A DNA stretch of 64,000 bases from Mobula hypostoma. Its lineage: Eukaryota. The notes below the pieces were generated by a model, which made no database searches, had not been told where the DNA came from, and was given only the letters and a program-made list of their open reading frames with translations. The position numbers and the translations under genes were made by a program. Each line of letters starts with the position of its first letter. Position 1 is the first letter of the stretch. This document shows positions 1 to 64,000 of this stretch, piece by piece. The DNA lies in assembly GCF_963921235.1 (NCBI RefSeq), contig NC_086108.1, forward strand, positions 2,728,001 through 2,792,000. Direction: 5' to 3'.

Positions 1-3000
1 CTCAGTCTCTCCCCCCACTCTCTCAATCTCCCTCCCCCCAATCTCTCGCTCCCCCCTCTCAATCTCCCTCTCCCCACCCTCTCAATCTCTCCCTCCCCCC
101 ACTCTCTCCATCTCCCTCCCCTCTCAATCTCTCCCTCCCCCCACTCTCTCCATCTCCCTCCCCCCACTCTCTCAAACTCCCTCCCCCCCCTCTTAAACTC
201 TCCCCCTACTCTCTCAATCACCCTCCCCCTACTCTCTCAATCACCCTCCCCCGCACTCACTCAATCACCTCCCCCGCATTCACTCAATCTCTCCCTCCCC
301 CCCACTCTCTCAATCTCCCTCCCCCCACTCTCTCAATCTCTCCCTCCCCCCACTCTCTCAATCTCTCCCTCACCCCCCACTCTCTCAATATCTCCCCCCC
401 ACTCTCTCAATCTCTCCCTCCCCCACTCTCTCAATCTCTCCCTCCCCCGACTCTCTCAATCTCTCCCTCCCCCCACTCTCTCAATCTCCCTCTCCCCCCA
501 CTCTCTCAATCTCCCTCCCCCCCACTCCCTCAATCTCTCCCCCCCACTCTCTCAATCTCCCTCTCCCCCCACTCTCTCAATCTCCCTCCCCCCCACTCCC
601 TCAATCTCTCCCCCCCACTCTCTCAATCTCTACCCCCCCCACTCTCTCAATCTCTCCCCCCCATTCTCTCAATCTCTCCCCCCACTCTCTCAATCTCCCT
701 CCCCCCCCACTCCCTCAATCTCTCCCACCCACTCTCTCAATCTCCCTCTCCCACCACTCTCTCAATCTCCCTCCCCCCCACTCCCTCAATCACTCCCCCC
801 CACTCTCTCAATCTCTACCCCCCCACTCTCTCAATCTCTCCCCCCCATTCTCTCAATCTCTCCCCCCCACTCTCTCAATCTTCATCCCCCCACTCTCTCA
901 ATCTCCGTCCCCCCACTCTCTCAATCTCTCCCTCCCCCACTCTCTCAATCTCCCTCCCCCCACTCTCTCAATCTCCCTCCCCCACTATCTCAATCTCTCC
1001 CTCCCCCCAAATCTCTTCCTCCCCCTCAATCTCTCCCTCCCCCGACTCTCTCAATCTCCCTCCCCTCAATCGCTTCCTCACCCCCACTCTCTCAATCTCT
1101 CCCCCCACTCTCTCAATCTCCCTCCCCCCCACTCTCTCAATCTCCCTCCCCCCACTCTCTCAATCTCTCCCTCCGCCCACTCTCTCAATCTCTCCCTCCC
1201 CCCACTCTCTCAATCTCCCTCCCCCCACTCTCTCAATCTGTCCCTCCCCCCACTCTCTCAATCTGTCCCTCCCCCCACTCTCTCAATCTGTCCCTCCCCC
1301 CAACTCTCTCAATCTCTCCCTCCCCCCACTCTCTCAGTCTCTCCCCCCACTCTCTCAATCTCCCTCCCCCACAAACTCTCGCTCCTCCCCCTCAATCTCA
1401 CTCCCCCCACCCTCTCAATCTCTCCCTCCCCCCACTCTCTCAATCTCCCACCCCCCCACTCTCTCAATCTCCCCCCAACTCTCTCAATCTGTCCTTCCCC
1501 CCCACTCTCTCAATCTCTCCCTCCCCCCACTCTCTCAATCTCTCCCGCCCCCCCACTCTCTCAATCTCTCCCTCCCCCCAGTCTCTCAATCTCCCTCCCC
1601 CCACTCTCTCAATCTCTCTCCCCCCACTCTCTCAATCTCTCCCTCCCCCCGACTCTCTCAATCTCTCCCTCCCCCCACTGTCTCAATCTCCCCCCCACTC
1701 TCTCAATCACTCCCTCCCCCCACTCTCTCAATCTCTCCCTCCCACTCTCTCAATCTCTCCCTCCCCCCACTCTCTCAATGTCTCCCCCCCACTCTCTCAA
1801 TCTCTCCCTCCCCCCGACTCTCTCAATCTCTCCCTCCCACCACTCTCTCAATCTCCCTCTCCCCCCACTCTCTCAATCTCCCTCCCCCCACTCTCTCAAT
1901 CTCTCCCTACCCCCGACTCTCTCAATCTCTCCATCCCACCACTCTCTCAATCTCCCTCCCCCCACTCTCTCAAACTCTCCCTCCCCCCACTCTCTCAATC
2001 TCTGCCTCCCCCCCACTCTCTCAATCTCTCCCTCCCACCACTCTCTCAATCTCCCTCCCCCCACTCTCTCAAACTCTCCCTCCCCCCACTCTCTCAATCT
2101 CTGCCTCCCCCCACTCTCTCAATCTCTCCCTCCCCCCACTCTCTCAATCACCCCCTCCCCCCCACTCTCTCAATCTCTCTCCCCCCACTCTCTCAATCTC
2201 TCCCTCCCCCCACTCTCTCAATCACCCCCTCCCCCCCACTCTCTCAATCTCCCCCCCACTCTCTCAATCTCCCTCGCCCCCACTCTCTCAATCTCCCTCC
2301 CCCCAACTCTCTCAATCACTCCCTCCCCCCCACTCTCTCAATCTCTCCCTCCCCCCACTCTCTCAATCTCCCTCGCCCCCACTCTCTCAATCTCCCTCGC
2401 CCCCACTCTCTCAATCTCTCTCCCCCCCACTCTCTCAATGTCTCCCTCCCCCATACTCTCTCAATCTCCCCCCCCACTCTCTCAATCATCCCCTCCCCCC
2501 ACTCTCTCAATCTCCCTCCCCCCATTCTCTCAATCTCTCCCTCCCCCCCACTCTCTCAATCTCTCACTCCCCCACACTTTCTCAATCTCCCTCCCCCCCA
2601 CTCTCTCAATCTCTCCCTCCCCCCACTCTCTCAATCTCTCCCTCCCCCCACTCTCTCAATCTCTCCCTCCCCCACACTTTCTCAATCTCCCTCCCCCACA
2701 CTTTCTCAATCTCCCTCCCCCCAACTCTCTCAATCACTCCCTCCCCCCACTCTGTCAATCTCTCCCCCCCCCTCTGTCAATCTCTCTCTCCCCCCGCACT
2801 CTCTCAATCTCTCCCTCCCCTAACTCTCTCAATCTCTCCCTCCCTCCCACTCTCTCAATCTCCCTCCCCCCCACTCTCTCAATCTCCCTCCCCCCCCCAT
2901 TCTCTCAATCTCCCTCCCCCCCCCACTCTCTCAATCTCCCTCCCCCCACTCTCTCAATCTCTCCCTCCCCCACACTTTCTAAATCTCCCTCCCCCACACT

Positions 3001-6000
3001 TTCTCAATCTCCCTCCCCCCCCACTCTCTCAATCTCTCCCTCCCCCCCACTCTCTCAATCTCTCCCTCCCCCCCACTCTCTCAATCTCTCCCTCCCCCCA
3101 CTCTCTCAATCTCTCCCTCCCCCACACTTTCTCAATCTCCCTCCCCCACACTTTCTCAATCTCCCTCCCCCCAACTCTCTCAATCACTCCCTCCCCCCAC
3201 TCTGTCAATCTCTCTCTCCCCCCCCACTCTGTCAATCTCTCTCTCCCCCCGCACTCTCTCAATCTCTCCCTCCCCTAACTCTCTCAATCTCTCCCTCCCT
3301 CCCACTCTCTCAATCTCCCTCCCCCCCACTCTCTCAATCTCCCTCCCCCCCCACTCTCTCAATCTCCCTCCCCCCCACTCTCTCAATCTCTCTCCCCCCA
3401 CTCTCTCAATCTCCCTCCCCCCACTCTCTCAATCTCTCCCTCCCCCACACTTTCTCAATCTCCCTCCCCCACACTTTCTCAATCTCCCTCCCCCCCACTC
3501 TCTCAATCTCTCCCTCCCCCCCACTCTCTTAATCTCTCCCTCGCCCCACTCTCTCAATCTCTCCCTCGCCCCACTCTCTCAATCTCCCTCCCCCCAACTC
3601 TCTCAATCACTCCCTCCCCCCACTCTGTCAATCTCTCTCTCCCCCCGCACTCTCTCGATCTCTCCCCCCCACTCTGTCAATCTCTCTCTACCCCCGCACT
3701 CTCTCAATCTCTCTCCCCCCCACTCTCTCAATCTCTCTCTCCCCCCCACTTTCTCAATCTCTCTCCCCCCCACTTTGTCAATCTCCCTCCCCCCCCACTT
3801 TGAAATCTCCCTCCCCCCACTCTCTCAATCTCTCCCTCCCCTAACTCTCTCAATCTCTCTCCCCCCCACTCTCTCAATCTCTCTCTCCCCCCCACTTTCT
3901 CAATCTCTCTCCCCCCCACTTTGTCAATCTCCCTCCCCCCCACTTTGCAATCTCCCTCCCCCCACTCTCTCAATCTCTCCCTCCCCTAACTCTCTCAATC
4001 TCTCCCTCCCTCCCACTCTCTCAATCTCCCTCCCCCACACTTTCTCAATCTCCCTCCCCCCCACTCTCTCAATCTCTCCCTCCCCCCCACTCTCTCAATC
4101 TCTCCCTCGCCCCACTCTCTCAATCTCCCTCCCCCCAACTCTCTCAATCACTCCCTCCCCCCACTCTGTCAATCTCTCCCCCCCCACTCTGTCAATCTCT
4201 CTCTCCCCCCGCAGTCTCTCAATCTCTCCCCCCCCACTCTGTCAATCTCTCTCTCCCCCCGCACTCTCTCAATCTCTCTCCCCCCCACTCTCTCAATCTC
4301 TCTCTCCCCCCCACTCTCTCAATCTCCCTCCCCCCACTCTCTCAATCTCCCCCCCACTCTCTCAATCTCTCCCTCCCCCCCACTCTCTCAATCTCTCCCA
4401 CCCCCCACTCAATCTCCCTCCCCCCCACTCTCTCAATCTCCCTCCCCCCACTCTCTCAATCTCTCCCTCCCCCCCACTCTCTCAATCTCCCTCCCCCACT
4501 CTCTCAATCTCCCTCCCCCCACTCTCTCAATCTCCCTCCCCCCCAATCTCTCAATCTCTCTCCCCCCACTCTCTCAATCTCCCTCCCCCCACTCTCTCAA
4601 TCTCTCCATCCCCCCCACTCTCTCAATCTCTCCCTCCCCCACTCTTTCTCAATCTCCCTCCCCCCCACTCTCTCAATCTCTCCCTCCCCCTCACTCTCTC
4701 AATCTCTCCCTCCCCCACTCTTTCTCAATCTCCCTCCCCACAACTCTCTCAATCACTCCCTCCCCCAACTCTGTCAATCTCTCCCCCCCCACTCTGTCAA
4801 TCTCTCTCTCCCCCCGCACTCTCTCAATCTCTCTCCCCCCCACTCTCTCAATCTCTCTCCCCCCCACTCTCTCAATCTCTTTCCCCCCTCACTCTCTCAA
4901 TCTCTCCCTCCCCCCGCACTCTCTCAATCTCTCTCTCCCCCCCACTCTCTCAATCTCCCTCCCCCCCACTCACTCAATCTCTCCCTCCCCCCTGCTCTCT
5001 GAATCTCTCCCTCCCCCCACTATCTCAATTTCCCTCCCCCCAACTCTCTCAATCACTCCCTCCCCCCACTCTGTCAATCTCTCTCCCCCCACTCTGTCAA
5101 TCTCTCTCTACCCCCGCACTCTCTCAATCTCTCCCTCCCCTAACTCTCTCAATCTCTCCCTCCCTCCCACTCTCTCAATCTCCCTCCCCCCCACTCTCTC
5201 AATCTCCCTCCCCCCCACTCTCTCAATCTCCCTCCCCCCCACTCTCTCAATCTCTCTCCCCCCACTCTCTCAATCTCCCTCCCCCCACTCTCTCAATCTC
5301 TCCCTCCCCCACACTTTCTCAATCTCCCTCCCCCACACTTTCTCAATCTCCCTCCCCCCCACTCTCTCAATCTCTCCCTCCCCCCCACTCTCTCAATCTC
5401 TCCCTCGCCCCACTCTCTCAATCTCCCTCCCCCCAACTCTCTCAATCACTCCCTCCCCCCACTCTGTCAATCTCTCCCCCCACTCTGTCAATCTCTCTCT
5501 CCCCCCGCACTCTCTCGATCTCTCCCCCCCACTCTGTCAATCTCTCTCTCCCCCCGCACTCTCTCAATCTCTCTCCCCCCCACTCTCTCAATCTCTCTCT
5601 CCCCCCCACTTTCTCAATCTCTCTCCCCCCCACTTTGTCAATCTCCCTCCCCCCCACTTTGCAATCTCCCTCCCCCCACTCTCTCAATCTCTCCCTCCCC
5701 TAACTCTCTCAATCTCTCCCTCCCTCCCCCTCTCTCAATCTCCCTCCCCCCACTCTCTCAATCTCTCCCTCCCCCACACTTTCTCAATCTCCCTCCCCCA
5801 CACTTTCTCAATCTCCCTCCCCTCCACTCTCTCAATCTCTCCCTCCCCTCCACTCTCTCAATCTCTCCCTCGCCCCACTCTCTCAATCTCCCTCCCCCCA
5901 ACTCTCTCAATCACTCCCTCCCCCCACTCTGTCAATCTCTCCCCCCCACTCTGTCAATCTCTCTCTCCCCCCGCACTCTCTCAATCTCTCCCCCCCCACT

Positions 6001-9000
6001 CTGTCAATCTCTCTCTCCCCCCGCACTCTCTCAATCTCTCTCCCCCCCACTCTCTCAATCTCTCTCTCCCCCCCACTCTCTCAATCTCCCTCCCCCCACT
6101 CTCTCAATCTCCCCCCCACTCTCTCAATCTCCCCCCCACTCTCTCAATCTCTCCCTCCCCCCCACTGTCTCAATCTCTCGCCCCGTCACTCTCTCAATCT
6201 CTCCCACCCCCCACTCTCTCAATCTCTCCCACCCCCCACTCTCTCAATCTCTCTCCCCCCCACTCTCTCAATCTTCCCCCCCACTCTCTCAATCTCCCTC
6301 CCCCCACTCTCTCAATCTCCCTCCCCCCACTTTCTCAATCTCCCTCCCCCCACTCAATCTCCCTACCCCCTACTCTCTCAATCTCTCTCTCCCCCCCACT
6401 TTCTCAATCTCTCTCCCCCGCCACTTTGCAATCTCCCTCCCCCCACTCTCCCAATCTCTCCCTCCCCCTACTCTCAATCTCTCCCTCCCCCCACTCTCTC
6501 AATCTCTCCCTCCCCCCCACTCTCTCAATCTCTCCCTCGCCCCACTCTCTCAATCTCTCCCCCCACTCTCTCAATCTCCCCCCCTCCACTCTCTCAATCT
6601 CTCCCTCCCCCCACTATCTCAATCTCCCTCCCCCCAACTCTCTCAATCACTCCCTCCCCCCACTCTGTCAATCTCTCCCCCCCCCCACTCTGTCGATCAC
6701 TCTCTCCCCCCGCACTCTCTCAATCTCTCCCTCCCCCCGCACTCTCTCAATCTCTCCCTCCCCCCGCACTCTCTCAATCTCTCCCTCACCCCACTCACTC
6801 AATCTCTCCCCCACTCTCTCAATCTCCCCCCACTCTCTCAATCTCTCCCTCCCCCCACTCTCTCAATCTCTCGCCCCGTCACTCTCTCAATCTCTCCCAC
6901 CCCCACTCTCTCAATCTCTCTCCCCCCACTCTCTCAATCTCTCTCCCCCCACTCTCTCAATCTCTCTCCCCCCACTCTCTCAATCTCTCTCCCCACTCTC
7001 TCAATCTCTCCCTCCCCCCTCTCTCTCAATCTCCCACCCCCCCACTCTCTCAATCTCCCCCCCACTCTCTCAATCTCTCCCTCCCCCCACTCTCTCAATC
7101 TCTCCCTCCCCCCACTCTCTCAATCTCTCCCTCCCCCCACTCTCTCAATCTGTCCCTCCCCCCACTCACTCAATCTCTCCCTCGCCCCACTCTCTCAATC
7201 TCTACCCCCACTCTCTCAATCTCCCCCCCACTCTCTCAATCTCCCTCCCCCCACTCTCTCAATCTCCCTCCCCCACTCTCTCAATCTCCCTCCCCCCACT
7301 TTCTCAATCTCCCTCCCCCCACTCAATCTCCCTCCCCCCCACTCTCTCAATCTCCATCCCCCCACTGTCTCAATCTCTCTCCCCCCCACTTTCTCAATCT
7401 CTCTCCCCCCACTTTGTCAATCTCCCTCCCCCGCCACTTTGCAATCTCCCTCCCCCCACTCTCCCAATCTCTCCCTCCCCCTACTCTCAATCTCTCCCTC
7501 CCCCCACTCTCTCAATCTCTCCCTCCCCTAACTCTCTCAATCTCTCCCTCCCCCCCACTCTCTCAATCTCCCTCCCCCCACTCTCTCAATCTCCCTCCCC
7601 CCACTCTCTCAATCTCCCTCCCCCCCAATCTCTCAATCTCTCTCCCCCCCACTCTCTCAATCTCCCTCCCCCCACTCTCTCAATCTCTCCATCCCCCACA
7701 CTCTCTCAATCTCTCCATCCCCCCCACTCTCTCAATCTCTCCCTCCCCCACTCTTTCTCAATCTCCCTCCCCCCCACTCTCTCAATCTCTCCCTCCCCCT
7801 CACTCTCTCAATCTCTCCCTCGCCCCACTCTCTCAATCTCCCTCCCCACAACTCTCTCAATCACTCCCTCCCCCAACTCTGTCAATCTCTCCCCCCCCCA
7901 CTCTGTCAATCTCTCTCTCCCCCCGCACTCTCTCAATCTCTCTCCCCCCCACTCTCTCAATCTCTCTCCCCCCCACTCTCTCAATCTCTTTCCCCCCCCA
8001 CTCTCTCAATCTCTTTCCCCCCTCACTCTCTCAATCTCTCCCTCCCCCCGCACTCTCTCAATCTCTCTCTCGCCCCACTCTCTCAATCTCTCCCTCCCCC
8101 CACTCTCTCAATCTCCCACCCCCCCACTCTCTCAATCTCTCTCCCCCCACTCTCTCAATCTCTCTCCCCACTCTCTCAATCTCCCTCCCCCCCCACTCTC
8201 TCAATCTCTCTCCCCCCACTCTCTCAATCTCCCTCCCCCCACTCTCTCAATCTCTCCCTCCCCCACACTTTCTCAATCTCCCTCCCCCACACTTTCTCAA
8301 TCTCCCTCCCCCCCACTCGCGCAATCTCTCCCTCCCCCCCACTCTCTCAATCTCTCCCTCGCCCCACTCTCTCAATCTCCCTCCCCCCAACTCTCTCAAT
8401 CACTCCCTCCCCCCACTCTGTCAATCTCTCCCCCCACTCTGTCAATCTCTCTCTCCCCCCGCACTCTCTCAATCTCTCTCCCCCCCACTCTCTCAATCTC
8501 TCTCTCCCCCCCACTTTCTCAATCTCTCTCCCCCCACTTTGTCAATCTCCCTCCCCCCACTTTGCAATCTCCCTCCCCCCACTCTCTCAATCTCTCCCTC
8601 CCCTAACTCTCTCAATCTCTCCCTCCCTCCCCCTCTCTCAATCTCCCTCCCCCCACTCTCTCAATCTCTCCCTCCCCCACACTTTCTCAATCTCCCTCCC
8701 CCACACTTTCTCAATCTCCCTCCCCCCCACTCTCTCAATCTCTCCCTCCCCCCCACTCTCTCAATCTCTCCCTCGCCCCACTCTCTCAATCTCCCTCCCC
8801 CCAACTCTCTCAATCACTCCCTCCCCCCACTCTGTCAATCTCTCCCCCCCACTCTGTCAATCTCTCTCTCCCCCCGCACTCTCTCAATCTCTCCCCCCCC
8901 ACTCTGTCAATCTCTCTCTCCCCCCGCACTCTCTCAATCTCTCTCCCCCCCACTCTCTCAATCTCTCTCTCCCCCCCACTCTCTCAATCTCCCTCCCCCC

Positions 9001-12000
9001 ACTCTCTCAATCTCCCCCCCACTCTCTCAATCTCCCCCCCACTCTCTCAATCTCTCCCTCCCCCCCACTGTCTCAATCTCTCGCCCCGTCACTCTCTCAA
9101 TCTCTCCCACCCCCCACTCTCTCAATCTCTCCCACCCCCCACTCTCTCAATCTCTCTCCCCCCACTCTCTCAATCTTCCCCCCCACTCTCTCAATCTCCC
9201 TCCCCCCACTCTCTCAATCTCCCTCCCCCCACTCTCTCAATCTCCCTCCCCCCACTTTCTCAATCTCCCTCCCCCCACTCAATCTCCCTACCCCCCACTC
9301 TCTCAATCTCCATCCCCCTACTCTCTCAATCTCTCTCTCCCCCCCACTTTCTCAATCTCTCTCCCCCGCCACTTTGCAATCTCCCTCCCCCCACTCTCCC
9401 AATCTCTCCCTCCCCCTACTCTCAATCTCTCCCTCCCCCCACTCTCTCAATCTCTCCCTCCCCTAACTCGCTCAATCTCTCCCTCCCCCCCACTCTCACA
9501 ATCTCCCTCCCCCCCACTTTCTCAATCTCCCTCCCCCCCACTCTCTCAATCTCTCCCTCCCCCCCACTCTCTCAATCTCTCCCTCGCCCCACTCTCTCAA
9601 TCTCTCCCCCCACTCTCTCAATCTCCCCCCCTCCACTCTCTCAATCTCTCCCTCCCCCCACTATCTCAATCTCCCTCCCCCCAACTCTCTCAATCACTCC
9701 CTCCCCCCACTCTGTCAATCTCTCCCCCCCCCACTCTGTCGATCACTCTCTCCCCCCGCACTCTCTCAATCTCTCCCTCCCCCCGCACTCTCTCAATCTC
9801 TCCCTCCCCCCGCACTCTCTCAATCTCTCCCTCACCCCACTCACTCAATCTCTCCCCCACTCTCTCAATCTCCCCCCACTCTCTCAATCTCTCCCTCCCC
9901 CCACTCTCTCAATCTCTCGCCCCGTCACTCTCTCAATCTCTCCCACCCCCACTCTCTCAATCTCTCTCCCCCCACTCTCTCAATCTCTCTCCCCCCACTC
10001 TCTCAATCTCTCTCCCCACTCTCTCAATCTCTCCCTCCCCCCTCTCTCTCAATCTCCCACCCCCCCACTCTCTCAATCTCCCCCCCACTCTCTCAATCTC
10101 TCCCTCCCCCCACTCTCTCAATCTCTCCCTCCCCCCACTCTCTCAATCTCTCCCTCCCCCCACTCTCTCAATCTGTCCCTCCCCCCACTCACTCAATCTC
10201 TCCCTCGCCCCACTCTCTCAATCTCTCCCCCCACTCTCTCAATCTCCCCCCCACTCTCTCAATCTCCCTCCCCCACTCTCTCAATCTCCCTCCCCCACTC
10301 TCTCAATCTCCCTCCCCCCACTTTCTCAATCTCCCTCCCCCCACTCAATCTCCCTCCCCCCCACTCTCTCAATCTCCATCCCCCCACTGTCTCAATCTCT
10401 CTCCCCCCCACTTTCTCAATCTCTCTCCCCCCACTTTGTCAATCTCCCTCCCCCGCCACTTTGCAATCTCCCTCCCCCCACTCTCCCAATCTCTCCCTCC
10501 CCCTACTCTCAATCTCTCCCTCCCCCCACTCTCTCAATCTCTCCCTCCCCTAACTCTCTCAATCTCTCCCTCCCCCCCACTCTCTCAATCTCCCTCCCCC
10601 CACTCTCTCAATCTCCCTCCCCCCACTCTCTCAATCTCCCTCCCCCCCAATCTCTCAATCTCTCTCCCCCCCACTCTCTCAATCTCCCTCCCCCCACTCT
10701 CTCAATCTCTCCATCCCCCACACTCTCTCAATCTCTCCATCCCCCCCACTCTCTCAATCTCTCTCCCCCCCACTCTCTCAATCTCTTTCCCCCCTCACTC
10801 TCTCAAACTCTCCCTCCCCCCGCACTCTCTCAATCTCTCTCTCGCCCCCACTCTCTCAATCTCCCTCACCCCACTCTCTCAATCTCTCTCCCCCCACTCT
10901 CTCAATCTCTCTCCCCACTCTCTCAATCTCTCCCTCCCCCCACTCTCTCAATCTCCCACCCCCCCACTCTCTCAATCTCCCCCCCACTCTCTCAATCTCT
11001 CCCTCCCCCCACTCACTCAATCTCTCCCTCCCCCCACTCTCTCAATCTGTCCCTCCCCCCACTCACTCAATCTCTCCCTCGCCCCACTCTCTCAATCTCT
11101 CCCCCCACTCTCTCAATCTCCCCCCCACTCTCTCAATCTCCCTCCCCCCACTCTCTCAATCTCCCTCCCCCACTCTCTCAATCTCCCTCCCCCCACTTTC
11201 TCAATCTCCCTCCCCCCACTCAATCTCCCTCCCCCCCACTCTCTCAATCTCCATCCCCCCACTGTCTCAATCTCTCTCCCCCCCACTTTCTCAATCTCTC
11301 TCCCCCCCACTTTGTCAATCTCCCTCCCCCGCCACTTTGCAATCTCCCTCCCCCCACTCTCCCAATCTCTCCCTCCCCCTACTCTCAATCTCTCCCTCCC
11401 CCCACTCTCTCAATCTCTCCCTCCCCTAACTCTCTCAATCTCTCCCTCCCCCCCACTCTCTCAATCTCCCTCCCCCCACTCTCTCAATCTCCCTCCCCCC
11501 CAATCTCTCAATCTCTCTCCCCCCCACTCTCTCAATCTCCCTCCCCCCACTCTCTCAATCTCTCCATCCCCCCCACTCTCTCAATCTCTCCCTCCCCCAC
11601 TCTTTCTCAATCTCCCTCCCCCCCCCACTCTCTCAATCTCTCCCTCCCCCTCACTCTCTCAATCTCTCCCTCGCCCCACTCTCTCAATCTCCCTCCCCAC
11701 AACTCTCTCAATCACTCCCTCCCCCAACTCTGTCAATCTCTCCCCCCCCCACTCTGTCAATCTCTCTCTCCCCCCGCACTCTCTCAATCTCTCTCCCCCC
11801 CACTCTCTCAATCTCTCTCCCCCCCACTCTCTCAATCTCTTTCCCCCCTCACTCTCTCAATCTCTCCCTCCCCCCGCACTCTCTCAATCTCTCTCTCCCC
11901 CCCACTCTCTCAATCTCCCTCCCCCCACTCACTCAATCTCTCCCTCCCCCCTGCTCTCTGAATCTCTCCCTCCCCCCACTCTCTCAATTTCCCTCCCCCC

Positions 12001-15000
12001 ACTCTCTCAATCTCCCCCCCCACTCTCTCAATCTCCCCCCCACTCACTCAATCTCTCCCTCCCCCCCACTCTCTCAATCTCTCGCCCCGTCACTCTCTCA
12101 ATCTCTCCCTCACCCCCACTCTCTCAATCTCTCTCCCCACTCGCTCAATCTCTGCCTCCCCCCACTCTCTCAATCTCCCCCCCACTCTCTCAATCTCTCC
12201 CTCCCCCCACTCTCTCAATCTCTCCCTCCACCCACTCTCTCAATCTGTCCCTCCCCCCACTCACTCAATCTCTCCCTCCCCACTTTCTCAATCTCCCTCC
12301 CCCCACTCAATCCCCCTCCCCCCCACTCTCTCAATCTCCCTCCCCCCACTCTCTCAATCTCCCTCCCCCCACTTTCTCAATCTCCCTCCCCCCACTCAAT
12401 CTCCCTCCCCCCACTCTCTCAATCTCTCTCCCCCCCCACTCTCTCAATCTCTCTCCCCCCCCACTTTCTCAATCTCTCTCCCCCCCACTTTGTCAATCTC
12501 CCTCCCCCCACTTTGCAATCTCCCTCCCCCCCACTCTCCAAATCTCTCCCTCCCCCTACTCTCAATCTCTCCCTCCCCCCACTCTCTCAATCTCTCCCTC
12601 CCCTAACTCTCTCAATCTCTCCCTCCCCCCCGCACTCTCTCAATCTCTCTCCCCCCCGCACTCTCTCAATCTCTCTCCCCCCCACTCTCTCAATCTCTTT
12701 CCCCCCTCACTCTCTCAATCTCTCCCTCCCCCCGCACTCTCTCAATCTCTCCCTCCCCCCTACTCTCTGAATCTCTCCCTCCCCCCACTCTCTCAATTTC
12801 CCTCCCCCCAGTCTCTCAATCTCCTCCCCACTCTCTCAATCTCTCTCCCCCCACTCTCTCAATCTCTCTCCCCCCACTCTGTCAATCTCCCCCCCCACTC
12901 TCTCAATCTCCCCCCCACTCTCTCAATCTCTCCCACCCCCCACTCTCTGAATCTCTCTCCCCCACTCTCTCAATCTCTCTCCCCCCACTCTCTCAAACTC
13001 CCTCCCCCCACTCTCTCAATCTCTCCCTCCCCCCACTCTCAATCTCTCCCCCCCACCCTCTCTCAATCTCCCCCCCGCTCTCTCAATCTCTCCCTCCCCC
13101 CACTCTCTCAATCTCTCCCTCCCCCCACTCAATCTCTCCCTCCCCCCACTCTCTCAATCTGTCCCTCCCCCCACTCTCTCAATCTCTCCCTACACCCCAC
13201 TCTCTCAATCTCTCCCTCCCCCCACTCTCTCAATCTCTCCCTCCCTCCCACTCTCTCAATCTCCCTCCCCCCCACTCTCTCAATCTCTCCCACCCACCCA
13301 CTCTCTCAATCTCCCCCCCACTCTCTCAATCTGTCCCTCCCCCCACTCACTCAATCTCTCCCTCGCCCCACTCTCTCAATCTCCCTCCCCCCACTCTCTC
13401 AATCTCCCTCCCCCCACTTTCTCAATCTCCCTCCCCCCACTCAATCTCCCTCCCCCCCACTCTCTCAATCTCCATCCCCCCACTCTCTCAATCTCTCTCT
13501 CCTCCCCACTTTCTCAATCTCTCTCCCCCCCACTTTGCAATCTCCCTCCCCCCACTCTCCCAATCTCTCCCTCCCCCCACTCTCTCAATCTCTCCCTCCC
13601 CCCACTCTCTCAATCTCCCTCCCCCCACTCTCTCAATCTCTCTCCCCCCCACTCTCTCAATCTCCCTCCCCCCACTCTCTCAATCTCTCCCTCCCCCCCA
13701 CTCTCTCAATCTCTCCCTCCCCACACTCTCTCAATCTCTCCCTCGCCCCCCACTCTCTCAATCTCTCTCCCCCCCACTCTCTCAATCTCTTTCCCCCTCA
13801 CTCTCTCAATCTCTCCCTCCCCCCGCACTCTCTCAATCTCTCTCTCCCCCCCCACTCTCTCAATCTCCCTCCCCCCTCTCACTCCATCTCTCCCTCCCCC
13901 CTACTCTCTGAATCTCTCCCTCCCCCCACTCTCTCAATTTCCCTCCCCCCACTCTCTCAATCTCCCTCCCCCACTCAATCTCCCTCCCCCCACTCTCTCA
14001 ATTTCCCTCCACCCCACTCTCTCAATCTCCCTCCCCCACTCAATCTCCCTCCCCCCTCTCTCAATTTCCCTCCCCCCACTCTCTCAATCTCCCCCGCACT
14101 CTCTCAATCTCCCCCCACTCTCTGAATCTCTCTCTCCCCCCCATTCTCTCAATCTCTCCCTTCCCCCACTCTCAATCTCTCCCTCCCCCCGCACTCTCTC
14201 AATCTCTCCCTCCACCCTACTCTCTGAATCTCTCCCTCCCCCCACTCTCTCAATTTCCCTCCCCCTAGTTTCTCAATCTCCCCCCCACTCTCTCAATCTC
14301 TCTCCCCCCAATCTCTCAATCTCTCTCCCCCCACTCTGTCAATCTCCCCCCCAACTCTCTCAATCTCCCCCCCACTCTCTCAATCTCTCCCACCCCCCAC
14401 TCTCTCAATCTCTCTCCCCCCACTCTCTCAATCTCTCTCCCCCCACTCTCTCAAACTCCCTCCCCCCACTCTCTCAATCTCTCCCTCCCCCCACTCTCAA
14501 TCTCTCCCCCCCACTCTCAATCTCTCCCCCCCCCCACTCTCTCTCAATCTCCCCCCCGCTCTCTCAATCTCTCCCTCCCCCCACTCTCTCAATCTCTCCC
14601 TCCCCCCACTCAATCTCTCCCTCCCCCCACTCTCTCAATCTGTCCCTCCCCCCACTCTCTCAATCTCTCCCTACACCCCACTCTCTCAATCTCTCCCTCC
14701 CCCCACTCTCTCAATCTCTCCCTCCCTCCCACTCTCTCAATCTCCCTCCCCCCCCACTCTCTCAATCTCTCCCACCCACCCACTCTCTCAATCTCCCTCC
14801 CCCCCACTCTCTCAATCTCTCCCACCCACCCACTCTCTCAATCTCCCTCGCCCCCACTCTCTCAATCTCTCCCACCCCCCACTCTCTCAATCTCTCTCCC
14901 CCCCCTCTCTCACTCTCTCTCCCCCCACTCTCTCAAACTCCCTCCCCCCACTCTCTCAATCTCTCCCTCCCCCCACTCTCAATCTCTCCCCCCCACTCTC

Positions 15001-18000
15001 TCTCAATCTCCCCCCCCGCTCTCTCAATCTCTCCCTCCCCCCACTCTCTCAATCTCTCCCTCCCCCCACTCAATCTCTCCCTCCCCCCACTCTCTCAATC
15101 TCTCCCTCCCCCCACTCTCTCAATCTCTCCCACCCACCCACTCTCTCAATCTCCCCCCCACTCTCTCAATCTGTCCCTCCCCCCACTCACTCAATCTCTC
15201 CCTCGCCCCACTCTCTCAATCTCCCTCCCCCCACTCTCTCAATCTCCCTCCCCCCACTTTCTCAATCTCCCTCCCCCCACTCAATCTCCCTCCCCCCCAC
15301 TCTCTCAATCTCCATCCCCCCACTCTCTCAATCTCTCTCTCCTCCCCACTTTCTCAATCTCTCTCCCCCCCACTTTGCAATCTCCCTCCCCCCACTCTCC
15401 CAATCTCTCCCTCCCCCCACTCTCTCAATCTCTCCCTCCCCCCACTCTCTCAATCTCCCTCCCCCCACTCTCTCAATCTCCCTCCCCCCCACTCCCTCAA
15501 TCTCTCCCCCCACTCTCTCAATCTCCCTCCCCCCACTCTCTCAATCTCTCTCCCCCCCACTCTCTCAATCTCCCTCCCCCCACTCTCTCAATCTCTCCCT
15601 CCCCCCCACTCTCTCAATCTCTCCCTCCCCACACTCTCTCAATCTCTCCCTCGCCCCCCACTCTCTCAATCTCTCTCCCCCCCACTCTCTCAATCTCTTT
15701 CCCCCTCACTCTCTCAATCTCTCCCTCCCCCCGCACTCTCTCAATCTCCCTCCCCCCTCTCACTCCATCTCTCCCTCCCCCCTACTCTCTGAATCTCTCC
15801 CTCCCCCCACTCTCTCAATTTCCCTCCCCCCACTCTCTCAATCTCCCTCCCCCACTCAATCTCCCTCCCCCCACTCTCTCAATTTCCCTCCACCCCACTC
15901 TCTCAATCTCCCTCCCCCACTCAATCTCCCTCCCCCCTCTCTCAATTTCCCTCCCCCCACTCTCTCAATCTCCCCCGCACTCTCTCAATCTCCCCCCACT
16001 CTCTGAATCTCTCTCTCCCCCCCATTCTCTCAATCTCTCCCTTCCCCCACTCTCAATCTCTCCCTCCCCCCGCACTCTCTCAATCTCTCCCTCCACCCTA
16101 CTCTCTGAATCTCTCCCTCCCCCCACTCTCTCAATTTCCCTCCCCCCAGTTTCTCAATCTCCCCACCACTCTCTCAATCTCTCTCCCCCCACTCTCTCAA
16201 TCTCTCTCCCCCCACTCTGTCAATCTCCCCCCCCACTCTCTCAATCTCCCCCCCACTCTCTCAATCTCTCCCACCCCCCACTCTCTCAATCTCTCTCCCC
16301 CCACTCTCTCAATCTCTCTCCCCCCACTCTCTCAAACTCCCTCCCCCCACTCTCTCAATCTCTCCCTCCCCCCACTCTCAATCTCTCCCCCCCACTCTCT
16401 CTCAATCTCCCCCCCCGCTCTCTCAATCTCTCCCTCCCCCCACTCTCTCAATCTCTCCCTCCCCCCACTCAATCTCTCCCTCCCCCCACTCTCTCAATCT
16501 GTCCCTCCCCCCACTCTCTCAATCTCTCCCTACACCCCACTCTCTCAATCTCTCCCTCCCCCCACTCTCTCAATCTCTCCCTCCCCCCACTCTCTCAATC
16601 TCCCTCCCCCCCACTCTCTCAATCTCTCCCACCCACCCACTCTCTCAATCTCCCTCCCCCCCACTCTCTCAATCTCTCCCACCCACCCACTCTCTCAATC
16701 TCCCCCCCACTCTCTCAATCTGTCCCTCCCCCCACTCACTCAATCTCTCCCTCGCCCCACTCTCTCAATCTCCCTCCCCCCACTCTCTCAATCTCCCTCC
16801 CCCCACTTTCTCAATCTCCCTCCCCCCACTCAATCTCCCTCCCCCCCACTCTCTCAATCTCCATCCCCCCACTCTCTCAATCTCCATCCCCCCACTCTCT
16901 CAATCTCTCTCTCCCCCCCACTTTCTCAATCTCTCTCCCCCCACTTTGCAATCTCCCTCCCCCCACTCTCCCAATCTCTCCCTCCCCCCACTCTCTCAAT
17001 CTCTCCCTCCCCCCACTCTCTCAATCTCCCTCCCCCCACTCTCTCAATCTCTCTCCCCCCACTCTCTCAATCTCCCTCCCCCCACTCTCTCAATCTCTCC
17101 CTCCCCCCCACTCTCTCAATCTCTCTCCCCCCCACTCTCTCAATCTCCCTCCCCCCACTCTCTCAATCTCTCCCTCCCCCCCACTCTCTCAATCTCTCCC
17201 TCCCCACACTCTCTCAATCTCTCCCTCGCCCCCCACTCTCTCAATCTCTCTCCCCCCCACTCTCTCAATCTCTTTCCCCCTCACTCTCTCAATCTCTCTC
17301 TCCCCCCCCACTCTCTCAATCTCCCTCCCCCCTCTCACTCCATCTCTCCCTCCCCCCTACTCTCTGAATCTCTCCCTCCCCCCACTCTCTCAATTTCCCT
17401 CCCCCCACTCTCTCAATCTCCCTCCCCCACTCAATCTCCCTCCCCCCACTCTCTCAATTACCCTCCACCCCACTCTCTCAATCTCCCTCCCCCACTCAAT
17501 CTCCCTCCCCCCTCTCTCAATTTCCCTCCCCCCACTCTCTCAATCTCCCCCGCACTCTCTCAATCTCCCCCCACTCTCTGAATCTCTCCCTCCCCCCAAC
17601 TCTCTCAATCTCTCCGCCCACTCTCTCTATCTCTCTCCCCCCCATTCTCTCAATCTCTCCCTTCCCCCACTCTCAATCTCTCCCTCCCCCCACTCTCTCA
17701 ATCTCTCCCTCCCCCCCCCACTCTCTCAATCTCTCCCTCACCCACACTTTCTCAATCTCCCTCCCCCACTCTCTCAATCTCTTCCCCCCCCACTCTCTCA
17801 ATCTCTCCCTCCCCCCCACTTTCTCAATCTCTCCCTCGCCCCACTCTCTCAATCTCCCTCCCCCCAACTCTCTCAATCTCTCCCCCCGCACTCTCTCAAT
17901 CTCTTTCCCCCCTCACTCTCTCAATCTCTCCCTCCCCCCGCACTCTCTCAATCTCTCTCTCCCCCCCACTCTCTCAATCTCCCTCCACCCACTCACTCAA

Positions 18001-21000
18001 TCTCTCCCTCCCCCCGACTCTCTGAATCTCTGCCTCCCCCCACTCTCTCAATTTCCCTCCCCCCCACTCTCTCAATCTCTCCCACCCACCCACTCTCTCA
18101 ATCTCCCTCGCCCCCACTCTCTCAATCTCTCCCACCCCCCACTCTCTCAATCTCTCTCCCCCCACTCTCTCAATCTCTCTCCCCCCACTCTCTCAAACTC
18201 CCTCCCCCCACTCTCTCAATCTCTCCCTCCCCCCACTCTCAATCTCTCCCCCCCCACTCTCTCTCAATCTCCCCCCCCGCTCTCTCAATCTCTCCCTCCC
18301 CCCACTCTCTCAATCTCTCCCTCCCCCCACTCAATCTCTCCCTCCCCCCACTCTCTCAATCTCTCCCTCCCCCCACTCTCTCAATCTCTCCCACCCACCC
18401 ACTCTCTCAATCTCCCCCCCACTCTCTCAATCTGTCCCTCCCCCCACTCACTCAATCTCTCCCTCGCCCCACTCTCTCAATCTCCCTCCCCCCACTCTCT
18501 CAATCTCCCTCCCCCCACTTTCTCAATCTCCCTCCCCCCACTCAATCTCCCTCCCCCCCACTCTCTCAATCTCCATCCCCCCACTCTCTCAATCTCTCTC
18601 TCCTCCCCACTTTCTCAATCTCTCTCCCCCCACTTTGCAATCTCCCTCCCCCCACTCTCCCAATCTCTCCCTCCCCCCACTCTCTCAATCTCTCCCTCCC
18701 CCCACTCTCTCAATCTCCCTCCCCCCACTCTCTCAATCTCCCTCCCCCCCACTCCCTCAATCTCTCCCCCCACTCTCTCAATCTCCCTCCCCCCACTCTC
18801 TCAATCTCTCTCCCCCCCACTCTCTCAATCTCCCTCCCCCCACTCTCTCAATCTCTCCCTCCCCCCCACTCTCTCAATCTCTCCCTCCCCACACTCTCTC
18901 AATCTCTCCCTCGCCCCCCACTCTCTCAATCTCTCTCCCCCCCACTCTCTCAATCTCTTTCCCCCTCACTCTCTCAATCTCTCCCTCCCCCCGCACTCTC
19001 TCAATCTCCCTCCCCCCTCTCACTCCATCTCTCCCTCCCCCCTACTCTCTGAATCTCTCCCTCCCCCCACTCTCTCAATTTCCCTCCCCCCACTCTCTCA
19101 ATCTCCCTCCCCCACTCAATCTCCCTCCCCCCACTCTCTCAATTTCCCTCCACCCCACTCTCTCAATCTCCCTCCCCCACTCAATCTCCCTCCCCCCTCT
19201 CTCAATTTCCCTCCCCCCACTCTCTCAATCTCCCCCGCACTCTCTCAATCTCCCCCCACTCTCTGAATCTCTCTCTCCCCCCCATTCTCTCAATCTCTCC
19301 CTTCCCCCACTCTCAATCTCTCCCTCCCCCCGCACTCTCTCAATCTCTCCCTCCACCCTACTCTCTGAATCTCTCCCTCCCCCCACTCTCTCAATTTCCC
19401 TCCCCCCAGTTTCTCAATCTCCCCACCACTCTCTCAATCTCTCTCCCCCCACTCTCTCAATCTCTCTCCCCCCACTCTGTCAATCTCCCCCCCCACTCTC
19501 TCAATCTCCCCCCCACTCTCTCAATCTCTCCCACCCCCCACTCTCTCAATCTCTCTCCCCCCACTCTCTCAATCTCTCTCCCCCCACTCTCTCAAACTCC
19601 CTCCCCCCACTCTCTCAATCTCTCCCTCCCCCCACTCTCAATCTCTCCCCCCCCACTCTCTCTCAATCTCCCCCCCGCTCTCTCAATCTCTCCCTCCCCC
19701 CACTCTCTCAATCTCTCCCTCCCCCCACTCAATCTCTCCCTCCCCCCACTCTCTCAATCTGTCCCTCCCCCCACTCTCTCAATCTCTCCCTACACCCCAC
19801 TCTCTCAATCTCTCCCTCCCCCCACTCTCTCAATCTCTCCCTCCCCCCACTCTCTCAATCTCCCTCCCCCCCACTCTCTCAATCTCTCCCACCCACCCAC
19901 TCTCTCAATCTCCCTCCCCCCCACTCTCTCAATCTCTCCCACCCACCCACTCTCTCAATCTCCCCCCCACTCTCTCAATCTGTCCCTCCCCCCACTCACT
20001 CAATCTCTCCCTCGCCCCACTCTCTCAATCTCCCTCCCCCCACTCTCTCAATCTCCCTCCCCCCACTTTCTCAATCTCCCTCCCCCCACTCAATCTCCCT
20101 CCCCCCACTCTCTCAATCTCCATCCCCCCACTCTCTCAATCTCCATCCCCCCACTCTCTCAATCTCTCTCTCCCCCCCACTTTCTCAATCTCTCTCCCCC
20201 CACTTTGCAATCTCCCTCCCCCCACTCTCCCAATCTCTCCCTCCCCCCACTCTCTCAATCTCTCCCTCCCCCCACTCTCTCAATCTCCCTCCCCCCACTC
20301 TCTCAATCTCTCTCCCCCCACTCTCTCAATCTCCCTCCCCCCACTCTCTCAATCTCTCCCTCCCCCCCACTCTCTCAATCTCTCTCCCCCCCACTCTCTC
20401 AATCTCCCTCCCCCCACTCTCTCAATCTCTCCCTCCCCCCCACTCTCTCAATCTCTCCCTCCCCACACTCTCTCAATCTCTCCCTCGCCCCCCACTCTCT
20501 CAATCTCTCTCCCCCCCACTCTCTCAATCTCTTTCCCCCTCACTCTCTCAATCTCTCTCTCCCCCCCCACTCTCTCAATCTCCCTCCCCCCTCTCACTCC
20601 ATCTCTCCCTCCCCCCTACTCTCTGAATCTCTCCCTCCCCCCACTCTCTCAATTTCCCTCCCCCCACTCTCTCAATCTCCCTCCCCCACTCAATCTCCCT
20701 CCCCCCACTCTCTCAATTACCCTCCACCCCACTCTCTCAATCTCCCTCCCCCCTCTCTCAAACTCTCTCTCCCTCCCCCCACTCTCTCAAATCTAATCTC
20801 TCCCTCCCCACTCTCTCAATCTCTCCCCCACTCTCTCTCCCTCCCCCATTCTCTCAATCTCTCCCTTCCCCACTCTCCTCCCTCCCCCCACTCTCTCAAT
20901 CTCTCCCCCCCCACTCTCTCAATCTCTCCTCACCCACACTTTCTCAATCTCCCTCCCCCACTCTCTCAATCTCTTCCTCCCCCCACTCTCTCAATCTCTC

Positions 21001-24000
21001 CCTCCCCCCCACTCTCTCAATCTCCCTCGCCCCACTCTCTAATCTCTCCCTCCCCCCAACTCTCTCAATCTCTCCCCCCGCACTCTCTCAATCTCTTTCC
21101 CCCCTCACTCTCTCAATCTCTCCCTCCCCCCGCACTCTCTCAATCTCTCTCTCCCCCCCACTCTCTCAATCTCCCTCCACCCACTCACTCAATCTCTCCC
21201 TCCCCCCGACTCTCTGAATCTCTGCCTCCCCCCACTCTCTCAATTTCCCTCCCCCCCACTCTCTCAATCTACCTCCCCCACTCAATCTCCCTCCCCCCAC
21301 TCTCTCAATTTCCCTCCACCCCACTCTCTCAATCTCCCTCCCCCACTCAATCTCCCTCCCCCCACTCTCTCAATTTCCCCCCCACTCTCTCAATCTCTCC
21401 CTCCCCCCACTCTCTCAATCTCTCTCCCCACATTCTCTCAATCTCTCCCTCCCCCCCACTCTCTCAATCTCTCCCCCCCTACTCTCTCAATCACTCCCAC
21501 CCCCCACTCTCTCAATCTCTCCCCCCCTACTCTCTCAATCACTCCCACCCCCCACTCTCTCAATCTCTCCCACCCCCTCTCTCTCAATCTCTCCCTCCCG
21601 CCCACTCTCTCAATCTCCCACCCCCCCACTCTCTCAATCTGTCCCTCCACCCACTCTCTCAAATTCTCCCTCCCCCCACTCACTCAATCTCTCCCTCCCC
21701 CCACTCTCTCAATCTCTCCTTCCCCCCACTCTCTCAATCTCTCACTCCCCCCACTCTCTCAATCTCTCCCCCCTCACTCTCTCCCTCCCCCCACTCTCTC
21801 AATCTCTCCCACCCCACACTCTCTCAATCTCTCCCCCCCTCACTTTCTCAATCTCTCCCCCCCACTCTCTCAATCTCTCCCACCCCCACTCTCTCAATCT
21901 CTCTCCCCCACTCTCTCAATCTCTCCTTCCCCCCACGCTCTCAATCTCTCCCCCCACTGTCTCAATCTCCCTCCCCCCACTCTCTCAATCTCCCTCCCCC
22001 CCACTCTCTCAATCTCCCTCCCCCCACTCTCTCAAACTCCCTCCCCCCACTCTCTCAAACTCCCTCCCCCCACTCTCTCAATCTCTCCCTCCCCCCACTC
22101 TCTCAATCTCTCCCTCCCCCACTCTCAATCTCTCCCTCCCCCCACTCTCTCAATCTCTCCCACCCCACACTCTCTCAATCTCTCCCCCCCTCACTTTCTC
22201 AATCTCTCCCCCCCACTCTCTCAATCTCTCCCACCCCCACTCTCTCAATCTCTCTCCCCCACTCTCTCAATCTCTCCCTCCCCCCACGCTCTCAATCTCT
22301 CCCCCCACTGTCTCAATCTCCCTCCCCCCACTCTCTCAATCTCCCTCCCCCCCACTCTCTCAATCTCCCTCCCCCCACTCTCTCAAACTCCCTCCCCCCA
22401 CTCTCTCAAACTCCCTCCCCCCACTCTCTCAATCTCTCCCTCCCCCCACTCTCTCAATCTCTCCCTCCCCCACTCTCAATCTCTCCCTCCCCCCACTCTC
22501 TCAATCTCTCCCTCCCCCAACTCTCTCAATCTCTCCCTCCCCCCACTCTCTCAATCTCTCCCTCCCCCCACTCTCTCAATCTCTCCCTCCCCCACTCTCA
22601 ATCTCTCCCTCCCCCCACTCTCTCAATCTCTCCCTCCCCCAACTCTCTCAATCTCTCCCTCCCCCAACTCTCTCAATCTCTCCCTCCCCCAACTCTCTCA
22701 ATCTCTCCCTCCCCCCACTCTCTCAATCTCTCCCTCCCCCCCACTCTCTCAATCTCTCCCTCCCCCAACTCTCTCAATCTCTCCCTCCCCCCACTCTCTC
22801 AATCTCTCCCTCCCCCCCAGTCTCTTAATCTCTCTCTCCCCCCACTCTCTCAATCTGTCCCTCCCCCCACTCTCTCAATCTCTCCCTCCCCCCACTTTCT
22901 CAATCTCTCTCCCCCCGCACTCTCTCAATCTGTCCCTCCCCCCACTCTCTCAATCTATCCCTCCCCCCACTCACTCAATCTCTCCCTCCCCCCACTCTCT
23001 CAATCTCTCCGTCCCCCCACTCTCTCAATCTCCCCCCCACTCTCTCAATCTCTCCCCACTCTCTCAATCTCTCCCCCCTCACTCTCTCCCTCCCCCCACT
23101 CTCTCAATCTCTCCCCCCATCACTCTCTCAATCTCGCCCACCCCACACTCTCTCAATCTCTCCCCCCCTCACTCTCTCAATCTCTCCCCCCCACTCGCTC
23201 AATCTCTCCCACCCACTCTCTCAATCTCTCCCACCCCCCACTCTCTCAATCTCTCCCCCCCACTCTCTCAATCTCTCCCTCCCCCCACTCTCTCAATCTC
23301 TCCCCCACACTCTCAATCTCCCTCCCCCCACTCTCTCAATCTCCCTCCACCCCACTCTCTCAAACTCCCTCCACCCCACTCTCTCAAACTCCCTCCCCTC
23401 ACTCTCTCAAACTCCCTCCCCCCACTCTCTCAATCTCTCCCTCCCCCCACTCTCAATCTCTCCCTCCCCCACTCTCAATCTCTCCCTCCCCCACTCTCTC
23501 AATCACTCCCTCCCCCACTCTCAATCTCTCCCCCCCACTCTCTCAATCTCTCCTTCCCCCCACTCGCAATCTCTCCCTCCCCCACTCTCAATCTCTCCCT
23601 CCCCCACTCTCTCAATCACTCCCTTCCCCACTCTCAATCTCTCCCCTCCACTCTCTCAATCTCTCCCTCCCCCAACTCCCTCAATCTCTCCCTCCCCCAC
23701 ACTCTCTCAATCTCTCCCTCCCCCCACTCTCTCAATCTCTCCCTCCCCCCACTCTCTCAACCTCTCCCTCCCCCCCACTCTCTCAAACTCCCTCCCCCCA
23801 CTCTCTCAAACTCCCTCCCCCCACTCTCTCAATCTCTCCCGCTCACACTCTCCCTCCCCCCACTCTCTCAATCTCTCCCTCCCCCCACTCTCTCAATCTC
23901 TCCCTCCCCCAACTCTCTCAATCTCTCCCTCCCCCCCACTCTCTCAATCTCTCCCCCCTCACTCTCTCCCTCCCCCCACTCTCTCAATCTCTCCCCCCGT

Positions 24001-27000
24001 CACTCTCTCAATCTCTCCCACCCCACACTCTCTCAATCTCTCCCCCCTGACTCTCTCAATCTCTCCCCCCCACTCTCTCAATCTCCCTTCCCCCCAACTC
24101 TCTCAATCTCCCTCCCCCCACTCTCTCAATCTCTCTCCCCCCCACTCTCTCAATCTCTCTCCCCACTCTCTCAATCTCTCCCTCGCCCCACTCTCTCAAT
24201 CTCCCTCCCCCCACTCTCTCAATCTCCCTCCCCCCCACTCTCTCAATCTCCCTCCCCCCAACTCTCTCAATCTCTCCCTCGCCCCACTCTCTCAATCTCC
24301 CTCCCCCCACTCTCTCAATCTCCCTCCCCCCAACTCTCTCAATCTCCCTCCCCCCCACTCTCTCAATCTCTCCCTCCCCCCCACTCTCTCAATCTCTCCC
24401 TCCCCCCTACTCTCTGAATCTCTCCCTCCCCCCACTCTCTCAATCTCCCTCCCCCCCACTCTCTCAATCTCCCTCCCTACACTCTGAATCTCTCCCTCCC
24501 CCCACTCTCTCAATTTCCCTCCCCCCACTCTCTCAATCTCCCTCCCCCACTCAATCTCCCTCCCCCCACTCTTTATCTCCATCCCCCCACTCTCTCAATC
24601 TCTCCCCCCCACTTTCTCAATCTCTCTCTCCCCCAAACTTGGTGAATCTCCCTCCCCCACTCTCAATCTCTCTCCCCCCACTCTCTCAATCTCTCTCCCC
24701 CCACTCTCTCAATCTCTCTCCCCCCACTCTCTCAATCTCGCTCCCCCCCACTCTCTCAATCTCTCCCTCTCCCCACTCTCTCAATCTCCCTCCCCCTCAC
24801 TCTCTAAATCTCCCTCCCCCCAACTCTCTCAATCACTCCCTCCCCCCACTCTGTCAATCTCTCCCTCCCCCCAACTCTCTCAATCACTCCCTGCCCCCAC
24901 TCTGTCAATCTCTCCCTCCCCCCCACTCTCTCAATCTCTCCCTCCCCCCACTCTCTCAATTTCTCTCTCCCCCCACTCTCTCAATCTCCCTCCCCCCACT
25001 CACTCAATCTCTCCCTCCCCCCTACTCTCTGAATCTCTCCATCCCGCCACTCTCTCAATCTCCTTCCCACCACTCTCTCAATCTCCTTCCCCCCCACTCT
25101 CTCAATCTCCCTCCCCCCACTCACTCAATCTCTCCCTCCCCCCTACTCTCTGAATCTCTCCATCCCGCCACTCTCTCAATCTCCTTCCCCCCCACTCTCT
25201 CAATCTCTCCCCCCACACTCTCAATCTCCCTCCCCCCACTCACTCAATCTCTCTCTCTCCCCATCAACTCTCTCAATCTCCCTCCCTCCACTCTCTCAAT
25301 CTCTCCCTCCCCCTACTCTCTCAATCTCTCCCTCACCCCCACTCTCTCAATCTCCCTCCCCCCACTCTCTCAATCTCTCCCCCCTCACTCTCTCCCTCCC
25401 CCCACTCTCTCAATCTCTCCCCCTCACACTCTCCCTCCCCCCACTCTCTCAATCTCTCCCCCCTCACACTCTCAATCCCTCCCCCCCACTCTCTCAATCT
25501 CACTCCCCCCACTCTCTCAATCTCCCTCCCCCCACTCTCTCAATCTCCGTCCCCCCACTCTCTCAATCTCTCCCGCTCACACTCTCCCTCCCTCCACTCT
25601 CTCAATCTCTCCGTCCCCCCCACTCTCTCAATCTCTCCCCCCTCACTCTCTCCCTCCCCCCACTCTCTCAATCTCTCCCCCCGTCACTCTCTCAATCTCT
25701 CCCACCCCACACTCTCTCAATCTCTCCCCCCTCACTCTCTCAATCTCTCCCCCCCACTCTCTCAATCTCTTCCCCCACTCTCTCAATCTCTCCCACCCCC
25801 CACTCCCTCAATCTCTCCCCCCACTCTCTCAATCTCCCTCCCCCCACTCTCTCAATCTCCCTCCCCAACTCTCTCAAACTCCCTCCCCCCACTCTCAATC
25901 TCTCCCTCCCCCCACTCTCTCAATCTCTCCCTCCCCCCACTCTCTCAATCTCCCTCCCCAACTCTCTCAAACTCCCTCCCCCCACTCTCAATCTCTCCCT
26001 CCCCCCACTCTCTCAATCTCTCCCTCCCCCACTCTCAATCTCTCCCTCCCCCCACTCTCTCAATCTCTCCCTCCCCCCACTCTCTCAATCTCCCTCCCCC
26101 CCACTCTCTCAAACTCCCTCCCCCCACTCTCTCAAACTCCCTCCCCCCACTCTCTCAAACTCCCTCCCCCCACTCTCTCAAACTCCCTCCCCCCACTCTC
26201 TCAATCTCTCCCTCCCCCCACTCTCAATCTCTCCCTCCCCCACTCTCAATCTCTCCCTCCCCCCACTCTCTCAATCTCTCCCTCCCCCAACTCCCTCAAT
26301 CTCTCCCTCCCCCAACTCCCTCAATCTCTCGCTCCCCCCCCACTCTCTCAATCTCTCCCTCCCCCCCACTCTCTCAATCTCCCTCCCCCCACTCTCTCTC
26401 AATCTCTCCCTCCCCCACTCTCTCAATCTCTCCCTCCCCCCACTCTCTCAATCTCTCCCTCCCCCCAACTCTCTCAATCTCTCCCTCCCCCACACTTTCT
26501 CAATCTCCCACCCCCCCACTCTCTCAATCTCTCCCTCCCCCCCACTATCTCAATCTCTCCCTCGCCCCACTCTCTCAATCTGTCTCCCCCCTACTCTCTC
26601 AATCTCCCTCCCCCCAACTCTCTCAATCCCCCACTCTCTCAATCACTCCCTCCCCCCACTCTGTCAATCTCTCCCTCCCCCCCACTCTGTCAATCTCTCA
26701 CTCCCCCCCACTCTCTCAATCTCTCCCTCCCCCCAACTCTCTCAATCTCTCCCTCCCCCACACTTTCTCAATCTCCCTCCCCCCCACTCTCTCAATCTCT
26801 CCCTCCCCCCCACTATCTCAATCTCTCCCTCGCCCCACTCTCTCAATCTGTCTCCCCCCCACTCTCTCAATCTCCCTCCCCCCAACTCTCTCAATCACTC
26901 CCTCCCCCCACTCTGTCAATCTCTCCCTCCCCCCCACTCTCTCAATCTCTCCCTCCCCCCTACTCTCTGAATCTCTCCCTCCCCCCACTCTCTCAATCTC

Positions 27001-30000
27001 CCTCCCTACACTCTGAATCTCTCCCTCCCCCCACTCTCTCAATTTCCCTCCCCCCACTCTCTCAATCTCCCTCCCCCACTCAATCTCCCTCCCCCCACTC
27101 TTTATCTCCATCCCCCCAATCTCTCAATCTCTCCCCCCCACTTTCTCAATCTCTCTCTCCCCCAAACTTGGTGAATCTCCCTCCCCCACTCTCAATCTCT
27201 CTCCCCCCACTCTCTCAATCTCTCTCCCCCCACTCTCTCAATCTCTCTCCCCCCACTCTCTCAATCTCGCTCCCCCCACTCTCTCAATCTCTCCCTCTCC
27301 CCACTCTCTCAATCTCCCTCCCCCTCACTCTCTAAATCTCCCTCCCCCCAACTCTCTCAATCACTCCCTCCCCCCACTCTGTCAATCTCTCCCTCCCCCC
27401 AACTCTCTCAATCACTCCCTGCCCCCACTCTGTCAATCTCTCCCTCCCCCCCACTCTCTCAATCTCTCCCTCCCCCCGCACTCTCTCAATTTCTCTCTCC
27501 CCCCAACTCTCTCAATCTCCCTCCCCCCACTCACTCAATCTCTCCCTCCCCCCTACTCTCTGAATCTCTCCATCCCGCCACTCTCTCAATCTCCTTCCCC
27601 CCCACTCTCTCAATCTCCCTCCCCCACTTTCTCAATCTCTCCCTCCCCCCACTCTCTCAATCTCTCCCTCCCCCCACTCTCTCAATCTCCCCCCCCCACT
27701 CTCTCAATCTCTCCCCCCCCCACTCTCTCAATCTCTCCCCCCACACTCTCAATCTCCCTCCCCCCACTCACTCAATCTCTCTCTCTCCCCATCAACTCTC
27801 TCAATCTCCCTCCCTCCACTCTCTCAATCTCTCCCTCCCCCTACTCTCTCAATCTCTCCCTCACCCCCACTCTCTCAATCTCCCTCCCCCCACTCTCTCA
27901 ATCTCTCCCCCCTCACTCTCTCCCTCCCCCCACTCTCTCAATCTCTCCCCCTCACACTCTCCCTCCCCCCAGTCTCTCAATCTCTCCCCCCTCACACTCT
28001 CAATCTCTCCCCCCGCACTCTCTCAATCTCTCTCCCCCCCACTCTCTCAATCTCCCTCTCCCCCACTCTTTCAATCTCTCCCCCCCACTCTCTCAATCTC
28101 ACTCCCCCCACTCTCTCAATCTCCCTCCCCCCACTCTCTCAATCTCCGTCCCCCCACTCTCTCAATCTCTCCCGCTCACACTCTCTCAATCTCTCCCTCC
28201 CCCCACTCTCTCAATCTCTCCCTCCCCCCACTCTCTCAATCTCACTCCCCCCCACTCTCTCAATCTCCCTCCCCCCACTCTCTCAATCTCCGTCCCCCCA
28301 CTCTCTCAATCTCTCCCGCTCACACTCTCCCTCCCCCCACTCTCTCAATCTCTCCCTCCCCCCCACTCTCTCAATCTCTCCCCCCTCACTCTCTCCCTCC
28401 CCCCACTCTCTCAATCTCTCCCACCCCACACTCTCTCAATCTCTCCCCCCTCACTCTCTCAATCTCTCCCCCCCACTCTCTCAATCTCTTCCCCCACTCT
28501 CTCAATCTCTCCCTCCCCCCACTCTCTCAATCTCTCCCCCCACTCTCTCAATCTCCCTCCCCCCACTCTCTCAATCTCCCTCCCCAACTCTCTCAAACTC
28601 CCTCCCCCCACTCTCAATCTCTCCCTCCCCCCACTCTCTCAATCTCTCCCTCCCCCACTCTCAATCTCTCCCTCCCCCCACTCTCTCAATCTCTCCCTCC
28701 CCCCACTCTCTCAATCTCTCCCTCCCCCCCACTCTCTCAATCTCTCCCTCCCCCCCACTCTCTCAATCTCCCTCCCCCTCCACTCTCTCAATCTCTCTCC
28801 GCCCCACTCACTCAATCTCCCCCCCACTCTCTCAATCACCCCCCCACTCTCTCAATCTCTCCCTCCCCCCCACTCTCTCAATCTCTCCCTCCCCCCCACT
28901 CTCTCAATCTCCCTCCCCCCACTCTCTCAATCTCCCGCCCCCCCACTCTCTCAAACTCCCTCCCCCCACTCTCTCAAACTCCCTCCCCCCACTCTCTCAA
29001 TCTCTCCCTCCCCCCACTCTCAATCTCTCCCTCCCCCACTCTCAATCTCTCCCTCCCCCCACTCTCTCAATCTCTCCCTCCCCCAACTCCCTCAATCTCT
29101 CCCTCCCCCAACTCCCTCAATCTCTCGCTCCCCCCCACTCTCTCAATCTCTTCCTCCCCCCACTCTCTCAATCTCCCTCCCCCCACTCTCTCAATCTCTC
29201 CCTCCCCCACTCTCTCAATCTCTCCCTCCCCCCACTCTCTCAATCTCTCCCTCCCCCCAACTCTCTCAATCTCTCCCTCCCCCACACTTTCTCAATCTCT
29301 CCCTCGCCCCACTCTCTCAATCTGTCTCCCCCCTACTCTCTCAATCTCCCTCCCCCCAACTCTCTCAATCACTCCCTCCCCCCACTCTGTCAATCTCTCC
29401 CTCCCCCCCACTCTGTCAATCTCTCACTCCCCCCCACTCTCTCAATCTCTCCCTCCCCCCAACTCTCTCAATCTCTCCCTCCCCCACACTTTCTCAATCT
29501 CCCTCCCCCCCACTCTCTCAATCTCTCCCTCCCCCCCACTATCTCAATCTCTCCCTCGCCCCACTCTCTCAATCTGTCTCCCCCCCACTCTCTCAATCTC
29601 CCTCCCCCCAACTCTCTCAATCACTCCCTCCCCCCACTCTGTCAATCTCTCCCTCCCCCAACTCTCTCAATCACTCACTCCCCCCACTCTGTCAATCTCT
29701 CCCTCCCCCCCACTCTCTCAATCTCTCCCTCCCCCCACTCTGTCAATCTCTCCCTCCCCCCCACTCTGTCAATCTCTCACACCCCCCCACTCTCTCAATA
29801 TCTCCCTCCCCCCCACTCTCTCAATCTCTCTCTCCCCCCACTCTCTCAATCTCTCCCCCCACTCTCTCAATCTCCCTCCCCCCACTCTCTCAAACTCCCT
29901 CCCCCCACTCTCTCAATCTCTCCCCCTCACACTCTCCCTCCCCCACTCTCTCAATCTCTCCCTCCCCCCACTCTCTCAATCTCTCCCTCCCCCAACTCTC

Positions 30001-33000
30001 TCAATCTCTCCCACCCCCCCACTCTCTCAATCTCCCTCCCCCCACTCTATGAATCTCTCTCCCCCCCACTCTCTCAATCTCCCTCCCTCCCACTCTCTCA
30101 ATCACCCCCTCCCCCCCACTCTCTCAATCTCCCTCCCCCCCCACTCTCTCAATCTCCCTCCCTCCCACTCTCTCAATCACCCCCTCCCCCCCACTCTCTC
30201 AATATCCCTCCCCACCACTCTCACAATCTCTCCTTCCCCGACTCTCACAATCTCTCCTTCCCCCCACTCTCTCAATCTCTCCCTCCCCCACTCTCTCAAA
30301 CTCTCCCTCTCCCCACTCTCTCTATCTCTCCCTCCCCCCCACTCTCTCAATCTCTCCCTCCCCCCACTCTCTCAATCTCCCTCTCCCCACTCTCTCAATC
30401 TCTCCCTCCCCCCACTCTCTCAATCTCTCCCCCCACTCTCTCAATCTCCCTCCCCCCACTCTCTCAATCTCCCTCCCCAACTCTCTCAAACTCCCTCCCC
30501 CCACTCTCAATCTCTCCCTCCCCCCACTCTCTCAATCTCTCCCTCCCCCACTCTCAATCTCTCCCTCCCCCCACTCTCTCAATCTCTCCCTCCCCCCCAC
30601 TCTCTCAATCTCTCCCTCCCCCCCACTCTCTCAATCTCCCTCCCCCTCCACTCTCTCAATCTCTCTCCGCCCCACTCACTCAATCTCCCCCCCACTCTCT
30701 CAATCACCCACCCACTCTCTCAATCACCCCCCCACTCTCTCAATCTCTCCCTCCCCCCCACTCTCTCAATCTCCCTCCCCCCACTCTCTCAATCTCCCTC
30801 CCCCCCACTCTCTCAAACTCCCTCCCCCCCACTCTCTCAAACTCCCTCCCCCCACTCTCTCAAACTCCCTCCCCCCACTCTCTCAAACTCCCTCCCCCCA
30901 CTCTCTCAATCTCTCCCTCCCCCCACTCTCAATCTCTCCCTCCCCCACTCTCAATCTCTCCCTCCCCCCACTCTCTCAATCTCTCCCTCCCCCAACTCCC
31001 TCAATCTCTCCCTCCCCCAACTCCCTCAATCTCTCGCTCCCCCCCCACTCTCTCAATCTCTCCCTCCCCCCCACTCTCTCAATCTCCCTCCCCACACTCT
31101 CTCAATCTCTCCCTCCCCCACTCTCTCAATCTCTCCCTCCCCCCACTCTCTCAATCTCTCCCTCCCCCCAACTCTCTCAATCTCTCCCTCCCCCACACTT
31201 TCTCAATCTCCCTCCCCCCCACTCTCTCAATCTCTCCCTCCCCCCCACTATCTCAATCTCTCCCTCGCCCCACTCTCTCAATCTGTCTCCCCCCTACTCT
31301 CTCAATCTCCCTCCCCCCAACTCTCTCAATCACTCCCTCCCCCCACTCTGTCAATCTCTCCCTCCCCCCCACTCTGTCAATCTCTCACTCCCCCCCACTC
31401 TCTCAATCTCTCCCTCCCCCCAACTCTCTCAATCTCTCCCTCCCCCACACTTTCTCAATCTCCCTCCCCCCACTCTCTCAATCTCTCCCTCCCCCCCACT
31501 ATCTCAATCTCTCCCTCGCCCCACTCTCTCAATCTGTCTCCCCCCCACTCTCTCAATCTCCCTCCCCCCAACTCTCTCAATCACTCCCTCCCCCCACTCT
31601 GTCAATCTCTCCCTCCCCCCCACTCTGTCAATCTCTCACACCCCCCCACTCTCTCAATATCTCCCTCCCCCCCACTCTCTCAATCTCTCTCTCCCCCCAC
31701 TCTCTCAATCTCTCCCCCCACTCTCTCAATCTCCCTCCCCCCACTCTCTCAAACTCCCTCCCCCCACTCTCTCAAACTCCCTCCCCCCACTCTCTCAATC
31801 TCTCCCCCTCACACTCTCCCTCCCCCACTCTCTCAATCTCTCCCTCCCCCCACTCTCTCAATCTCTCCCTCCCCCAACTCTCTCAATCTCTCCCACCCCC
31901 ACACTCTCTCAATCTCCCTCCCCCCACTCTCTGAATCTCTCTCCCCCCCACTCTCTCAATCTCCCTCCCTCCCACTCTCTCAATCACCCCCTCCCCCCCA
32001 CTCTCTCAATCTCCCTCCCCCCCACTCTCTCAATCTCCCTCCCTCCCACTCTCTCAATCACCCCCTCCCCCCCACTCTCTCAATATCCCTCCCCACCACT
32101 CTCACAATCTCTCCTTCCCCGACTCTCACAATCTCTCCTTCCCCCCACTCTCTCAATCTCTCCCTCCCCCACTCTCTCAAACTCTCCCTCCCCCCCACTC
32201 TCTCAATCTCTCCCTCCCCCCCACTCTCTCAATCTCTCCCTCCCCCCACTCTCTCAATCTCCCTCTCCCCACTCTCTCAATCTCTCCCTCCCCCCACTCT
32301 CTCAATCTCTCCCCCCACTCTCTCAATCTCTCCCTCCCCCCACTCTCTCAATCTCCCTCTCCCCACTCTCTCAATCTCTCCCTCCCCCCCACTATCTCAA
32401 TCTCTCCCTCGCCCCACTCTCTCAATCTGTCTCCCCCCCACTCTCTCAATCTCCCTCCCCCCAACTCTCTCAATCACTCCCTCCCCCCACTCTGTCAATC
32501 TCTCCCTCCCCCCCACTCTGTCAATCTCTCACTCCCCCCCACTCTCTCAATCTCTCCCTCCCCCCCACTCTCTCAATCTCTCCCTCCCCCCACTCTCTCA
32601 ATCTCTCCCTCCCCCCACTCTCTCAATCTCCCCCTCCCCCCACTCTCTCAATCTCTCCCTCCCCCCACTCTCTCAATCTCCCTCCCGCCCACTCTCTCAA
32701 TCTCCCTCCCCCCCACTCTGTCAATCTCTCACTCCCCCCCACTCTCTCAATCTCTCCCTCCCCCCCACTCTCTCAATCTCTCCCTCCCCCCACTCTCTCA
32801 ATCTCCCTCCCGCCCACTCTCTCAATCTCCTTCCCCCCCACTCTCTCAATCTCCCTCCCGCCCACTCTCTCAATCTCCTTCCCCCCCACTCTCTCAATCT
32901 CTCCCTCGCCCCACTCTCTCAATCTCCCTCCCCCCCACTCTCTCAATCTCCCTCCCCCCAACTCTCTCAATCACTCCCTCCCCCCACTCTGTCAATCTCT

Positions 33001-36000
33001 CCCTCCCCCAACTCTCTCAATCACTCACTCCCCCCACTCTGTCAATCTCTCCCTCCCCCCCACTCTCTCAATCTCTCCCTCCCCCCACTCTCTCAATCTC
33101 CCTCCCCCCCACTCTCTCAATCTCCCTCCCCCCACTCTCTCAATCTCCCTCCCACCCCCACTCTCTCAAACTCCTTCCCCCCCACTCACTCAATCTTTCC
33201 CCCCACTCTCTCAATCTCTCACTCCACTCTCTCAATCTCCCCCCCACTCTCTCAATCTCTCCCCCCACTCTCTCAATCTCCCACCCTCCCACTCTCTCAA
33301 TCTCTCCCTCCACCCACTCTCTCAATCTCTCCCTCCCCCCCACTCTCTCAATCTCTCCCTCCCCCCCACTCTCTCAATCTATCCCCCCACTCTCTCAATC
33401 TCTCCCTCCCCCCACTCTTTCAATCTCTACCCCCCACTCTTTCAATTTCTCCCCCTCTCTTTCAATCTCTCTCCCCCACTCTCTCAATCTCCCTCCCCCA
33501 CTCACTCAATCTCTCCCTCCCCCCTACACTCTGAATCTCTCCCTCCCCCACTCTCTCAATTTCCCTCCCCCCACTCTCTCAATCTCCCTCCCCCACTCAA
33601 TCTCCCTCCCCCCCCACTCTTTATCTCCATCCCCCCACTCTCTCAATCTCTCTCCCCCCCACTTTCTCAATCTCTCTCCCCCAAACTTTGTCAATCTCCC
33701 TCCCCCCACTCTCAATCTCTCTCCCCCCACTCTCTCAATCTCCCTCCCCCCACTCTCTCAATCTCTCTCCCCCCACTCTCTCAAGCTCCCTCCCCCCCAC
33801 TCTCTCAATCTCTCCCTCGCCCCACTCTCTCAATCTCCCTCCCCCCCACTCTCTCAATCTCCCTCCCCCCAACTCTCTCAATCACTCCCTCCCCCCACTC
33901 TCTCAATCTCCCCCCCACTCTCTCAATCTCTCCCTCGCCCCACTCTCTCAATCTACCTCCCCCCAACTCTCTCAATCACTCCCTCCCCCCACTCTGTCAA
34001 TCTCTCCCTCCCCCAACTCTCTCAATCACTCACTCCCCCCACTCTGTCAATCTCTCCCTCCCCCCCACTCTCTCAATCTCTCCCTCCCCCCACTCTCTCA
34101 ATCTCTCCCTCCCCCCACTCTCTCAATCTCCCTCCCCCCACTCTCTCAATCTCCCTCCCCCCACTCTCTCAATCTCCCTCCCACCCCCACTCTCTCAAAC
34201 TCCTTCCCCCCCACTCACTCAATCTTTCCCCCCACTCTCTCAATCTCTCACTCCACTCTCTCAATCTCCCCCCCACTCTCTCAATCTCTCCCCCCCACTC
34301 TCTCAATCTCCCACCCTCCCACTCTCTCAATCTCTCCCTCCACCCACTCTCTCAATCTCTCCCTCCCCCCCACTCTCTCAATCTCTCCCTCCCCCAACTC
34401 TCTCAATCTCCCTCCCCCCCACTCTCTCAATCTCCCTCCCACCCCCACTCTCTCAATCTCCTTCCCCCCCACTCACTCAATCTTTCCCCCCACTCCCTCA
34501 ATCTCTCACCCCACTCTCTCAATCTCCCTCCCCCCCCACTCTCTCAATCTCTCCCTCCCCCCTCTCAATCTCTCCCTCCCCCCCACTTTCTCTATCTCCC
34601 TCCCCCCCACTCTCACAATCTCTCCCTCCCCCCCACTCTCTCAATCTCTCCCCCCACTCTCTCAATCTCTCCCTCCCCCCACTCTTTCAATCTCTGCCCC
34701 CACTCTTTCAATCTCTCCCCCCTCTCTTTCAATCTCTCCCCCCCACTCTCTCAATCTCCCTCCCCCACTCACTCAATCTCTCCCTCCCCCTACATTCTGA
34801 ATCTCTCCCTCCCCCCACTCTCTGAATTTCCCTCCCCCCACTCTCTCAATCTCCCTCCCCCACTCAATCTCCCTCCCCCCCACTCTTTATCTCCATCCCC
34901 CCACTCTCTCAATCTCTCTCCCCCCACTTTCTCAATCTCTCTCTCCCCCAAACTTTGTCAATCTCCCTCCCCCCACTCTCAATCTCTCTCCCCCCACTCT
35001 CTCAATCTCTCTCCCCCCACTCTCTCAATCTCTCTCCCCCCACTCTCTCAATCTCCCTCCCCCCCACTCTCTCAATCTCCCTCCCCCCCCACTCTCTCAA
35101 TCTCTCCCTCGCCCCACTCTCTCAATCTACCTCCCCCCCACTCTCTCAATCTCCCTCCCCCACTCACTCAATCTCTCCCTCCCCCCTACACTCTGAATCT
35201 CTCCCTCCCCCACTCTCTCAATTTCCCTCCCCCCACTCTCTCAATCTCCCTCCCCCACTCAATCTCCCTCCCCCCCACTCTTTATCTCCATCCCCCCACT
35301 CTCTCAATCTCTCTCCCCCCCACTTTCTCAATCTCTCTCTCCCCCAAACTTTGTCAATCTCCCTCCCCCCACTCTCAATCTCTCTCCCCCCACTCTCTCA
35401 ATCTCTCTCCCCCCACTCTCTCAAGCTCCCTCCCCCCCACTCTCTCAATCTCTCCCTCGCCCCACTCTCTCAATCTCCCTCCCCCCCACTCTCTCAATCT
35501 CCCTCCCCCCAACTCTCTCAATCACTCCCTCCCCCCACTCTGTCAATCTCTCCCTCCCCCAACTCTCTCAATCACTCACTCCCCCCACTCTGTCAATCTC
35601 TCCTCCCCCCCACTCTCTCAATCTCTCCCTCCCCCCACTCTCTCAATCTCTCCCTCCCCCCACTCTCTCAATCTCCCTCCCCCCCACTCTCTCAATCTCC
35701 CTCCCCCCACTCTCTCAATCTCCCTCCCACCCCCACTCTCTCAAACTCCTTCCCCCCCACTCACTCAATCTTTCCCCCCACTCTCTCAATCTCTCACTCC
35801 ACTCTCTCAATCTCCCCCCCACTCTCTCAATCTCTCCCCCCCACTCTCTCAATCTCCCACCCTCCCACTCTCTCAATCTCCCTCCCCCACTCGATCTCCC
35901 TCCCCCCCACTCTTTATCTCCATCCCCCCACTCTCTCAATCTCTCTCCCCTCACTTTCTCAATCTCTCTCTCCCCCAAACTTTGTCAATCTCCCTCCCCC

Positions 36001-39000
36001 CACTCTCAATCTCTCTCCCCCCACTCTCTCAATCTCTCTCCCCCCACTCTCTCAATCTCCCTCCCCCCTCACTCTCTCAATCTCCCTCCCCCCCACTCTC
36101 TCAATCTCTCCCTCGCCCCACTCTCTCAATCTCCCTCCCCCCCACTCTCTCAATCTCCCTCCCCACAACTCTCTCAATCACTCCCTCCCCCCACTCTGTC
36201 AATCTCTCCCTCCCCCAACTCTCTCAATCACTCCCTCCCCCCTACTCTCTGAATCTCTCCCTCCCGCCACTCTCTCAATCTCCCTCCCCCCACTCTCTCA
36301 ATCTCCCTCCCCCACTTTCTCAATCTCTCCCTCCACCCACTCTCTCAATCTCCCCCCCACTCTCTCAATCTCTCCCTCCCCCCACTCTCTCAATCTCCCC
36401 ACCACTCTCTCAATCTCCCTCCCACCCCCACTCTCTCAATCTCCCTCCCCTCCCACTCTCTCAATCTCTCCCTCCCCCCCACTCTCTCAATCTCTCCCTC
36501 CCCCCTCTCAATCTCTCCCTCCCCCCCACTTTCTCTATCTCCCTCCCCCACTCTCTCAATCTCTCCCTCCCCCCCACTCTCTCAATCTCTCCCTCCCCCC
36601 ACTCTTTCAATCTCTCCCCCCACTCTTTCAATCTCTCCCCCCTCTCTTTCAATCTCTCCCCCCACTCTCTCAATCTCCCTCCCCCACTCACTCAATCTCT
36701 CCCTCCCTCCTACACTCTGAATCTCTCCCTCCCCCCACTCTCTCAATTTCCCTCCCCCCACTCTCTCAATCTCCCTCCCCCCACTCTCTCAATCTCCCTC
36801 CCCCACTCAATCTCCCTCCCCCACTCAATCTCCCTCCCCCCCCACTCTCTCAATCTCTCCCTCCCCCCACTCTCTCAATCTCTCCCCCTCCCCACTCTCT
36901 CAATCTCTCCCTCCCCCCAGTGTCTCAATCTCTCCCTCCCCCCCACTCTCTCAATCTCTCCCTCACCCCCACTCTCTCAATCTCCCTCCCCCTCACTCTC
37001 TCAATCTCTCCTTCCCCCCCACTCTCTCAATCACTCTCTCCCCCCCACTCTCTCAATCACTCTCTCCCCCCCACTTTCTCAATCTCTCTCCCCCCACTTT
37101 GTCAATCTCCCTCACCCCCACTTTGCAATCTCCCTCGCCACACTTTCTCAATCTCTCCCTCCCCCCACTCTCTCAATCTCCCTCCCCCCCACTCTCTCAA
37201 TCTCCCTCCCCCCACTCTCTCAATCTCTCTCCTCCCCACTCTCTCAATCTGTCTCCCCCCCACTCTCTCAATCTCTCTCCCCCTCATTCTCTCAATCTCC
37301 CCCCCACTCTCTCAATCTCCCCCCCCACTCTCTCAATCTCTCCCTCACCCCCACTCTCTCAATCTCTCCCTCACCCCCACTCTCTCAATCTCCCTCCCCC
37401 CCACTCTCTCAATCTCCCTCCCACCCACTCTCTCAATCTCCCTCACCCCCACTCTCTCAATCTCCCTCCCCCCCACTCTCTCAATCTCCCTCCCACCCAC
37501 TCTCTCAATCTCCCTCACCCCCACTCTCTCAATCTCCCTCACCCCCACTCTCTCAATCTCCCTCCCCCCACTCTCTCAATCTCCCTCCCACCCACTCTCT
37601 CAATCTCCCTCCCACCCACTCTCTCAATCTCCCTGCCCCCCCACTCTCTCAATCTCTCTCCCCCCCACTCTCTCAATCTCTCCCTCCCCCCCACTCTCTC
37701 AATCTCTCCCTTCCCCCACTCTCTCAATCTCCCTCCCCCCCACTCTCTCAATGTCCCTCCCCCCCCACTCTCTCAATCTCTCTCCTCCCCACTCTCTCAA
37801 TCTGTCTCCCCCCCACTCTCTCAATCTCTCTCCCCCTCATTCTCTCAATCTCCCCCCCACTCTCTCAATCTCCCCCCCCACTCTCTCAATCTCTCCCTCA
37901 CCCCCACTCTCTCAATCTCTCCCTCACCCCCACTCTCTCAATCTCCCTCCCCCCCACTCTCTCAATCTCCCTCTCCCCCCACTCTCTCAATCTGTCTCCC
38001 CCCCACTCTCTCAATCTGTCTCCCCCCATTCTCTCAATCTCTCCCCCCACTCTCTCAATCTTTCCCCCCAACTCTCTCAATCTCTCCCTCCCCCCACTCT
38101 CTCAATCTCTCCCTCCCCCCTACTCTCTCAATTTCTCCCTCCCCCCATCTCTCAATCTCTCCCACCCCCCACTCTCTCAATCTCTCCCTCCCCCCCACTC
38201 TCTCAATCTCCCTCCCCCCCTCTCTCCCACCCCCCACTCTCTCAATCTCCCTCCCCCCACTTTCTCAATCTCTCCCTCCCCCCTACTCTCTCAATCTGTC
38301 TCCCCCCACTCTCTCAATCTCCCTCCCCCCACTCTCTCAATCTCTCCCTCCCCCCATTCTCTCAATCTCTCCCTCCCTCCCACTCTCTCAATCTCCCCTC
38401 CACTCCCTCAATCTCCCCCTCCCCCCCTCAATCTCCCCCTCCCCCCACTCTCTCAATCTCTCTCCCCCCACTCTCTCAATCTCCCTCCCCCCACTCTCTC
38501 AATCACTCCCACCCCCCACTCTCTCAATCTCTCCCACCCCCACTCTCTCAATCTCTCCCTCCCCCCGCACTCTCTCAATCTCCCTCCCCCCACTCTCTCA
38601 ATCTCCCTCCCCCCTCACTCTCTCAATCTCCCTCCCCCTCACTCTCTTAATCTCTCCCTACCCCCACTCTCTCAATATCTCCCTCCCCCGCACTCTCTCA
38701 ATCTCCCCTTCCCCCCCACTCTCTCAATCTCTCCCACCCCCCCACTCTCTCAATCTCTCCCCCCTGTCTCTCAATCTCTCCCTCCCCCCCGCTCTCTCAA
38801 TCTCTCCCTCCCCCCCGCTCTCTCAATCTCTCCCTCCCCCCTACTCTCTCAATCTGTCTCCCCCCACTCTCTCAATCTCCCTCCCCCCACTCTCTCAATC
38901 TCTCCCTCCCCCCATTCTCTCAATCTCTCCCTCCCTCCCACTCTCTCAATCTCCCCTCCACTCCCTCAATCTCCCCCTCCCCCCCTCAATCTCCCCCTCC

Positions 39001-42000
39001 CCCCACTCTCTCAATCTCCCTCCCCCCCACTCTCTCAATCTCCCTCACCCCCCACTCTCTCATTCTCCCTCCCCCCTCTATCAATCTCCCTTCCCCCACT
39101 CTCTCAATCTCCCTCCCCTCCACTCTCTCAATCTCTCCCTCCCCCCCACTCTCTCAATCTCTCCCTCCCCCCACTCTCTCAATCTCTCTCCCCCCATCTC
39201 TCTCAATCTCTCCCCCCCCACTGTCTCAATCTCTCCCTCCCCCCCCACTCTCTCAATCTCTCTCTCCCCCCATCTCTCTCAATCTCTCTCTCCCCCATCT
39301 CTCTCAATCTCTCTCCCCCCCAACTCTCTCAATCTCCCCCTCCCCCCACTCTCTCAATCTCCCTCCCCCCCACTCTCTGAATCTCTCGCTCCCCCACTCT
39401 CTCAATCTCTCCCTCCCCCACTCCCTCAATCTCTCTCCCCCCCACTCTCTCAATCTCCCTGCCCCCCCACTCTCTCAATCTCTCTCTCCCCCACTCTCTC
39501 AATCTCTCCCTCCCCCCCACTCTCTCAATCTCTCCCTCCCCCCACTCTCTCAATCTCCCTCCCCCCACTCTCTCAATCTCCCTCCCCCCACTCTCTCAAT
39601 GTCCCTCCCCCCCACTCTCTCAATCTCTCTCCTCCCCACTCTCTCAATCTGTCTCCCCCCCACTCTCTCAATCTCTCTCCCCCTCATTCTCTCAATCTCC
39701 CCCCCACTCTCTCAATCTCCCCCCCCACTCTCTCAATCTCTCCCTCACCCCCACTCTCTCAATCTCTCCCTCACCCCCACTCTCTCAATCTCCCTCCCCC
39801 CCACTCTCTCAATCTCCCTCTCCCCCCACTCTCTCAATCTGTCTCCCCCCCCACTCTCTCAATCTGTCTCCCCCCATTCTCTCAATCTCTCCCCCCACTC
39901 TCTCAATCTTTCCCCCCAACTCTCTCAATCTCTCCCTCCCCCCACTCTCTCAATCTCTCCCTCCCCCCTACTCTCTCAATTTCTCCCTCCCCCCATCTCT
40001 CAATCTCTCCCACCCCCCACTCTCTCAATCTCTCCCTCCCCCCCACTCTCTCAATCTCCCTCCCCCCCTCTCTCCCACCCCCCACTCTCTCAATCTCCCT
40101 CCCCCCACTTTCTCAATCTCTCCCCCCCCCTACTCTCTCAATCTGTCTCCCCCCACTCTCTCAATCTCCCTCCTCCCACTCTCTCAATCTCTCCCTCCCC
40201 CCATTCTCTCAATCTCTCCCTCCCTCCCACTCTCTCAATCTCCCCTCCTCTCCCTCAATCTCCCCCTCCCCCCCCTCAATCTCCCCCTCCCCCCACTCTC
40301 TCAATCTCTCTCCCCCTCATTCTCTCAATCTCCCCCCCACTCTCTCAATCTCCCCCCCCACTCTCTCAATCTCCCTCCCCCCTACTCTCTCAATCTCTCC
40401 CTCCCCCACTCTCTCAATCTCTCCCCCCCCACTCTCTCAATCTCTCCCTCCCCCCCACTCTCTCAATCTCTCCCTCACCCCACTCTCTCAATCTCTACCT
40501 CCCCCCCACTCTCTCAATCTCCCTCCCCCCCACTCTCTCAATCTCCCTCCCACAAACTCTCTCAATCTCCCTCACCCCCACTCTCTCAATCTCTCCCTCC
40601 CCCCACTCTCTCAATCTCCCTCCCCCCACTCTCTCAATCTCCCTGCCCCCCCACTCTCTCAATCTCTCTCCCCCCCACTCTCTCAATCTCTCTCCCCCCC
40701 ACTCTCTCAATCTCTCTCCCCCCCACTCTCTCAATCTCTCCCTCCCCCCCACTCTCTCAATCTCTCCCTCCCCCCACTCTCTCAATCTCCCTCCCCCCCA
40801 CTCTCTCAATCTCCCTCCCCCCACTCTCTCTATCTCTCTCCTCCCCACTCTCTCAATCTCTCTCCCCCTCCTTCTCTCAATCTCCCCCCCACTCTCTCAA
40901 TCTCTCCCTCCCCCCACTCTCTCAATCTCCCTCACCCCCACTCTCTCAATCTCCCTCACCCCCACTCTCTCAATCTCCCTCCCACCCACTCTCTCAATCT
41001 CCCTGCCCCCCCACTCTCTCAATCTCTCTCCCCCCCACTCTCTCAATCTCTCCCTCCCCCCCACTCTCTCAATCTCTCCCTTCCCCCACTCTCTCAATCT
41101 CCCTCCCCCCACTCTCTCAATGTCCCTCCCCCCCACTCTCTCAATCTCTCTCCTCCCCACTCTCTCAATCTGTCTCCCCCCCACTCTCTCAATCTCTCTC
41201 CCCCTCATTCTCTCAATCTCCCCCCCACTCTCTCAATCTCCCCCCCCACTCTCTCAATCTCTCCCTCACCCCCACTCTCTCATCTCTCCCTCACCCCCAC
41301 TCTCTCCCTCACCCCCACTCTCTCAATCTCCCTCCCCCCCACTCTCTCAATCTCCCTCTCCCCCCACTCTCTCAATCTGTCTCCCCCCCACTCTCTCAAT
41401 CTGTCTCCCCCCATTCTCTCAATCTCTCCCCCCACTCTCTCAATCTTTCCCCCCAACTCTCTCAATCTCTCCCTCCCCCCACTCTCTCAATCTCTCCCTC
41501 CCCCCTACTCTCTCAATTTCTCCCTCCCCCCATCTCTCAATCTCTCCCACCCCCCACTCTCTCAATCTCTCCCTCCCCCCCACTCTCTCAATCTCCCTCC
41601 CCCCCTCTCTCCCAATCTCCCTCCCCCCTCTCTCCCACCCCCCACTCTCTCAATCTCCCTCCCCCCACTTTCTCAATCTCTCCCTCCCCCCCTACTCTCT
41701 CAATCTGTCTCCCCCCACTCTCTCAATCTCCCTCCCCCCACTCTCTCAATCTCTCCCTCCCCCCATTCTCTCAATCTCTCCCTCCCTCCCACTCTCTCAA
41801 TCTCCCCTCCACTCCCTCAATCTCCCCCTCCCCCCCCTCACTCTCCCCCTCCCCCCACTCTCTCAATCTCTCTCCCCCCACTCTCTCAATCTCCCTCCCC
41901 CCACTCTCTCAATCACTGCCACCCCCCACTCTCTCAATCTCTCCCACCCCCACTCTCTCAATCTCTCCCTCCCCCCGCACTCTCTCAATCTCCCTCCCCC

Positions 42001-45000
42001 CACTCTCTCAATCTCCCTCCCCCCTCACTCTCTCAATCTCCCTCCCCCTCACTCTCTTAATCTCTCCCTACCCCCACTCTCTCAATATCTCCCTCCCCCG
42101 CACTCTCTCAATCTCCCCTTCCCCCCCACTCTCTCAATCTCTCCCACCCCCCCACTCTCTCAATCTCTCCCCTCTGTCTCTCAATCTCTCCCTCCCCCGC
42201 TCTCTCAATCTCTCCCTCCCCCCCGCTCTCTCAATCTCTCCCTCCCCCCTACTCTCTCAATCTGTCTCCCCCCACTCTCTCAATCTCCCTCCCCCCACTC
42301 TCTCAATCTCTCCCTCCCCCCATTCTCTCAATCTCTCCCTCCCTCCCACTCTCTCAATCTCCCCTCCACTCCCTCAATCTCCCCCTCCCCCCCTCAATCT
42401 CCCCCTCCCCCCACTCTCTCAATCTCCCTCCCCCCCACTCTCTCAATCTCCCTCACCCCCCACTCTCTCATTCTCCCTCCCCCCTCTATCAATCTCCCTT
42501 CCCCCACTCTCTCAATCTCCCTCCCCTCCACTCTCTCAATCTCTCCCTCCCCCCCACTCTCTCAATCTCTCCCTCCCCCCACTCTCTCAATCTCTCCCTC
42601 CCCCCCACACTCTCTCAATCTCTCTCTCCCCCCATCTCTCTCAATCTCTCTCTCCCCCATCTCTCTCAATCTCTCTCCCCCCCAACTCTCTCAATCTCCC
42701 CCTCCCCCCACTCTCTCAATCTCCCTCCCCCCCACTCTCTGAATCTCTCGCTCCCCCACTCTCTCAATCTCTCCCTCCCCCACTCCCTCAATCTCTCTCC
42801 CCCCACTCTCTCAATCTCCCTGCCCCCCCACTCTCTCAATCTCTCTCCCCCCCACTCTCTCAATCTCTCCCTCCCCCCCACTCTCTCAATCTCTCCCTCC
42901 CCCCACTCTCTCAATCTCCCTCCCCCCCACTCTCTCAATCTCCCTCCCCCCCACTCTCTCAATCTCTCTCCTCCCCACTCTCTCAATCTGTCTCCCCCCC
43001 ACTCTCTCAATCTCTCTCCCCCTCATTCTCTCAATCTCCCCCCCACTCTCTCAATCTCCCCCCCCACTCTCTCAATCTCTCCCTCACCCCCACTCTCTCA
43101 ATCTCTCCCTCACCCCCACTCTCTCAATCTCCCTCCCCCCCACTCTCTCAATCTCCCTCCCACCCACTCTCTCAATCTCCCTCACCCCCACTCTCTCAAT
43201 CTCCCTCACCCCCACTCTCTCAATCTCCCTCCCACCCACTCTCTCAATATCCCTGCCCCCCCACTCTCTCAATCTCTCTCCCCCCCACTCTCTCAATCTC
43301 TCCCTCCCCCCCACTCTCTCAATCTCTCCCTTCCCCCACTCTCTCAATCTCCCTCCCCCCCACTCTCTCAATGTCCCTCCCCCCCCACTCTCTCAATCTC
43401 TCTCCTCCCCACTCTCTCAATCTGTCTCCCCCCCACTCTCTCAATCTCCCCCCCACTCTCTCAATCTCTCTCCCCCTCATTCTCTCAATCTCCCCCCACT
43501 CTCTCAATCTCCCCCCCCACTCTCTCAATCTCTCCCTCACCCCCACTCTCTCAATCTCTCCCTCACCCCCACTCTCTCAATCTCCCTCCCCCCCACTCTC
43601 TCAATCTCCCTCTCCCCCCACTCTCTCAATCTGTCTCCCCCCATTCTCTCAATCTCTCCCCCCACTCTCTCAATCTTTCCCCCAACTCTCTCAATCTCTC
43701 CCTCCCCCCACTCTCTCAATCTCTCCCTCCCCCCTACTCTCTCAATTTCTCCCTCCCCCCATCTCTCAATCTCTCCCACCCCCCACTCTCTCAATCTCTC
43801 CCTCCCCCCCACTCTCTCAATCTCCCTCCCCCCCTCTCTCCCACCCCCCACTCTCTCAATCTCCCTCCCCCCACTTTCTCAATCTCTCCCTCCCCCCCTA
43901 CTCTCTCAATCTGTCTCCCCCCACTCTCTCAATCTCCCTCCTCCCACTCTCTCAATCTCTCCCTCCCCCCATTCTCTCAATCTCTCCCTCCCTCCCACTC
44001 TCTCAATCTCCCCTCCACTCCCTCAATCTCCCCCTCCCCCCCCTCAATCTCCCCCTCCCCCCACTCTCTCAATCTCTCTCCCCCCACTCTCTCAATCTCC
44101 CTCCCCCCACTCTCTCAATCACTCCCACCCCCCACTCTCTCAATCTCTCCCACCCCCACTCTCTCAATCTCTCCCTCCCCCCGCACTCTCTCAATCTCCC
44201 TCCCCCCACTCTCTCAATCTCCCTCCCCCCTCACTCTCTCAATCTCTCCCACCCCCCCACTCTCTCAATCTCTCCCCTCTGTCTCTCAATCTCTCCCTCC
44301 CCCGCTCTCTCAATCTCTCCCTCCCCCCCGCTCTCTCAATCTCTCCCTCCCCCCTACTCTCTCAATCTGTCTCCCCCCACTCTCTCAATCTCCCTCCCCC
44401 CACTCTCTCAATCTCTCCCTCCCCCCATTCTCTCAATCTCTCCCTCCCTCCCACTCTCTCAATCTCCCCTCCACTCCCTCAATCTCCCCCTCCCCCCCTC
44501 AATCTCCCCCTCCCCCCACTCTCTCAATCTCCCTCCCCCCCACTCTCTCAATCTCCCTCACCCCCCACTCTCTCATTCTCCCTCCCCCCTCTATCAATCT
44601 CCCTTCCCCCACTCTCTCAATCTCCCTCCCCTCCACTCTCTCAATCTCTCCCTCCCCCCCACTCTCTCAATCTCTCCCTCCCCCCACTCTCTCAATCTCT
44701 CCCTCCCCCCCACACTCTCTCAATCTCTCTCTCCCCCCATCTCTCTCAATCTCTCTCTCCCCCATCTCTCTCAATCTCTCTCCCCCCCAACTCTCTCAAT
44801 CTCCCCCTCCCCCCACTCTCTCAATCTCCCTCCCCCCCACTCTCTGAATCTCTCGCTCCCCCACTCTCTCAATCTCTCCCTCCCCCACTCCCTCAATCTC
44901 TCTCCCCCCCACTCTCTCAATCTCCCTGCCCCCCCACTCTCTCAATCTCTCTCCCCCCCACTCTCTCAATCTCTCCCCCCCCCCCACTCTCTCAATCTCT

Positions 45001-48000
45001 CCCTCCCCCCACTCTCTCAATCTCCCTCCCCCCCACTCTCTCAATCTCCCTCCCCCCCACTCTCTCAATCTCTCTCCTCCCCACTCTCTCAATCTGTCTC
45101 CCCCCCACTCTCTCAATCTCTCTCCCCCTCATTCTCTCAATCTCCCCCCCACTCTCTCAATCTCCCCCCCACTCTCTCAATCTCTCCCTCACCCCCACTC
45201 TCTCAATCTCTCCCTCACCCCCACTCTCTCAATCTCCCTCCCCCCCACTCTCTCAATCTCCCTCCCACCCACTCTCTCAATCTCCCTCACCCCCACTCTC
45301 TCAATCTCCCTCACCCCCACTCTCTCAATCTCCCTCCCACCCACTCTCTCAATATCCCTGCCCCCCCACTCTCTCAATCTCTCTCCCCCCCACTCTCTCA
45401 ATCTCTCCCTCCCCCCCACTCTCTCAATCTCTCCCTTCCCCCACTCTCTCAATCTCCCTCCCCCCCACTCTCTCAATGTCCCTCCCCCCCCACTCTCTCA
45501 ATCTCTCTCCTCCCCACTCTCTCAATCTGTCTCCCCCCCACTCTCTCAATCTCCCCCCCACTCTCTCAATCTCTCTCCCCCTCATTCTCTCAATCTCCCC
45601 CCACTCTCTCAATCTCCCCCCCCACTCTCTCAATCTCTCCCTCACCCCCACTCTCTCAATCTCTCCCTCACCCCCACTCTCTCAATCTCCCTCCCCCCCA
45701 CTCTCTCAATCTCCCTCTCCCCCCACTCTCTCAATCTGTCTCCCCCCATTCTCTCAATCTCTCCCCCCACTCTCTCAATCTTTCCCCCAACTCTCTCAAT
45801 CTCTCCCTCCCCCCACTCTCTCAATCTCTCCCTCCCCCCTACTCTCTCAATTTCTCCCTCCCCCCATCTCTCAATCTCTCCCACCCCCCACTCTCTCAAT
45901 CTCTCCCTCCCCCCCACTCTCTCAATCTCCCTCCCCCCCTCTCTCCCACCCCCCACTCTCTCAATCTCCCTCCCCCCACTTTCTCAATCTCTCCCTCCCC
46001 CCCTACTCTCTCAATCTGTCTCCCCCCACTCTCTCAATCTCCCTCCTCCCACTCTCTCAATCTCTCCCTCCCCCCATTCTCTCAATCTCTCCCTCCCTCC
46101 CACTCTCTCAATCTCCCCTCCACTCCCTCAATCTCCCCCTCCCCCCCTCAATCTCCCCCTCCCCCCACTCTCTCAATCTCTCTCCCCCCACTCTCTCAAT
46201 CTCCCTCCCCCCACTCTCTCAATCACTCCCACCCCCCACTCTCTCAATCTCTCCCACCCCCACTCTCTCAATCTCTCCCTCCCCCCGCACTCTCTCAATC
46301 TCCCTCCCCCCACTCTCTCAATCTCCCTCCCCCCTCACTCTCTCAATCTCCCTCCCCCTCACTCTGTTAATCTCTCCCTACCCCCACTCTCTCAATATCT
46401 CCCTCCCCCGCACTCTCTCAATCTCCCTCGCCCCCACTCTCTCAATCTCCCCTTCCCCCCCACTCTCTCAATCTCTCCCACCCCCCCACTCTCTCAATCT
46501 CTCCCCCCTGTCTCTCAATCTCTCCCTCCCCCCCGCTCTCTCAATCTCTCCCTCCCCCCCGCTCTCTCAATCTCTCCCTCCCCCCCTACTCTCTCAATCT
46601 GTCTCCCCCCCACTCTCTCAATCTCTCCCTCCCCCCATTCTCTCAATCTCTCCCTCCCTCCCACTCTCTCAATCTCCCCTCCACTCCCTCAATCTCCCCC
46701 TCCCCCCCTCAATCTCCCCCTCCCCCCACTCTCTCAATCTCCCTCCCCCCCACTCTCTCAATCTCCCTCACCCCCCACTCTCTCATTCTCCCTCCCCCCC
46801 TCTATCAATCTCCCTTCCCCCACTCTCTCAATCTCCCTCCCCTCCACTCTCTCAATCTCTCCCTCCCCCCCACTCTCTCAATCTCTCCCTCCCCCCACTC
46901 TCTCAATCTCTCTCCCCCCATCTCTCTCAATCTCTCCCCCCCCACTGTCTCAATCTCTCCCTCCCCCCCCACTCTCTCAATCTCTCTCTCCCCCCATCTC
47001 TCTCAATCTCTCTCTCCCCCATCTCTCTCAATCTCTCTCCCCCCCAACTCTCTCAATCTCCCCCTCCCCCCACTCTCTCAATCTCCCTCCCCCCCACTCT
47101 CTGAATCTCTCGCTCCCCCACTCTCTCAATCTCTCCCTCCCCCACTCCCTCAATCTCTCCCTCCCCCAGTCTCTCAATCTCTCCCTCCCCCCCACTCTCT
47201 CAATCTCCCCCCACTCCCTGAATCTCTCCCTCCCTCCACTCCCTGAATCTCACCCTCCCTCCACTCTCTCAATCTCCCCCCCACTCTCTCAATCTCTGCC
47301 TCCACCCACTCTCTCAATCTCCCTCCCCCCACTCTCTCAATCTCCCTCCCCCCAACTATCTCGATCTCCCTCCCCCCCAACTCTCTCGATCTCCCTCCCC
47401 CCCAACTCTCTCGATCTCCCCCTCCCCCACACACTCTCAATCTCTCCCCCCACTCTCTCAATCTTTCCCCCCAGTCTCTCAATCTCTCCCTCCCCCCCAT
47501 TCTCTCAATCTCTCCCTCCCCCCACTCTCTCAATCTCTCCCTCCCCCCACTCTCTCAATCTCTCCCTCCCCCCATTCTCTCAATCTCTCCCTCCCCCCAT
47601 TCTCTCAATCTCTCCCTCCCCCCCACTCTCTCAATCTCTCCCTCCCCCCACTCTCTCAATCTCTCCCTCCCCCCATTCTCTCAATCTCTCCCTCCCCCTT
47701 TCTTTCAATCTCTCCCTCCCCCCATTCTCTCAATCTCTCCCTCCCCCCATTCTCTCAATCTCCCTCCCCCCACTCTCTCAATCTCCCTCCCCCCCACTCT
47801 CTCAATCTATCCCTCCCCCCACTTTCTCAATCTCTCCCTCCCCCCCAGTTTCTCAATCTCTCCCTCCCCCCCACTCTCTCAATCTCTCCCTCCCCCCACT
47901 CTCTCAATCTCTCCCCCCACTCTATCAATCTCTCCCTCCCCCCACTCTCTCAATCTCTCCCCCCACTCTCTCAATCTCTCCCCCCCACTCTCTAAATCTC

Positions 48001-49071
48001 TCCCTCCCCCCACTCTCAATCTCTCCCTCCCCCCACTCTCAATCTCTCCCTCCCCCCAGTCTCTCAATCTCTCCCTCCCCCCCAGTCTCTCAATCTCTCC
48101 CTCCCCCCCATTCTTTCAATCTATCCATCCCCCCACTTTCTCAATCTCTCCCTCCCCCCCAGTTTCTCAATCTCTCCCTCCCCCCCACTGTCTCAATCTC
48201 TCCCTCCCCCCACTCTCTCAATCTCTCCCCCCACTCTATCAATCTCTCCCTCCCCCCACTCTCTCAATCTCTCCCCCCACTCTCTCAATCTCTCCCCCCC
48301 ACTCTCTCAATCTCTCCCTCCCCCCCCACTCTCTCAATCTATCCCTCCCCCCATTCTCTCAATCTCTCCCTCCCCATTCTCTGAATCTCTCCCTCCCCCC
48401 ACTCTCTCAATCTCTCCCTCCCACCCACTCTCTCAATCTCTCCCTCCCCCCCACTCTCTCCCTCCCCCCACTCTCTCAATCTCTCCCTCCCACCCATTCT
48501 CTCAATCTCTCCCTCCCCCCACTCTCTCAATCTCTCCCTCCCCCCACTCTCTCAATCTCTCCCTCCCACCCATTCTCTCAATCTCTCCCTCCCCCCACTC
48601 TCTCAATCTCTCCCTCCCACCCACTCTCTCAATCTCTCCCTCCCCCCCACTCTCTCCCTCCCCCCACTCTCTCAATCTCTCCCTCCCACCCATTCTCTCA
48701 ATCTCTCCCTCCCCCCACTCTCTCAATCTCTCCCTCCCCCCACTCTCTCAATCTCTCCCTCCCACCCATTCTCTCAATCTCTCCCTCCCCCCACTCTCTC
48801 AATCTCTCCCTCCCACCCACTCTCTCAATCTCTCCCTCCCCCCCACTCTCTCCCTCCCCCCACTCTCTCAATCTCTCCCTCCCACCCATTCTCTCAATCT
48901 CTCCCTCCCCCCACTCTCTCAATCTCTCCCTCCCACCCACTCTCTCAATCTCTCCCTCCCCCCACACTCTCAATCTCTCCCTCCCCCCACACTCTCAATC
49001 TCTCCCTCCCCCCACACTCTCAATCTCTCCCTCCCCCCACACTCTCAATCTCTCCCTCCCCCCCCCACTCT
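1..49071. repeat. CT-rich (GA-rich on minus strand) satellite/minisatellite array, ~20-27 bp monomer, open at the left window edge
   Basis: Continuous tandem units of CACTCTCTCAATCTC(TC)CCTCCCCC with variable C-run length and almost no G on the + strand. Ends abruptly at ...CCCCACTCTGTTTCTCCACGGG near 49071. Confidence 0.99.
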
Positions 49072-49158
49072 GTTTCTCCACGGGTGAAGCATGCATCAAC
49101 AAGCACGCAACCCTCTTCTCTCTCTCCTGGAGCAGTGCCATACGAGAGTCATTGCTGT

Positions 49159-49684
49159 CATAGCATCATAGAATACTTCAGCACAGAAACAGACCATTCC
49201 ACCCATCTAGTCTGTGCTGAACTATTAAATGTGCCTCGTCCCATCAACCCTCCCCTTCATACCCCTCCCACCCATGTACTGATCCGAACTTTTCTTACAT
49301 GTTGCAGGGGAACCCACAGCTACCACTTCCACCGCCAGCTCGTTCCGCACTCTCACCACCCTCTCAGTGAAGAAACTCCCCCACAGGTCCCCCTGAGATA
49401 TTTCACCTTTCACCCTTAGCTCATGACCTCTAGCTCTAGTCGCACCCAGTCTCAGAGAAAAAAAGCCTGTCTATACTCCAAATAATTCTGTACACATCTA
49501 TTAAATAAATCTCCCCTGCTTCTCCTACGCTGCAGGGTATAAAGTCCTCACCCGTTCAGCCTTTCCTCTAACGCAGGTCCTCACATCTCGGCAACATCCT
49601 TGTAAAGTTTCTCTGTACTCTTTCAACCTTATTGACCCCCCTCCTGTGGTTGGGTGACCAGACCTGCACACAATACTCCAAGCC
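49159..49684 (-). mobile_element. Degraded CR1 LINE 3' fragment, downstream of the granin stop codon
   Basis: Minus-strand translations LEYCVQVWSPNHRRGVNKVERVQRNFTRMLP and FFTERVVRVRNEL match CR1 ORF2 C-terminal motifs in the other copies here. 3' UTR/tail (CATAGCATCATAGAA...CAGCACAGAAACAG on +) at the left end. Confidence 0.9.
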
Positions 49685-49912
49685 CGTTAAAAGCAAGGGA
49701 AGGGGTTGCTGTTTCCTAAATCCAATCCTGTCATTGACGGAGTGACATTGCCAGTTACGGAAAGAGCAATAAAGATTGAAGAGTATAGCATGCATTACTG
49801 CACCATGTCTGTCCCCGCTTTGGACTATAACAGTACAGAGCCAGAGCAGTGGGTGAGAGGCCGGCGTGACACAACAAAGGATGGTCAGGGTCATTGGAGC
49901 CAAGCACAAGCC

Positions 49913-49996
49913 TCATCCCCGCCGGATCTCTCTCAGTTTCTCAGCAACCTCCTTCAGTTCCTTCTCGATCTCAGCAAGGTTCCTCAGCTTACCAAC
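49913..49996 (-). CDS. CCER2: Terminal coding exon of a granin-family (CCER2/chromogranin-like) gene: VGKLRNLAEIEKELKEVAEKLREIRRG*
   Basis: Hand translation. Preceded on the minus strand by a branch-like CTAAC/CTGAC, a pyrimidine tract and CAG (ctgtctgacttccccag|GTT), phase 0, with TGA at 49915-49913. Aligns without gaps to the recalled chromogranin A C-terminus DQELESLSAIEAELEKVAHQLQALRRG (12/27 identical, ends RRG). Confidence 0.88.
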   Translation of the reverse strand, partial: VGKLRNLAEIEKELKEVAEKLREIRRG

Positions 49997-50131
49997 CTGG
50001 GGAAGTCAGACAGAGTGGGTCAAAAGTTAGAAATCAGCTCCATTCACCTTTTCCGATTGTCTGCCGGTGACGGTCCGAAAGGGTCAGGGTTCTTCCTATA
50101 TCGTGTGTCAGTGCTTTGGCGGATGGAATCG

Positions 50132-51026
50132 ATAGCTTTGTGGATAATATAAAGATGGGTGGAGCGGCAGGTTGTGTTGAGGAAGCAAGGTGTCTGTATA
50201 GAAGGACTTGGACAGATTAGAAGAATGGGCAAAGAAACGGCAGATGGAATACAGTGTCGGGAAGTGTATGTTGGGCTGGAATAAAGGTATCAATTATTTT
50301 CTAAATGAGGAAAAAATTCAGAAATCAAAGGTGCAAAGCGACTTGGGAGTCCTTGTGCAGGATTCCCCAAAGGTTAACTTGCAGGTTGAATTGGTGGTGA
50401 GGAAGGAAAATGCAGTGTTAGCATTCATTTTGAGAGGACTAGAATGTAAGCAAAGATTACTGAGGCTTTATAAAGCACTGGTCAGACTGTGAGTAGTTGC
50501 GGGCCCCTTATCCAAGGTGTGCTGACATTTGACAGGGCCCAGAGAAGGTTCACAAGGATGATTCCAGGAATAGAAGTATTAATGTATGAGGAGTGTTTGA
50601 TGATTCCGTGTCTGTACAACCGGAATTTAGAAGAATGGGGGGCACCTCATTGAAACACATCAGATGTTGAAAGGTTTAGTCAGAGTGGATGTGGAGATAA
50701 TGTTTTCTATTGTGTGGGGGGCGGGGGGGGGGGAGTCTAAGACCAGAGGATACAGACTCAGAATAGAAAGACACTCCTTTAGAACAGAGGTGAAGAGTAA
50801 TTTCTTCATCATTGCTATAGAGGGCTGTGAAGGCCCCGTCATTGGGTACATTTCAAGTGAAGGTTGATAGGTTCTTGATTAGTCAGGGTGTCATAGGTTA
50901 CATGAAGACAGCAGGAGAATGGGGTTGAGAGGGATAATAAATCAGCCAAGATGGAATGTCCGAGCAGACTCAGTTGGCTGAATGGCCTAATTTTGTTCCA
51001 ATGTCTTATGGTCATATGGCCTTATA
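50132..51026 (+). mobile_element. Degraded CR1 LINE 3' fragment
   Basis: DRLEEWAKKRQMEYSVGKC...DLGVLVQD...LYKALVR and LKGLVRVD...TRGYRLRI...FRTEVKSNFF in broken frames. Ends with GAATGGCCTAATT and a (CTTATGGT)-like tail. Confidence 0.9.
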
Positions 51027-51096
51027 CATTTACATGTATTAGGAATTTGCTGTGGTGTATGTAGGCTGGTCCCTGAGAATCTCTGTAGTGTTCCCA

Positions 51097-51540
51097 AAGT
51101 TCAAAGTCCAAAGTAAATATATTATCAAAGAATGCATATCTTACCATATACTTCCAAAAGATTTATTTTCTTGCAAGCATTTACAACAAAAATAAAGAAA
51201 GACGTTTGCAAACTACGTATACATAAATAAAGACTGGCATAACTAATGTGCAAGAGACAAATTGTGCAAATAAAATATAAATAATAGAGAATAGGAGTTG
51301 TAAAGTCTTTGAAAGTGAGTCTGTAGTTTGTGGAATCAGTTCAGAGTTGTGGTGAGTGAAGTTATCCACACTGGTTCAGGAGCCTGATGGTTGTGGGGTA
51401 ATAACTGTTCCTGAACCTGGTGGTGTGGGACCTGAGGCTCCTGTACCTCCTCCCCGATGGCAGCATGGTCTGGGTGGTGGGGTCTTTGATGATGGACGCT
51501 GCTTTCCTACAACAGCGCTCCATGTAGATGTGCTCAGTGA
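51097..51540 (-). mobile_element. 3' end of a Rex1/Babar-like LINE (host copy 1), continuing for ~30 bp at 53331-53362
   Basis: Minus translation IYMERCCRKAASIIKDP...LPSGRRYRSLRSHTTRFRNSYYPTTIRLLN, a C-terminal motif recalled from Rex1/Babar-type LINEs. AT-rich 3' UTR ending in a (TTTGAAC)-like tail near 51097. Confidence 0.8.
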
Positions 51541-53331
51541 TAGAAACATAGAAACATAGAAAATAGGTGTAGGAGTAGGCCATTCGGCCCTTCGAGCCTG
51601 CACCGCCATTTATTATGATCATGGCTGATCATCCAACTCAGAACCCCTGCCCCAGCCTTCCCTCCATACCCCCTGATCCCTTTAGCCACAAGGGCCATAT
51701 CTAACTCCCTCTTAAATATAGCCAATGAACCGGCTTCAACTGTTTCCTGTGGCAGAGACTTCCACAGATTCACCACTCTCTGTGTGAAGAAGTTTTTCCT
51801 AATCTCAGTCCTAAAAGGCTTCCCCTTTATCGTCAAACTGTGACCCCTCATTCTGGACTTCCCCAACATCGGGAACAACCTTCCTGCATCTAGCCTGTCC
51901 AATCCCTTTAGGATTTTATACGTTTCAATCAGATCCCCCCTCAATCTTCTAAATTCCAACGAGTATAAGCCCAGTTCATCCAGTCTTTCTTCATATGAAA
52001 GTCCTGCCATCCCAGGAATCAATCTGGTGAACCTTCTTTGTACTCCCTCTATGGCAAAGATGTCTTTCCTCAGATTAGGGGACCAAAACTGCACACAATA
52101 CTCCAGGTGTGGTCTCACTAAGGCCTTGTACAACTGCAGTAGTACCTCCCTGCTCCTGTACTCGAATCCTCTCGCTATAAATGCCAGCATACCATTCGCT
52201 TTTTTCACCGCCTGCTGTACCTGCATGCCCACTTTCAGATTCAGATAATAATCTATTTTCCTGTTTTTGCCACCAAAGTGGATAACTTCACACTTATCCA
52301 CATTAAATTGCATCTGCCATGAACTTGCCCACTCACCCAACCTATCCAAGTCACTCTGCATCCTCTTAGCATCCTCCTCACAGCTAACACTGCCACCCAG
52401 CTTCGTGTCATCCGCAAACTTGGAGATGCTGCATTTAATTCACTCATACAAGTCATTAACATATATTGTAAACAACTGGGGTCCCAGCACTGAGCCTTGC
52501 GGTACCCCACTAGTCACCGCCTGCCATTCTGAAAAGGTCCCGTTTATTCCCACTCTTTGCTTCCTGTCTGCTAACCAATTCTCTATCCACATCAATACCT
52601 TACCCCCAATACCGTGTGCTTTAAGTTTGCACACTAATCTCCTGTGTGGGACCTTGTCAAAAGCCTTTTGAAAATCCAAATATACCACATCCACTGGTTC
52701 TCCCCTATCCACTCTACTAGTTACATCCTCAAAAAATTCTATGAGATTCGTCAGACATGATTTTCCTTTCACAAATCCATGCTGACTTTGTCCGATGATT
52801 TCATTGCTTTCCAAATGTGCTGTTATCACATCTTTGATAACCGACTCCAGCAGTTTCCCCACCACCGACGTTAGGCTAACCGGTCTATAATTCCCCGGTT
52901 TCTCTCTCCCTCCTTTTTTAAAAAGTGGGGTTACATTAGCCACCCTCCAATCTTCAGGAACTAGTCCAGAATCTAACGAGTTTTGAAAAATTATCACTAA
53001 TGCATCCACTATTTCTTGGGCTACTTCCTTAAGCACTCTGGGATGCAGACCATCTGGCCCTGGGGATTTATCTGCCTTCAATCCCTTCAATTTACCTAAC
53101 ACCACTTCCCTACTAACATGTGTTTCGCTCAGTTCCTCCATTTCACTGGACCCTCTGTCCGCTACTATTTCTGGAAGATTATTTATGTCCTCCTTAGTGA
53201 AGACAGAACTAAAGTAATTATTCAATTGGTCTGCTATGTCCTTGTTCCCCATGATCAATTCACCTGTTTCTGTCTGCAGGGGACCTACATTTGTCTTTAG
53301 CAATCTTTTCCTTTTTACATATCTATAAAAG
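51541..53331 (-). mobile_element. Young 5'-truncated CR1 LINE (RT domain, C-terminus, 3' UTR); pseudogenised
   Basis: ORFs 52440-53303 and 51534-52361 share a frame (GPDG, NYRPVSLTS, LDFQKAFD, GVPQGSVLGP), split by GGA>TGA at 52440-52442. Net 60-bp in-frame deletion near 52238. (CTATGTTT)n tail at 51541-51560. Near-identical to 59552-61403. Confidence 0.96.
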
Positions 53332-53419
53332 ATGGGGGGGCGGTTTCCTTGTGAAGGGCTGGTGGGAACATTCTACCTCTAACTTAGGTTATTGGTGTAT
53401 TGATTAACCATGTTTCGAG

Positions 53420-53530
53420 CAGCAGACAAAATGCTGGAGGAATTCAGCAGGTCAGGCAGCATCTACGGAAGGGAATGAACAGTCAACGTTTTGGGCCGGA
53501 ATGTTTCATCAGGATCTGATGAAGGGTCTC
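53420..53530. mobile_element. Penelope-like terminal-repeat remnant with decayed hammerhead-ribozyme motif, head-to-head
   Basis: ACAAAATGCTGGAGGAATTCAGCAGGTCAGGCAGCATCT... followed by the hairpin TTCATCAG-GAT-CTGATGAA. Minus strand reads TC-CTGATGA-AACATTCCGGCCC-AAAAC-GTT-GACTG. Confidence 0.55.
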
Positions 53531-53550
53531 CACTATTTATTCACTTTCTC

Positions 53551-53870
53551 TCAGTCATCAAGGACATCCACCATCCAGGCCACGCTCTCTGCTTGCTGCT
53601 TCCATCAGGAAGGAGGTATAGCAGCCTATGGACTCAGGAACAGTTATTACCCCACAACCATCAGGCTCCTGAACCAGTGTGGATAACTTCACTCACCACG
53701 ATGAGCCTCAGGTCCCACACCACCAGGTTCAGGAACAGTTATTACCCCACAACCATCAGGCTCCTGAACCAGTGTGGATAACTTCACTCACCACAACTCT
53801 GAACTGATTCCACAATCTAGGGATGAACTTTCAAGGACTTGACAACTTATATTCTTTTTTTAAAATCTAT
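53551..53870 (+). mobile_element. Rex1/Babar-like LINE 3' end (host copy 2, part 1) with internal duplication
   Basis: VIKDIHHPGHALCLLLPSGRRYSSL and SLRSHTTRFRNSYYPTTIRLLN. A 66-bp exact direct repeat lies at 53634-53699 and 53729-53794. Confidence 0.82.
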
Positions 53871-54735
53871 CAGAGAAGCACAGCACAGAAACAGGCCCTT
53901 CAGCCCATCTAGTCCATGCCAAAACTTCCATTGACCTGCAAGGGGACCACAGCCCTCCAGACGCTTGTATCTATCCTAACTTCTCTCACGTTCAAATTGA
54001 GCCCACATGCACTACTTGTGCTGGCAGTTCATTCCACATTCACACGACTCTCGGCGTGAAGAAGTTTCCCCTCATGTTTCCCTTAAAGTTCTCACCTTTC
54101 ACCTTTAACTCATGATCTCTGGCTGTAGTCAAACCTAACCTCAGTGCAAAAAGCCTGCTTGCATTTACCCTTTCTATACTGCTCATAATTTTGTATACCT
54201 CTATCAAATCTCCTCTCAAGCTTCCACCTTCTAAAGAATACAGAGCTAACCTACTCAACCTTTTCTTTTCACTCAGGTCCTCCAGACCCGCCAACGTCCT
54301 TGTAAATTTTCTTTGTACTCTTTCAACCTTATTTACATCTTTCCTGTAGGTAGGTGGCCAAAACTGCACACAATACTCCAAATTGGGCCTCACAAACGTC
54401 TTATACAACTTCAACATAACATCCCATCTCCTGTACTCAGTACTTTGATTTATGAAGGCCAATGGGCCAAAAGCTTTCTTCACAACCCTATCTACCTGTG
54501 ATGCCACTTTCAATGAATTATGTACTTGAATTCCCCAATTCGATTGTTCTACCACGCTCCTCACTGCCCTACCATTCACTGTGTAAGATCTACCCTGGCT
54601 GGTCCTACCCAAGGGCAACACCATGCACTTGTCCGCATTCAATTCCATCTGCCATTTTTCCGGCAGATGCAGATACCCCTGTAAGCTATGATAGCCTCCC
54701 TCACTGTCCACTATGCTCCCCATCTTGGTGTTATC
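53871..54735 (-). mobile_element. Degraded CR1 LINE 3' fragment
   Basis: ORF 54040-54723: KWQMELNADKC...LYKTFVRPNLEYCVQFW...LRGDLIEVYKIM...NFFTPRVV. 3' UTR CAGCACAGAAACAGGCCC at the left end. Confidence 0.92.
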
Positions 54736-54875
54736 TATCTATCTATTATTTGCAAAGTCTTTCTTCTGTAGTTCAGTTGTTTGTCAGTCTTTGTGTGTAG
54801 TTTTTCATTGATTCTATTGTAATTCTCCATTCTACAGTGAATGCCCATAGGAAACTTAAACCTCAGGATTGTATA
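54736..54875 (+). mobile_element. Rex1/Babar-like 3' UTR (host copy 2, part 2); tail resumes at 56942-56998
   Basis: TTTGTCAGTCTTTGTGTGTAGTTTTTCATTGATTCTATT is homologous to 59441-59480 and to the reverse complement of ~51180-51240. 56942-56998 is the TATGGTGACATAT...TTTGATAATAAATTTACTTTGAGCTTTGAAC tail. Confidence 0.72.
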
Positions 54876-56941
54876 CAAGACTATAAGATATAGGAGCAGA
54901 AGTAGGCCATTTGGCTCATCGAGTCTGCTCTGCCATTCAATCATGGGCTGATCCAATTCTTCCAGTCATCCCCACTCCCCTGTCTTCTCCCCATACCCTT
55001 TGATGGCCTGGCTAATCAAGAACTTATCTATCTCTGCCTTAAATGCACTTAATGACTTGGCCTCCACAGCCTCTCGTGGCAACAAATTCCACAGAATTAC
55101 CACCCTCTGACTAAAGTAATTTCTCCGCATCTCTGTTCAAAATGGGCGTCCTTCAATCCTGAAGTCATTCCCTCTTGTCATAGATTCCCCTACCATGCGA
55201 AATAACTTTGTCCTATCTAATCTGTTCAGCCTTTTAACATTCAGAATGTCTCTATGAGATCCCCCCTCATTCTCCTGAACTCCAGGGAATACAGCCCAAG
55301 AGCTGCCAGACATTCCTCATACGGTAACCCTTTCATTCCTGGAATCATTCTCGTGAATCTTCTCTGAACCCTCTCCAATGTCAGTATATCCTTTCCAAAA
55401 TAAGGAGCCCAAAACTGCACACAATACTCCATGTGTGGTCTCACGAGTGCCTTATAGAGCCTCAATATCACATCCCTGCTCTTTAATTCTGCACCTCTAG
55501 AAATGAATTCCAACATTGCATTCGCCTTCTTCACCACCAACTCAACCTGGAGGTTAACCTTTAGGGTATCCCGCACAAGGACTCCCAAGTCTCTTTGCAT
55601 CTCTGCATTTTGAATTCTCCCCCCATCTAAATAATAGTCTGCCTGTTTATTTCTTCCACCAAAGTGTATGACCATACATTTTCCAACATTGTATTTCATT
55701 TGCCACTTCTTTGCCCATTCCCCTAAACTAAGTATCTCTATTTCAACACTACCTGCTCCTCCACCTATCTTTGTATCATTGGCAAATTTAGCCACAAATC
55801 CATTAATACTGTAGTCCAAATCATTGATATACATTGTAAAAAGCAGTGGTCCCAACACCAACTCCTGTAGAACTCCACTGGTAACCGGCAGCCAGCCAGA
55901 ATAGGATCCCATTATTCCCACTCTCTGTTTTCTGCCGATCAGCCAATGCTCCACCCATGAAGTAACTCCCCTGTAATTCCATGGGCTCTTATCTTGCTAA
56001 GCAGCCTCATGTATGGCACCTTGTCAAAGGCCTTTTGAAAATCCAAGTACACCACATCTACTGCATCTCCTTTGTCTACCCTGCTTGCAACTTCCTCAAA
56101 GAATTGCAGTAGGTTTGTCAGGCAGGATTTTCCTTTCAGGAAACCATGCTGGCTTTGGCCTATCTTGTCACGTGCCTCCAGGTACTTCGTAATCTCATTC
56201 CTAACAATCGATTCCAACAACTTCCCAACCACTGATGTCAGGCTAACAGGTCTATAGTTTCCTTTCTGCTGCCTCCCACCCTTCTTAAATAGTGGAGTAA
56301 CATTTGCAATTTTCCAGTCATCTGGTACAATGCCAGAATCTATCGATTCTTGAAAGATCATCGTTAATGCCTCCCCAATCTCCCCAGTTACTTCCTTCAG
56401 AACCCAAGGGTGCATTCCATCAGGCTCAGGAGATTTATCCACCTTCAGACCATTAAGCTTCCTGAGCATCTTCTCAGTCATAATTTTCACTGCAAAAACT
56501 TCACTTCCCTGACACTCTTGAATGTCCGGTATACTGCAGATGTCTTCCACTGTGAAGACTGATGCAAAATACACATTCAGTTCCTCTGTCATCTCTGCAT
56601 CTCTCATCACAATATCTCCAGCATCATTTTGTATTGGTCCTACATCTACCCTCGACTCTCTTTTACCGTTTATGTATTTAAAAAAGCATTTAGTATCTTC
56701 TTTGATATTAGTCACCAGCTTCCTTTCATAATTCATCTTTTCCTTCCTAATGACCTTCTTAGTTTCCTTCTGCAAGTTTTTAAAAGCTTCCCAATCCTCT
56801 ACTTTCCCACGAGCTCTGTCTTCCTTGTATGTCCTCTCTTTTGCTTTTACTTTGGCTCTGACTTCACTTGTCAGCCACGGTAGTGTCCTTCTTCCCTTTG
56901 AAAAATTCTTCTTATTTGGAATATATCTGTCCTGCACTTCC
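54876..56941 (-). mobile_element. 5'-truncated CR1 LINE of a different subfamily, frameshifted RT
   Basis: ORFs 55939-57000 (PWLT, NYRPVSLTSVVGKLLE, LDFQKAFD) and 55241-55954 (YINDLD, FANDTK, RPHMEYCVQFW) are in different frames, with the shift near 55960. Tail CAAGACTATAAGATATAGG on + at 54876. Confidence 0.95.
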
Positions 56942-57299
56942 ACATATGGTGACATATGTATACACACTTTGATAATAAATTTACTTTGAGCTTTGAACAT
57001 GAGGTCATCCAGTTGTTAGCAGAGATCTATAGGAGGAAGCTTGCCGTGCTGGTTGCAGTGCTGACGGCTGGAACTGGGCATACCCAGCCACTGAGCATTC
57101 TGCGGTGCACGGAGGTTACAAAAAAGGTGTTTTCGAAACGTACGTCTTCCTTCCCCTAATCTGTTCCGACAAGCGAAGGTCTGCCCTTGTGGCTTCGAGA
57201 GTTCTGCATTGTGACATATCCTGTCTCTATTCCTGCCTGGTTCAGCATGGCTGGTGCAAACACTTCCCCAAACCAACAAACGTCAACGTAAACGCGGGA

Positions 57300-57495
57300 G
57301 GGGTTAGGTTTCGGGTTTGTAGGTTGTCAGCATGCTACGTTGGTGCTGGAAGTGTGATGACACTGATAGGCCTATCACTGGACTGTGATGGTGTTGACAC
57401 ATAACTACACATTTCACTGTATGCTTCCATTCTTTAAAAATTAAAGATCCTTATTTGTCGCGTGTACATCAAAACATACAGTGAACTGTGTTCTT
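57300..57495. mobile_element. Two SINE-like 3' remnants, tail-to-tail
   Basis: CACATTTCACTGTATGC (~57408-57424, +) faces ACATACAGTGAACTGTG (~57474-57490), its near reverse complement. Resembles a chondrichthyan SINE tail from memory. Confidence 0.5.
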
Positions 57496-57502
57496 TGAAG
57501 GA

Positions 57503-57571
57503 CAGTACTATGCAATACCCAAAGGCACAAAAATATAGTGGGTGGGGGCCTGAGACTTTTGCACGGTACTG
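57503..57571. mobile_element. Tiny degenerate MITE with Tc1/mariner-like CAGT ends
   Basis: Left CAGTACTATGCAATACCCAAAGGC versus reverse complement of right end CAGTACCGTGCAAAAGTCTCAGGC (17/24 match). The right end is followed by TA. Confidence 0.55.
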
Positions 57572-57823
57572 TAGTAATTTTATGTATTGCACTGTACTAC
57601 TGCCACAAAAAAAAACAAATTTCATGATATGCGAATGATGATGAACCTGATTCTGATATGGGTTTCTATTGTGGACTGAGAGTGGGAAGGGAGCAGGAAC
57701 AGGGGATTCATGGTTGGAAAAAGGCAAGAGAGAGGGGAGGGAGTGGGAAGCACCAGAGAGACATTCTGTAATGATCAATAAACCAATTGTTTGGAATCAA
57801 ATGACCTTGCCTGGTGTCTCAGG
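57572..57823. repeat. Unclassified interspersed repeat adjoining the MITE
   Basis: Non-coding, with an A-run, purine-rich block and ATCAATAAACC. Recalled as a frequent batoid interspersed repeat, which cannot be verified within the window. Confidence 0.4.
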
Positions 57824-57837
57824 AGACAGACAGACAG

Positions 57838-57871
<34 letters not shown>

Positions 57872-57897
57872 ACGTGCACACGCACACACACACGTGC

Positions 57898-57936
<39 letters not shown>

Positions 57937-57956
57937 GACACACACACACACACACA
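57824..57956. repeat. Compound (GACA)n(CA)n microsatellite with CG interruptions
   Basis: Directly visible, including two CACGTGCACACGCACA interruptions. Confidence 0.98.
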
Positions 57957-58404
57957 AGACCACCACATACATATCCAATTTGCAAACGAGGACAAATCAT
58001 GCAAACAGGAAAAAACAACATGGTAAACAAAAAGACATCGACTACGAACGGGCAGAGTCCCCGAAAGCGAGCCACGACGGTGGAGCCCGTTCAGTGCTGA
58101 TCAGAGTGGAGTCTCTGCCCTGAAGCTCCATGCTCGCACGGCAGCAGCTGCTCCCAAACCTGCAGCGTGCGTCCCAAGACTCCTGCACTCCCCACCAACG
58201 ATAGTAGCGAGAGGAGGGAGACTACTCAAATGCAGGCAGATGCAGCCGAACTCTGCTTCATTGAACCCACAAGTTAAGTTTGTCTTCCGCTACCAAGATG
58301 GCACCCCAACTGTACCTGCACTCTTGAGAGTCTAGTCCGCCGAATCCGCTAGATCAGTTACCTCGCTGTAGGTGGTGTTTTCCGCGCCCTTGTGTCATCA
58401 TAGA

Positions 58405-58703
58405 GCACAGAAGTGTCATGATAAAGGCAGCACAACAGCATCCTTTACTTCCTTAGAAGCTTGCACAGATTCCGCCTGTCTCCGAAAACCATGACAAACT
58501 TCTATAAATAGCGGAGAGTATCCTGACTGGTTGCATTACAGCCTGGAACTGAAACGCTTACAAAGAGTGTGGACACAACCCGGTCCATCACAGGCAAAGC
58601 CCTCGCCACCACTGAGCACATTTACACGGAGCAGAGCTCTGTCACACACATCATCGAGCCTCCTGAACCAGCCTGGATAACTTCACCCACCACTACCCTG
58701 AAC
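58405..58703 (+). mobile_element. Rex1/Babar-like LINE fragment (host copy 3, part 1); continues at 59338-59551 and 62271-62305
   Basis: Broken frames give LYFLRSLHRF..SPKTMTNFY, ESILTGCITAW and DTTRSITGKALATTEHIY. CTCCTGAACCAG..TGGATAACTTCAC is shared with host copies 1 and 2. Confidence 0.78.
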
Positions 58704-59337
58704 CATAGAACCATAGAAACTACAGCACAGAAACAGGCCCTTTGGCCCTTCTTGGCTGTGCCGAACCATTTTCTGCCTAGTCCCACTGACCTGCACACGG
58801 ACCATATCCCTCCATACACCTCCCATCCATGTATCTGTCCAACTTATTCTTAAATGTTAAAAAAGAACCCACATTTACCACCTCGTCTGGCAGCTCATTC
58901 CATACTCCCACCACTCTCTGTGTGAAGAAGCCCCTCCTAATGTTCCCTTTAAACTTTTCCCCCCTCACCCTTAACCCATGTCCTCTGGTTTTTTTCTCCC
59001 CTTGCCTCAGTGGAAAAAGCCTGCTTGCATTCACTCTATCTATACCCATCATAATTTTATATACCTCTATCAAATCTCCCTTCATTCTTCTACGATCCAG
59101 GGAATAAAGTCCTAACCTATTCAACCTTTCTCTGTAACTGAGTTTCTCAAGTCCCGGCAACATCCTTGTAAACCTTCTCTGCACTCTTTCAACCTTATTT
59201 ATATCCTTCCTGTAATTTGGTGACCAAAACTGAACACAATACTCCAGATTCGGCCTCACCAATGCCTTATACAACCTCATCATAACATTCCAGCTCTTAC
59301 ACTCAATACTACAATTAATAAAGGCCAATGTACCAAA
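58704..59337 (-). mobile_element. CR1 LINE 3' fragment with a 5-bp target-site duplication (TGAAC)
   Basis: ORF 58777-59328 (LYKALVRPNLEYCVQFWSP...FFTQRVVGVWNELP). Tail (CATAGAAC)n on +. TGAAC at 58699-58703 and 59338-59342. Confidence 0.95.
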
Positions 59338-59551
59338 TGAACTGATTCCCTGATCTGTAAACTCGCTTTCCAGGACTCTGACAACTGATGCTCCCGGTAT
59401 TGTTTTTATTTACAGTCTGTCTTCTTTTGAACACTAGTTCTTTGTCAGTCTTTATGTATAGTTCTTCATAAATTCTATTCCATTTCTTTTTTCCCTGTAG
59501 AAGTCTGCAAGAACATGAATCTAAAGGCAGTGGATGGTAACAGATACATAT
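59338..59551 (+). mobile_element. Rex1/Babar-like 3' UTR (host copy 3, part 2)
   Basis: TGAACTGATTCC...CTTTCCAGGACTCTGACAACT parallels 53800-53847. The remainder parallels 54750-54875. Confidence 0.75.
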
Positions 59552-62270
59552 CATAGAAACATAGAAACATAGAAAATAGGTGCAGGAATAGGCCATTCGG
59601 CCCTTCGAGCCTGCACTGCCATTTATTATGATCATGGCTGATCATCCAACTCAGAACCCTGCACCAGCCTTCCCTCCATACCCCCTGACCCCTGTAGCCA
59701 CAAGGGCCATATCTAACTCCCTCTTAAATATAGCCAATGAACTGGCCTCAACTGTTTCCTGTGGCAGAGAATTCCACAGATTCACCACTCTCTGTGTGAA
59801 GAAGTTTTTCCTAATCTCAGTCCTAAAGGGCTTCCCCTTTATCCTCAAACTGTGACCCCTCGTTCTGGACCTCCCCAACATCGGGAACAATCTTCCTGCA
59901 TCTAGCCTGTCCAATCCCTTTAGGATCTTATACGTTTCAATCAGATCCCCCCTCAATCTTCTAAATTCCAACGAGTACAAGCCCAGTTCATCCAGTCTTT
60001 CTTCATATGAAAGTCCTGCCATCCCAGGAATCAATCTGGTGAACCTTCTTTGTACTCCCTCTAAGGCAAGGATGTCTTTCCTCAGATTAGGGGACCAAAA
60101 CTGCACACAATACTCCAGGTGTGGTCTCACCAAGGCCTTGTACAACTGCAGTAGTACCTCTCTGCTCCTGTACTCGAATCCTCTTGCTATAAATGCCAGC
60201 ATACCATTCTCCTTTTTCACCGCCTGCTGTACCTGCATGCCCACTTTCAATGACTGGTGTATAATGACACCCAGGTCTCGTTGCACCTCCCCTTTTCCTA
60301 ATCAGCCACCATTCAGATAATAATCTGTTTTCCTATTTTTGCCACCAAAGTGGATAACTTCACATTTATCCACATTAAATTGCATCTGCCATGAATTTGC
60401 CCACTCACCCAACCTATCCAAGTCATCCTGCATCCTCTTAGCATCCTCCTCACTGCTAACACTGCCGCCCAGCTTCATGTCATCCGCAAACTTGGAGATG
60501 CTGCATTTAATTCCCTCATCCAAGTCATTAATATATATTGTAAACAACTGGGGTCCCAGCACTGAGCCTTGCGGTACCCCACTAGTCACCGCCTGCCATT
60601 CTGAAAAGGTCCCGTTTATTCCCACTCTTTGTTTCCCGTCTGCTAACCAATTCTCTAACCACATCAATACCTTACCCCCAATACCGTGTGCTTTAAGTTT
60701 GCACACTAATCTCCTGTGTGGGACCTTGTCAAAAGCCTTTTGAAAATCCAAATATACCACATCCACTGGTTCTCCCATATCCACTCTACTAGTTACATCC
60801 TCAAAAAATTCTATGAGATTCGTCAGACATATTTTCCCTTTCACAAATCCATACTGACTTTGTCCGATGATCTCACTGCTTTCCAAATGTGCTGTTATCA
60901 CATCTTTGGTAACTGACTCTAGCAGTTTCCCCACCACCGACGTTAGGCTAACCGGTCTATAATTCCCCGGTTTCTCTCTCCCTCCTTTTTTAAAAAGTGG
61001 GGTTACATTAGCCACCCTCCAATCCTCAGGCACTAGTCCAGAATCTAACAAGTTTTGAAAAAATATCACTAATGCATCCACTATTTCTTGGGCTACTTCC
61101 TTAAGCACTCTGGGATGCAGACCATCTGGCCCTGGGGATTTATCTGCCTTCAATCCCTTCAATTTACCTAACACCACTTCCCTACTAACATGTATTTCGC
61201 TCATTTCCTCCATCTCACAGGACCCTCTGTCCCCTACTATTTCTGGAAGATTATTTATGTCCTCCTTAGTGAAGACAGAACCAAAGTAATTATTCAATTG
61301 GTCTGCCATGTCTTTGCTCCCCATAATCAATTCACCTGTTTCTGTCTGCAGGGGACCTACATTTGTCTTTACCAGTCTTTTCCTGTTTACATATCTATAA
61401 AAGCTTTTACAGTCAGTTTTTATGTTCCCTGCCAGTTTTCTCTCATAATCTTTGTTCCCCTTCCTAATTAAGCCTTTTGTCCTCCTCTGCTGAACTCTGA
61501 ATTTCTCCCAGTCCTCAGGTGAGCCACTTTCTCTGGCTAATTTGTATGCTTCTTCTTTGGAATTGATACTATCCCTAATTTCTCTTGTCAGCCACGGGTG
61601 CACTACCTTCCTTGATTTATTCTTTTGCCAAACTGGGATGAACAATTGTAGTTCATCCATGCAATCTTTAAATGCTTGCCATTGCATATCCACCGTCAAT
61701 CCTTTAAGTGTCATTTGCCAGTCTATCTTAGCTAATTCATGTCTCATACCTTCAAAGTTACCCCTCTTTAAGTTCAGAACCTTTGTTTCTGAATTAACTA
61801 TGTCACTCTCCATCTTAATGAAGAATTCCACCATATTATGGTCACTCTTACCCAAGGGGCCTCTCACGACAAGATTGCTAATTAACCCTTCCTCATTGCT
61901 CAAAACCCAGTCCAGAATAGCCTGCTCTCTAGTTGGTTCCTCGACATGTTGGTTCAGAAAACCATCCCGCATACATTCCAAGAAATCCTCTTCCTCAGCA
62001 CCTTTACCAATTTGGTTCACCCAATCTACATGTAGATTGAAGTCACCCATTATAACTGCTGTTCCTTTATTGCACACATTTCTAATTTCCTGTTTAATAC
62101 CATCTCCGACCTCACTACTACTGTTAGGTGGCCTGTACACAACTCCCACCAGCGTTTTCTGCCCCTTAGTGTTACGCAGCTCTACCCATATCGATTCCAC
62201 ATCTTCCCGGCTTATGTCCTTCCTTTCTATTGCGTTAATCTCATCTTTAACCAGCAACGCCACCCCACCT
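59552..62270 (-). mobile_element. Young CR1 LINE, 5'-truncated inside the APE endonuclease domain; ORF2 broken by one nonsense codon
   Basis: APE motifs (GGVALLV, VYRPP, GDFN, LDWVL, SDH) and RT motifs (GPDG, LDFQKAFD, PQGSVLGP, FADD). ORFs 60302-62398 and 59651-60286 are in the same frame, separated by TGA at 60304-60302. (CTATGTTT)n tail. Confidence 0.97.
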
Positions 62271-62324
62271 CTTGAGAATATACTTTGAAAGTTTGAACTT
62301 TGAATCTCATTGTGTGCCTTGTAT

Positions 62325-63044
62325 TGTGGACTAGACAGGGCAGGACTTACACAGGGACATGGCAATACAGATCCATAATTCCTCGGAAGTGTCATCATAG
62401 ATAGATAGGGTCATAAGCTTTTGGCACATTGGCCTTCATAAGTCAAAGTCTTCAGTACAGGAGATGGGATGTTATGTCGAAGTTTGGTGAGGGCAAATTT
62501 GGAGTATTGTGTGCAGTTGTGATCACCTGTCTACAGAAAAGATGTCAATAAGCTTGAAAGAGTGCAGAGAAAATTTACAAGCATGTTGCTGGGACTTGAG
62601 GACCTGAGTTATAGGTTACGACTTTCTCCCCTGGAATGTAGAAGATTGAGGGGAGATTTGATAGTAGTATACAAAATTATAGGTAGGGGTTTAAAATTAT
62701 ATTAAGGGTAAATGCAGGCAAGCTATTTCCACTGGGGTTGGGTGAGACTAGGACTAAAGGTCATAGGTTATGGGAGAAAGGTCAAATATTTAAAGAGAAC
62801 ATGACAAGGAACTTCTTCACTTAAAGGGTGGTGTGCATGTAGTACGTGTTATCAGCAGAAGAGGTGGATACAGGTTCAAATGCAACATTTAAGAGAAGTT
62901 AGGATAGGTACATGGATGGGAAGGGTATGGGGGGGGGGGGCTATAGTCCAGGTGCGAGTCAATGGAACTAGGAAGAGTAACAGTTCAGCACAGATAGATG
63001 GGCCGAAGGGCGTGTTTCTGTGCTGCAGTGTTCTATACTCTATA
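62325..63044 (+). mobile_element. Degraded CR1 LINE 3' fragment ending ~47 bp from the exon donor
   Basis: AATTTGGAGTATTGTGTGCAG (NLEYCVQ), GAAAGAGTGCAGAGAAAATTTACAAG (ERVQRKFT), and a 3' UTR GATGGGCCGAAGGG..TGTTTCTGTGCTG with a CTAT-type tail. Confidence 0.9.
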
Positions 63045-63091
63045 ATCATCACCTTCACCTGGGGAAATGGAGAAAACCTATTTTTACCAAC

Positions 63092-63939
63092 CTCATATTT
63101 CACTCTCTTTTCTTCTTCCTCTCCCTCCTCCTCTTCATCCTCACTATCCTCTTCTTTGCTGCTTTCCAAATCACGGTTCCTCTTCCACTCCTGTTCAATC
63201 TCACCCTCGTGTCTCTTCTTCAAGTCCACGCTAAAGTGATGGTGTCTCTTATCCTCGATCTCCTGTTGCTCGAGGGATTGCTTGCTACCCTCTCCCTGCA
63301 GGTGGGTTCCGACCCCCAGCATCTTCATCCCTTTCTGCCCTGCTTCAAACTGATCAGTCTCTTCATCACTGGCATTCTCCTGAACTCGCTTCTCAACACT
63401 CACCGGTCCGTGCTTGTTCCCCGTGCTGCCATCATCTTTCCCTTCACCCCAGTGTTTCTTCCCTCCTTGCTGGTTTCCCAGTTCCTGCTTGGCGATCTTC
63501 TTGAGGAGCTCATCGATCTTGAGGAGGTCACGTTCCTCTTGCCCAACCTCACTGGAACTTTGATCCTCCTCAGATGACTCACCATGCCTCCTCTCAGAAC
63601 TTTCTTTGTCTTTATCAACAACCTCTTCCTTGCTCGCATGGACCACTGCCTTGGTGTCATCTTTACTGTTAACAGCTTCCTTGTCTTCGTGTTGTTCCTC
63701 CATGTTCAGCTCTTCGCTTTTCTTGTTCTGCTCTTTGCTTTTCCTGTATCGCACCATGTCTTCCTCTTCCTTTGAAAGGAGATCCTTCTTCACATGGGAT
63801 CCTCCTTGGCCATTGAGATCTTCCCCCCTTTCATCCCTCTTCTCCAAATTCTCTGCCTCATTCCACTCTGTGACTCCTGCCATCGGGTAGTTCCACTTCT
63901 TGTCACCATTGAGAGACCTTTGCTTGGCTGAACTCTCTC
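63092..63939 (-). CDS. CCER2: Large internal exon (848 nt) of an acidic granin-family secretory precursor, CCER2-like; upstream exons lie outside the window
   Basis: Acceptor ttgtgtttcttgtccacag|GA (phase 1) and donor GAG|GTTGGT (phase 0, compatible with the terminal exon). Glu/Lys-rich with about 13 dibasic sites. EKRVQENASDEETDQFEAGQKGMKMLG resembles the recalled human CCER2 segment [27 protein letters not shown], followed by a His run. The gene symbol is from memory and is less certain than the exon. Confidence 0.85.
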
Positions 63940-64000
63940 CTGTGGACAAGAAACACAAGGGTTAAAACATTCGAGGATGTTGCCATGAGGAAAGATGGGA

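Follow-up and report, generated by a model that had tools for sequence, protein, structure and literature searches.

In this study, we analysed a 64,000-nucleotide stretch of Mobula hypostoma DNA (the window), two minus-strand exons of which are the true spliced 3' end of a chromogranin-type secretory-granule gene. The complete gene has six coding exons, and probably it is the cartilaginous-fish orthologue of CCER2, with CCER2 as a third member of the chromogranin A/B (CHGA/CHGB) family. Chromogranins A and B, which make up the core matrix of dense-core secretory granules, have been treated as a pair, and chromogranin A is in standard use as a marker of tumours. Human CCER2 is an uncharacterised and little-studied secreted protein. 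A first-pass annotation of the window had proposed an orthologue of CCER2 that is closer to the ancestral state, which would make CCER2 a paralogue of the chromogranins. This proposal is supported by profile searches, a shared internal motif, the presence of separate CHGA and CHGB genes in the same genome, and, in part, synteny (the location of SIRT2 and MRPS12).

Gene structure and granin features

The whole gene (G000:C50:2777913-2821312, minus strand) encodes a protein of 394 aa in a CDS of 1185 nt. The window carries exons 5 and 6 only, and exons 1-4 are located 6-29 kb past its end. The features within the window are:

63092..63939, minus strand: coding exon 5 of six, 848 nt, residues 85-367, the acidic granin core (from sequence and translation)
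49913..49996, minus strand: coding exon 6, 84 nt, 27 codons plus stop; C-terminal granin motif, the counterpart of the chromogranin A C-terminus
49997..63091, minus strand: intron 5, 13,095 nt, GT..AG; missing from contigs bearing both exons
49800..49912, minus strand: directly seen part of the 3' untranslated region (contig X1, record 1)
63323..63391, minus strand: codons of the conserved internal peptide K268-K290, which begins with a KR pair and contains ASDEETDQFEAGQKG, including an S-x-E site

Exon 5 is flanked by the acceptor ...ccacag and the donor gttggt, ends in phase 0 with ...EEEEKRVKYE and is 96% identical to NCBI protein P0003 of Mobula birostris. It has no match elsewhere in the genome at E <= 0.001, and a search for longer homologues of this exon found none. 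Exon 6 follows the acceptor ...ccccag and translates as VGKLRNLAEIEKELKEVAEKLREIRRG up to the stop. Because an in-frame TGA is located 12 nt upstream, its open frame spans only ~31 codons, which fits the earlier remark that the 84-nt exon is absent from the ORF track; no frame spanning it is present in the list of ORFs of at least 50 aa. Intron 5 contains LINE reverse-transcriptase and endonuclease fragments, with LINE-type ORFs at 51534-53372, 55241-57015 and 60302-62410, and a (CA)n run. The 3' untranslated region probably runs on to ~49597, since X1 record 1 holds 203 further letters past the aligned stretch. A 49-kb satellite begins 850 bp past the stop codon. In the 230-kb upstream flank, an ORF scan that is too coarse for short vertebrate exons returned 1314 ORFs, 666 of them single-copy, and the exact cAMP-response element TGACGTCA is absent from L004, the sequence upstream of exon 1.

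The signal peptide and two-Cys loop exons that the first-pass annotation had hoped to see upstream were both found beyond the window end, so that the protein reads as a signal peptide, a two-Cys N-terminal loop, a vasostatin-like helix, a long acidic core and a C-terminal granin motif. Exon 3 (C50:2798651-2798561), the two-Cys loop exon, reads VTRCIAEVISDTLSKPSLPLSDEC.. and matches positions 7-39 of Pfam PF01271 with 21 bits. Cys35 and Cys55 are the sole cysteines of the mature chain, which has a pI of 5.0, 25.8% Asp+Glu, 15 dibasic sites and 13 S-x-E sites. The 27-aa exon 6 aligns with the C-termini of CHGA, CHGB and CCER2 and matches the last 24 positions of the Pfam Granin model (562-585 of 585; E 0.007); in a PDB search it retrieved designed coiled coils only, and exon 5 alone gave no Pfam match. 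Three orthologues score above the Pfam Granin gathering score of 25 bits, namely P0003 (96% identical; 33.4 bits), P0004 (37.5 bits) and P0171 (42 bits), and these whole-protein scores are those of the orthologues rather than of the joined 394-aa M. hypostoma protein. On direct reading, RNLAEIEKEL fits the granin signature, which we take to be the PROSITE pattern, at every position but the first, as had been claimed, and the quoted chromogranin A ending is found in bat CHGA, which terminates DQELESLSAIEAELEKVAHQLQALRRG. The gene is conserved, with invariant motifs, in at least 10 elasmobranch species.

Affinity to CCER2

Using a search profile built from eight elasmobranch orthologues, we found that the best matches outside the elasmobranchs are proteins named CCER2 by NCBI, which are matched over their full length (caecilian, E 6.7e-49; amphisbaenian, E 3.3e-43), whereas the best confirmed CHGA-type match reaches 3.4e-30 and most are far weaker. 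In the reverse direction, a CCER2 profile retrieves proteins of sharks and rays at 1e-37 to 1e-40, which is also where mammalian CCER2 falls. In profile-profile comparison (hhalign), the elasmobranch set and CCER2 align over 364 columns (E 2.2e-52), whereas the alignment with CHGA is confined to 90 N-terminal columns (46% identity, E 6.2e-37). Every elasmobranch protein and every CCER2-type protein among the 104 examined contains the motif [AP]S[DE][EK]ET.QF, and no CHGA-type protein among them does; the residues of the internal peptide are invariant columns in alignments A1-A3. The Pfam Granin model is matched by non-mammalian CCER2 from coelacanth, caecilian, squamate and turtle, although one tested frog protein fails, and by none of four mammalian CCER2 proteins. 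Chimpanzee CCER2 (P0185) retains ..TRCLAEVV..C.., the internal peptide and a C-terminal stretch.

The ray protein shares with CCER2 the loop exon VT[RK]C...C..ILKEDERVLAM.HHQ..L.ELEEL, the KR-preceded ASDEET.QFEAE.KG peptide with the KKRHH block, and the C-terminal ELK..AEKLRE.RRG. Mammalian CCER2 differs in being shorter (~266-280 aa), in having extra cysteines after the loop and no alignable vasostatin-like segment, and in ending ..RREG; its branch measures 2.4 substitutions per site. With CHGA the ray protein has in common the signal peptide, the two-Cys loop, the vasostatin-like helix, an acidic core with dibasic sites and a C-terminal helix ending RRG, and the genes agree in the content of their first four exons and in a convergent ITPK1-type neighbour. 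However, the likeness to CHGA is confined to 90 N-terminal columns and the C-terminal helix, the C-terminal motif has ELK where CHGA has ELE, and the CHGA-type proteins lack the internal motif. CHGB resembles the ray protein in a loop that starts VTRC (in the CHGB exon of this genome), in a C-terminal granin motif and in a short last coding exon preceded by a large acidic one, an exon count that we assume for CHGB, but it differs in its C-terminus (..NLAAMDLELEKIAEKM..), its locus and its position as outgroup in the tree.

The same genome contains a CHGA-type loop exon at C1:2156682, adjoined by GOLGA5 (C1:1.94-1.97 Mb, found only on this contig) and ITPK1 (C1:2.20 Mb), as well as CHGB-type exons at C22:82.16-82.18 Mb, with TRMT6 at C22:82.13 Mb. 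As the genome has its CHGA and CHGB on these contigs, the CCER2-like gene on C50 is a third locus. Its identification as CHGA proper was rejected on the location of GOLGA5, the missing CHGA blocks VM[KN]C, RGDER and EEGSANR and the end of the likeness after 90 columns, and as CHGB proper on the location of TRMT6 and the CHGB-type exons and on the CHGB C-terminus ..NLAAMDLEL... A second ITPK1-like gene, at C50:2672077-2695864, is convergent with the C50 granin gene, as ITPK1 and CHGA likewise are on C1.

For phylogenetic analysis we used the conserved N- and C-terminal blocks (34 rows, 97 columns, which are all that align across the three groups) and rooted the tree on the CHGB exons of this genome, one partial CHGB of ~58 residues. 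The best tree joins the elasmobranch clade with CCER2 and the Albula sequence (92/87), which is in agreement with the CCER2 affinity expected from the first-pass annotation; however, the alternative grouping with CHGA is not rejected on these 97 columns (delta lnL 3.71, AU p 0.093). Without mammals, Albula and lamprey, the CCER2 grouping has supports of 85/64 and the CHGA alternative is 0.97 lnL worse (p 0.22). A quick full-length tree rooted on lamprey was set aside as uninformative, as its root fell inside CCER2 and long branches joined.

Synteny with human 19q13.2 is partial. The human CCER2 neighbourhood at 19q13.2 comprises, presumably in this order, SIRT2, NFKBIB, SARS2 and MRPS12. Five 19q13.2 markers gave a usable answer, and two of these, SIRT2 and MRPS12, are on C50. 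A class-I sirtuin exon with SIRT2 as its best PDB match is located at C50:3359321, 0.54 Mb from the gene; its assignment is based on one 49-residue exon (60.3 bits versus 58.2 for SIRT3) plus elimination, and SIRT3 proper is on C45. MRPS12 is found at 9.455 Mb, 6.6 Mb from the gene. The three other markers, however, are on other contigs: FBA-domain genes on C75, Paf1 on C40, and CSN8/PSD8/EIF3K matches on C40 and C18. A Seryl_tRNA_N scan for SARS2 gave a single significant match, on C52, and was uninformative. Orthology with CCER2 is favoured, though it is proven neither by the tree nor by synteny.

An unlikely alternative is that the gene represents a separate ancient chromogranin paralogue, a fourth product of the early vertebrate duplications that was kept only in cartilaginous fishes and that is closest to CCER2 without being its orthologue, with reciprocal loss in the two lineages. 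In further tests, the CHGA (93/84), elasmobranch (94/95) and CCER2 (91/84) clades were each supported while their mutual order was weak, which such a history would accommodate, as it would the Paf1 and EIF3K/PSMD8-type matches off C50. The elasmobranch proteins found are all of one type and those of bony vertebrates all of the other, which reciprocal loss would also produce; yet no species in the homologue searches has both types, and two extra losses would be required. In addition, the order of branches inside the joint clade (elasmobranchs first, coelacanth next, tetrapods last) is that of the species tree, the 364-column collinearity takes in the KR-peptide and KKRHH blocks, and SIRT2 is close to the gene, all of which argue for orthology instead.

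It is considerably less probable still that the gene is a CHGA duplicate that arose within the cartilaginous fishes, with a likeness to CCER2 that is convergent or ancestral. This reading would agree with the NCBI name 'chromogranin-A-like' given to the proteins of Pristis, Amblyraja, Scyliorhinus, Heterodontus and Carcharodon, with the CHGA-like EVISDTLSKP of the loop region and with the ITPK1-like neighbour. However, the CHGA clade of the block tree (94/84) contains Callorhinchus, Scyliorhinus and Narcine and leaves out the elasmobranch CCER2-like clade, and a shark-specific duplication, in which the gene is forced together with chondrichthyan CHGA, is rejected (delta lnL 33.2, AU p 0.0017). 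The short span of CHGA similarity and the missing EEGSANR block before the C-terminus also speak against it, and since the ITPK1-like neighbour is a second copy too, duplication of a block is indicated.

Splicing of the two exons in the window

The claim that exons 63939..63092 and 49996..49913 are spliced together proved correct. Contigs from three runs in two studies (X1 record 1, X2 record 8 and X7 record 23), one of them at a depth of ~170, join both exons without the 13-kb intron. In the X1 contig (1701 nt), 63149-63940 are placed at record positions 453-1244 and 49800-49998 at 1300-1498, and the 55 letters between these blocks correspond to 63148..63094, which are masked as repeat. The same join is present in the X2 contig (1741 nt), which carries another organism code and 15 mismatches, and in the X7 contig (705 nt). 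The library type of the three runs is unrecorded, no RNA data set is listed as containing the exon, and an RNA origin is a guess on our part; a contig without the 13-kb intron nevertheless indicates a processed transcript, whatever the recorded type of the run. The exon 5/6 bridge was read from the placement of the contigs and is absent among the 15 joints listed, beside which there are 858 more. The junction is ambiguous over ~10 nt, as AG suits either side and intron 5 and exon 6 start with identical 8-nt sequences; GT-AG is obtained only with 63092|49996, and the mRNA is identical for either placement. P0003 of M. birostris has the identical exon 5/6 junction.

The short length of exon 6 (84 nt), the weak donor GTTGGT, the LINE-filled intron and the nearby satellite might suggest that the exons are no working gene, only frames left open by chance or a pseudogene decaying among repeats. 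This is refuted by the spliced contigs and by an intact frame of 394 codons in six exons with GT-AG splice sites, and conservation of the gene among elasmobranchs leaves this reading a negligible probability.

Proposed function and significance

More tentatively, and at somewhat less than even probability, we suggest that CCER2 truly belongs to the chromogranins as their third member, that it arose as an ohnologue of CHGA, along with the second ITPK1, in the early vertebrate genome duplications, and that it is still a granule-forming prohormone, of which the most conserved product would be the KR-preceded, probably phosphorylated peptide ..ASDEET.QFEAE.KG... The core of this peptide is unchanged from rays to humans. 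The steps of the proposed mechanism are drawn by analogy with chromogranins A and B. Residues 1-18 would serve as the signal peptide, and Cys35 and Cys55 may close an N-terminal loop that helps to sort the protein to dense-core granules. The acidic core could bind calcium and aggregate in the acidic, calcium-rich trans-Golgi, which would lead to granule formation. Prohormone convertases might then cleave some of the dibasic sites. One likely product would be the KR-preceded internal peptide, in which S-D-E conforms to the consensus site of FAM20C, a Golgi kinase, and another a C-terminal peptide of ~31 residues that follows K362-R363 and may be compared with serpinin, a product of chromogranin A. 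Mammalian CCER2 retains the internal peptide, the C-terminal helix and a loop that has degenerated, but its recognisable similarity to the Pfam model has been lost.

Human CCER2 has been measured in plasma (PMC13088631), serves as a marker of the neuroendocrine tumour Merkel cell carcinoma (PMC12623243), and also appears in work on small-cell lung cancer and on the hair cells of the cochlea. In a search of openly accessible article texts, no link between CCER2 and the granins was found, and in passages of the two papers cited above CCER2 and chromogranin are only mentioned together; the same search found no paper with CCER2 in its title, and none combining CCER2 with 'secretory granule' or chromogranin with 'ohnolog'. 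The link is partly present, unremarked, in databases, in the pipeline name 'chromogranin-A-like' and in the Pfam Granin matches of many non-mammalian CCER2 proteins.

If the proposed relationship is true, CCER2 would gain a testable function in mechanosensory and neuroendocrine cells, as a protein of the granule matrix and a precursor of peptides. There would also be a rationale for its use as a Merkel cell carcinoma marker, and its conserved internal peptide would be a candidate for bioactivity. A bridge would be formed by the genes of ray, shark, coelacanth and amphibian, which reach the Granin family model where mammalian CCER2 does not and which profile searches connect to mammalian CCER2 at E ~1e-40. 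In addition, the convergent pairs of CHGA with ITPK1 and of the C50 gene with its ITPK1-like neighbour would provide a clean marker for reconstructing the duplication of the family.

Structure of the gene and its processed message

The splice joining exon 5 to exon 6 of the granin gene is real. Four public sequencing runs, of a library type not on record as RNA, were aligned to window positions 49800-64000, and a 1701-nt contig of run X1 covers 63149-63940 together with 49800-49998, the sequence between these two blocks being exactly 55 masked letters of exon 5. The same joining is present in a 1741-nt contig of run X2, which derives from a related organism and carries 15 mismatches, and in a 705-nt contig of run X7. 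As these contigs lack the 13-kb intron, they are processed transcripts even though the libraries are unrecorded as RNA, and the observation in the first-pass annotation that two minus-strand exons 13 kb apart are spliced is confirmed. The splice point can be shifted by about 10 nt, since AG fits on both sides and the intron begins with the same 8 nt as exon 6; only 63092/49996 gives GT-AG, and the message is identical either way. The absence of the 84-nt exon 6 from the ORF track, also remarked on in that annotation, is accounted for by an in-frame TGA 12 nt upstream, which removes the exon from ORF lists with a length cut-off. On its own, exon 6 fits the final 24 positions of Pfam Granin (E 0.007), in line with the chromogranin-type C-terminus that had been proposed for it.

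The window corresponds to C50:2728001-2792000. Four further coding exons lie upstream of it and were located with the Hemitrygon orthologue as a guide and by splice-site reading. Among them are the signal peptide and the two-Cys loop for which an upstream search had been recommended.

Coding exons of the granin gene (contig C50 numbering for exons 1 to 4, window numbering for exons 5 and 6)
Exon 1, C50:2821312-2821267, minus strand: start codon and most of the signal peptide
Exon 2, C50:2801111-2801065, minus strand: coding
Exon 3, C50:2798651-2798561, minus strand: two-Cys loop
Exon 4, C50:2798321-2798253, minus strand: vasostatin-like helix
Exon 5, 63939..63092, minus strand: 848 nt, ccacag before and gttggt after, ends ...EEEEKRVKYE in phase 0
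Exon 6, 49996..49913, minus strand: 84 nt, ccccag before, reads VGKLRNLAEIEKELKEVAEKLREIRRG and then stop

All five introns are GT-AG, and the coding sequence of 1185 nt gives 394 residues. The mature chain is acidic (pI 5.0, 25.8% Asp+Glu), carries 15 dibasic and 13 S-x-E sites, and has cysteines at positions 35 and 55 only. By analogy with the granin family, the signal peptide would direct entry into the ER, the disulfide loop would serve in sorting, and the acidic core would drive calcium- and pH-dependent aggregation in the trans-Golgi. Convertase may then cut at the dibasic sites, which would free both the conserved internal peptide bearing an S-D-E site and a C-terminal peptide that starts after K362-R363.

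Several features of the non-coding sequence were also recorded. Intron 5 begins with the 8 nt GTTGGTAA (63084-63091), the same that open exon 6 (49989-49996), so that read-through and splicing both give V-G-K; this VGK occurs at the exon 5/6 joint only in the source ray and Mobula, the other elasmobranchs having E-H-E/K, E-R-R or D-D-E. Within intron 5, positions 50200-62700 are crowded with LINE fragments on both strands, including a 702-codon endonuclease and reverse-transcriptase frame at 60302-62410 and further frames at 51534-53372, 52440-53372 and 55241-57015; the sequencing runs are very rich in related sequences. The intron also has a (CA)n run near 57800-58000. Upstream of exon 1, L004:9505-9560 (C50:2821505-2821560), about 200-250 bp from the start codon, contains TATA-like boxes (TATAATA, TATTTAAAAA) and an octamer, TGACATCA, that differs at one position from the cAMP-response element, a known feature of chromogranin promoters. 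The exact element is absent from L004.

CCER2 as a candidate granin

A search with exon 5 finds eight elasmobranch proteins, all with a Pfam Granin match and named either 'uncharacterized' or 'chromogranin-A-like'; they include those of Mobula birostris (96%), Hemitrygon (88%), Pristis, Amblyraja, Scyliorhinus and Heterodontus. In related species the gene is already annotated by pipelines, under misleading names. A profile of these eight, run against 1.84 billion representatives, gave 88 matches. The best outside the elasmobranchs, both over the full length, were proteins of Geotrypetes (E 6.7e-49) and Rhineura (E 3.3e-43), which NCBI names coiled-coil domain-containing glutamate-rich protein 2, whereas the best confirmed CHGA-type match reached 3.4e-30 and most were far weaker and chiefly N-terminal. 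In the opposite direction, a CCER2 profile produced 240 matches; the 120 listed include CCER2 proteins from reptiles, amphibians, coelacanth and mammals, with Chiloscyllium (1.8e-40), Carcharodon (2.2e-40) and Pristis (2.2e-37) interspersed with the mammalian scores. In profile-profile comparison the elasmobranch set aligned with CCER2 over 364 columns (E 2.2e-52) and with CHGA over only 90 N-terminal columns (E 6.2e-37). Among the 104 proteins examined, the motif [AP]S[DE][EK]ET.QF is present in all those of elasmobranch or CCER2 type and in none of CHGA type. The proposal that this gene is the CCER2 orthologue, and that CCER2 would belong to the chromogranin family, is supported by full-length profile matches in both directions and by the internal motif.

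The elasmobranch proteins (33-42 bits) exceed the Pfam Granin cut-off of 25 bits, as does CCER2 of coelacanth (32), caecilian (35.6), amphisbaenian (39.9) and turtle (28.9 bits). Rana CCER2, at 6 bits, falls below it, and none of the four mammalian CCER2 proteins tested has a match at E <= 10, which explains why CCER2 has gone unrecognised as a granin. Chimpanzee CCER2 nevertheless keeps a degenerate loop (..TRCLAEVV..C..), the internal peptide and a C-terminal segment. Some reptile and frog CCER2 proteins among the matches listed already carry the UniRef names 'Secretogranin' or 'Chromogranin A'. In the literature searched, that outside subscription journals and supplements, no published link between CCER2 and the granins was found. 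CCER2 is described as a Merkel cell carcinoma marker in PMC12623243 and as a plasma protein in PMC13088631, and studies of hair cells and of small-cell lung cancer also mention it. What is new is the assignment of CCER2 to the chromogranin family.

Phylogenetic placement

A careful IQ-TREE tree was built from 34 rows and the only columns, about 97, alignable across all groups (loop and helix, C-terminus) and rooted on the partial CHGB of the source genome; a quick tree of the full-length proteins, with lamprey as root, proved unreliable. CHGA forms a clade (94/84) that contains the Callorhinchus, Scyliorhinus and Narcine CHGA, the elasmobranch proteins form another (92/96), and the latter group with CCER2 and one Albula protein (92/87). 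Coelacanth and tetrapods follow species-tree order, and the mammals sit on a branch of 2.4.

AU tests of alternative placements of the elasmobranch clade
With all CHGA: delta lnL 3.71, p 0.093, not rejected
With all CHGA, six long rows removed: delta lnL 0.97, p 0.22, not rejected
With chondrichthyan CHGA: delta lnL 33.2, p 0.0017, rejected

The CCER2 grouping was recovered, but a grouping with all CHGA was not rejected, and support for the CCER2 grouping drops to 85/64 without the six long rows. A shark-specific CHGA duplicate is ruled out (p 0.0017). From these outcomes the tree favours CCER2 orthology without proving it, and the evidence for this putative orthology comes chiefly from the internal region, absent from the tree columns.

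The Albula goreensis (bonefish) protein, P0077, has 203 aa and the UniRef name 'Chromogranin A', and lies on a long branch inside the CCER2 clade. It has no internal motif and no Pfam Granin match, and no ray-finned fish protein is among the 120 of 240 CCER2-profile matches listed; P0077 may be a CCER2 remnant in ray-finned fishes. An 'uncharacterized protein' of the lamprey Lampetra fluviatilis (P0078, 508 aa) combines a loop of granin type with a C-terminal motif (Pfam 16 bits at 540-585). The stretch ..AAMELELE.. at the C-terminal end resembles CHGB, and the protein could help in rooting the granin family.

Chromogranin loci and their neighbours

A Pfam Granin scan of the 3.48-Gb genome, with exon reading and neighbour-family scans, gave three chromogranin loci.

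Chromogranin loci of the source genome
C1: CHGA-type loop exon at 2.157 Mb; neighbours GOLGA5 at 1.94-1.97 Mb and ITPK1 at 2.20 Mb
C22: CHGB-type loop and C-terminal exons at 82.16-82.18 Mb; neighbour TRMT6 at 82.13 Mb
C50: the present gene; neighbour a second ITPK1-like gene at 2.672-2.696 Mb

In human, GOLGA5 and ITPK1 are the classical neighbours of CHGA, and TRMT6 that of CHGB. CHGA and ITPK1 on C1 are convergent, as are the present gene and the ITPK1-like gene on C50, and these two pairs suggest that a two-gene block of a granin and an ITPK1-type gene was duplicated. No other place in the genome matches exon 5 at E <= 0.001.

Synteny with CCER2, using markers from the human neighbour order, was mixed. 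For the sirtuin exon at C50:3359321, the best PDB match is SIRT2 (60.3 bits; SIRT3 scores 58.2). With SIRT3 proper on C45 (138.9 against 119) and the exons on C64 and C78 resembling SIRT1 and SIRT4, this exon is by elimination SIRT2, on a call from this one exon, and lies 0.54 Mb from the present gene. MRPS12 is at C50:9.455 Mb. Against synteny, FBA-domain genes are on C75 only, Paf1 is on C40, and EIF3K/PSMD8-type matches are on C40 and C18. SARS2 was not found in the genome scan, in which Seryl_tRNA_N had one significant match, on C52.

The strongest Pfam Granin match of the genome (63.6 bits) is a single 652-codon open frame at C9:64760203-64761765, possibly secretogranin II, which other vertebrates encode in one exon. 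The ITPK1-like gene (C50:2672077-2695864, about 32 kb before the window start) has Pfam Ins134_P3_kin matches of 71 and 46 bits; its second exon scores lower than the corresponding exon on C1 and, in the extended frame, contains a TAG. An array of about 49 kb (window 27-49063), made of a 24-25-bp unit with a consensus near CTCCCCCCACTCTCTCAATCTCTCC, lies between the ITPK1-like gene and the granin gene; its plus strand is nearly G-free (GC skew about -0.96) and its copies match at 82-84%. It stops 850 bp beyond the stop codon of the granin gene and may extend past the window start.
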